Assembly (NCBI GenBank): GCA_964387175.1
Contig: CAYLVJ010000003.1
Span: 1-40,744 of the forward strand
Direction of reading: 5' to 3'
Length of the DNA stretch: 40,744 nucleotides
From: an uncultured Candidatus Saccharibacteria bacterium
GTDB lineage: Bacteria > Patescibacteriota > Minisyncoccia > Minisyncoccales > CAYTKG01
The number at the start of each line of letters is the position of its first letter. Position 1 is the stretch's first letter. The notes beneath the pieces are model-generated. The model had not been told where the DNA came from and did not search any database. It worked only from the letters and a program-made list of their open reading frames with translations. Positions 1 to 40,744 of this stretch are shown one piece after another. A program made the position numbers and the translations under genes.

Positions 1-69
1 AAAGATTGAGAGACGGACGAAATGCACAAAATGTTTTATCGGTTTTACTTGACAAGAGGAGTTTACAAT

Positions 70-98
70 TTGACAAAAATAAAAAGTTGTTGTAGCCT
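70..98 (+). promoter_or_regulatory. Candidate sigma70-type promoter upstream of the cold-shock gene (TTGACA-N17-TAGCCT), which would give a ~90-nt 5' UTR
   Basis: TTGACA lies at 70-75. TAGCCT (TAnnnT) lies at 93-98 after a 17-nt spacer. The -10 is weak, and long 5' UTRs are typical of csp genes. Confidence 0.25.
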
Positions 99-193
99 GT
101 AATCAGCTTGAATAAGTGCTCTTAAGGAGAACGAGGTCGGGTTAATCTTTGGGTATAAGTTTAAGCGGTAATTAAAATTTAGTAAACGAGACA

Positions 194-394
194 ATGGAAA
201 AAGGAAAAATCGCACGTCTCATGGACAGAGGTTATGGTTTCATTTCCGTCGAAGGAAAAGAGGAAGACTTGTTCTTCCACGCCAATGATCTTCAAGGCAT
301 TGAATTCAATACCTTGAAAGAAGGTGATGAAGTTTCTTTCGAAGTTAGGGAAGGATCAAAAGGACCTGCTGCCGTGAATATCGAACGTGCATAA
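194..394 (+). CDS. Cold-shock domain protein (CspA family)
   Basis: 66 aa. RNP1-like GYGFI and RNP2-like LFFH motifs are present, and size and layout are typical of CSD proteins. Confidence 0.85.
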   Translation: MEKGKIARLMDRGYGFISVEGKEEDLFFHANDLQGIEFNTLKEGDEVSFEVREGSKGPAAVNIERA

Positions 395-404
395 GGTAAC
401 TTAA

Positions 405-438
405 AGAAAAAGAGCTCCTTCGGGAGCTCTTTTTCTTT
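405..438 (+). terminator. Rho-independent terminator after csp
   Basis: GAGCTCC (411-417), TTCG loop, GGAGCTC (422-428), followed by TTTTTCTTTT. An A-run on the 5' side could make it bidirectional. Confidence 0.75.
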
Positions 439-484
439 TGTTTTATTTCCCCTATAATCAAAATAAGTTAATCAATAATTTTTT

Positions 485-1327
485 ATGAACAAAAAAACAG
501 TAGCGATAATTTCTTTTTCCTCTTTACTTTTTTTAGCAGGGGCCTTTTTAGCAATCCGTTTTGTCGATTTTACCGATTTCAGCATCTGCAAAAGGGAGCC
601 TGTTCCTTATGATGAAGAAACAAAAAGCGACATCAGGGTTGAAACTCCACAACCTAACGATGTTGTGGCAAGTCCTTTTGTGGTAGGAGGAGAAGCCCGG
701 GGAACTTGGTTTTTCGAAGCGGTTTTTCCTGTAAAGTTGGTTGATGAAAAAGGAGAAACAATTACAACTGCAATTGCCACGACAAAGGAAGAATGGATGC
801 AGGAAGATTTTATTCCTTTCCAAGCTGAGGTTGAGTTTAGTAACCCAAGCACAGACAAGGGTTTTTTAATTTTAGAAAAAGCAAACCCTTCAGGTTTACC
901 CGAGCATGCGGATGAAGTCAAGATCCCTGTTCGCTTTGAAGTAGAAACAACCACCCTTGACCTTTATTTCAACAACACTGAAACCAACTCCATTTGTGAA
1001 AACGTAACTTCAGTTTCCAGAGAAGTTCCTAAAACGGAAGGAATAGCCCGGGCCGCTTTAAATGAGCTTTTAAAAGGTCCTACCGATGAAGAAAAAAAAC
1101 AGGGTTTCACAACGAGTATTAACGAAGGAGTAGAAGTAAAAAAGATTGTTATAGAAAATAAAGTAGCAGAGATTGATTTTAATGATCGTCTCGGATGGCA
1201 GGTCGGAGGCTCATGCCGGGTGGGGGCAATAAGGGCACAAATAGAAGAAACCTTAAAACAGTTTTCAACAGTTAGCGAGGTGGTTATCTCTATTGAAGGT
1301 CAAAAGGAACTAATTTTACAACCTTAA
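485..1327 (+). CDS. Membrane-anchored protein with an Ig-like (Gmad2-type) region and a GerMN-like domain
   Basis: N-terminal TM helix (VAIISFSSLLFLAGAFLAI). The C-terminal block GIARAALNELLKGPTDEEKKQGFTTSI resembles GerMN domains. Confidence 0.5.
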   Translation: MNKKTVAIISFSSLLFLAGAFLAIRFVDFTDFSICKREPVPYDEETKSDIRVETPQPNDVVASPFVVGGEARGTWFFEAVFPVKLVDEKGETITTAIATTKEEWMQEDFIPFQAEVEFSNPSTDKGFLILEKANPSGLPEHADEVKIPVRFEVETTTLDLYFNNTETNSICENVTSVSREVPKTEGIARAALNELLKGPTDEEKKQGFTTSINEGVEVKKIVIENKVAEIDFNDRLGWQVGGSCRVGAIRAQIEETLKQFSTVSEVVISIEGQKELILQP

Positions 1328-1336
1328 TTTTTTGAA

Positions 1337-2095
1337 ATGAAGTTTTCTTTTTTAACACTTAATCTTTGGTACGGGAAAAATTGGAAAAAAGTGCTGGAAT
1401 TTCTCAAAAAGAAAAAGCCGGATGTGTTCACCTTTCAGGAAGTTACAAGAAACATTCCTCGTTTCAACTTAGAAAAGGTGGACATCTTTAATGAAATTAA
1501 AAAGTTTTTTCCAGATTACAACAGCTCCTTTGCTCCTATTTGTTCTTCGCGTAAAAAGAAAAAGTATTTCTCTTCGGGTAACGCCACTTTCTCTCGTTTT
1601 CCTCTTTTAAACTCTGAAGTCCTTTTTTTTAGTCTCCCTGATGAAAAAAAAGATTTTTCAAATACCTTTAGTAAAAAAATAGATCGAAACGTGTTAAAAG
1701 CTTCTTTTAAAATCGGAAAAAGGGTGGTTTCCGTTTTTAACACTCATCTTTCTATGTCGCCGAATTTTAAAAACAACCCGAGAAAAAGAAAAGAAGCCAA
1801 GGAGCTTTCAGAATTTATTAAAACAAAAGCCCCGGTTCTTCTTGCCGGAGACTTTAACGCTCTTCCTGAAAGTGAAGTCGTTAAAATTTTATCTAAAAAG
1901 CTTTCCTTTTTGGATAAAAAGAAAAACCCTACCTGGCCGAGGCATCCTTTTTCGAAGGGAAATGTTAAAGCAGACAAACCAAGTTACAAAATTGATTTTA
2001 TCTTTAAAAACGAAAAGATAAAATGTAAAAGCTATGAGGTTTTAGACGAAGATTTTTCGGATCATCTGCCCATTTTAGCTAATTTTGTCGTTTAA
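1337..2095 (+). CDS. Endonuclease/exonuclease/phosphatase (EEP) family protein
   Basis: EEP motif series: LTLNLW, FQEV, GNATFSRFP, FNTHL, LAGDFNA, IDFIF, SDHLPI. Confidence 0.8.
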   Translation: MKFSFLTLNLWYGKNWKKVLEFLKKKKPDVFTFQEVTRNIPRFNLEKVDIFNEIKKFFPDYNSSFAPICSSRKKKKYFSSGNATFSRFPLLNSEVLFFSLPDEKKDFSNTFSKKIDRNVLKASFKIGKRVVSVFNTHLSMSPNFKNNPRKRKEAKELSEFIKTKAPVLLAGDFNALPESEVVKILSKKLSFLDKKKNPTWPRHPFSKGNVKADKPSYKIDFIFKNEKIKCKSYEVLDEDFSDHLPILANFVV

Positions 2096-2105
2096 AAACC
2101 AAAAA

Positions 2106-4088
2106 ATGACTTCTAAAAAACAAAATAACAATTTCCTTTCTCGGAAAAAAAAGCTTTTTTTAGGAGGATTAACCCTTCTTTTTTTAGCTGTTGGGTCACT
2201 TTTTGCTTCTCAGTCCACGTCTTGGCAGTTTGATTTAAATTCCCAATGCGATTTGCCCAAACTGCCGAGTGGAAAAATCCGTAGAGTAACAGAAGTTTTA
2301 GACGGAGACACCTTTATCATAGAAGGAGGCCACTCGGTAAGAGTACTGGGAATTGATGCTGATGAAAGAGGAGACCCCTGCTATCTTGAGTCAAAAAAGA
2401 GGTTGGAAGAGCTTGTTTTAGGTAAGAAGATAGTTCTTAAAAAAGGAGAAGAGGATTATGATCAATACTGCCGTTATCTAAGGTGGCCCTTTCTTTCAGA
2501 TGAAAATGTGAGTTTGAAAATGGTGGAGGAAGGTTTTGCTGTCTCTCTTTTTTTTAACGAAAAAAACGAGTACCGGGAAGAAATAGAAAGAGCGGAAAGA
2601 TCAGCCAAACTCTCTTCCACCGGCTGCATGTGGCAGGAAGAAAAAAGGGAGAATACTTTTGAAGAAAGCAGTGAAGATTTTATTTGGCAAGACTTAAACT
2701 CTCAAAACACCGGATTGGAAGTTGTCGGAGCTTGCGAAGCTGAAGAGAGGATGGGTGATAATTTAATAATAGAGGGGCGGGTTATAGATGCTTACAAGGA
2801 CAGAAAGACAAACACAGTTTTTTTAAACTTTAAAGAAGCTTTTCCCAACCAATGCTTTTCCGCCGTCATTTTTGACTCCGACCTTTACAAGTTTGTTAAA
2901 GATCCCCACGAATTTTATCTAGAAGAGTTTGTAAGGATTAAGGGTGAAGTTGAAAAATACGAAGGTCAAGCTCAAATTGTTTTAAGTGAGCCTTCTCAAA
3001 TTGAGGTGGGCAGAAGAAAAGTAAGAGGAGAAGTGGATTTAACGGATGAGAAGTTGAGGGAAAGAATAGGACAAATGATCATGGTCGGCTTCAGAGAAAC
3101 CGAAATAGAAGAAGATTCAAAAATAACTCAAGCTATTCAAGAGGTAAAGATAGGAGGAGTTTTTCTTTTTGATATTGACAATGTCACTCAAAGTTTTCCC
3201 CGCAACATTAAAAACCCAAAACAGTTAGAAAACTTAACCAAGGATCTTCAAAAATACTCGCAAACTCCGTTGTTTATAGCTGTTGACGCGGAAGGGGGAA
3301 ATGTCCACCGCTTAAAAGAAGAGTACGGCTTCAGGGGTTTTCCTTCCGCCAAAGAGTTAAGCGCCATGACAAAAGTAGAGCGGGAAAAAGAAGTTAAAGC
3401 CCTAGCCGAGGAGCTTGAAGGGTTGGGCGTCAACATGAACCTGGCTCCGGTTTTAGATTTGAATCTAAACCCCGACAACCCTATTATCGGAGCGCTTGAC
3501 CGTTCTTTTTCATCCGATCCGGAGGTTGTAACTGAAATAGGGCGGGAATTTGTAAGTTTTCATAAAGAAAAAGAAGTGGTTGCCGTGGCCAAACACTTCC
3601 CGGGGCATGGAAGTTCTAAAAATGATTCCCACCTTAAAAAAGTTGACGTTACCGACACTTATCAGAAAGAAGAACTTTTACCCTACAAAAATCTCGCCGG
3701 GGAAAACTTTTTAAGTGCGGTAATGACTGCTCACGTGATAAATAAAAACATTGACAGCCGGTACCCAGCTACTCTTTCGGAAAAATTTTTACAAGATATC
3801 TTAAGAGAAGAGCTCGGCTTTAAGGGAGTGATAATTTCTGACGACTTACAAATGGGAGCGATTAAAAACGAGTACAACTTAAAAGAAAGCGTGATTCAGT
3901 CTATCAACGCTGGATGCGACATCTTATCTTTTTCCAACAACGTTGACGAGTATGATCCCGAAATTGCCTGGAGGGTGAGAGATATAATTTATGAAGCGGT
4001 GAAAAGCGGAGAAATTCCCGAGGAAAGAGTGTTAGAATCATCAGAAAAGATTTACACCTTGAAAGAGATTTTTGGTATAATTAGGTGA
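2106..4088 (+). CDS. Membrane-anchored fusion protein: thermonuclease (SNase-like), OB-fold, and glycoside hydrolase family 3 (NagZ-type beta-N-acetylhexosaminidase)
   Basis: TM helix LFLGGLTLLFLAVGSLFA. SNase motifs DGDTFII and VRVLGIDADE. GH3 motifs GQMIMVGF, IAVDAEGG, NLAPVLDL, KHFPGHG and GVIISDDLQMGA. The track start at 2085 is a TTG; the ATG at 2106 is preferred. Confidence 0.75.
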   Translation: MTSKKQNNNFLSRKKKLFLGGLTLLFLAVGSLFASQSTSWQFDLNSQCDLPKLPSGKIRRVTEVLDGDTFIIEGGHSVRVLGIDADERGDPCYLESKKRLEELVLGKKIVLKKGEEDYDQYCRYLRWPFLSDENVSLKMVEEGFAVSLFFNEKNEYREEIERAERSAKLSSTGCMWQEEKRENTFEESSEDFIWQDLNSQNTGLEVVGACEAEERMGDNLIIEGRVIDAYKDRKTNTVFLNFKEAFPNQCFSAVIFDSDLYKFVKDPHEFYLEEFVRIKGEVEKYEGQAQIVLSEPSQIEVGRRKVRGEVDLTDEKLRERIGQMIMVGFRETEIEEDSKITQAIQEVKIGGVFLFDIDNVTQSFPRNIKNPKQLENLTKDLQKYSQTPLFIAVDAEGGNVHRLKEEYGFRGFPSAKELSAMTKVEREKEVKALAEELEGLGVNMNLAPVLDLNLNPDNPIIGALDRSFSSDPEVVTEIGREFVSFHKEKEVVAVAKHFPGHGSSKNDSHLKKVDVTDTYQKEELLPYKNLAGENFLSAVMTAHVINKNIDSRYPATLSEKFLQDILREELGFKGVIISDDLQMGAIKNEYNLKESVIQSINAGCDILSFSNNVDEYDPEIAWRVRDIIYEAVKSGEIPEERVLESSEKIYTLKEIFGIIR

Positions 4089-4113
4089 TTTAAAAAATAA
4101 TAAGGAGTTAAAA

Positions 4114-4875
4114 ATGAAAAAGATAATTGAAATAGGGTTGTTGGTTTTTGCAGTTCTTCTTTTATCGTTTGTTGCTTTTTACACTTTAAACGAAGAGAGG
4201 GAGATTGCGGGAGACGTCTCCCGCATAAAAGATGTTTTTTCCCAGTTAAATGAAGAAAAAGAAAAATCATCAGAAGAAGCTGACTTTTTTGAAGTAGGAA
4301 ATTTGATTAAAAACGTCCCAGGGTTGGAAGAAGATGTTTTGTATCTTAACTACGAAAAACCAGGCGCACCGGCTTTGAAAATGAAACTTGAATTCAACTC
4401 AGAAAGCAAGTGTTTTTTACCCGAAGAAACAAACTGCTCAGCACTTTTTGCTGATGAAAGTTTTGTCGGAGAAAGAGTAAGAGTGGAAGGAGTGGAAAAA
4501 GAAAAAGCAGTAAGCGTGCGCCGTTTACAAGTTGTCGAATCGGAAGAAGGTCCAACAAACAAAGAAGATCGTTTGCAGGAAAAAGCAGAAACCTGGATTA
4601 AGGAAAACGCCCCAACTTATATTTTTGACGGTCGGAACCTTGAATTCGTCGAAAAAAGAGGTTTGGATTTAATAGGATGTGAAAACTGCTATGAATTTGA
4701 ATTCACTTTCGAGTCAACTAATGCCGGTTATGGAGACAGAGAAGGTAAAATCTTAGCCCAAGTTATTACCCCTCACACCATTGTGGTTTTAGTTGAAGAC
4801 GGAGAAGTAACCAATGCGGTTACTGATCAGGTGTTTGACGAAATAAAGGGAGAGTCCTTGGAGCCGCAACTTTAA
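4114..4875 (+). CDS. Membrane-anchored hypothetical protein
   Basis: Long ORF with one of the few clear SD sites in the window (AAGGAG about 7 nt upstream). It has an N-terminal TM helix and no motif I recognise. Confidence 0.55.
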   Translation: MKKIIEIGLLVFAVLLLSFVAFYTLNEEREIAGDVSRIKDVFSQLNEEKEKSSEEADFFEVGNLIKNVPGLEEDVLYLNYEKPGAPALKMKLEFNSESKCFLPEETNCSALFADESFVGERVRVEGVEKEKAVSVRRLQVVESEEGPTNKEDRLQEKAETWIKENAPTYIFDGRNLEFVEKRGLDLIGCENCYEFEFTFESTNAGYGDREGKILAQVITPHTIVVLVEDGEVTNAVTDQVFDEIKGESLEPQL

Positions 4876-5642
4876 AGGAAAAGTCTTTCGGCGTTATGGG
4901 AGGTTCTTTGCTGAACCTCCTTTAAATTTTTCTTTTTTATTCGAGCCACTTCTTGAGCGACAAACTTCAAATTGGCTGGCGTATTTGTTTCTCCTCGGTG
5001 TGGAACGGGAGAAAGATAAGGAGAATCGGTTTCTAAAAGTAATTTTTCAAGGGGAATCAAGGAAACTATTTTTTTTAATTTTTTATCCCAGGTGATGTTT
5101 CCATCTATTCCGAAAAACCAACTTCCCGGGAGATTCAAAATATCTTTTATTTCTTTTTTACCGCCGGCAAAACAATGAAAAACACCCCTCGTTTTACAAT
5201 TTCTTTCCTCTAGTATTTTTATCGCATTTTTTACTGCTTTTCGAGCATGTATGATGAGAGGGAGGCTTGCTTCTTCTGCCAGTTTAATATGTCTTTCGAA
5301 AAGAAAAATCTGTTCTTTTTTATTCATTGAGGCTAGATATCTTTCGGTAAAATCCAGCCCGCATTCTCCAACAGCCTTTACCTCCTTTAAATTTTTTCTG
5401 ATAAAAAGTTCTATCCTTTGAAATTCCTTTTTGGAGTTTCCCCTAAAAGAGGGGTGAACTCCGGCAGAGGAAAAACAAACCCCGAGGTGTTTTTCAGCTA
5501 AAAGAAGAGAGTTCTTAGAAGAAGAAAGGTCAACTCCCGGAACAAGGATTTTTTCAACGCCCTCTTTTTGGGATTCGTTTATTATTTTTCCCACCTTTCC
5601 CGCAAAAGAGGAGTGGTTTAAATGAGCGTGCGTATCAAACAT
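4872..5642 (-). CDS. tatD: TatD-family metal-dependent hydrolase/DNase
   Basis: MFDTHAHLN N-terminus, GECGLDF, PLIIHAR, HCF and ETDSPYL motifs. It overlaps the convergent upstream gene by 4 nt. Confidence 0.85.
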   Translation of the reverse strand: MFDTHAHLNHSSFAGKVGKIINESQKEGVEKILVPGVDLSSSKNSLLLAEKHLGVCFSSAGVHPSFRGNSKKEFQRIELFIRKNLKEVKAVGECGLDFTERYLASMNKKEQIFLFERHIKLAEEASLPLIIHARKAVKNAIKILEERNCKTRGVFHCFAGGKKEIKDILNLPGSWFFGIDGNITWDKKLKKIVSLIPLEKLLLETDSPYLSPVPHRGETNTPANLKFVAQEVARIKKKNLKEVQQRTSHNAERLFL

Positions 5643-5678
5643 TTTTAAAGATTAACGATTATGTTATTATTATACACG

Positions 5679-6608
5679 ATGAAAAATCTTATTATAATCG
5701 GATCCGGCCCTGCCGGCTACACTGCTTCCATTTATGCTAACCGTTACGGAATATCCAATGTTTTGATAGGGGATAAACCCGGGGGCATGATTGCCGACGC
5801 ACACAAGGTCTGTAATTTCCCGGGAGAAAAGGAAATAACCGGACAAAAGTTAGCTCAAAAAATCAGAGAACATACTTTAGCAGAAGGGTGCAGAGAAATT
5901 TTTGAAAAAGTGGTTTCGGTTGAAAAGAAAAACAATCTTTTTGAAGTTGAAACAGGAGACGGAGAAAAAAGAAAAGCTCAAGCTGTTTTGATAGCAACCG
6001 GAAGCAAAAGAAGAAGGTTGGGCCTTGATCAAGAAAAAAAATTCTTAGGTAAAGGGGTTTCTTATTGTGCCACTTGTGACGGACCTCTTTTTAAGGACGA
6101 AGTAGTAGCTGTTATCGGTGGTGGAAACGCTGCCCATACCGCTTCTCTTCTTCTTTCCGAAATAGCCGAAAGAGTCTATGAAATTTACAGGGGAGATAAG
6201 TTGAAGGGAACCAAGGCGTGGGCTGAAAAGATTAAAAAAGACCCCAAGATAGAAATTATCTACAACACCAACGTTATCGGACTAGCTGGTGAAAAAATGC
6301 TTGAGGAGATAGAACTCGACTCTTCTTATCAAGGAAAAGATAATTTAAAGGTAAAAGGTCTTTTTATCGAAATCGGTTCGGTTCCGCAAAGCAAATTGGC
6401 TAAAAAAGCAGGAGTAAAAACAAACAAGAAGGGATATATCAAGGTCAAAGAAGACCAATCAACCAATGTTTCCGGGATTTATGCCGCCGGAGACGTTACC
6501 AACGGCTCTGCCGGGTTTAGACAAGTCGTAACGGCTTGCAGCGAATCAGCCGTAGCTGTTCGCTCTATTTTTAGTTATTTAAAAAATGATTATGAAGAAT
6601 TCCTTTGA
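5679..6608 (+). CDS. trxB: Thioredoxin-disulfide reductase
   Basis: IIIGSGPAGYTA FAD motif, redox-active CATCDG, GGGNAA NADPH motif, AAGDV. The ATG at 5679 places the Rossmann motif at the N-terminus; the track ORF begins at 5661. Confidence 0.85.
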   Translation: MKNLIIIGSGPAGYTASIYANRYGISNVLIGDKPGGMIADAHKVCNFPGEKEITGQKLAQKIREHTLAEGCREIFEKVVSVEKKNNLFEVETGDGEKRKAQAVLIATGSKRRRLGLDQEKKFLGKGVSYCATCDGPLFKDEVVAVIGGGNAAHTASLLLSEIAERVYEIYRGDKLKGTKAWAEKIKKDPKIEIIYNTNVIGLAGEKMLEEIELDSSYQGKDNLKVKGLFIEIGSVPQSKLAKKAGVKTNKKGYIKVKEDQSTNVSGIYAAGDVTNGSAGFRQVVTACSESAVAVRSIFSYLKNDYEEFL

Positions 6609-7818
6609 AAAAGCTGTAAAAAAAGTAAGTGAAGTTGCTGAGTTAATGGGGCTTGAAGAAACAAAAGCAGCTCAAATTAAAAAAATAGATCGTTTTATAG
6701 AAATCAATTTTCCTGTAGAAATGGATGACGGCGGGGTTCAAGTTTTTAAAGGTTTCCGCTCTCAGCATTCTAATGTAAGAGGACCTTACAAGGGAGGGGT
6801 GAGGTTCAGTCCTCATGTTGACGCCGAAGAAGTAAAAGCTCTTTCCTTATGGATGAGTATTAAATGTGCAGTGGCTGACATTCCTTTTGGGGGCGGCAAA
6901 GGAGGCGTAATTGTCGATACAAAAAAAATATCTCAAAAAGAAAAAGAAAGAATCTCCAGGGGTTACGTAAGATCACTTTTTTTCTGTCTAGGGCCCGAAA
7001 AAGATGTACCCGCCCCTGATATGTATACCGGTCCGCAGGAGATGGACTGGATGCTGGATGAATTTTCAAAAATCAAAGGAGAAAAAACTCCCGCCTTTGT
7101 TACGGGTAAACCGATAGAAAGCGGAGGGGCAAAGGGAAGAGTTGAGGCCACCGGTCAGGGAGGTGTTTTTGTCCTTGAAGAAGTTTCACATAAATTGAAT
7201 TTGACTCCTCAAAAAACCGAGGTGGCTATCCAGGGCTTTGGAAATGTTGGATATCACTTTGCCCTGGCAGCTGAAAAGTTAGGGTTTAAAATAACGGCTC
7301 TTAGTGATTCCAAGGGGGGTATTTTTAATCCCGAAGGAATAGATATTAAAAAAGCTAAAGCGCACAAGAAAAAAACGGGCGCTTTGAGAGGCTTGCCTGG
7401 AACGTCGGATCTTCCCAGTGGAGAAATCTTAAAGCTAAAAACAGATGTTCTTGTTCCTGCTGCCTTAGAAGAGGTGATTAATATAAAAAATGCAAAAGAG
7501 ATAAAAGCTCCCCTAATAATCGAAATGGCCAATGGGCCCACCACCCCCGAGGCAGACAAAATCTTAAACCAAAAAGAGAAGATCATTATCCCTGACGTTT
7601 TAGCCAACTCGGGGGGCGTTACAGTTTCTTATTTCGAGTGGCTGCAAAACAAAAAAGGAGAAAAGTGGCCAAAAGAGAAAGTCTTAAAAAAATTAAGACA
7701 AAAAATTAAGAAAGCTTTTCAAGAGGTGTGGCGGGAAAAAGAAAAAGGGGACTATAGTCTTCGAACCGCTGCCTACATCCTCGCCTTAAAAGGAATTTCT
7801 AGGGAAATAAAAGATTAA
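6586..7818 (+). CDS. gdhA: Glutamate dehydrogenase (Glu/Leu/Phe/Val dehydrogenase family)
   Basis: KGGVRF, PFGGGKGG and GFGNVG motifs; 410 aa. Confidence 0.85.
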   Translation: MIMKNSFEKAVKKVSEVAELMGLEETKAAQIKKIDRFIEINFPVEMDDGGVQVFKGFRSQHSNVRGPYKGGVRFSPHVDAEEVKALSLWMSIKCAVADIPFGGGKGGVIVDTKKISQKEKERISRGYVRSLFFCLGPEKDVPAPDMYTGPQEMDWMLDEFSKIKGEKTPAFVTGKPIESGGAKGRVEATGQGGVFVLEEVSHKLNLTPQKTEVAIQGFGNVGYHFALAAEKLGFKITALSDSKGGIFNPEGIDIKKAKAHKKKTGALRGLPGTSDLPSGEILKLKTDVLVPAALEEVINIKNAKEIKAPLIIEMANGPTTPEADKILNQKEKIIIPDVLANSGGVTVSYFEWLQNKKGEKWPKEKVLKKLRQKIKKAFQEVWREKEKGDYSLRTAAYILALKGISREIKD

Positions 7819-7829
7819 ACTAATCTTAT

Positions 7830-8423
7830 ATGAAATACGATTTAAACAAGGAAAGAGTCGAAGAAATAATGAAAATTGAAGGTGAAGCCCGGGGAGCAGC
7901 CATTAAAACTGATTGGTCTTTCGTAAAGGATAAGTTTGGAGAAGAAGGAATTAAAAAAATAGAAAAAAGAATGGCTGAGTTGGGGCATCCTTTAAAATAC
8001 GAAGAGATTAAAACTATGAGTTTTTATCCCTTGGGAATAGATCTTCTTTCTATATTGGTAATAGGAAAAGCCTTTAGTTTCGAAGAAAAAGATTTTGTTG
8101 ATATGGGACGAAAAGCTTTTAGATTTTCAATCTTTCTAAAGCTATTTTTGCGCTACTTTACTTCTCTTGAAAAAATGGCTGAACAAGCCCCCAAAATGTT
8201 TAAAAAACATTATAGTATTGGGAGTCTTAGGATGAAAGAGATTGAAGAAAAAAAAGCAGTAGTAACATTAAAAAACTTTGATGTTCACAAAGTTTACTGT
8301 TTAACCCTACAGGGTTATCTTCCTGAAGTAACAAGCATGGTTCTTAATAAAGAAATAAAGTGCGAAGAGGTAGCATGCACTCATGAAGGAGACTCCTATC
8401 ATGAATTTGTTCTCACTTGGTAG
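7830..8423 (+). CDS. V4R/DUF2378-like small Cys/His-motif protein, paralogue 1 of 4
   Basis: Aligns along its full length with 21305-21904, 24006-24602 and 25517-26119. The C-terminal GY...CEEVAC-x7-HEF signature resembles V4R domains. Confidence 0.6.
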   Translation: MKYDLNKERVEEIMKIEGEARGAAIKTDWSFVKDKFGEEGIKKIEKRMAELGHPLKYEEIKTMSFYPLGIDLLSILVIGKAFSFEEKDFVDMGRKAFRFSIFLKLFLRYFTSLEKMAEQAPKMFKKHYSIGSLRMKEIEEKKAVVTLKNFDVHKVYCLTLQGYLPEVTSMVLNKEIKCEEVACTHEGDSYHEFVLTW

Positions 8424-8427
8424 CTGT

Positions 8428-9573
8428 TTAAAAGCGCAGTCCAGCTTGAACTTCTTTTTCTTTTATTACCCTAACTTCTCCTCCTGATTCCAAAACAATC
8501 TTAACAAGCCACGGGGCTATATTCTCTACCACACGGCACTTGTCTTGCGAAGCGTAGGGCAGGAAATTTTCATCAACACAACCCTTTTTCTCCGCTTTAG
8601 GATGAATAAAAAGTGTCTTTATTTTTTTCAACCTGGCTGCTTTTAAAACTTCTTCCCATCCCTTTTTAAGCTTTTCGGGAGTTTCTTCATATTCTTCCAT
8701 CATTTTTTTTGTTCTTTTTGCCTGGTGTTTATCGATAATTTCAAGAGTTTTTCTTTTCAAGCCTTCTTCTTTTTGAAAAGATTTTTTCATCAATATTGGT
8801 TCGAAGCGACTTTTTAAACTATTTTTCTTGACAAAAGGTTTGATGATTTCTTGGAAAGGTTCGGAATAAAAAACAATTAGGTATTCAATCTTTTTATCAA
8901 GAGATGAGGCCGATCTTAAACTTTTTGATAAATCGCTTAAAAACAACCGGTTTTCTTTTTCCTTTCCTTTCTGAATTTTGTTCTCTCCTGTGCCGTAGTA
9001 AGCTTTTTGTTCCTTGCCCAATTTGGCTTTTTTAAGCCCTTCCTTTCTTTCTTTAACTTTAGCGTCGCGGTATTCATTCTTTTTCTTTAAAAGTAAAGAA
9101 AAATCTCCCCCTTGAAGAGAATAAACTTTTGCTCCAGATCTTTTTATTGCCATTACAACTGCACTTTCCACCCTGTTTTGCATCCAAATCAATTGATCAA
9201 CGTCAAAAGAAGTGGCAATATTAACTTCTTTTTCAGGAGAATAAGGAAGGTGAACAATAAAAGTTTTGATTTTTTGTTCTCCTTTTGTGGGAAGCAAAGC
9301 GAAAAGAGCTATTCCTTCTTTAAAGCTTTCTTCTTCGCTTAACTCTTCTTCTATTTTTTGAGTAAGTTCATCTCTCAACTTACTTTCTTTTTTCAGCAGA
9401 TGATGTTTTTTCAGGGCTTCTCTCCCCAAAGAAGATAATCTTCTTCCAAGTTCTTTGGAAAGCGGTCGATTCATCATCTCCGGTGTTATGGGAAGATAAA
9501 AAGAAAGGAAAAAAGTTTCCTTTTCTTCTATCGTGGAAAGAAGTTTTTTAATTGTTTTTTGTAAAAGTTTCAA
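8428..9573 (-). CDS. Bacterial eRF1/Pelota-like (baeRF-type) protein, putative
   Basis: 381 aa. Central block AVVMAIKRSGAKVYSLQGG and C-terminal block EEVLKAARLKKIKTLFI...LVKIVLESGGEVRVI resemble eRF1/Pelota domains 2 and 3. No GGQ is seen. The start codon at 9573 is TTG. Confidence 0.4.
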   Translation of the reverse strand: MKLLQKTIKKLLSTIEEKETFFLSFYLPITPEMMNRPLSKELGRRLSSLGREALKKHHLLKKESKLRDELTQKIEEELSEEESFKEGIALFALLPTKGEQKIKTFIVHLPYSPEKEVNIATSFDVDQLIWMQNRVESAVVMAIKRSGAKVYSLQGGDFSLLLKKKNEYRDAKVKERKEGLKKAKLGKEQKAYYGTGENKIQKGKEKENRLFLSDLSKSLRSASSLDKKIEYLIVFYSEPFQEIIKPFVKKNSLKSRFEPILMKKSFQKEEGLKRKTLEIIDKHQAKRTKKMMEEYEETPEKLKKGWEEVLKAARLKKIKTLFIHPKAEKKGCVDENFLPYASQDKCRVVENIAPWLVKIVLESGGEVRVIKEKEVQAGLRF

Positions 9574-9632
9574 TTTTGTTTTTTAATCTTTAATGCTATC
9601 TTATAATAACAAATTTAAATCCTTTTTTAAAT

Positions 9633-10373
9633 ATGCAGTTAAATCAATTGATAATTTTAGGCCTTCTTCAAGGAGTATTCGAGTGGCTTCCCGTCTCAAG
9701 TGAAGGAGTGGTAGCTTTGGCAGGTGGATTTTTAAAAATAAAAGATCCAATTGAAGTTGCTCTTTTTTTACACTTGGGTACGATTTTCGCCGTCATGTTT
9801 TATTTCCGCAAAGACTGGCTTAACGTCATAAGAAGAAAGAACGATAAAATGTTGAAGCTTCTTTTAATTTCCACCCCGGTTTCTTTAGCTGTTGCCTTTC
9901 CGATTTATTACCACCTGAGAAAAGTGGCCTCTGAAGAGCTTCTTTTACTTTTAACGGGCTTTGCACTTCTTTTAACCGCCTACTTTCACAAGAAAAAATT
10001 GAAGTTTAATATTTCTTGGAAGGCGCTTTCCTTTTTAACTGGATTTTTGCAGGGACTTTCCGTTGTTCCCGGAGTTTCAAGATCGGGTTCAACCGTTTTC
10101 GGACTTTCCTTAGGAAACTTAAAAGGAGAGGAAATTTTAAAAACATCTTATATGATGTCGGTTCCTGTAGTTTTAGCCTCCAGTGGTTTTCTTTTTTGGA
10201 AAAATCCTGAGTTGGCATTAGAAAACTGGCCGGCCCTCATCGCAAGTTTTACGATTGGAGTCTTAACCTTAAAAACAATTTTAAATTGGACAAAAAGAGT
10301 TGACTTTTTCAAGGTGGTCCTTGTTTTCGCGCTTTTTTGTTTTGCGGGAGCGGGACTTACTTTTTTTCTGTAA
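9633..10373 (+). CDS. uppP: Undecaprenyl-diphosphate phosphatase
   Basis: Polytopic membrane protein with the EWLPVSSEG and PGVSRSGST motifs typical of BacA/UppP. Confidence 0.8.
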   Translation: MQLNQLIILGLLQGVFEWLPVSSEGVVALAGGFLKIKDPIEVALFLHLGTIFAVMFYFRKDWLNVIRRKNDKMLKLLLISTPVSLAVAFPIYYHLRKVASEELLLLLTGFALLLTAYFHKKKLKFNISWKALSFLTGFLQGLSVVPGVSRSGSTVFGLSLGNLKGEEILKTSYMMSVPVVLASSGFLFWKNPELALENWPALIASFTIGVLTLKTILNWTKRVDFFKVVLVFALFCFAGAGLTFFL

Positions 10374-10379
10374 CTTACT

Positions 10380-10385
10380 TATACT
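10380..10385 (+). promoter_or_regulatory. Candidate -10 box (TATACT) placed 8 nt before the valS ATG
   Basis: TATACT at 10380-10385 and ATG at 10394. There is no SD and the -35 is poor (TTACTT). Confidence 0.3.
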
Positions 10386-10393
10386 AAAATAAT

Positions 10394-12631
10394 ATGGACA
10401 AACAATACGATCCAAAAAAATATGAAGAGGGGGTTTACAAGAAATGGGAGAAAGAAAACTGTTTCAAGGCAGAAATAGATCCCGACAAAAAACCTTTTAC
10501 CATTCTTCTTCCACCCCCCAACGCTAATGATTCCTTGCACGTGGGACACGCCCTTTTTACCGTGGAAGATATTCTCTGCCGGTGGCACAGGATGAAGGGA
10601 GATCCCACCCTTTTTCTTCCGGGTACAGATCACGCTGGGATAGAAACTCAATACGTGTTTGAAAAGAAACTTCAAGAGAAAGGGAAAAGCCGGTTTGATT
10701 TTGATCGAGACACTCTTTACGAGAAAATAAAAGAGTACGTGGAAAAAAACAGAGGGATCGCTAAAAAACAAATGAAAAGCCTCGGCTTTAGTTTGGACTG
10801 GTCAAGAGAGAGGTATACGCTGGAGCCTGAAATTTTGGAAACGGTTTTTGACACCTTCGAGAAACTCCATGAAGACGGGTTAGTTTACAGAGGAGAAAGA
10901 ATTGTTAATTACTGTCCTCACTGCGGAACCGCTTTTTCCAACCTTGAGGTAGAACACGAAGAAAGAAAAGACTATCTTTATCACTTGGACTACGGATCAG
11001 TTAACGTGGCAACCACCCGCCCGGAAACAATCTTTGCCGACTCCGCCGTCGCCGTAAACCCCGAAGATCCTCGTTTTAAGAACCTAGAAGGAGGCGAGGC
11101 GGTAATCCCTCTCACGGAGAAAAAGATACCTGTTGTAAAAGACGAGTTGGTGGACCAGGAGTTTGGAACCGGGGCTTTGAAGGTCACTCCTGCTCACGAT
11201 GAAACTGATTTTGAGATCGGACAAAAACATGACCTTTCATTTTCAAAGGTGGTCAGCTTAGAAGGAAAGATGATAAACGTTCCGAAAAAGTATGAAGGAA
11301 TGAGAGTCCTTGAGGCCAGAAAAGCAGTTGTTAGCGATCTTGAAAAAGAAAAGAAATTGATAAAAAAAGAACCCATAAAACACACCGTTAAAGTTTGTTA
11401 CCGTTGTAAAAACCTGATCGAACCTCTTACCATGCCCCAGTGGTTTGTGAAGATAAAACCCTTGGCGGAGCCGGCTATTGAAGTGGTTAAAAGTAAAGAC
11501 TTGGAGATTTTCCCTGAAAGGTTTAAAAAAATATATCTTCAATGGATGGAAGACATTCATGATTGGAATATAAGCAGGCAGATTGTTTGGGGGCCGAGAA
11601 TACCGGCTTGGTATTGTGTAAAGTGCAACCCTGAAATTTTAATAACCTTTATCGATAAAGAAGGAAAAAACCACACCGATCGTTTGGGATCTCTCTTGGA
11701 AAAATACAAATTGGAAGAAATTAAAAATGGGCTTCAAAGTTTGGTAGCTCCTAAAAATTCTTCTTATTCCCTTGAAAAAGGAAAGTGTCCTCAATGCGGG
11801 TCGGAAAAAACACTGCAGGAAACAGACACTTTTGACACTTGGTTCTCTTCGGGACAGTGGCCCCTGACCTCTTTGGGTTTCCCCGACAGTGAAGATTTTA
11901 AATACTTCTACCCAACGGATGTTTTAGACACGATGTGGGATATTTTGTTCTTTTGGGTGGCAAGGATGGTCATGCTCAGTCTTTATCGAACAGGAGAGAT
12001 TCCTTTTAAGGTTGCCCATATGCACTGTAGAATTGTTGACGAGAAGGGTCAAAAAATGAGTAAAAGCAGGGGAAATGTTGTTAACCCCTTGGAAATTGCG
12101 GAAGAATACGGCACCGACGCTTTGCGGATGTCGCTGGTTTTTGGAACTTCTCCCGGAGGAGATATTTCCCTAGGGAAAGACAAGTTCAAAGCTATGCGTA
12201 ATTTTGCCAACAAGATTTGGAATGCGTCTCGGTTCGTAAGCATTATGCTTGAAAGAAACGAAGGAGAAGTAAACTGGGAGCAGCCGGTAGGCGAAGAAGA
12301 CAAAGAGATTTTAAAAAAGCTGGATGAATTGATAAAAGAAGTGGACCATCAACTTGAAAACTTCAGGTTCGGATTGGCCCTGGAAGAAATCTACGAGTTC
12401 TTTTGGCATGATTTCTGCGATGAATACCTGGAAAGTTCAAAAGAAAGAGTAGAGGAAGCGCTTCCTATATTAATCGAAGTTCTAGTTGAAACCTTGAAAC
12501 TTCTTCATCCTTTTGCTCCTTTCATAACCGAGGTCATTTACGACGTCTTTAAAGAAAAACTTGAAAATGAAAAATTATTTGACCGGGAATTTATCACCGT
12601 GGCCAAGTGGCCGCAACCAAAGTCGAATTAA
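10394..12631 (+). CDS. valS: Valine--tRNA ligase, short form without the C-terminal coiled-coil
   Basis: PPPNANDSLHVGHA (HIGH), KMSKS, ValRS-type editing-domain blocks TTRPETIFADSAVAVNPEDPRF and GTGALKVTPAHD. 745 aa. Confidence 0.85.
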   Translation: MDKQYDPKKYEEGVYKKWEKENCFKAEIDPDKKPFTILLPPPNANDSLHVGHALFTVEDILCRWHRMKGDPTLFLPGTDHAGIETQYVFEKKLQEKGKSRFDFDRDTLYEKIKEYVEKNRGIAKKQMKSLGFSLDWSRERYTLEPEILETVFDTFEKLHEDGLVYRGERIVNYCPHCGTAFSNLEVEHEERKDYLYHLDYGSVNVATTRPETIFADSAVAVNPEDPRFKNLEGGEAVIPLTEKKIPVVKDELVDQEFGTGALKVTPAHDETDFEIGQKHDLSFSKVVSLEGKMINVPKKYEGMRVLEARKAVVSDLEKEKKLIKKEPIKHTVKVCYRCKNLIEPLTMPQWFVKIKPLAEPAIEVVKSKDLEIFPERFKKIYLQWMEDIHDWNISRQIVWGPRIPAWYCVKCNPEILITFIDKEGKNHTDRLGSLLEKYKLEEIKNGLQSLVAPKNSSYSLEKGKCPQCGSEKTLQETDTFDTWFSSGQWPLTSLGFPDSEDFKYFYPTDVLDTMWDILFFWVARMVMLSLYRTGEIPFKVAHMHCRIVDEKGQKMSKSRGNVVNPLEIAEEYGTDALRMSLVFGTSPGGDISLGKDKFKAMRNFANKIWNASRFVSIMLERNEGEVNWEQPVGEEDKEILKKLDELIKEVDHQLENFRFGLALEEIYEFFWHDFCDEYLESSKERVEEALPILIEVLVETLKLLHPFAPFITEVIYDVFKEKLENEKLFDREFITVAKWPQPKSN

Positions 12632-12650
12632 AAACCAATAATTTATTTTT

Positions 12651-13427
12651 ATGGAAAATCCAAAAGGAAAATGGGAAAAAATAGTTTTATCAGCCGCCTT
12701 GTCTTTGGTGTCTGTCGCCCTTATCTTTTTCTTGGGAGTAACCACTTGGAACAGGATCGAAGCTCGAAAGTATATCGGAAGTGAAATAGAAGACAAAGGA
12801 AGTATTAGTGTCACCGCCAGTGAGGAAATTTATGTCAAGCCCGATTTAGCTCAAGCCAACTTTTCGGTAGTTACAGAGGAAAGAACCGTAGAAGCCGCCA
12901 TGAATTTCAATTCCGAATTAATGAATAAAATAATCGAAGCGGTAAAAGAAAAAGGAGTAGAAGATGAAGACTTAAAAACCATCCGCTTTAATATTTCTCC
13001 CCGGTATGAATATCCAGACAACAGATGGGGCGGAGAAAGAGTACTTATAGGTTATGAAGTGACCCAAACCTTACAAGTTAAGATAAGAGATATGGATAGT
13101 ATAGGGGAAGTTATTGATGCTGCAACCGGAGAAGGAGCCAACCGTATGGGCGGTTTGACACTCACTGTTAGTGATAAAGAAGCGGTAGAAAAAGAAGCAA
13201 GGTCTAAAGCAATAGAAAAAGCGAAAGAGCGTGCTAAAACATTATCCAGTCAACTCGGAGTACGCCTGGGAAGACTCTTAAGCTTCAGTGAAGACCAAGG
13301 GCAAGCTCCTCGGTTTTACTATGAAGCTGGAGATGTGGCAATGGGAAGTGCGGGAGAGACGCCCGATGTTCAAACGGGAGAAAACAAAGTTGAAGTCGCA
13401 GTCACCCTTACTTACGAAATAAAATAA
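12651..13427 (+). CDS. SIMPL-domain (DUF541) periplasmic/membrane-anchored protein
   Basis: N-terminal TM helix. Layout and blocks (ISVTASEEIYVKPD..., YEVTQTLQVKIRD, ARSKAIEKAKERA) are typical of SIMPL/26-kDa periplasmic immunogenic protein. Confidence 0.65.
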   Translation: MENPKGKWEKIVLSAALSLVSVALIFFLGVTTWNRIEARKYIGSEIEDKGSISVTASEEIYVKPDLAQANFSVVTEERTVEAAMNFNSELMNKIIEAVKEKGVEDEDLKTIRFNISPRYEYPDNRWGGERVLIGYEVTQTLQVKIRDMDSIGEVIDAATGEGANRMGGLTLTVSDKEAVEKEARSKAIEKAKERAKTLSSQLGVRLGRLLSFSEDQGQAPRFYYEAGDVAMGSAGETPDVQTGENKVEVAVTLTYEIK

Positions 13428-13450
13428 CAAAAGTTAAAACAATAAAAAAT

Positions 13451-14014
13451 ATGAAAAAAGGATTAGTTACAACCTTAGTCATTCTCGGGCTTGTCGGGAT
13501 TATCGCTGTTTTCGCTTGGAGTTCTTACAACCGCCTCATAAGCGCCGAAGAAAATGTTAACAACAAATGGGCTCAGGTAGAAACCCAATATCAAAGAAGA
13601 TTCGACCTTATCCCCAACCTGGTGGAATCAGTCAAGGGGGCTATGGGCCAAGAACAAGAAGTTTTCGGGGAGATAGCGGAAGCAAGAACCAGATACGCTG
13701 GCGCGGAAACGGTTGACGAAAAGGTGAGAGCAGCCGGAGAAGTAGAAAGCGCCTTGGCTCGACTGCTTGTCATTATGGAAAATTATCCGGAGTTAAAATC
13801 GATAGAGGCGGTTCAAACTTTGATGGTGCAGTTGGAAGGAACGGAAAACCGAATAAGTGTAGAAAGAAAAAGGTACAACGATGCGGTTCAAAGTTACAAC
13901 CTTTTAACTAAAAGACTTCCCACCAACTTAATAGCCAAACTTTTCGGATTTGAAGAGAAACCTTACTTCGAATCAGTAGAAGGAGCAGAAGTAGCACCAG
14001 GGGTGGAGTTTTAA
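13451..14014 (+). CDS. lemA: LemA family protein
   Basis: N-terminal TM helix and the WAQVETQYQRRFDLIPNLVE block characteristic of LemA. Confidence 0.85.
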   Translation: MKKGLVTTLVILGLVGIIAVFAWSSYNRLISAEENVNNKWAQVETQYQRRFDLIPNLVESVKGAMGQEQEVFGEIAEARTRYAGAETVDEKVRAAGEVESALARLLVIMENYPELKSIEAVQTLMVQLEGTENRISVERKRYNDAVQSYNLLTKRLPTNLIAKLFGFEEKPYFESVEGAEVAPGVEF

Positions 14015-14020
14015 TTTTTG

Positions 14021-14051
14021 CGGGCTGTGTGGGATCTTCTCACGCAGCCTG
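14021..14051 (+). other. GC-rich stem-loop between lemA and the TPM gene, with no T-tract
   Basis: GGCTGTGTGGG (14023-14033), loop ATCTT, CTCACGCAGCC (14039-14049). The stem is 11 bp including two G-U pairs and is extendable by 2 bp. Confidence 0.4.
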
Positions 14052-14058
14052 TTAAAAG

Positions 14059-14961
14059 ATGAAAAACGTCTCAAAAAATATATTTCTTTTTTTCTTTTTC
14101 GCGGGACTTATTTTCCCTCTTTTTTCCCTTTCTTATTTCAATCCGGGTTCTCCGACCGGTTACGTGAACGACTACGCTCGTATGCTTTCTTCAGAAGAAA
14201 AAGAAGCGATTGAGAAAAAACTAGATCTTTTTGAAAAAACAACCACTCATGAAATTGCCGTTGTAACTATAGAAAGTCTTAAGGGAGATTCAATTGAAAA
14301 CTTTGCTGTTCAGCTTTTTTCCGATTGGGGTATAGGAAAAAAGGATAAAGACAACGGAGTGTTGTTTCTCATTGCAGAAAAAGAAAGAAAAACAAGAATA
14401 GAGGTTGGATACGGCTTGGAAGGAGCTTTAACCGACGCTCAAAGTTATTGGATTTTAAAAAGAGTGGTTGAACCGGCGTTTCAAGACGGAAAGTTTTACC
14501 AGGGGATAGACGAGGCAACGAATAAAATAATGGAGGCGGTTCAGGGAGAAGAGATTCCTTCCTTAGAAAAAGAAACTCCGAATTGGCTGAAGTATCTTTT
14601 TGGTTCTTTTTTCTCCGTTTTAATATTTGGGAGTTGGTTTTTCAGTCTCATTTTTCGGATGGGAACGACAAAGGCTTGGTGGCCGGGAGGGGTGTGGGGA
14701 GGAGCTTTAGCGTTTATTATATCCTTAACTTTCGGGTTCTTATTTATCGGAATAGGGGCTTTTGTTTTACTTGTCCCACTGGGTTTAGCTCTTGATTATT
14801 ACTTGTCTAAAAAGTTTTATCACCGCTTTAAAAAAGGAAGTGTTCCTGGGTGGATGCGCTCCATGTCTTCAAGCGGAAGAAGTGGAGCCAGCTCTTCCGG
14901 TGGTTTCGGAGGATTCAGCGGCGGGAGTTCAGGAGGCGGAGGCGCCTCCGGAGGCTGGTAA
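14059..14961 (+). CDS. TPM-domain (YgcG-like) membrane protein with a Gly/Ser-rich tail
   Basis: GYVNDYARMLSSEEKEAIEKKLDLFEKTTTHEIAVVTI is the TPM phosphatase-domain signature. TM helices are followed by a GGFGGFSGGSSGGGG tail. The pairing with LemA is classic. Confidence 0.8.
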   Translation: MKNVSKNIFLFFFFAGLIFPLFSLSYFNPGSPTGYVNDYARMLSSEEKEAIEKKLDLFEKTTTHEIAVVTIESLKGDSIENFAVQLFSDWGIGKKDKDNGVLFLIAEKERKTRIEVGYGLEGALTDAQSYWILKRVVEPAFQDGKFYQGIDEATNKIMEAVQGEEIPSLEKETPNWLKYLFGSFFSVLIFGSWFFSLIFRMGTTKAWWPGGVWGGALAFIISLTFGFLFIGIGAFVLLVPLGLALDYYLSKKFYHRFKKGSVPGWMRSMSSSGRSGASSSGGFGGFSGGSSGGGGASGGW

Positions 14962-14974
14962 AGTAAAAAAGGGA

Positions 14975-15007
14975 AGCCATCCTTGAAGAGGAGGGCTTTT
15001 TTATTTT
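14975..15007 (+). terminator. Probable rho-independent terminator after the TPM gene
   Basis: AGCCATCCT (14975-14983), loop TGAAG, AGGAGGGCT (14989-14997) with one A/G mismatch, followed by TTTTTTATTTT. Confidence 0.5.
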
Positions 15008-15012
15008 ATAAT
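14983..15012 (+). promoter_or_regulatory. Candidate promoter of the uvrBAC block (TTGAAG-N18-TATAAT)
   Basis: TTGAAG at 14983-14988 and TATAAT at 15007-15012. The second in-frame ATG of uvrB (15020) lies 7 nt after the -10. Confidence 0.4.
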
Positions 15013-17092
15013 GAAAAGCATGGAAAAATTTCATTTAAAATCAAACTTCAACCCAAAAGGAGATCAGCCCCAGGCAATTAAAAAGCTAACGCGGGGGGTA
15101 AAAAGAAGTCAAGACCACCAAGTTCTTTTGGGAGTAACTGGATCGGGAAAAACTTTCGTCGCCTCCAAGGTGATAGAAAACCTTCAGATGCCGACGCTTG
15201 TCATTTCGCACAATAAAACTTTGGCCGGACAGCTCTTTCAGGAATTTAGAGAGTTTTTCCCTGAAAATGCGGTTCATTACTTTGTTTCCTACTACGACTA
15301 TTACCAGCCGGAAGCTTACGTACCTCAAAGAGACCTTTACATTGAAAAAGAATCGAGTATTAATGAAAAGATAGAAATCCTGCGACACTCCGCCACCCAG
15401 GCCCTTATGAGCAGAAAAGACGTATTGGTGGTTGCTTCCGTTTCCTGCATATATGGACTAGGACAACCCAAAGACTATGCTTCTTTAAGTGAAACGTTTA
15501 AAAAGGGAGGGGGGGTTAAAAGAAGCGAGGTTTTACGCTCTCTTGTTAATCTTTTGTATGAAAGAAACGACTGGGATTTAAAAAGAGGTGGTTTTCGGGT
15601 GAGGGGCAACACTGTCGATATTTTCCCTCCCTATGGAGAAAGAGCTCTCAGGATAGAAATTTTAGGAGAAAAGATAAGACGCCTGAGATGGATCGAGCCG
15701 GAAAGTGCAGCTCTTTTTAAGGAAGTAGAAAAAGAAACTCTTTTTCCAGCTGAACATTTTATCACCCCTGAAAAACGTTTGAAAAAAGCAACTAGGTTGA
15801 TTGAGATGGAGCTTGAAGAGAGAGTTAAAGAGTTGGAGAAAAAGGGTAAGAAAATAGAGGCGTATCGGTTGGAGCAAAGAACAAAACATGATCTTGAGCT
15901 GATGCGGGAACTTGGTTTTTGCCCCGGCATAGAAAATTACTCGCGTTATCTTTCGGGAAGAAAAAAAGGAGAACCACCTTACACCCTCCTTGATTATTTC
16001 AAGCGGGGTTTGGAGGGAAAAGAAAGAGACTTTTTGTGCATCATCGACGAGTCCCACATGACCATCCCCCAGATCAGAGGAATGTATGCTGGAGATAGAG
16101 CGCGTAAAAAAACGCTTGTGGAGCACGGTTTTCGTCTTCCTTCAGCGCTTGACAACAGACCGCTTCGTTTTCAAGAATTTCAAAAAAGGGTTCCTCTTTC
16201 TATTTATACTTCCGCTACTCCGGGCAACTGGGAAATCAAAAAAGCAGAAGAAGAGGCCGAAAAACATGACTTAGGGTCTGAAAAAGGGGTTATAGAGCAG
16301 ATCGTAAGGCCAACCGGGCTTCTTGACCCGGAGGTTGAGATTCGTCCTCTCAAAAACCAAATTGAAGACCTTATCCGAGAAATTGCAAAAAGAAAAAAAA
16401 GAGGAGAAAGGGTTTTAGTGACAACCCTTACCAAGAGAATGGCGGAGCAGTTGGCGGATTATCTTTCTAACAACGTGAAGGTTAAAAAACTCCTGGGAAA
16501 AAAGGTTCCCGAGATAAAAACAAGTTATCTTCACAGTGAGATAAAAACGTTGGAAAGAAGTGAAATTCTTCTCAAGCTTAGAAAAGGAGAAATAGACGTT
16601 GTGGTGGGTATAAATCTTCTTCGGGAAGGGTTGGACCTGCCCGAAGTTTCATTGGTTGCTGTTTTAGACGCCGATAAGGAAGGCTTCTTGAGATCGGAAA
16701 CCGCTTTGGTTCAAACAATGGGAAGAGCGGCTCGCAACAAAGCTGGTAAAGCCATTCTTTACGCGGACAAAAAAACAGGTTCCATTAAAAAAGCTGTGGA
16801 GGAAGTTGAAAGAAGAAGAAAAAAACAAAAAGAGTTCAACCGAAAACACGGCATTACCCCTGAAACAATTAAAAAATCCTTCCGGAGAGGTATTTTAAGC
16901 GGAAGGCCCGGCTTGAAAAAAGAGGGAGACGCAGAAGAAGACAGGTGGTCTAAACTTCCTCCCCGGGAACTTCGGAAAAAAATAATCGGGTGGGAAAAGG
17001 AAATGAAAAAAGCCGCCAATGACTTGGATTTTGAAAAAGCGGCTGATCTAAGAGACAAGATAAGAAAATATAAAAAAGAAATAAGTTCTTGA
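15011..17092 (+). CDS. uvrB: Excinuclease ABC subunit B
   Basis: [33 protein letters not shown] and a C-terminal UVR motif ([12 protein letters not shown]). The start may be the ATG at 15020 (MEKFHL...). Confidence 0.95.
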
Positions 17093-17093
17093 A

Positions 17094-20018
17094 ATGAAAA
17101 AAGAAATAAGAATAAGAGGAGCCAAAGAGCACAATTTAAAAAATATCAGCTTGTCGATACCAAAGGAAAAACTGGTAGTTTTTACCGGTGTTTCTGGTTC
17201 GGGAAAGTCAAGTCTTGCGCTTGACACTATTTATGCGGAGGGGCAAAGAAGATACGTGGAGTCCCTTTCTTCTTACGCCCGTCAATTTCTCGGAGTCCAA
17301 TCCAAACCGGATGTAGAAGAAATACATGGGCTGTCTCCGTCTATTGCCATCAACCAAAAAAAGCCCTTTCACAACCCCCGTTCAACCGTAGGGACGATTA
17401 CCGAAATATATGATTATCTCCGCCTTTTGTTTGCCCGTATCGGGACTCCTCACTGCCCTCAGTGCGGAAGGGAAGTTAAAAAAGAAAGCTTGGACGGCAT
17501 TGTAAGTCAAACGGAAAGAATAATTAAAAAATCAAAAAGAAAAAAAGCCAGTATTTTGATTCTTTCTCCCTTACGCAGGGGAAAAAAAGGAACCCACAAA
17601 GAACTTTTAAAAAACCTCCGAGGGCAAGGGTTTTCTTTTGCTCGGATTGATGAAAAAATTTTCGACTTGACAGAAGTTGACGAACTTGAAAAGAATAAAG
17701 TCCATGACATTGAAGCAGTAGTTGATCGGTTGGAGGTTGAAAAATTTTCTTCAAAAACGAGATCCCGACTTTCAGACAGCATCAGTCAAGCGCTGGAGCT
17801 TTCGGATGGAGAAGTGATAGTAGCTGAAAAAAGAGCAAAAAAAAGAACAGGGAAGGTGAAAACCAACGACCATCTTTTTTCAAAAAACTTCGCTTGTCCT
17901 TACTGCGGTATTGGTTTAGCTGAACTGGAGCCCCGTGATTTTTCCTTCAACTCTCCTTATGGAGCTTGCCCGGAATGTGAGGGACTGGGAACAAAGTTAA
18001 CGGTTAAAGAGAAAAAGATATATAATCCCCGTTTGAGCATAAAAGAAGGTGGTATTTTGCCCTTAAGCTGGCTCACGACAAAAGACAACTGGTTTACCCG
18101 TCTTTTGGAGGCGGTTGGAAAGAAAAAAGGCTTTGATCTTTACACGCCTTTAGGAGAATTTTCTTCCGAAAAATTAGAGATTTTGACACGAGGAACAGGA
18201 AAAGAAGAGTTTTTAGTAAAGGGGAGAAACAGGCGGGGAGAAAAGACCTCTTTTTGGGAAACCTTTCCGGGTATAGCTCACGAAATAGAAAAAAGGCATG
18301 AAGAGACAAGCTCACGGAGAACAAGAAAAAGGTTGGAAAAATACATGCACAAAGGAGAGTGTCCTTCGTGCAGCGGATCACGCCTTAAAGAAGAAGCTCT
18401 TAGTGTAACAATCAAGGAAAAAAACATATCGGATATTACGGGAATGAACATTAAAACTTCACTAGACTGGTCGGAGAAAACCTTTAAATCACTGGATAGA
18501 AAAAGGGGAGAAATAGCAAAGCCTGTTATAAGAGAAGTCAAAAACAGACTTTCCTTTTTGGACAAGGTTGGACTTTCTTATCTTACTTTAAATAGAAAGG
18601 CGTCCACGCTTTCGGGGGGAGAGGCGCAAAGAATACGACTTGCTTCCCAAATCGGATCAGGTCTTTCCGGGGTTCTTTACGTTTTGGATGAGCCTTCGGT
18701 TGGGCTTCACTCAAGAGATATTAAAAAACTCACTCATACCTTAAAAGAGTTGAGAGATTTGGGCAACACCGTTGTCGTGGTAGAGCATGATCGAGAAATG
18801 ATCGAAGAAGGGGACTGGTTGGTAGATTTTGGACCAAAAGGAGGTAAAAAGGGTGGAAAAATAGTAGTTGAAGGATCGCCTGAAAAGATTAAAAAAAGTA
18901 AAAAATCATTAACCGGGGATTATCTATCCGGCAGAAAAGAGGTGGCGGTGAATAAAACAAAGTTAAGAAAAAAAGAGGCCGAAAAAGAAAAAGACGACAA
19001 CCCGGGAAAACTCAGGCTGAAAGAAGCTTCTCAATTTAACCTTAAAAAAATTAACGTTGAGTTCCCTCTAGGCAAATTCATCACCGTCACCGGAGTTTCC
19101 GGCTCGGGAAAATCGACACTTGTTTTTGAAACCCTCTTGCCGGGTCTTAAAGAAGAATTGGGCATGAAAGTGGAAAAGCCGACAGACAACTACAAAAGCC
19201 TAAAAGGAGCGGTCAAAGTTGACCGGGTTTACGAAGTGGATCAAAGTCCAATAGGAAGAACACCCCGTTCCAATCCTGCAACTTACATCAAAGCTTTTTC
19301 TTACATTAGAAAAGCTTTTGCCCAAACAAAAGAATCACGCCTTAAAGGATTCAATAAAACTCACTTTTCCTTCAACACCGAGCCCGGAAGGTGTTCTGCT
19401 TGCAGGGGCCAAGGCCAAGAAAAAATTGAAATGCAGTTTCTTTCCGATATTTACGTAACTTGTGACGTATGTGGAGGAGCCCGGTTCAGTAAAGAAGTTT
19501 TAGGTGTAAAATACAAGGGAAAAACAATCAAAGAAGTTTTGGAAATGAACGCTGAAGAGGCGCTTCCCTTCTTTTCCAATATTTCACCCCTAAGAAGAAG
19601 GTTAAAAACATTGAATGAAACAGGGTTGGGTTATCTACAGCTGGGTCAACCGGCCCCGACCCTTTCAGGAGGAGAAGCTCAAAGAGTTAGATTGGCCAAA
19701 GAACTTTCTAAAATGAGTCGTGGGCATACCTTTTACGTCCTCGATGAACCAACCATAGGGCTGCATCCACATGATTTGAAAAAACTTTTAAACATTCTTC
19801 GTCGTTTGGTGGCCCGCGGGAACACGGTTCTTCTTATTGAACATAACTTGGACGTTGTAAGAAACTCCGACTGGTTAATAGATTTAGGGCCGGAAGGGGG
19901 TGAAAAAGGAGGAGAGGTTGTTTTCACCGGAACTCCTCAAAGTATTAAAAATTGTAAAAAGTCATATACGGGTCAAGCTCTCACGGAATATGAAAAAAAA
20001 CTTAAAAAAACAAATTAA
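17094..20018 (+). CDS. uvrA: Excinuclease ABC subunit A
   Basis: Two ABC modules ([10 protein letters not shown] and [10 protein letters not shown], each with LSGGEAQR) and zinc-finger CxxC pairs. The start is 1 nt after the uvrB stop. Confidence 0.95.
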
Positions 20019-21291
20019 AGACCTGCCTAAAAAACCAGGTGTTTATCTTTTTAGATCTGAAAAAGAAAGGGTTTTATACGTGGGAAAAGCTTCCTCGCTT
20101 AAAAACAGAGTTTCTTCATATTTTCAAAAAAGCGCAGATTTGGGCCCCAAAACAACCTTGATGGTTTCCAAGATTGAAAAGATAAAAACTTTTCAAACCC
20201 CCTCGGAGATAGAAGCTCTTCTTTTGGAAGCCGATCTTATCAAAAGATTAAAGCCCAAGTACAATCAAAGAATGAAAGATGATAAAAGCTATCCTTTGAT
20301 AGAAATAACTACGGAAAAATTTCCTCGGGTAAAAATCACACGGCAAATGAAGAAAGGGGACTATTTCGGCCCCTTTCCCAAAGGAGACTTAAGAAAAATT
20401 TTAAAAACTATAAGAAAAGTTTTTCCTTTTAGAAGCTGCTCGGATGTTAAATTTAAAAAGCATGAAAAATTAAAAAGAGGATGTCTTTTTTATGATCTTG
20501 ATCTTTGCCCCGCGCCTTGTGCAAAGAAAATATCCAAAAAAGAATATCAAAAACAGATTAAGTCCTTAAAAAGATTTCTAAGTGGAAAAGGAAAGAAAGT
20601 TTTAAAAAATTTAGAGAAAAGAATGAGACAAGCTTCGAAAGAGAAAAAGTATGAATTGGCTGCTAAATTACGAGACAGGCTTGAAAGTTTGAGATACGTA
20701 AGACATCGGTTTCAAATCAAAAACACCAAGGATTTGAATCTCAATCTTCCAGAAGATCGTCGGAGAGAAAAAATGATTGAGTTAAAAAAGTGTTTGAGCT
20801 TGAAAAATCTTCCCCGCCGTATTGAAGCCTACGACGTCTCCAACATTCAAGGCAAAAAGGCAGTTGGATCCATGGTGGTTTTTATAGATGCCGAACCGAA
20901 GAAAAAACACTACCGCCGGTTTAGAATAAAAGGGGGGGGTAAGCCGAACGATACAAAAATGATAAAAGAAATACTTTCTCGACGTTTCCTTCGTTTTAAA
21001 GAAAATGGGGAAGACGAGTCTTTTAGCAGCGAACCCGACCTTGTTTTAATCGACGGAGGAAAGGGTCAGCTTTCCGCCGCCTTTGAAGTCATCCGTGACA
21101 AAAATATTGAAACGGAAGTTTTTTCCATAGCAAAAAGAAAGGAACAAATATTTTTTATCCAAAACGAAAAAGTTGAGGGTCCTTTAGATCTTAAATCCTC
21201 CTCACCAGCTTTACTTCTTTTAAGACATATAAGAGATGAGTCTCACCGGTTTGCAATTAATTACCACCGCAAACTTAGACAAAAAATTTGA
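19990..21291 (+). CDS. uvrC: Excinuclease ABC subunit C, lacking the C-terminal (HhH)2 domain
   Basis: GIY-YIG N-terminus (PGVYLF...YVGKA), Cys cluster, UVR domain (YELAAKLRDRLESL), and an endonuclease domain ending at DESHRFAINYHRKLR. The start is taken at MKKNLKKQI (19990), overlapping uvrA by 29 nt. Confidence 0.85.
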   Translation: MKKNLKKQIKDLPKKPGVYLFRSEKERVLYVGKASSLKNRVSSYFQKSADLGPKTTLMVSKIEKIKTFQTPSEIEALLLEADLIKRLKPKYNQRMKDDKSYPLIEITTEKFPRVKITRQMKKGDYFGPFPKGDLRKILKTIRKVFPFRSCSDVKFKKHEKLKRGCLFYDLDLCPAPCAKKISKKEYQKQIKSLKRFLSGKGKKVLKNLEKRMRQASKEKKYELAAKLRDRLESLRYVRHRFQIKNTKDLNLNLPEDRRREKMIELKKCLSLKNLPRRIEAYDVSNIQGKKAVGSMVVFIDAEPKKKHYRRFRIKGGGKPNDTKMIKEILSRRFLRFKENGEDESFSSEPDLVLIDGGKGQLSAAFEVIRDKNIETEVFSIAKRKEQIFFIQNEKVEGPLDLKSSSPALLLLRHIRDESHRFAINYHRKLRQKI

Positions 21292-21297
21292 TATAAT
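21289..21297 (+). promoter_or_regulatory. Extended -10 promoter (TGaTATAAT) positioned for a leaderless transcript of paralogue 2
   Basis: TGATATAAT at 21289-21297, then 7 nt, then ATG at 21305. The 20-mer matches 38492-38511 at 19/20 positions. Confidence 0.5.
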
Positions 21298-21304
21298 AAA
21301 AAAG

Positions 21305-21904
21305 ATGAACAAACTTACTCAAAAAAAAGTTCGGGAAATAATGAAAATCGAGGGAGAAGCAAGGGGAGTCACCCTTAAAAGTGATTGGTCTTATATAAAA
21401 AATAAGTTCGGAGATGAGGGTGTGGAAAAATTAGAAAAACGAATGAAGGGCTTGGGGCGTCCCTTGAAATTTGAAGAAATTAAGGACACAAAGTTTTACC
21501 CCTTAGGCCTGGATCTTATTTCTATTTTGGTAATCAAAGAAATCTTCGATTTTAACGACAAAGACTTAGAAAAAATGGGAGAAGGTGAAGTAAAGTTTTC
21601 AATCTTCGCCAAACTTTTTTTCAAACACCTTGTTTCTTTAAAAAAGATAGCGGAAGAATGTTCTAAAATGTTTTCAAAACACTACACCCGAGGTGAAATT
21701 AAAGTAAAAGAATTGAGCAAAGAAGAATGTTACGCGAAGATAAGGCTCGTTGATTTTAATGTTCATCCCGTCTATTGTTCTGCCCTCAAGGGTTATTTCA
21801 AGGGAATGCTCAATCTTGCTTTGGGCAAAGACGTCACCGTCAAAGAGACGAAATGTTCCCACAAAGGTGACCCGTTTCACGAATTTGTAATCAACTGGGA
21901 ATAA
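21305..21904 (+). CDS. V4R/DUF2378-like small Cys/His-motif protein, paralogue 2 of 4
   Basis: About half identical by eye to 7830-8423 (IMKIEGEARG, FYPLG, VHPVYC, KETKCSHKGDPFHEF). The start is taken at MNKLTQ (21305), not the track start 21236 inside uvrC. Confidence 0.6.
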   Translation: MNKLTQKKVREIMKIEGEARGVTLKSDWSYIKNKFGDEGVEKLEKRMKGLGRPLKFEEIKDTKFYPLGLDLISILVIKEIFDFNDKDLEKMGEGEVKFSIFAKLFFKHLVSLKKIAEECSKMFSKHYTRGEIKVKELSKEECYAKIRLVDFNVHPVYCSALKGYFKGMLNLALGKDVTVKETKCSHKGDPFHEFVINWE

Positions 21905-21908
21905 ACAC

Positions 21909-21936
21909 TTGACTATTCAACCAACTTCCCTATAAT
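21909..21936 (+). promoter_or_regulatory. Near-consensus sigma70 promoter (TTGACT-N16-TATAAT) driving the thrS leader
   Basis: TTGACT at 21909-21914 and TATAAT at 21931-21936. Confidence 0.55.
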
Positions 21937-21943
21937 TTAATAA

Positions 21944-22009
21944 ATGGATAAAAAGTTTCAAAAAAGTGTCGAAAGCACAACAACAACCTCTTAGAAGAGG
22001 CTCAAATTA
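21944..22009 (+). CDS. Candidate 21-codon leader ORF (MDKKFQKVSKAQQQPLRRGSN) in the thrS leader
   Basis: The ATG is 7 nt after the TATAAT, so it would be leaderless. The ORF runs through the first hairpin and stops 8 nt before the terminator stem. Too short to assess statistically. Confidence 0.3.
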
Positions 22010-22016
22010 AAAGTTT

Positions 22017-22047
22017 GAAGCCTCTTTACCGAAGAGGCTTTTTTATT
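22017..22047 (+). terminator. Intrinsic terminator 15 nt upstream of the thrS start codon (attenuator candidate)
   Basis: AAG-C-CCTCTT (22017-22026), loop TACCG, AAGAGG-CTT (22032-22040) with one bulged C, then TTTT-A-TT. There is no room for a promoter between it and the ATG at 22062. Confidence 0.6.
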
Positions 22048-22061
22048 AACACACAAAAAAT

Positions 22062-23792
22062 ATGAAAATTAAAAAGATAAGACATTCTCTCGCTCACATA
22101 TTAGCTTTGGCGGTTAAAAAACTTTATCCCGAGGTTAAGTTCGGGATGGGTCCCGATACTGAAAACGGCTTCTATTACGACTTTGAATTTAAGGAGCCCA
22201 TTTCTTCAAGCGACCTTTCAAAAATAGAGGAGAAGATGAGGGAGCTTCTTCAAAAAGAAATAAAGTTTGAGAAAAAAGTAGTTTCGAAAGAAAAAGCTGG
22301 GAAAATATTTAAAGATCAATCTTACAAGTTAGATCTCTTAAAAGACCTGGAAGAGGAGGTAAGTCTTTACTCTTCTAATGGATTCACGGATCTTTGCAGA
22401 GGTCCTCACGTAAAATCCACTTCTGACATCCCGCTTGAGGGATTCACGCTTGACAGGGTAGCCGGAGCTTATTGGAAAGGAGACGAGAAAAACTCGATGT
22501 TGACCAGGATATATGGTCTTGCCTTCGGAAAGAAAAAAGAGCTTCAAGATTTTCTTGAAAAAAGAGAGGAGGCAAAAAAGCGCGACCACCGGCACTTAGG
22601 CAAAAGACTTGATCTTTTCATTTTTGATGAAGAAGTGGGGCAAGGCCTTCCTCTTTATCTCCCCAAAGGAGCAATGGTAAGACATCTTCTTATGGATTTT
22701 GCTCTAAACACCTACTTGAAAGAAGGTTACGAACTTGTCTCTACTCCTCATATTGGCAAAGAAGATCTTTGGGAGCATTCCGGCCATCTCAAGTTCTACA
22801 AAGAAGACATGTATGGGCCTCTAACAGTCGATGAAGAAAAATACCGCCTTAAGCCTATGAACTGCCCCTTTCACGTTAAAATGTACAAGAATGAAGTGAG
22901 AAGTTACAGGGATCTGCCAATAAGGTGGTCAGAGATGGGAACGGTCTACCGTTATGAAAAGTCCGGAGAGCTTCACGGCCTTACCCGTCCCCGCGCATTT
23001 ACCCAAGACGATGCTCATATAATCTGCACTCCGGAACAACTAGAAGAAGAAGTGGTTTCCGCTTTAAAGCTCACCCGCTACATATATCAAACCTTGGGGC
23101 TTGAAGACCTAAAGTTCAAGCTTTCTATCAGGCAGCCGGGCAAGGAAGATGAATATTTCGGATCGGAGGACGAGTGGAAAAAAGGAGAAATGGCGCTTAA
23201 GAAAGCCTTAGAAAGATTCGGACAGGAAAATTATGAGCTGGATAAAGGAGGAGCTGCTTTTTACGCGCCCAAGATAGATGTTGACGCGGTGGATGCGGTA
23301 GGAAGACGTTGGCAGCTTTCAACTATTCAAATTGATTTTAATCTTCCGAAGAAGTTCGATATGAAATATGTTGATGAAAACGGCGAAGAAAAAACACCCT
23401 TCATGATCCACCGGGCTTTACTGGGATCTTTGGAAAGATTTCTCGGAGTTTATATCGAACACACCGCAGGTGAATTTCCTCTTTGGCTCGCCCCGGAACA
23501 AATATGGATCATCCCGGTAGCAGACAGAAACAAAAAATACGCCGAAAAAGTAGCTGAAGCACTTTCTGATTTACGGATTAAGATAAAAGGAAGGGGAGAA
23601 ACGGTTTCTAAGAAAATAAGGGAGGGAGAGCTCCAAAAGATACCGTATCTTCTTGTGGTGGGAGACAGAGAAGAAGAAAAACAAGAAGTCAGCGTTAGAA
23701 AAAGAAACAAGGGGGATCTCGGAGCTAAAAAGTTGAGTGATTTTGCAAGGCAAGTGAAAAAAGAGGAGAGGGAGAAAACGTTTGATTTTTAA
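22062..23792 (+). CDS. thrS: Threonine--tRNA ligase, without the N-terminal TGS domain
   Basis: Starts at the editing/SAD region (IRHSLAHILALAVKKLYPEVKFGMGPDTENGFYYDF). It has class II catalytic blocks and a C-terminal anticodon-binding domain. 576 aa. Confidence 0.9.
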   Translation: MKIKKIRHSLAHILALAVKKLYPEVKFGMGPDTENGFYYDFEFKEPISSSDLSKIEEKMRELLQKEIKFEKKVVSKEKAGKIFKDQSYKLDLLKDLEEEVSLYSSNGFTDLCRGPHVKSTSDIPLEGFTLDRVAGAYWKGDEKNSMLTRIYGLAFGKKKELQDFLEKREEAKKRDHRHLGKRLDLFIFDEEVGQGLPLYLPKGAMVRHLLMDFALNTYLKEGYELVSTPHIGKEDLWEHSGHLKFYKEDMYGPLTVDEEKYRLKPMNCPFHVKMYKNEVRSYRDLPIRWSEMGTVYRYEKSGELHGLTRPRAFTQDDAHIICTPEQLEEEVVSALKLTRYIYQTLGLEDLKFKLSIRQPGKEDEYFGSEDEWKKGEMALKKALERFGQENYELDKGGAAFYAPKIDVDAVDAVGRRWQLSTIQIDFNLPKKFDMKYVDENGEEKTPFMIHRALLGSLERFLGVYIEHTAGEFPLWLAPEQIWIIPVADRNKKYAEKVAEALSDLRIKIKGRGETVSKKIREGELQKIPYLLVVGDREEEKQEVSVRKRNKGDLGAKKLSDFARQVKKEEREKTFDF

Positions 23793-23805
23793 ACCTCTCA
23801 TCTTT

Positions 23806-23836
23806 AAAAAGCGGCCTAACGGCCGCTTTTTTTGTT
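23806..23836 (+). terminator. Rho-independent terminator after thrS
   Basis: AAAAA GCGGCC (23811-23816), TAAC loop, GGCCGC (23821-23826), then TTTTTTT. Confidence 0.8.
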
Positions 23837-23879
23837 TTTGATTTTTTGTTACAAGCCGGGAGGAGATATGATCTTTCAG

Positions 23880-23916
23880 AAGCCGGAGCAAGTTTGTTCC
23901 GGCTTTAACTTTTTTC
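23880..23916 (+). terminator. Second hairpin plus T-run downstream of thrS (tandem terminator or regulatory element)
   Basis: AAGCCGG (23880-23886) pairs with CCGGCTT (23899-23905), followed by TAACTTTTTT. A third copy of AAGCCGG lies at 23853-23859. Confidence 0.4.
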
Positions 23917-24005
23917 ACAAAAACACAACACGTTTTACTTGTCAAATAAAGCTGTAGGAAGAGAAAAAAATAGTATATAATGAAAAAAGTAAAGTATTTA
24001 AATAA

Positions 24006-24602
24006 ATGGCTTTTGTTTCTCAAAAGGAAGTGGAAAGATTAATGGGGATAGATACCGAAGTGAAGGGGATAGGTATTGCCGATGATTTTTTTTATGTAAA
24101 AAGAGTCAAGGGAAAAAAGTTCTCTCAAAAAATGGAGGGGGCGATTCAAGAATTGGGAGTTGACTTTAACCTTAAAAAGATAAAGCCGATGGAGTTTTAT
24201 CCAGTGGGGTTGGAGGGATTGGGACTTTTAGCAGCTCATAAAGTAGCAGGACTTTCTGAAGACGAAATTAGAGAAATGGGAACTCACGAGCCAAAAGAGT
24301 CTTTGATTATAAGATTGTTTTTAAAATATTTCGTTTCTTTGGATTCCTTAAGCAAAAACGGGAATAAAATGTGGAGTGGTTATTACACCAAGGGAAAATT
24401 AAGTGTTCCCGAAGCAGACGAGGCGAAAGGCAGAGCTACTATCCTGCTGGAGGACTTTAAACTTCACCCCCTTCACTGCCGCATGCTGGAAGGATATCTT
24501 GCTACCTTAGCTGGGATGGTTGTTTCTTCAAAGGTAAAATGCAGAGAAACAAAATGTCCCTTTAATGGGGATGAGTTTCATAAGTTTAAATTGGAATTTT
24601 AA
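24006..24602 (+). CDS. V4R/DUF2378-like small Cys/His-motif protein, paralogue 3 of 4
   Basis: Collinear with the other three copies (FYPVG, LFLKYFVSL, LHPLHC, EGYL, RETKCPFNGDEFHKF). Confidence 0.55.
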   Translation: MAFVSQKEVERLMGIDTEVKGIGIADDFFYVKRVKGKKFSQKMEGAIQELGVDFNLKKIKPMEFYPVGLEGLGLLAAHKVAGLSEDEIREMGTHEPKESLIIRLFLKYFVSLDSLSKNGNKMWSGYYTKGKLSVPEADEAKGRATILLEDFKLHPLHCRMLEGYLATLAGMVVSSKVKCRETKCPFNGDEFHKFKLEF

Positions 24603-24604
24603 AT

Positions 24605-25432
24605 ATGAAAACTTCTTTTAAAAAAACACTAAGGATTATTCTTTTTGTTTTAATTGCCTTGATTGTTTTTTTAGTAGGAGGAATTCTTTTAAAAGACGTC
24701 TTTTTTGAAGAAAGCTCCTCGGTTGTTTCTTCTCCAAAAGAAGAAGAGGCGGAGATGAAAAAAATTAAGGAAATAACCTCCGGTGAAAAAAGAAAAATAG
24801 CTGAAAGCGTAATTCCAGAGGGATCGATTGAAGAAGGAAACAGTCTTTTTTACGAAACATATGACTTGAAAAATGATAGTAACTTGGAGATGATAGTTTC
24901 AACCTGTTTCAAAGACTTTCCAACAGGAAAAAATTGCGTGGGATGGGTTGGTATTTTTGAACTTTTTGAAGATCAAAAAAACCAAAAAGTAGGAGAACTT
25001 TATTTCGACGAACTGGGTATTTTCTCTTCCATAGATCACGTTCCCAGCATAGAAGAAAACCAGCCTCCTTTAGATATCACGGGCGACGGAGAAAAAGAAA
25101 TTCTAATTTCTTTTTCACACGGAGCTTACACCAACCAATACTTCATCTTAGATATTAACTGGGAAAAAGGAGAACTTTCTGCTCTCGAAGGTAAAGACAA
25201 AAAGGGAGAGATTATTTCTCCTTTTGTTTTAAGCTCCGGGGCTTCAGCAATGCATGTTCAAAGTTTTGAAATTAAAAATCTTGATGAGGACAAGCCGCTG
25301 GAGATAGTTGAACACCAATGCAACTATCACTACGAAAAAGAAGAGAAAATATGCGAGAGCGAGGCATACAAGTGGAACGGTTCTTACTTTAATTACCACG
25401 AAGAACTTTCTAAAAAATTAAATCAAGACTAA
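24605..25432 (+). CDS. Membrane-anchored hypothetical protein with one FG-GAP/VCBS-like DxTGDG motif
   Basis: N-terminal TM helix (LRIILFVLIALIVFLVGGILL). DITGDGEKEILISF resembles an FG-GAP repeat. The start is 2 nt after the stop of paralogue 3. Confidence 0.55.
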   Translation: MKTSFKKTLRIILFVLIALIVFLVGGILLKDVFFEESSSVVSSPKEEEAEMKKIKEITSGEKRKIAESVIPEGSIEEGNSLFYETYDLKNDSNLEMIVSTCFKDFPTGKNCVGWVGIFELFEDQKNQKVGELYFDELGIFSSIDHVPSIEENQPPLDITGDGEKEILISFSHGAYTNQYFILDINWEKGELSALEGKDKKGEIISPFVLSSGASAMHVQSFEIKNLDEDKPLEIVEHQCNYHYEKEEKICESEAYKWNGSYFNYHEELSKKLNQD

Positions 25433-25434
25433 GT

Positions 25435-25515
25435 ATGAATTTTTTAAAAACTTCTTTTTATTCCTTGTTTGTACTCTTGGTTCTTGCTGCTAGTTTTTTA
25501 ACGAAGATGTCTTAA
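25435..25515 (+). CDS. Candidate 26-aa hydrophobic micro-protein (MNFLKTSFYSLFVLLVLAASFLTKMS)
   Basis: The ATG is 2 nt after the upstream stop and the TAA is 1 nt before the next ATG. The ORF fills the whole gap and has one TM-length hydrophobic core. It is below the ORF-track cutoff. Confidence 0.3.
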   Translation: MNFLKTSFYSLFVLLVLAASFLTKMS

Positions 25516-25516
25516 G

Positions 25517-26119
25517 ATGTCTATTTTAGAAAAAAAAGAAATTGAAAAGTTGAAAGGGATAAAAGGAGAAGTAAGAGGAATGGCCCTTAAGGGCGACGGG
25601 GAATACATTTTAAAAGAAAAAGACAAAGTTGCGGTTGAGAAAATAGAGCAGGAGTTAAAAAAGGCGGGTTTTCCTCTTGAATTTGAAAAGATGAAAGCAA
25701 TGCATTTTTATCCCTTAAGCACCGATGCTGCAACATTAACCTTAATGAATAAAATCTTCGGGTGGGAAAGAGAAGAAATGATTAAGTTAGGCACTTTTCT
25801 TTCCAAATCCTCTCTTGTTCTCAGGGTTTTTATGAAACATTTCACCTCTATCGAAAAGGTGGTGGAAAAAGCCTCTGAAATGTGGCGCAAGAATTATACC
25901 GTTGGAAACTTAGAAGTAACAGAGTTCAATAAAGAAGGCGGTAAACTCATTATCAGGCTTAAAAATTTCAAGGCTACGCCTTTTTACTGCCCAATTTTTC
26001 AAGGATACCTTGAAAGCGTTGCGCAAATGGTTTTAAACAAAGAAGCAAGCTGTAAAGAAACAAAATGCACTTTCAAAAAAGACCCTTACTGTGAATTCAG
26101 AGTAAAGTGGACTCCTTAA
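25517..26119 (+). CDS. V4R/DUF2378-like small Cys/His-motif protein, paralogue 4 of 4
   Basis: Collinear with the other copies (GIKGEVRG, FYPLS, VFMKHFTSI, TPFYC, QGYL, KETKCTFKKDPYCEF). The last ligand position is Cys instead of His. Confidence 0.55.
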   Translation: MSILEKKEIEKLKGIKGEVRGMALKGDGEYILKEKDKVAVEKIEQELKKAGFPLEFEKMKAMHFYPLSTDAATLTLMNKIFGWEREEMIKLGTFLSKSSLVLRVFMKHFTSIEKVVEKASEMWRKNYTVGNLEVTEFNKEGGKLIIRLKNFKATPFYCPIFQGYLESVAQMVLNKEASCKETKCTFKKDPYCEFRVKWTP

Positions 26120-26137
26120 GTTAAAAAACATTAAAAA

Positions 26138-26169
26138 AGCTCTTTTTTAATTGGAAAAGGGCTTTCTTT
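26138..26169 (+). terminator. Probable terminator after paralogue 4
   Basis: AGCTCTTTT (26138-26146), 8-nt loop, AAAAGGGCT (26155-26163) with one G-U pair, then TTTCTTT. Confidence 0.4.
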
Positions 26170-26179
26170 GTTCTACAAT
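26151..26179 (+). promoter_or_regulatory. Candidate promoter of the rlmN operon (TTGGAA-N17-TACAAT)
   Basis: TTGGAA at 26151-26156 and TACAAT at 26174-26179. The ATG at 26189 is 9 nt after the -10. Confidence 0.45.
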
Positions 26180-26188
26180 TAAGTCAAG

Positions 26189-27181
26189 ATGGATTGGGAA
26201 AAAATTATAGAAATATTGAAAGACAAAAAAGACTTTCGGATAGAACAGGCCAAAAGGGCTGTTTTTAAAGAGAGAATAAGAGGATGGGAGGAAGCAACTA
26301 CCTTTCCCGAAATTTTAAGAGCCCGTCTTCAAAAAGAGGCACCCTTAAAGATAAAAGGAGAGGTGGTTGAGTCTAAAGATGGAAGGGTTAAAAAAGCTCT
26401 CATCACCTTAAAAGACGGGAAGAAAGTAGAAAGCGTTCTTATGAAACACGAAAGAAACCACAACACCGTCTGCGTTTCTTCTCAGATAGGATGCCCCCTA
26501 AAGTGCGCCTTTTGTCTTACGGGGAGAATGGGTTTCAAAAGAAACTTAACCGCTTCCGAGATGGTTACTCAAGTACTTTTCTTTCAGCGTCTTTTGGATG
26601 AAAAACCGGTCAGCAACGTTGTTTTTATGGGGATGGGAGAACCTTTCTTAAATTATGAAAACGTTTTAAAAGCGGTTGAAATATTAAATGATCCAAAAGG
26701 GTTGAAGATAGGAGCCAGAAAAATATCCATATCTACAGTCGGTATTCCGCAAAAAATTAAAAGCTTTGCTGATTTCCCCATTCAGGCTAACTTAGCTGTC
26801 TCCCTGCACGCTGCCACCAACCCACTCCGCGATAAGCTTGTGCCCATTAATCGTAAACACCCCATAGAAGAGGTTTTTAGGGCAGTTGACCTTTACATTA
26901 AAAAAACCAATAGAAAGGTAATGATTGAATATTTAATGCTAAAAGACGTAAACGATAATTTAAAACAAGCTCAAAAGCTTTTTGAACTCGTTCAGGGAAA
27001 ACTTGTAATGATAAATCTCATCTCTTACAACCCAACGGGAGATTTTAAAGCCAGCCCGCGGGGGAGAATAAGCCGCTTTAAAAGTTTTCTAAAAGAAAAA
27101 GGAATAGAAGTGGTCCAAAGATACAAGTTTGGACGAGACATTAAAGCTGCCTGCGGGCAGCTGGCGAATAAAAATAATTAA
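26189..27181 (+). CDS. rlmN: Radical SAM 23S rRNA/tRNA adenine-C2 methyltransferase RlmN
   Basis: CPLKCAFCLTG radical-SAM cluster motif, MGMGEPF, ISTVG and a C-terminal CGQL motif; 330 aa. Confidence 0.85.
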   Translation: MDWEKIIEILKDKKDFRIEQAKRAVFKERIRGWEEATTFPEILRARLQKEAPLKIKGEVVESKDGRVKKALITLKDGKKVESVLMKHERNHNTVCVSSQIGCPLKCAFCLTGRMGFKRNLTASEMVTQVLFFQRLLDEKPVSNVVFMGMGEPFLNYENVLKAVEILNDPKGLKIGARKISISTVGIPQKIKSFADFPIQANLAVSLHAATNPLRDKLVPINRKHPIEEVFRAVDLYIKKTNRKVMIEYLMLKDVNDNLKQAQKLFELVQGKLVMINLISYNPTGDFKASPRGRISRFKSFLKEKGIEVVQRYKFGRDIKAACGQLANKNN

Positions 27182-27182
27182 G

Positions 27183-28247
27183 ATGAAAATACTACACACA
27201 GCGGACTTACATCTAAAAGAGGACGAGAAAGATCGGTGGGATGCACTTTCCGAAATTTTAAAGTTGGGGGAAAAAGAAAAAGTAGATGCGGTAATTTTCT
27301 CCGGGGATTTTTTTGACGCCAGGATAGAATCAGAAAAAATCCGCCCGAAACTTGGAGAAATTTTTTCTGAAAACAACTTTGATATTATTCTTTTACCCGG
27401 CAATCATGATCAAAAAGCTTTCAGAGAAGGTCTTTTTTTCGGAGGAGACGCTAAGGTGATAAACAGCTTTGATGCACCCGTAAGTTATCCGAATCTTGAT
27501 ATATGGGGAATTCCTTTCCATGAAGAAAGTCAAGAGGAAATTTTAGAAAAATTAGTTTTTTTGAAAAACAATCTCAACAGGAATAAAAAGAACATTCTTT
27601 TGTACCACGGTGAACTGCTGGATCTTTTTTATTCGCCAAAAGATTACGGAAAAGAAGGAAAAGAAAGATACATGCCCGCTCAGCTTTCTTTTTTTGAAAA
27701 AACTGGGTTTGATTACATTTTAGCGGGCCATTTTCACACTCAGTTTCAATCCGTTAAATTTGGTTCCGATTCTTACTTTGTTTATCCCGGATCCCCGGTT
27801 TCAATCACTAAAAGAGAAACCGGAAGAAGAAAAGTTAATATTTTTAAACTTGGAGAATCTCCTGAAAAAATAGACTTGAACACAAAACACTTTGAAAAAA
27901 TAGAGATAAAGTTAAATCCCGAAGGGAAAATAAGTCCAGCTCAAACTATAGAAAAAGAACTTGAAAAACTCTCTTCCTCCGCCAGAGCTCTTGTAAGGGT
28001 AAACGGTTTTTTTGATGCTCAAAAAATAGGTTCAAGTGAAAAAGAAGTCGCGGAAGAGCTTGAGAAAATAAAAGAAAAAGGAAGTGTGAGCAAACTTGAG
28101 TACCGGATCCGGGACGTAAGTTGGATTTTGGAAAAAGAAGTTTTCCTGAAATTTGAAAAGATACTTGAAGAAGTTGAAAAACCAAAAAAAGACGAGATAA
28201 GAGAAATGGTAATTAGAGCCATGAGCAAAGCTTATGAAAATAGATAA
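27183..28247 (+). CDS. SbcD/Mre11-type calcineurin-like metallophosphoesterase (YhaO-like)
   Basis: MKILHTADLHL, FSGDFFD, LPGNHD, LYHGEL and LAGHFH motifs. The ATG at 27183 is preferred to the TTG at 27129 inside rlmN. Confidence 0.8.
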   Translation: MKILHTADLHLKEDEKDRWDALSEILKLGEKEKVDAVIFSGDFFDARIESEKIRPKLGEIFSENNFDIILLPGNHDQKAFREGLFFGGDAKVINSFDAPVSYPNLDIWGIPFHEESQEEILEKLVFLKNNLNRNKKNILLYHGELLDLFYSPKDYGKEGKERYMPAQLSFFEKTGFDYILAGHFHTQFQSVKFGSDSYFVYPGSPVSITKRETGRRKVNIFKLGESPEKIDLNTKHFEKIEIKLNPEGKISPAQTIEKELEKLSSSARALVRVNGFFDAQKIGSSEKEVAEELEKIKEKGSVSKLEYRIRDVSWILEKEVFLKFEKILEEVEKPKKDEIREMVIRAMSKAYENR

Positions 28248-30519
28248 TTTTTTTATAAGAAAGTACGGGCCCCTTGAAAAAAGAGGAGAGTTTGAGCTTT
28301 CCCAATTCACCCTTTTTTATGGGGATAACGAGACGGGGAAAAGCTTAACCATTGACGCTTTGGTTAAAATGATTCTCGGGGAAAAAGCAGGTTCTTTCAA
28401 AAAAATAAACCGGGTGGATCATCGTCCCGAAGGCTACGTTTTCTTAAAAACAAAAGATAAAAGAATAAAACTCCCGGAGAAAGGGTCTCTGCTTGATTTT
28501 TTACCCGTGACTGCAGAAGAATGCGAAAACATATTCGTAATAAGAGACAGTGAGTTGGGTATCGGAGAAGAAAGCCAAGAAAAAGGTTTTTACAAAAAAG
28601 TGACCGACAAGTTAACAGGGCTTAAAACAGGAGAAATAGAAAGCGTTCAAGAGGAATTAAGAGAGTTATCTCATCTTACTCCGCATAATCAATTAAAAAA
28701 CACCAAGGAAAACAATTACCTTAAAAACAGAGTTGAAAAAACCAAACAACTAATAAAGAAAATTAGTGATTTAAAGAAAAGTTTTCGCAAGCGAAAGTTT
28801 TCAAAACAGTTGGAAGACCTTCAAAGCTTGAAAGAAAGAATAAAAAGGGAAGAAAAAAAGCTCAAAGACCTAAAAGTTAAAAAACAGTGGGAGGTTTTTG
28901 GAAAAGCCAAGGACCTACTGGAAGAAGTTAAAAGCAAAAGATCCGAGCTTGAAAATTTAAAAAGCTTTAATTCAAAAAGAAAAGACGAGTGGCTGAAGAA
29001 GGAAATAAAAAAAGAATCTCTTGAAAAAGAGATTGAAAAACAAGAAAAAAAGATAAAATTATTAGAGAAGAACCTGGATGAGCTTAAAATCAAAAAAAGA
29101 GAAGAAAAAACAAGAAAAACAAAGCTAGCAGAAAAAATGGAGAAAGCGGAAAGAGATATCACACCTCTTCTTTCTCAAAGCAAATGGGACCGTCTTTTTA
29201 CCTTTTTAAATAGAAAAAACAACGTTTTCGGTGTGTTGGGCCTGATTTTAGTTTTAGGGTCTTTCGGGTTGTTTTTTACCGGCGACATGTTTTACCCGGC
29301 GGTTGTTATGACTGTTTTCAGCTTTTTCTGGTTGGCCGCTATTCTAGCAGGAGGCCTGCGAAGGGAAATAAAAAGGGGGAAGTTGGAAAAAGAACTGGAG
29401 AAAATAGGATGGGAAGAAAAAGCCAGGGAAAACCTCAAACGAAAAATCAAAAAAATAAGGGAAAGGCTGGAAAAGACAGAAGAAAGGTGTGTGAATTTAG
29501 GACAAGACCTGGAGATAAAAAAAAGAGAAACGAAAGAAAAGAAGAGGGTTGAAAAAGAATTAAAAAGCAATTTAAAGAAAATTCAGTCAGAAATAGAAAG
29601 ATTTAAAAAAGAAGCAGGCGTTGAGGGTTTAAAAGAATATCGAGACTTTCTTCAGAAAAGAATTAAAAAAATAGAGAAGATAAAGGAAAGCACCGCCGTT
29701 TTAAAAAACATAGTTCCGGGAATAAAAACAGGTGAAGATATTTCTTCTTGGGAAAATATGATAAAAAATTTAAAACCTAAAGAAGAAAAAAGAGGCAAAG
29801 AAAGCGAAGAAAAAATGGAAAAAGTAGAAAGTCGGCTTGAAAAACTAAAAGACGAAAGAAGGGAAAAAGAACAAGGACTCAAAAAGAATAAAAAAAGAAT
29901 GGATCAGTTGAAAAGGAGTGTTAATGAAGTTTTGCCTTCCCAAAAGAAAATGGCTTACCTTGAAACCGTGAGCGACCTAAAAGAAGCTGAGGATAAATTG
30001 AAAAGTTTTGAAAGAAGGGTTGAAAAAAGAAAGCAAAACGCCGTAAGGGCTCTTGAAACATTTGAAAAACTTAAGGAAAAAGAAGAGGAAAAAATATCAC
30101 ATCTTTTTGAAGAAGAAAACAACATTTCCAAGTATTTCAAGAAGATAACAAGCGGAAGATACCAAAAGGTTTTCTTCGATCAAAAGAAAAACAAAATAAA
30201 AGTAGAAAGAGCTGACGGGGAGGTTTTGGGAGCTGAGAAACTTTCCGGGGGAACGTATGATCAACTTTATTTCGTCATTCGTTTCTCTTTGGGAGAAAAA
30301 ATTCTCGGTTCGGAAAAAGGTTTTTTCATTTTAGACGATCCTTTTGTAAAAGCAGACGACAGGCGCTTGAAAAAAGGATTTGAAATGCTTTATAATTTCA
30401 CAAACTGGGGATGGCAAATAATTTATTTCACCGCTAAAAAAGACGCCCTGGGAGCGCTTGACAAAAGAAAAAAAGAAACAAAGATTATAAAATTATCCAC
30501 TTTAAAAATTAATCAATAA
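28234..30519 (+). CDS. SbcC/Rad50-like AAA ATPase (YhaN-like) with a transmembrane hairpin at the coiled-coil midpoint
   Basis: Walker A GDNETGKS near the N-terminus. Long K/E-rich coiled-coil arms. Two hydrophobic helices at residues ~331-375 (nt 29224-29358). C-terminal LSGGTYDQL signature and FFILDDPF Walker B. It overlaps the phosphoesterase gene by 14 nt. Confidence 0.75.
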   Translation: MKIDNFFIRKYGPLEKRGEFELSQFTLFYGDNETGKSLTIDALVKMILGEKAGSFKKINRVDHRPEGYVFLKTKDKRIKLPEKGSLLDFLPVTAEECENIFVIRDSELGIGEESQEKGFYKKVTDKLTGLKTGEIESVQEELRELSHLTPHNQLKNTKENNYLKNRVEKTKQLIKKISDLKKSFRKRKFSKQLEDLQSLKERIKREEKKLKDLKVKKQWEVFGKAKDLLEEVKSKRSELENLKSFNSKRKDEWLKKEIKKESLEKEIEKQEKKIKLLEKNLDELKIKKREEKTRKTKLAEKMEKAERDITPLLSQSKWDRLFTFLNRKNNVFGVLGLILVLGSFGLFFTGDMFYPAVVMTVFSFFWLAAILAGGLRREIKRGKLEKELEKIGWEEKARENLKRKIKKIRERLEKTEERCVNLGQDLEIKKRETKEKKRVEKELKSNLKKIQSEIERFKKEAGVEGLKEYRDFLQKRIKKIEKIKESTAVLKNIVPGIKTGEDISSWENMIKNLKPKEEKRGKESEEKMEKVESRLEKLKDERREKEQGLKKNKKRMDQLKRSVNEVLPSQKKMAYLETVSDLKEAEDKLKSFERRVEKRKQNAVRALETFEKLKEKEEEKISHLFEEENNISKYFKKITSGRYQKVFFDQKKNKIKVERADGEVLGAEKLSGGTYDQLYFVIRFSLGEKILGSEKGFFILDDPFVKADDRRLKKGFEMLYNFTNWGWQIIYFTAKKDALGALDKRKKETKIIKLSTLKINQ

Positions 30520-30523
30520 AAAC

Positions 30524-30724
30524 ATGGAAAAAATATACAAAAGCAGAAAAAACAAGGTTCTAACCGGCCTCTTCGGCGGACTAGGAGAACATTTTGAAAT
30601 TGACCCTTCGTTGATTAGGGTCATTTGGTTGTTTTTAGTTTTTTTCACCGGTTTTGTCCCTGGAATACTTTTTTACATCTTCGCTTCGCTTGTTATCCCT
30701 AACAAGCCGAAACAAAGCCAATGA
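30524..30724 (+). CDS. PspC-domain membrane protein
   Basis: 66 aa. KVLTGLFGGLGEHFEIDPSLIRVIWLFLVFFTG is the PspC-domain signature, followed by a TM helix. Confidence 0.8.
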   Translation: MEKIYKSRKNKVLTGLFGGLGEHFEIDPSLIRVIWLFLVFFTGFVPGILFYIFASLVIPNKPKQSQ

Positions 30725-33513
30725 AAAATTACTTTAAAAAACTAAACAAAAGCCAAAAGGAGGCGGTTACTTACGGAGAGGGGCCTCTTCTTATCGTCGC
30801 CGGAGCGGGAACGGGGAAAACAACAGTCATCACTTCTCGGATAGCCTGGTTGATTAATCAAGGACTGGCCGAACCCGAAGAAATTCTCGCCTTAACCTTT
30901 ACCAACAAAGCAGCGGGGGAAATGGAGGAGAGGGCCGACCGCTTGATCTCCGACAGTTATCTGGATCTTTGGGTGATGACTTTTCATTCTTTTGCCCACA
31001 GGGTGCTCCAAGAAAAAGGGTTGGAAATTGGTCTACCCACCGATTTCGATCTTTTGGATCAAACCGACAGCTGGCTTCTTCTTAGAAAAAACCTTGAAAA
31101 ATTCGACCTTGATTATTACAAACCTTTAGGAAGACCGACCAAGTTTATCCACGCCATGATCTCTCACTTTTCAAAGTGCAAGGACCAAGGAGTAACACCT
31201 TCTAGCTACCTAAAGTACGCTAAAAATGTTGAAGACGAAGAAGAAAGAAAAAAAAGAATAGAAATCGCCCGAGCTTACCAAACATACCAAGAAATACTTT
31301 TAAACGAGTCCAAGCTTGATTTCGGAGATTTAATCAACTACACGATCAAGCTTTTTCAAGAAAGAAAAAATGTTAAAAAAGAATACCAGAACAAGTTTAA
31401 ATACATTTTGGTTGATGAGTTTCAAGACACTAACAGAGCTCAGTATGACCTCTTAAAGATTCTTTCACCGGCCGAAAAAAACATCACCGTTACAGCCGAC
31501 GATGATCAAAGTATTTACAAATTCCGAGGAGCTTCTTTTGGAAACATCATCCAGTTCAGAAAGGATTTTCCTAATTCCAAAATGATTTCCATTACTAAAA
31601 ATTACCGCTCAAGACAAAATATCCTCAATCTTTCATATAATTTCATCCAAAAAAACAACCCCAATCGTCTCGAAGCAAGGGAACAAATTGATAAAAAGTT
31701 AAAAGCTGAAAAAGAAGGAAAAGCAGAAATTGCCTGGCTCCACTTTAAAACCGAGGAAGAAGAACACCTAGGGGTGGCAGAAAAAATCAAAAAACTTCAA
31801 AAGGAAAATGAAGGCGCCGACTTTTCAGATTTCGCCGTTTTGGTGCGAACTAACAACGCTGCTGTTTCTTTTTGTAGAAGTTTTGAGAGGTTGGGTATTC
31901 CTCACCGTTTCCTGGCTCTACGCGGACTTTACTACAAGCCCATCATTATGGACACCATTTCTTATTTCACCCTTCTAACCGACCGCTACGACAGCCGGGC
32001 TTTTTACCGGGTTCTTAAAATGCCTCCTTTTGATCTTAAAGGAGAAACCGTTTCAAAACTTTCCCTTTTGGCTAAAAAGAAGTCCTTTTCGCTTTTCGAG
32101 GCGGCTGAAAAGGTGAAAGATGAAAAAATTAAAAACATTCTTTCTCTTATTGAAAAACACTCTGACTTTTCGGAAAAAAGGAACGTTTCAGAAGTTTTTA
32201 TCTCCTTTCTTGAAGACACGGATTACTTGGATTACTTAAACAAAAAAAGGGATATCGAAGGAATAAGGTATATAAACGAGTTTTACTCGAGGATAAAAGC
32301 TTTTGAAAACGCCAACAGGGTCGCCACCTTGAGCAACTTCCTAAAACAAATCGACCTGGAGCTAGAAGCGGGGGAAGAAGGAGAGATAAACTTTGATCCT
32401 TTCGAAAACGAAAACAAGGTGAAAATACTAACCGTCCACAAGGCTAAAGGGTTGGAATTTAAATACGTATTTTTACCCAACCTGGTTAAAAGAAGATTTC
32501 CTACTATAAGAAGAAGCGATCCAATTGAGCTTCCGGATCAACTAATAAGAGACATAATTCCTGAAGGAAACACCCACCTGGAAGAAGAAAGAAGACTGTT
32601 TTACGTGGGAATGACAAGAAGTAAAAAGGGCTTGTTTTTAACTTCAGCGCTTGACTACGGAGGAGTAAGAAAAAAAAGACCCTCCCGATTTTTAGAAGAG
32701 CTGGAAATAGAAGCGGAAGAAAAAGAGGCGTCCCGGGAAAAGATAAAAACTCACAAAGTCAAAAAACAAAAGAAAGAAAACCTTAAAATTCCCTCACATT
32801 TTTCCTTCAGTCAGTTCCAGGCTTTTAAAAATTGCCCTCTTCAATACAAGTTCGCTCATATTTTAAGAATTCCTATCAGGGGAAAAGCCTTCTTTAGCTA
32901 CGGGAAAACGATGCATAACACCTTAGAAAGGTTTGTAAAAGAAGATGTTTCAAGTTGGGATAAGCTGCTTGAGATATTTGAAGAAGAATGGATAGAAGAT
33001 TGGTTTAATGACCAAGAAGAAAAAGAAAAATACTTTAAGCAGGGAAAAGAGAGTTTGAAAATATTTTTAAAAGATTATCAAGAAAAAAAGCCGGAAGTGT
33101 TAAAAATTAATGGGGAGCCGGCTTTGGAGAAAAACTTCCGGTTGAAAATAGGGGAGGATACCGTTGTGGGAAAAATAGATCGTGTGGATAAAGTTGAAAA
33201 CGGGGTAGAGCTTATCGACTACAAAACAGGGCGGGTGAAAGATAAATTAAGAAAAAAAGATAAAAAGCAGCTTTTAATTTACCAAATAGCGGCAGAAGAA
33301 GCCCTCGATTTAAAACCTAAGAAACTAACTTATTATTACCTCAACAAGGGTAAAAAGCTTTCTTTCTTGGGAGAAAAAGAGCAGCTTGAAGAGCAGAAAG
33401 CGGAAATGAAAAAACTAATTGAAAGAATAAAAAAGAAAAATTTTGACCCTGATCCGGGGTGGCAGTGCAAATTCTGCGACTTTAAGAAAATATGTGAGTA
33501 TGCAAAACAATAA
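30721..33513 (+). CDS. UvrD/PcrA-type SF1 helicase fused to a C-terminal PD-(D/E)XK nuclease with a Cas4/AddB-type Cys cluster
   Basis: Helicase motifs AGAGTGKT, VDEFQDTN, KNYRS, TVHKAKGLEF and YVGMTRSK. The C-terminus has FKNCPLQYKF, IDRVD, LIDYKTG, LLIYQ and CKFCDFKKIC (C-x2-C-x5-C). Confidence 0.8.
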   Translation: MKNYFKKLNKSQKEAVTYGEGPLLIVAGAGTGKTTVITSRIAWLINQGLAEPEEILALTFTNKAAGEMEERADRLISDSYLDLWVMTFHSFAHRVLQEKGLEIGLPTDFDLLDQTDSWLLLRKNLEKFDLDYYKPLGRPTKFIHAMISHFSKCKDQGVTPSSYLKYAKNVEDEEERKKRIEIARAYQTYQEILLNESKLDFGDLINYTIKLFQERKNVKKEYQNKFKYILVDEFQDTNRAQYDLLKILSPAEKNITVTADDDQSIYKFRGASFGNIIQFRKDFPNSKMISITKNYRSRQNILNLSYNFIQKNNPNRLEAREQIDKKLKAEKEGKAEIAWLHFKTEEEEHLGVAEKIKKLQKENEGADFSDFAVLVRTNNAAVSFCRSFERLGIPHRFLALRGLYYKPIIMDTISYFTLLTDRYDSRAFYRVLKMPPFDLKGETVSKLSLLAKKKSFSLFEAAEKVKDEKIKNILSLIEKHSDFSEKRNVSEVFISFLEDTDYLDYLNKKRDIEGIRYINEFYSRIKAFENANRVATLSNFLKQIDLELEAGEEGEINFDPFENENKVKILTVHKAKGLEFKYVFLPNLVKRRFPTIRRSDPIELPDQLIRDIIPEGNTHLEEERRLFYVGMTRSKKGLFLTSALDYGGVRKKRPSRFLEELEIEAEEKEASREKIKTHKVKKQKKENLKIPSHFSFSQFQAFKNCPLQYKFAHILRIPIRGKAFFSYGKTMHNTLERFVKEDVSSWDKLLEIFEEEWIEDWFNDQEEKEKYFKQGKESLKIFLKDYQEKKPEVLKINGEPALEKNFRLKIGEDTVVGKIDRVDKVENGVELIDYKTGRVKDKLRKKDKKQLLIYQIAAEEALDLKPKKLTYYYLNKGKKLSFLGEKEQLEEQKAEMKKLIERIKKKNFDPDPGWQCKFCDFKKICEYAKQ

Positions 33514-34756
33514 AGATAAAAAATGGGATGTTTGTGTGATTGGGGGAGGGCCGGCAGGAATGATGGCCGCAGGGAGAGCGGGGGAGAGTAAAAAGGTCAT
33601 TTTGCTTGAAAAAAATAAAAAGCTCGGTCAAAAGCTTCTTTTAACGGGAAAAGGAAGGTGCAACATCACCACTGCCGAAATCGATGATCACGAATTCGTT
33701 AAAAAACTGAATGAAAAAGGTGATTTTCTTTACTCCGGACTTTCAGATTTCGGAGTTGAAAAGACAACTAATTTTTTTAAAGAAAAACTTAATCTTCCCC
33801 TTAAAGAAGAAAGAGGCGGAAGAGTTTTTCCTGAAAGCGGAAAAGCAGAAGATGTGCTTAGAGCTTTAAAAAAATATCTTAAAAAAAATAATGTAGAAAT
33901 AAAAAGGAAAGCTGAAGTTAAAGAATTTAAAATTAAGGATAAAAAGGTAATATCTGTAGCTCTTGAAAACTCTGAAGTGAAGGCAGAAAAATTTATAATA
34001 GCCACCGGGGGGAAAAGCTATCCCGAGACAGGTTCTTCTGGAGACGGATTCAAGTGGGCTGAAAAAGCAGGGCATAAGATAACAGATATTTTTCCATCTC
34101 TCGTGCCTTTGAAAACGAAAGAAAAGTGGGTTAAAAAACTACAGGGACTTGATCTTAAAAACGTAAAACTCAAAGTTTACCAAGAAGGTAACGAGAAAGA
34201 AGAAAGGTTCGGAGATATGATTTTTACCCATTTTGGAGTAAGCGGGCCTGCGGTTTTAGACCTGAGCCGCAAGGTGGTTAAGCTTTTAAAATCGGGGGAG
34301 GTGAAGATGAAAATAGATCTTAAGCCCGCCTTGGGAACGGAAAGATTAGACAAAAGGTTAAGGCGCGACTTCAAAAAACACTCCGGCAAAATGATTAAAA
34401 ACGGATTAAAAGATCTCTTGCCATCCAAGTTAATTTCTGTTTTCCTTAAATTGGCAGAAATTCATCCTTCAAGGATAACAGGAAGTATTACCAAAAAAGA
34501 AAAGGGAGAGATCCTTAAAACCTTAAAAGGTATAGAGCTTACAATTGTCGAACCCAGCGGATTCGAACAAGCCGTCGTAACAAAAGGCGGAGTTTCGACC
34601 GATGAGGTTGAGCAACAAACAATGAAGTCCAAATTAATTAAAAATCTTTATTTCGCAGGAGAAGTTTTAAACCTCGACGGTCCTACCGGAGGGTACAATC
34701 TCCAAATTGCGTGGACAACCGGGTTTATAGCCGGGCGATCTACTAGCTTAAATTGA
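33500..34756 (+). CDS. NAD(P)/FAD-dependent oxidoreductase of the HI0933/BaiN family
   Basis: VIGGGPAGMMAA, GKGRCNIT, GGKSYPETGSSGDG and AGEVLNLDGPTGGYNLQ. The ATG at 33500 is preferred to the TTG at 33443. Confidence 0.75.
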   Translation: MQNNKDKKWDVCVIGGGPAGMMAAGRAGESKKVILLEKNKKLGQKLLLTGKGRCNITTAEIDDHEFVKKLNEKGDFLYSGLSDFGVEKTTNFFKEKLNLPLKEERGGRVFPESGKAEDVLRALKKYLKKNNVEIKRKAEVKEFKIKDKKVISVALENSEVKAEKFIIATGGKSYPETGSSGDGFKWAEKAGHKITDIFPSLVPLKTKEKWVKKLQGLDLKNVKLKVYQEGNEKEERFGDMIFTHFGVSGPAVLDLSRKVVKLLKSGEVKMKIDLKPALGTERLDKRLRRDFKKHSGKMIKNGLKDLLPSKLISVFLKLAEIHPSRITGSITKKEKGEILKTLKGIELTIVEPSGFEQAVVTKGGVSTDEVEQQTMKSKLIKNLYFAGEVLNLDGPTGGYNLQIAWTTGFIAGRSTSLN

Positions 34757-34761
34757 AACCT

Positions 34762-35940
34762 ATGAAGAAAAAAATATTCTTTCTGCTTTTAATCTCTTTA
34801 ACCTTCACCGCTTTTTTAGTTTCGGCGGAGGAAGAAATTACAATTAACTTTTTTTACAGCACTACGTGCCCTCACTGCGCAGCGGAGAAAAAATTTCTTG
34901 AAGAAACTTTCAAGAATAACTCAGAAGTTGTTTTAAAAAAACATTTAGTAACCAGTAAAGAAGGGATGGAGCTTTTAAAAAAGCTTTACAGCGAATATGA
35001 CGTCTCGGAAAAAGAAAAAGGACTGGTGCCCGCCACCTTTATCGAAGGTAAGTACTTCGTCGGGTACAGGGGAGATGAGGAAACAGGGGGTGAAATAGAA
35101 GAACATGTTTTAAATTTACTGGAAGGAAAAGAAACCGATTCGAACTCTAATGACGTTTTAAGAGAAATAAAAATACCGGTAATAGGAAAAATGAAGATTG
35201 AAGGTTTGGCTCCCCTTCCTTTATCTATAGTGCTCGGCACCCTTGACGGCTTTAATGCCTGCGCAATGGTCGCTTTGAGTTTTCTTCTTGCTTCTTTAGC
35301 GGCTACGGGAGTACGAAAAAAGATAATTCTTATTGGAGGGGTGTTTATCTTTATCTCGGGCCTTGTTTATTTTCTCTTTATCGCAGCGTGGCTGAATCTT
35401 TTTTTAGTCCTGGAGCAAATGAAAATTATCACTGCCGCGGTAGGAGGTGTAATAATCATCTTTTCTCTTCTGCTTTTAAAAGAATACATAAACGGAGTGG
35501 TTTGTAAGATATGCAACGTAGAAGAAGACAACGGTATTTTTCAAATATTTTCTAAAGCAGAAAAAAAGCTCTTTGAAAAAATGAAAGAGTTGATAAATAA
35601 AGATTTGTCACTGCCTCTTCTTGTTTTAGGAGTTTCAATTATCGCAGCTGGTGTTAACTTGGTTGAGCTGGCCTGTTCTTTGGGATTTCCGCTTGCCTTT
35701 ACTCGGATTCTAACAACAATGAATCTTCCTGGCCTCTCTTACTACTTCTACATCTTCTTATACGTTCTTTTCTACATGATAGATGATTTCATCATTTTCC
35801 TCATAGTTGTTTTCACCCTAAAAATTACAAAGATATCAGATAAATATTTGCAAATCGTAAAGCTTATAGCATCCCTCGTTTTACTCGTGTTAGGAATAAT
35901 CTTTATCTTGCAGCCTTCTCTTTTAACCTCCCTGTCCTAA
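34762..35940 (+). CDS. Thioredoxin-fold (CPHC) domain fused to a DsbD/CcdA-like polytopic membrane domain
   Basis: Signal/TM segment, then FFYSTTCPHCAAEKKFL (a Trx/Grx-like CxxC). About six hydrophobic helices follow, with LDGFNACAM and a loop CKIC. Confidence 0.55.
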   Translation: MKKKIFFLLLISLTFTAFLVSAEEEITINFFYSTTCPHCAAEKKFLEETFKNNSEVVLKKHLVTSKEGMELLKKLYSEYDVSEKEKGLVPATFIEGKYFVGYRGDEETGGEIEEHVLNLLEGKETDSNSNDVLREIKIPVIGKMKIEGLAPLPLSIVLGTLDGFNACAMVALSFLLASLAATGVRKKIILIGGVFIFISGLVYFLFIAAWLNLFLVLEQMKIITAAVGGVIIIFSLLLLKEYINGVVCKICNVEEDNGIFQIFSKAEKKLFEKMKELINKDLSLPLLVLGVSIIAAGVNLVELACSLGFPLAFTRILTTMNLPGLSYYFYIFLYVLFYMIDDFIIFLIVVFTLKITKISDKYLQIVKLIASLVLLVLGIIFILQPSLLTSLS

Positions 35941-36876
35941 CTTCTCTTGGACAGAGTTTTCCAGGCGCCGCAGAGCAATATGAAGATCAGTAAATATTTT
36001 ATTGGCACTGGTAACAATATTTAGGCTGCTTTGGGTTTGTTGGAAGTAGCCAATAACTAAAACCAAATCACCCACCTCAGCTTGACCGTGAAAAATTTTG
36101 TAAACGATGAGAGCCACCGCAAACCCCTGGGTCAAATCAGAAAGAACCTGAACCGCTGTCCACCGCCAGTAGTGAATATTCAATGCTTCTGAGGCTTCCT
36201 TGTAAAAAGCTTCGCCTTGTTTTTCAAGAGTGTTTTTAAGTTTTTCTCCATCTTCTCGCTCTCTCCATACATCCGGGATCTTTCGATAAGCGGTTCCCCA
36301 GAAAGCTTCCGAAACTTCAAAGGAGTCGCGCGCTTCATCAGAGTAAAAACCGGCGGCGAAATAATCCACTAAAAGATAGATAAAGGTATATACAAGGAAA
36401 AGGATAAAATAGTCAATATTTGTTTTAAAAAGAACAAGGGGTACAACAATGAAGTTGACCGGAAGTTGAAGTAAGTTGTCTTTGTAATAAATTAAAAGCC
36501 CGTTTAAAACTTCCGTTATCCTTTTAATCGCCTGCACCGCTTCACCTGTTCTTGAGTCTTCCTTCACCTCGCTCCGGCTGGTGAAAAAAAGAGTGAAGTC
36601 AATAGTCATATCAAGGCTTAAATTCTCAAGGCCGGATTTAGAACGCAGCCTTATCATATCTTCGGTCACCTTGTTTATAATCATCCCCGCAATCCAAGGC
36701 AGCGCTCCTTCCCAGTTAGATGGATCCTGGGTTAAAACATTAACTACGCGGGAAAGGGCAAAAGGCCAAAAAAGAGTTTGAGCGAAAGCTACAAGTCTCC
36801 AAAAAGAATACCAAATTATCTTTATTTTCTTTTGCTTCCAAAAATTATTAAAAAATTCCTTAAGTAAGGGTTTCAT
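35923..36876 (-). CDS. ABC exporter type-1 transmembrane domain protein with no nucleotide-binding domain
   Basis: 317 aa from MKPLLKEFF (ATG at 36876). It has about six TM segments and cytoplasmic-loop blocks resembling ABC_membrane (SRTGEAVQAIKRITEVLNGLL). It ends at the TMD-NBD linker. The track ORF extends to 37071 into the patatin gene. Confidence 0.5.
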   Translation of the reverse strand: MKPLLKEFFNNFWKQKKIKIIWYSFWRLVAFAQTLFWPFALSRVVNVLTQDPSNWEGALPWIAGMIINKVTEDMIRLRSKSGLENLSLDMTIDFTLFFTSRSEVKEDSRTGEAVQAIKRITEVLNGLLIYYKDNLLQLPVNFIVVPLVLFKTNIDYFILFLVYTFIYLLVDYFAAGFYSDEARDSFEVSEAFWGTAYRKIPDVWREREDGEKLKNTLEKQGEAFYKEASEALNIHYWRWTAVQVLSDLTQGFAVALIVYKIFHGQAEVGDLVLVIGYFQQTQSSLNIVTSANKIFTDLHIALRRLENSVQEKLGQGG

Positions 36877-36937
36877 AACTTGTTTTATTATCTTAATTGG
36901 TCCATAATAACATAAGATTGTTTTAAATCTTTGTTTT

Positions 36938-37711
36938 ATGAAAAGAAAAAAGGTAGGGCTTGTTCTGGGATCGGGTGGAGCTCGAGGGTTCGCCCACCTG
37001 GGAGTTATTAAAGCCTTGGAAGAAAATGAAATTCCCATTGACCTTATCGTCGGAACAAGCGCCGGCGCCATAGTGGGAGGAGTTTACTCATATCTTAAAA
37101 ACTACCCCAAAACAGAGGAAGAGTTTTTTAAATTCAAGTGGAGACAGGTTTTAAGAAGGTTTGTTATGAGACAAAGAATAGACGAGATATATCACTCCGT
37201 TTTAGGAAAGATAACTTTCAAGGAGCTTAAAATACCCTTCAAAGCAGTAGCTTTCGATTTTGAAAAATTAGAACCAGTTGTTTTAGAAGAAGGAGATGTG
37301 GGAAGCGCTATGGAGGCAAGCGGCTGTCTTCCTCATCTTTGGCAGAAGATAAAATGGGAAGAAAGAAACCTTTATGATGGAGGGTTGGCTGTTCCCTTGC
37401 CGACAAAAGAAGCTAGAAAAATGGGGGTTGACGTATTGGTAGCCGTCAGCCTCAACAGTAAAAAAGTAATCAACAAAAATTACAAAACACGTATCGGTCC
37501 CCTCGGAATAAAGTTTTACCTTGAAACTCTTCAGCATTACCTTATCAAAGAACAATCAAAAGAGGCTGACTTTTTAATAGAGCCTGAAATTAAAAAGCTT
37601 TCTTTTTGGGACTGGCGCTCTCCTCGAAAAATAATTGAAAGAAGAATACAAAACGCCGAAAAAGCAACTTTGCCTTTTGTTAAAAAAATTAAAGATAAAA
37701 TTAAAAAATGA
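36938..37711 (+). CDS. Patatin-like phospholipase (RssA/YlbK-like), copy 1
   Basis: GSGGARG oxyanion motif, GTSAG nucleophile elbow, and YDGG catalytic Asp. Confidence 0.85.
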   Translation: MKRKKVGLVLGSGGARGFAHLGVIKALEENEIPIDLIVGTSAGAIVGGVYSYLKNYPKTEEEFFKFKWRQVLRRFVMRQRIDEIYHSVLGKITFKELKIPFKAVAFDFEKLEPVVLEEGDVGSAMEASGCLPHLWQKIKWEERNLYDGGLAVPLPTKEARKMGVDVLVAVSLNSKKVINKNYKTRIGPLGIKFYLETLQHYLIKEQSKEADFLIEPEIKKLSFWDWRSPRKIIERRIQNAEKATLPFVKKIKDKIKK

Positions 37712-38499
37712 GTAAAAAAGTAGGTCTGGCCTTGGGCTCCGGGGGAATAAGAGGGTTCGCTCACATCGGCGTCTTAAAAGTGCTGGAAAAAAATGAGATC
37801 CCCATTGATTTTATTACCGGGTCAAGTGCGGGGGCGGTAGCAGGCGCTGCTTACGCTTTTTATCAAGACGCTCAAAAAGTAGAGGATCTTTTTCTCTCCT
37901 TAAAGTGGCGTGAAACACTTTCGCTACTTGATTTTTCTTTGCAGGGTGGACTCATAAAAGGAGAAAAAATTAAAAACTTCATTAGAGAGCTTACCGAGGA
38001 TTCCGATTTTTCTGATCTTAAGATTCCCTTTTCCGCTGTAGCCACCAAAATAGAAACGGGAAAATCTTACGTTTTTCAAAAAGGGGACTTGGAAAAAGCA
38101 CTGCTGGCAAGTTGTGCCTTCCCTTTTGTCTTCAAGCCGGTGAAAGACAAGGGGAGATTGTTGATGGACGGGGGTCTTTCCAACCCCGTTCCGGCAGACG
38201 TAGCAAAAAAGATGGGGGCGGAAATAGTAATCGGAGTCAACCTTGATAATGCTTCTTACCTTGCCGCCTACAAAAACAAAACTGGTTCTTTAAAATTTTT
38301 CGCTGAAATTATTAAGAAAAATTTAATTGAAAAAATCTTAGAAAATCATGCGGAAGTTGTAATCAACCCCCAGTTTAAAAGCAAAACCACGCTGAAAGAA
38401 ATTAAAGACATTTTTGATCAGAAAGCTAAAGAGTTGATAAAAGCAGGAGAAAAGGAAACTTTATCGAAAATAGATAAGATCAAAAAGTTTGTGATATAA
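37708..38499 (+). CDS. Patatin-like phospholipase (RssA/YlbK-like), copy 2
   Basis: GSGGIRG, GSSAG and MDGG motifs. It overlaps copy 1 in an ATGA junction. Confidence 0.85.
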   Translation: MSKKVGLALGSGGIRGFAHIGVLKVLEKNEIPIDFITGSSAGAVAGAAYAFYQDAQKVEDLFLSLKWRETLSLLDFSLQGGLIKGEKIKNFIRELTEDSDFSDLKIPFSAVATKIETGKSYVFQKGDLEKALLASCAFPFVFKPVKDKGRLLMDGGLSNPVPADVAKKMGAEIVIGVNLDNASYLAAYKNKTGSLKFFAEIIKKNLIEKILENHAEVVINPQFKSKTTLKEIKDIFDQKAKELIKAGEKETLSKIDKIKKFVI

Positions 38500-38500
38500 T
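38492..38500 (+). promoter_or_regulatory. Extended -10 promoter (TGaTATAAT) positioned for a leaderless transcript of the DUF167 gene
   Basis: TGATATAAT at 38492-38500, overlapping the patatin stop codon, then 7 nt, then ATG at 38508. Confidence 0.5.
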
Positions 38501-38507
38501 AAAAACG

Positions 38508-38720
38508 ATGATCGTTAAGATAAAAGTACATCCGAACTCCGAAGAAGAAAAAATTGAAAAAAAAGAAAAAGACAGTTTTGAAGTTTGGCTCAAGGAAAAA
38601 GCAAAAGAGGGGAGAGCCAACAAATGTCTTTTCAGTCTTCTTCAAGAAAAATTTCCCGGAAAAAGAATAATTTTGCTTAAGGGAGGGAAAAAACCAAATA
38701 AAATAATTAAAATTACATGA
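38508..38720 (+). CDS. DUF167 (YggU/UPF0235) family protein
   Basis: 70 aa. The KVHPNS...FEVWLKEKAKEGRANK...LLKGGKKPNKIIKI layout matches the YggU family. Confidence 0.6.
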   Translation: MIVKIKVHPNSEEEKIEKKEKDSFEVWLKEKAKEGRANKCLFSLLQEKFPGKRIILLKGGKKPNKIIKIT

Positions 38721-39478
38721 GTTACAATCCTGAAAAATATATCTACACCCCAGGGCAAAAAGAACCTTTCGAGGTAAGCCGGTACCGGATAGACATGTTT
38801 AAGGAATGTCCCAGATGTTTTTATCTTTACGCTCGAAAAAGAGTAAAAAGACCCTCTTGGCCGGCTTTTACCCTAAACAGTGCAGTTGATATTTTACTTA
38901 AAAAAGAGTTTGATGTTCACCGGGCAGAAAAAGAGTCACATCCTTTGATGAAAAGCTACGGTATTAACGCCGTTCCTTTTCAACATCCCAAAATGAGTGA
39001 CTGGAGAGACAACTTCGAAGGAGTAAGGGTTCTACACGAACCAACGAATTTAATTGTTTACGGGGCTGTTGATGATATCTGGGTAACTCCGAACAAAGTT
39101 CTAACCGTTGTTGATTACAAATCAACAAGTACCTATAAAAAAGTAACTTTGGATGGAAAATACAAAGAAAGCTACAAGCGCCAAATGGAAGTTTATCAGT
39201 GGCTTTTGAGAGGACAGGAGGGGTTGAAAGAAAAAGGCTACTCGGTGTCTGATAAGGGATTTTTCGTTTATGCAAACGGGAGGAAAGATAAAAAAGCTTT
39301 TGACGGCAAATTGGAGTTTGACGTACAAATCCTTCCTTACGTAGGTGATGATTCCTGGGTGGAAAAAAAGATCTTTGAAATCAATGAATGTCTCAACAAG
39401 GAAGAGGTTCCGCCGGCTGATCCGGAGTGTGAATACTGCAACTACCGGGAGGAGGCAAAAAAGGAACTGGAAGGTTGA
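38717..39478 (+). CDS. Stand-alone PD-(D/E)XK (Cas4/RecB-like) nuclease with CxxC...CxxC
   Basis: FKECPRCFY, GAVDDIWV, VVDYKST, RQMEVYQWLL and PECEYCNY. Confidence 0.65.
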   Translation: MSYNPEKYIYTPGQKEPFEVSRYRIDMFKECPRCFYLYARKRVKRPSWPAFTLNSAVDILLKKEFDVHRAEKESHPLMKSYGINAVPFQHPKMSDWRDNFEGVRVLHEPTNLIVYGAVDDIWVTPNKVLTVVDYKSTSTYKKVTLDGKYKESYKRQMEVYQWLLRGQEGLKEKGYSVSDKGFFVYANGRKDKKAFDGKLEFDVQILPYVGDDSWVEKKIFEINECLNKEEVPPADPECEYCNYREEAKKELEG

Positions 39479-40089
39479 TAAAGATAAAGAACAATTTAAA
39501 AGTTTTTAGGCCGAGAATTGAAACGAAGTTCTGGATCAAAAAGTCAGTTCCTTTCATTAAAAAATCATTCAAGGGAAAGGTTAAAGTTTTGGACATTTTC
39601 ACAGGTACCGGGTTTTTGGGGCTTGTCGTTTTAAAAGAAATTCCCCACTCGCATGTAACTTTCGTTGATATTTCAAAAAAAGCGATTCTTCAAACAAAAG
39701 AAAACTTGAAAGCCAACAACTTCTCTTCAAAAAGATGGAAGGTCATAAAAAGTGATTTGTTTAAAGAAATAAAAGGAAAATGGCATGTTGTCCTGGCCAA
39801 CCCCCCTTACGTAGCCGCCGAAAGAAAAAAAGAAGTTGATCCTGAAACCTTAAAAAACGATCCCAAGAAAGCTCTTTTTGCAGGACCAAAGGGGTTAAAG
39901 ATAATCAAAAAATTTCTTAAACAAGCCCCAAAGTACTTGGAAAAGGGGGGAGTGGTTTTGATGGAGTTCGATCCAAACCAAAAGAAAGAGATCAAAAAGC
40001 TTGCCGAAGAAAACTTTAAAATTCATTTTAAAAAAGATCAGTTTCAAAAAACAAGATACGTTTTGTTAAAAAATGCAAAAAGAAATTAA
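39475..40089 (+). CDS. HemK/PrmC-type N5-glutamine (NPPY) methyltransferase, catalytic domain only
   Basis: FRPRIETKF, VLDIFTGTGFLG (SAM motif I) and ANPPY. 204 aa. The TTG start overlaps the upstream TGA. Confidence 0.65.
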   Translation: MIKIKNNLKVFRPRIETKFWIKKSVPFIKKSFKGKVKVLDIFTGTGFLGLVVLKEIPHSHVTFVDISKKAILQTKENLKANNFSSKRWKVIKSDLFKEIKGKWHVVLANPPYVAAERKKEVDPETLKNDPKKALFAGPKGLKIIKKFLKQAPKYLEKGGVVLMEFDPNQKKEIKKLAEENFKIHFKKDQFQKTRYVLLKNAKRN

Positions 40090-40684
40090 AAAAGAGATAG
40101 CTCGTTTCGGATCGCTCTTTGTCCTGATTTTTATAGCTTCTTTCGTTGGAACAACCGTTTCCAGCTCTTTAAAAAAACTTGAAAGGGAATCAAGTGATTT
40201 TAAATTTGTTTCAATCTCAAAAAGAGAAAGGAATGAACTATGTCAAGAGATATCAAAGGAAAACTCGATTGAAATTCCCAAAATTAATATCGAAGCTCCT
40301 TTGGTTTTCCCGGAAGAAGAAGACAGCGACCTGGTGGATGACTTGGACAAGGGGGTTACTCATTATCCTGAAACGGTGCTGCCGGGAGAAAAGGGTTTGG
40401 GTATTTTTCTGGGTCATAGTGCTCCTTCGGGATATCCGAAGATAAAATATGACTGGGTTTTTAGCGACCTCAACAACTTGGAAAAAGGTGATGAGGTTTT
40501 TATTAACTTTGAAAAATGCAGGTATGCTTACCGAGCAACAGATAAAATATTTTTAGAAAAAGGTGAAGAGATACCAAATCATTTGACAGAGTCAAATAAT
40601 TCTGTTATAATCTTAATAAGTTGCTGGCCACCAGGGAGAAATGTTAGAAGAATTGGTGTTGTTTTAGAACTTGATACGGGTTAG
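40073..40684 (+). CDS. Sortase-family transpeptidase
   Basis: N-terminal TM helix, FLGHS (catalytic His), ILISCWPPG (catalytic Cys) and RRIGV (Arg). Confidence 0.7.
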   Translation: MQKEIKKEIARFGSLFVLIFIASFVGTTVSSSLKKLERESSDFKFVSISKRERNELCQEISKENSIEIPKINIEAPLVFPEEEDSDLVDDLDKGVTHYPETVLPGEKGLGIFLGHSAPSGYPKIKYDWVFSDLNNLEKGDEVFINFEKCRYAYRATDKIFLEKGEEIPNHLTESNNSVIILISCWPPGRNVRRIGVVLELDTG

Positions 40685-40744
40685 TTTACGCTTTCTAAAA
40701 AGAGAATAGTTTTTCTTTTTCTAGAGAGCGCAAACGCGCTCTCT

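Follow-up and report, generated by a model that had tools for sequence, protein, structure and literature searches.

Bacteria are known to match the level of threonyl-tRNA synthetase (ThrRS) to the charging of tRNA-Thr in different ways. Bacillus subtilis thrS and thrZ are controlled by a T-box, and Escherichia coli thrS carries a translational operator that mimics the anticodon arm of tRNA-Thr; in both, RNA structure senses the tRNA or ThrRS directly. Classical attenuators, namely E. coli thrL (RF00506) and the trp, his, leu, and phe leaders, place a tandem run of codons for the amino acid that is sensed (Thr in thrL) in a short Shine-Dalgarno-led ORF. The position of the ribosome then selects between mutually exclusive terminator and antiterminator folds, with the stop codon at a point where a ribosome that terminates there covers arm 2. 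While thrL regulates a biosynthetic operon, E. coli pheM-pheST attenuates a synthetase through leader codons for its own amino acid. In mycobacteria, leaderless short ORFs with poly-Cys runs reportedly act as amino-acid-responsive attenuators of downstream genes. His-codon leaders precede hisS paralogues in Bacillus (PMC2965389). For thrS itself, a leaderless thrL-thrS leader peptide, MKRVRPFLETTPGFVPAR followed by a stop, has been proposed from RNA-seq in Streptomyces lividans TK24, along with leuL2-leuS, trpL2-trpS, and alaL-alaS pairs; according to its authors, this thrL has a single hairpin that lacks a U-rich tail, and how it terminates is unclear (PMC8079986).

The present study concerns the region upstream of thrS in a 40,744-nt stretch of Patescibacteria DNA, hereafter the window. 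We propose, with a probability of about 0.8 as judged from sequence, that this region works as a transcription attenuator of the ribosome-mediated (leader-peptide) kind, turning thrS expression up when charged tRNA-Thr runs short. The element shares with thrL and the other classical leaders the tandem codons in a short ORF, the exclusive terminator and antiterminator, and the placement of the stop codon. In contrast to thrL, it would regulate a synthetase gene, and it has no sequence or covariance-model match to thrL. Furthermore, its leader ORF is predicted to be leaderless, and its antiterminator exceeds the 1:2 hairpin as well as the terminator in predicted stability. Because the antiterminator is the most stable fold, no 'superattenuation' is expected here in the absence of translation. 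The aim would be that of the B. subtilis T-box and the E. coli operator, whereas the proposed sensor is the translating ribosome. Like pheM-pheST and the Bacillus hisS-paralogue leaders, it places codons for the synthetase's own amino acid before the synthetase gene, though the amino acid, gene, and phylum are others. The mycobacterial poly-Cys ORFs are likewise leaderless runs of one codon class, but their amino acid, phylum, and targets differ, and the thrS element has an intrinsic terminator of the canonical kind. The S. lividans pair has the same target and a leader ORF likewise leaderless from its own promoter. However, its peptide has only two Thr codons, against 4 to 9 consecutive ones in the Patescibacteria element, which also has a canonical terminator and a covarying antiterminator, and no sequence relationship between the two is evident. 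An earlier note on this DNA knew of no description of such control for thrS, which holds only in part, given the S. lividans proposal. The features of the locus are as follows.

21909-21914, + strand: -35 hexamer TTGACT of the leader promoter P1, invariant in all 9 family loci
21931-21936, + strand: -10 hexamer TATAAT after a 16-nt spacer; the spacer and TA[TAG]AAT occur in 9/9 family loci
21943-21944, + strand: predicted transcription start of a leaderless or 1-nt-leader mRNA, from the -10/ATG spacing
21944-21994, + strand: leader ORF by direct translation, 16 codons plus TAG, encoding MDKKFQKSVESTTTTS
21977-21988, + strand: putative regulatory codons ACA ACA ACA ACC (four Thr, codons 12-15), in frame with the ATG at 21944
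21987-21992, + strand: arm 1 (CCTCTT), overlapping the last Thr codon, the Ser codon, and the first stop base
21994-22008, + strand: arm 2 (GAAGAGGCTCAAATT), pairing with arm 1 (weak) or arm 3 (strong) and beginning about where the stop codon ends
22012-22027, + strand: arm 3 (AGTTTGAAGCCTCTTT), the antiterminator 3' strand and terminator 5' strand; A22018 is bulged in 2:3
22031-22044, + strand: arm 4 (GAAGAGGCTTT) with T-run, forming the terminator with 22017-22027
22062-23792, + strand: thrS, threonyl-tRNA synthetase, 576 aa, the candidate regulated gene (ORF and domains)
23806-23906, + strand: two tandem terminator-like hairpins past thrS (23806-23831 and 23879-23906; terminator scan)

P1 matches at 11 of 12 positions and is the top promoter-like site across 21200-24200 in a promoter scan. 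The leader ATG lies 7 nt past the -10 hexamer, and its ORF stops at TAG 21992-21994. The intrinsic terminator has a stem of 11 pairs (22017-22027 with 22031-22041), a loop of 3, and a T-run at 22039-22044; thrS, whose product carries the tRNA_SAD, tRNA-synt_2b, and HGTP_anticodon domains, starts 17 nt beyond it. Thus far the analysis agrees with the earlier note, which had described the same promoter, ATG, terminator, and thrS start, had placed the terminator arms correctly (CCTCTT 22021-22026, AAGAGGC 22032-22038), and had argued that no promoter fits between terminator and thrS; a scan and inspection by eye found no promoter-like site there in the window. The upstream copies of these arms do exist, one base away from where the note had put them (truly CCTCTT 21987-21992 and AAGAGGC 21995-22001). 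The same off-by-one count had produced a 21-codon ORF stopping at 22007-22009, a Thr run at 21976-21987 in the -1 frame, and the suggestion of a slip or an assembly error. These are replaced by direct translation: the four Thr codons are in frame, so neither a frameshift nor an assembly error is needed.

Nearly all genes of the window, thrS included, lack a Shine-Dalgarno sequence, so its absence from a leader ORF is nothing unusual in this genome. The tandem hairpins 3' of thrS suggest that the unit is monocistronic. On the 5' side, the scan found no terminator between the stop of the upstream V4R gene (21904) and the leader. Transcripts reading in from that gene would carry the leader ORF internally and not at the 5' end.

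The three alternative helices differ widely in predicted energy. The 1:2 hairpin (21987-21991 with 21996-22000) has a UAGA loop that includes the stop codon and reaches only -5.6 kcal/mol. The terminator (3:4) is predicted at -13.9 kcal/mol and the 15-bp antiterminator helix (2:3) at -16.7 kcal/mol. When arm 2 was masked up to 22008, only the terminator was predicted; when the RNA was exposed from 21992 or 21995, the antiterminator was predicted. The leader as a whole folds with z = -4.2 against dinucleotide shuffles. The hairpin loops in the window (UAGA, AAA, and UACCG) are not kept in relatives. All hairpins lie at least 20 nt from the thrS ATG, and the thrS start region is free of sequestration in every predicted fold.

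The same composite layout was found upstream of thrS in 9 loci, representing 8 distinct sequences, all from Patescibacteria. Most of these loci came from exact-protein look-ups; scans with ThrRS of genome and metagenome contigs gave, among the matches listed, many phyla and few close relatives. The ThrRS proteins of family members are 61 to 69% identical to that of the window, with one relative at 91%. Genes 5' of the element vary (a V4R-domain gene, dnaE, or a divergent gene). All 9 loci share one promoter geometry, ending with exactly 7 nt between the -10 and the ATG, and because of this spacing the leader mRNA is predicted to be leaderless or nearly so. The leader ORFs have 15 to 17 codons with 4 to 9 Thr codons, the Thr run being in frame with the ATG; of the four Thr codon types, ACA is used 19 times, ACC 15, ACG 10, and ACT 6. 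The relatives' peptides (MDKKFRKSVENTTTTS, MKNAITTTTTKATTSL, MKSLITTTTTTTTTSL, MNFSIQQTTTTTTTSL, MKIFESKAKKTTTTSSL, MKNLVLQTTTTTTTSL, and MYIAFQINVTTTTSL) have unrelated N-terminal halves, and their common part is the Thr run plus the tail encoded by arm 1. Even the type of stop codon differs (TAG, TGA, or TAA), but it always falls at nt 46-52, and the arm-2 core always ends at nt 56-58. Terminators and promoters were also called independently in relatives (terminators in L169, L172, and L176), and the U-run after arm 4 is conserved. In 9/9 loci the predicted energies rank alike, with 2:3 (-15.6 to -18.9) lowest, followed by 3:4 (-8.5 to -13.9), which is at or below 1:2 (-5.6 to -10.4). With in-frame Thr codons and a layout conserved in relatives, the terminator/antiterminator choice that the earlier note had proposed for thrS gains considerably.

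In a plain MAFFT alignment of the leaders, arm 3 was out of register between the two clades, and a hand alignment was used instead. Since this alignment was built around the predicted pairs (N-padded, two bulged bases omitted) from only 8 sequences of two clades, it leans to the structure; within it, 88% of the antiterminator cells are paired, against 38 to 59% with the partner slid, and 9 of the 15 antiterminator pairs show compensatory (both-side) changes, a number matched by only 2/500 shuffles. Specifically, the arm-3 base beside the core covaries with its partners in both arm 2 and arm 4 (C-G/G-C versus U-A/A-U). The 1:2 and 3:4 helices have almost no covariation support, because the core arms CCUCU/AGAGG hardly vary.

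The sequence-level features expected of an attenuator are found at this locus: a short ORF with a usable start between promoter and structural gene, in-frame tandem codons for the amino acid tied to that gene, an intrinsic terminator between ORF and gene, a conserved, mutually exclusive antiterminator sharing a terminator strand (in the hand-built alignment), and, with ribosome footprint sizes as established by toeprinting, a geometry that lets ribosome position pick the fold. RNA from P1 would start at the AUG at 21944 or one base earlier, and the 16-codon ORF would be translated as a leaderless mRNA by a ribosome close behind RNA polymerase. With ample Thr-tRNA(Thr), the ribosome would reach the UAG at 21992-21994, where its footprint, some 12 to 15 nt beyond the A site, would mask arm 2 (21994-22008). 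Arm 3 would then pair with arm 4, and the terminator (22017-22041 plus U-run) would stop transcription 17 nt before thrS. Under a shortage of Thr-tRNA(Thr), the ribosome would stall at the first Thr codons (21977 and 21980), covering arm 1 and leaving arm 2 free. The free arm would form the 2:3 antiterminator, which is more stable and is transcribed earlier than the terminator; this would sequester the terminator 5' strand, and polymerase would enter thrS. The weak 1:2 hairpin and the U/A-rich stretch that follows it may act as a pause site synchronizing ribosome and polymerase. A ribosome stalled at the third or fourth Thr codon would partly cover arm 2, so that the terminator could still form. 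Since every member has a stronger 2:3 than 3:4 helix, read-through should be the default; in other words, the element should be ON unless a ribosome is parked at the leader stop codon.

Among other explanations, the one that survives best, although improbable, is that translation or mRNA stability, and not termination, is what the short ORF affects, for example by re-initiation or by handing ribosomes over to the thrS start, as has been suggested for many leader genes (PMC4833913). It would suit a thrS that has no Shine-Dalgarno sequence and begins 17 nt beyond the terminator. Besides, six relatives carry a conserved TGATAAAAT (an extended -10) between terminator and thrS, which is present neither in the window nor in L001. 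Because of this second promoter-like element, termination control is probably not the whole story in those six, and their thrS would not depend solely on read-through. However, the leader stop lies 67 nt before the thrS ATG with a strong hairpin between them, no predicted fold sequesters the thrS start, and the conserved U-run together with exclusive 2:3 and 3:4 helices is a hallmark of termination control.

Slightly less credible is the view that the stretch from P1 to the terminator forms a gene of its own, for either a trans-acting sRNA of about 100 nt or a functional 16-aa micropeptide, and that its adjacency to thrS is incidental. The unit does have its own promoter and terminator, and an attenuator-derived RNA and a leader peptide that act in trans, rnTrpL and peTrpL, are known in Sinorhizobium (PMC6614838, PMC7298713). 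In contrast to this expectation, the element always lies directly 5' of thrS on the same strand, whatever its neighbor, and the peptides are alike only in the Thr run and the arm-1-encoded tail. In a stand-alone sRNA, covariation of the antiterminator would also serve no purpose. Besides controlling thrS in cis, the element may have a role in trans.

Direct RNA sensing without translation, with uncharged tRNA-Thr bound in a T-box-like manner or ThrRS bound to an anticodon-arm mimic, has precedents in the thrS controls of other bacteria, and an ACC lies inside the window's terminator loop; we nevertheless rate it lower again. As a T-box-like specifier this ACC was rejected, being GCC in the 91% relative and replaced by CAAA in others. 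At gathering score, Rfam gave 0 matches over the whole window, Thr_leader (RF00506), T-box (RF00230), and other leader families included, and a permissive search of 21800-22150 (E <= 10) left Thr_leader and T-box unmatched. Only sub-threshold, chance-level Ysr49, Phe_leader, and L20_leader appeared when that segment and 11 relatives' loci were searched permissively. The Phe_leader (RF01859) score against the window, 23.6 bits (E = 0.084), is below the gathering score of 55, and the resemblance is one of generic ORF-plus-terminator shape. No loop holds a conserved NGU anticodon-like triplet, and a conserved NGU-loop hairpin beside the thrS ribosome-binding site, as in the E. coli-type operator, was not found. 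Furthermore, a Thr-codon number varying from 4 to 9 with all four codons in use fits ribosome decoding and not a single RNA or protein partner.

That the hairpin at 22017-22047 merely ends the upstream uvr/V4R unit, with the ORF and Thr run arising by chance in an AT-rich spacer, has very little to commend it. No other terminator was found between the V4R stop (21904) and this hairpin, and short ORFs are common (380 ATG-started ORFs of 6-40 codons in the window). But a near-consensus promoter stands between the V4R stop and the hairpin, and the ORF, Thr run, four arms, and promoter spacing recur before thrS behind different upstream genes. Thr runs are, moreover, enriched specifically on the sense strand: an ATG-started short ORF with a run of at least four Thr codons occurs in 9/158 distinct thrS upstream regions and in none on their antisense strand, and Leu alone among other amino acids has a comparable codon run there, in 2 regions. 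In the whole 40.7-kb window, both strands counted, (ACN)4 is found at just two sites, one of them in the leader, and the leader is the sole instance in the window of a TTGAY-N15-18-TAnnnT-N5-9-ATG/GTG arrangement.

Finally, an out-of-frame Thr run reached by a -1 tRNA-Lys slip on the A-runs, or a homopolymer assembly error, retains practically no probability, as it is refuted by direct translation, while the frame is kept, with both A-runs differing in sequence, in a Logan contig and in GCA_964615425.1, the independent assembly of the relative with 91% ThrRS identity (there AAAAAG to AAAAAA, CAAAAAAG to CGAAAAAG).

Leader-peptide attenuation of thrS thus remains the preferred reading. Its mechanism is classical textbook attenuation, and specialists may for that reason find it neat rather than surprising; the family itself appears undescribed. 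No prior description was found in the literature on thrS with threonine codons or on CPR/Patescibacteria with attenuation, and we think it rather likely, short of confident, that these loci make up a conserved, hitherto undescribed family of attenuators with leaderless Thr-codon ORFs in Patescibacteria (Parcubacteria/Nealsonbacteria-type lineages). To our knowledge, regulation in CPR/Patescibacteria is almost unknown, as the organisms are uncultivated, and CPR bacteria generally lack amino-acid biosynthesis. If the proposal is true, CPR bacteria would have their first reported class of cis-regulatory attenuators, and the annotation of their genomes a concrete sequence-level regulatory element. 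It would mean that these minimal cells, poor in biosynthesis, rely on 70S leaderless initiation together with tight coupling of transcription and translation when adjusting a synthetase to tRNA charging, with the unusual logic of being on by default and off only with a ribosome parked at the leader stop. It would also be indirect evidence for leaderless translation and transcription-translation coupling in CPR cells, and an instance of amino-acid sensing directed at a synthetase in organisms unable to make that amino acid.

Thr-rich leaders before thrS were also seen in contigs whose ThrRS resembles NCBI-labelled 'Alphaproteobacteria bacterium' proteins, in GC-rich proteobacteria-like contigs, and in Streptomyces. 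Their occurrence in unrelated lineages points to repeated, convergent invention of Thr-leader control of thrS. Within Patescibacteria the element is dispensable: several equally close relatives (L085-L088, L175, and L177) show no trace of it; the closest relatives, at 68 to 69% ThrRS identity, lack it, and in L085-L088 the dnaE-thrS spacer is 48 nt. In L083 a degenerate trace alone is left, with a Thr-containing ORF. In at least one public record, that of L176, the annotated thrS start runs through the attenuator.

The region 5′ of thrS in this contig is read here as a classical ribosome-mediated attenuator of the conserved leader-peptide type that would sense charged tRNA-Thr; we put the probability at about 80%, as judged from sequence comparison and predicted folding. 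Its parts, most of them in the 157-nt spacer between a V4R-domain gene and thrS that holds promoter, ATG, and terminator, are as follows (energies are predicted).

ends at 21904: V4R-domain gene, 5′ of thrS
21909-21914, forward strand: −35 element of promoter P1, TTGACT, with a 16-nt spacer to the −10
21931-21936, forward strand: −10 element of P1, TATAAT; 11 of 12 promoter matches
21944, forward strand: ATG of the leader ORF, by direct translation
21977-21988, forward strand: Thr codons ACA ACA ACA ACC, in frame with ATG 21944
21987-21991: arm 1, CCUCU, pairing with 21996-22000 (hairpin 1:2), −5.6 kcal/mol
21992-21994, forward strand: leader stop codon TAG
21994-22008: arm 2, pairing with arm 3 at 22012-22027 (antiterminator 2:3), 15 bp with one bulge, −16.7 kcal/mol
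22017-22027 and 22031-22041: terminator 3:4, 11-bp stem, T-run to 22044, −13.9 kcal/mol
22062-23792, forward strand: thrS, 576 aa, with tRNA_SAD, class II core, and anticodon-binding domains

P1 scores best as a promoter within 3 kb. The window has a single promoter-N7-ATG arrangement and, with both strands of its 40.7 kb counted, two (ACN)4 matches. An earlier note, made from the sequence alone, had proposed this promoter with its ATG and a terminator directly 5′ of thrS, and these are borne out. Its 21-codon ORF, its placing of the Thr run in the −1 frame, and its upstream arm coordinates were all off by one. Translation from 21944 gives MDKKFQKSVESTTTTS and then the stop, with the Thr run in frame, and therefore the −1 slip or assembly error invoked there is not needed. 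As for a homopolymer error in the A-runs, the 91% relative keeps the frame in each of two independent assemblies (one is GCA_964615425.1), although both A-runs differ there.

Exact-protein look-ups and two collection scans gathered at least 177 thrS loci. Among these, the composite element lies 5′ of thrS in nine, with eight distinct sequences: the window, L001 (also L002 and L003), L004 (a Nealsonbacteria MAG), L169 (also L170), L171, L172, L173, L174, and L176. All nine have a −35 TTGACT, a 16-nt spacer, TA[TAG]AAT, exactly 7 nt, and ATG, the seventh of these bases being a purine. The leader ORFs have 15 to 17 codons and unrelated N-terminal halves. A Thr run in frame with a start codon, which the earlier note had suggested looking for in relatives, is present in every locus (4 to 9 Thr codons per ORF, consecutive in all except L004, which has two codons between its run of five and its pair). 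The ORF tail, Ser(-Leu)-stop, is encoded by arm 1, and the family uses all four Thr codons and all three stop codons. Of 158 distinct thrS upstream regions, nine carry, on the sense strand, an ATG-started short ORF with at least four Thr codons in a row, and the antisense strand shows no such ORF in any region; comparable runs of another amino acid were found for Leu only, in two regions. What lies upstream of the element varies: the window has a V4R-domain gene there, most relatives have dnaE, and L176 has a divergent gene; therefore, the element travels with thrS.

The alternative arm pairings of the earlier note were recovered by folding, and the predicted energies rank 2:3 < 3:4 ≤ 1:2 in all nine loci. 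The entire leader fold has a z of −4.2 against shuffles, and the 1:2 loop, UAGA, includes the leader stop codon. In predicted folds, masking the RNA to 22008, which mimics a ribosome at the stop codon, left the terminator alone to form; with RNA free from 21992 or 21995, as if the ribosome had stalled on Thr codon 1 or 2, the antiterminator formed, and a simulated stall on Thr codon 4, which frees the RNA from 22001 onward only, brought the terminator back. Since the stop codon (within nt 46 to 52) and the end of the arm-2 core (within nt 56 to 58) hold their positions in all members, the footprint size established by toeprinting would put arm 2 under the terminating ribosome. The 1:2 hairpin with its U-rich 3′ side was flagged as terminator-like in L172 and L176, which is compatible with a pause site.

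The arm covariation sought by the earlier note was seen mainly in one helix of three. In a hand-built, N-padded structural alignment (A4; two bulged bases omitted) that was fitted to the predicted pairs, the antiterminator was paired in 88% of cells (38 to 59% with the partner slid), and both sides had changed in 9 of 15 pairs, a count reached by 2 of 500 shuffles. Hairpin 1:2 (96% of cells paired) had such changes in 0 of 7 pairs and the terminator (89%) in 1 of 8, because the core arms hardly vary. The arm-3 base of the sole covarying terminator pair also covaries with arm 2, as mutual exclusivity predicts.

Two departures from the trp paradigm are proposed. First, initiation would be leaderless: the exact 7 nt from −10 to ATG, with the purine in all members, predicts a leaderless or 1-nt-leader mRNA. 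This fits a genome with almost no Shine-Dalgarno sequences; such a motif stands at the usual distance before about 1 of 34 window genes (AAGGAG before 4114), start regions are instead A/T-rich (e.g., 485, 5661, 10394, and 22062), and initiation appears to proceed largely without Shine-Dalgarno pairing. Second, the antiterminator outranks hairpin 1:2 and the terminator in stability, so that absence of translation would give read-through, not superattenuation.

No Rfam family matched at gathering score. There was no T-box match, no Thr_leader even at E ≤ 10, and a Phe_leader match was sub-threshold (23.6 of 55 bits); no conserved or anticodon-like loop occurs across the family. The element is absent from the equally close relatives L085 to L088, L175, and L177, and L083 has only a trace. 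In L083/L084 (1390-1440; 68% ThrRS relative), a 16-codon ORF, MKYLITTTLGFNTNPL plus stop, has its start within the dnaE stop codon (GCATGA) and is followed by the hairpin CCCCUUUAGGGG, without U-tract or promoter; it may be a decayed attenuator remnant.

Six relatives carry an invariant TGATAAAAT (extended −10 consensus TGnTAnAAT) between terminator and thrS ATG, 6 to 11 nt 5′ of the latter (regions L004 1452-1488, L169 664-700, L171 671-700, L172 664-700, L174 667-700, and L176 736-764). This suggests that thrS in that clade has an extra promoter, basal and near-leaderless. The window and L001 lack it, and the sole evident transcription route to the window thrS is read-through from P1 or the upstream operon. 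The public L176 thrS call (591 aa, GTG 701) begins inside the attenuator and crosses its terminator (701-764); homology and TGATAAAAT put the true start at ATG 765 (MSKEIEKQKHS...), an annotation error owed to the unrecognised leader.

Among synthetase genes, pheST is known to be under leader-peptide control. Proposals of such control cover hisS paralogues of Bacillus (PMC2965389) and leuS, trpS, alaS, and thrS of S. lividans, the latter with leaderless ORFs (PMC8079986). In contrast to the present family, Streptomyces thrL contains two Thr codons and lacks a clear terminator (PMC8079986). Our literature search turned up neither a paper on attenuation in CPR/Patescibacteria nor one on thrS with leader runs of threonine codons; the element is well formed and comes from a lineage for which we found no earlier description of such regulation.

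A second, unrelated Thr-leader family lies about 85 to 150 nt 5′ of thrS in metagenome contigs (L102, L116, L117, L104, L110, and L130; e.g., MFKNLFIFTTTTTTPAGV and MKQFVFILTATTTTTPFGVR, each with a stop), whose best ThrRS matches carry the NCBI label 'Alphaproteobacteria bacterium'. Its Thr run gives way to a CCCC-N4-GGGG hairpin over the last codons, followed by a GCGC-rich hairpin and a conserved TATAAT, without an obvious U-tract terminator. Thr-rich ORFs followed by canonical terminators also occur in L142 (MKFINLTTTTTQITSFQEGAVEFCK, about −189 to −40 from thrS) and in L163 and L165 (MLVVTPRTTTFTTRV and MTPRTSTPICFPIR, about −137 to −20), the last two on GC-rich contigs resembling proteobacteria. 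These independent leaders suggest that leader-peptide control of thrS arose convergently.

The window has a GC content of about 39%. A search of 5.8 billion proteins placed the window ThrRS at 91% identity to one public MAG protein, with no other match above 69%; the best matches bear the labels Minisyncoccales, Pacebacteria, Nealsonbacteria, or Patescibacteria. Attenuation does not extend to all synthetase genes of this genome, because a second one, of class I (Leu/Val/Ile type, 745 aa, 10394-12631), follows a bacA-like gene after only 20 nt, too little for a leader. Two strong terminator-like hairpins stand in tandem 3′ of thrS (23806-23831 and 23879-23906, within 115 nt of the stop codon). 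Two of four V4R paralogues flank thrS (7830-8423, 21236-21904, 24006-24602, and 25517-26119; about 200 aa each, the domain C-terminal in all and mostly slightly under the Pfam cut-off). In the uvrB-uvrA-uvrC cluster (15011-21291), the longest uvrC ORF (GTG 19900) shares about 119 nt with uvrA; the real start is probably further downstream, since the relative's call is 30 aa shorter (433 versus 463 aa).
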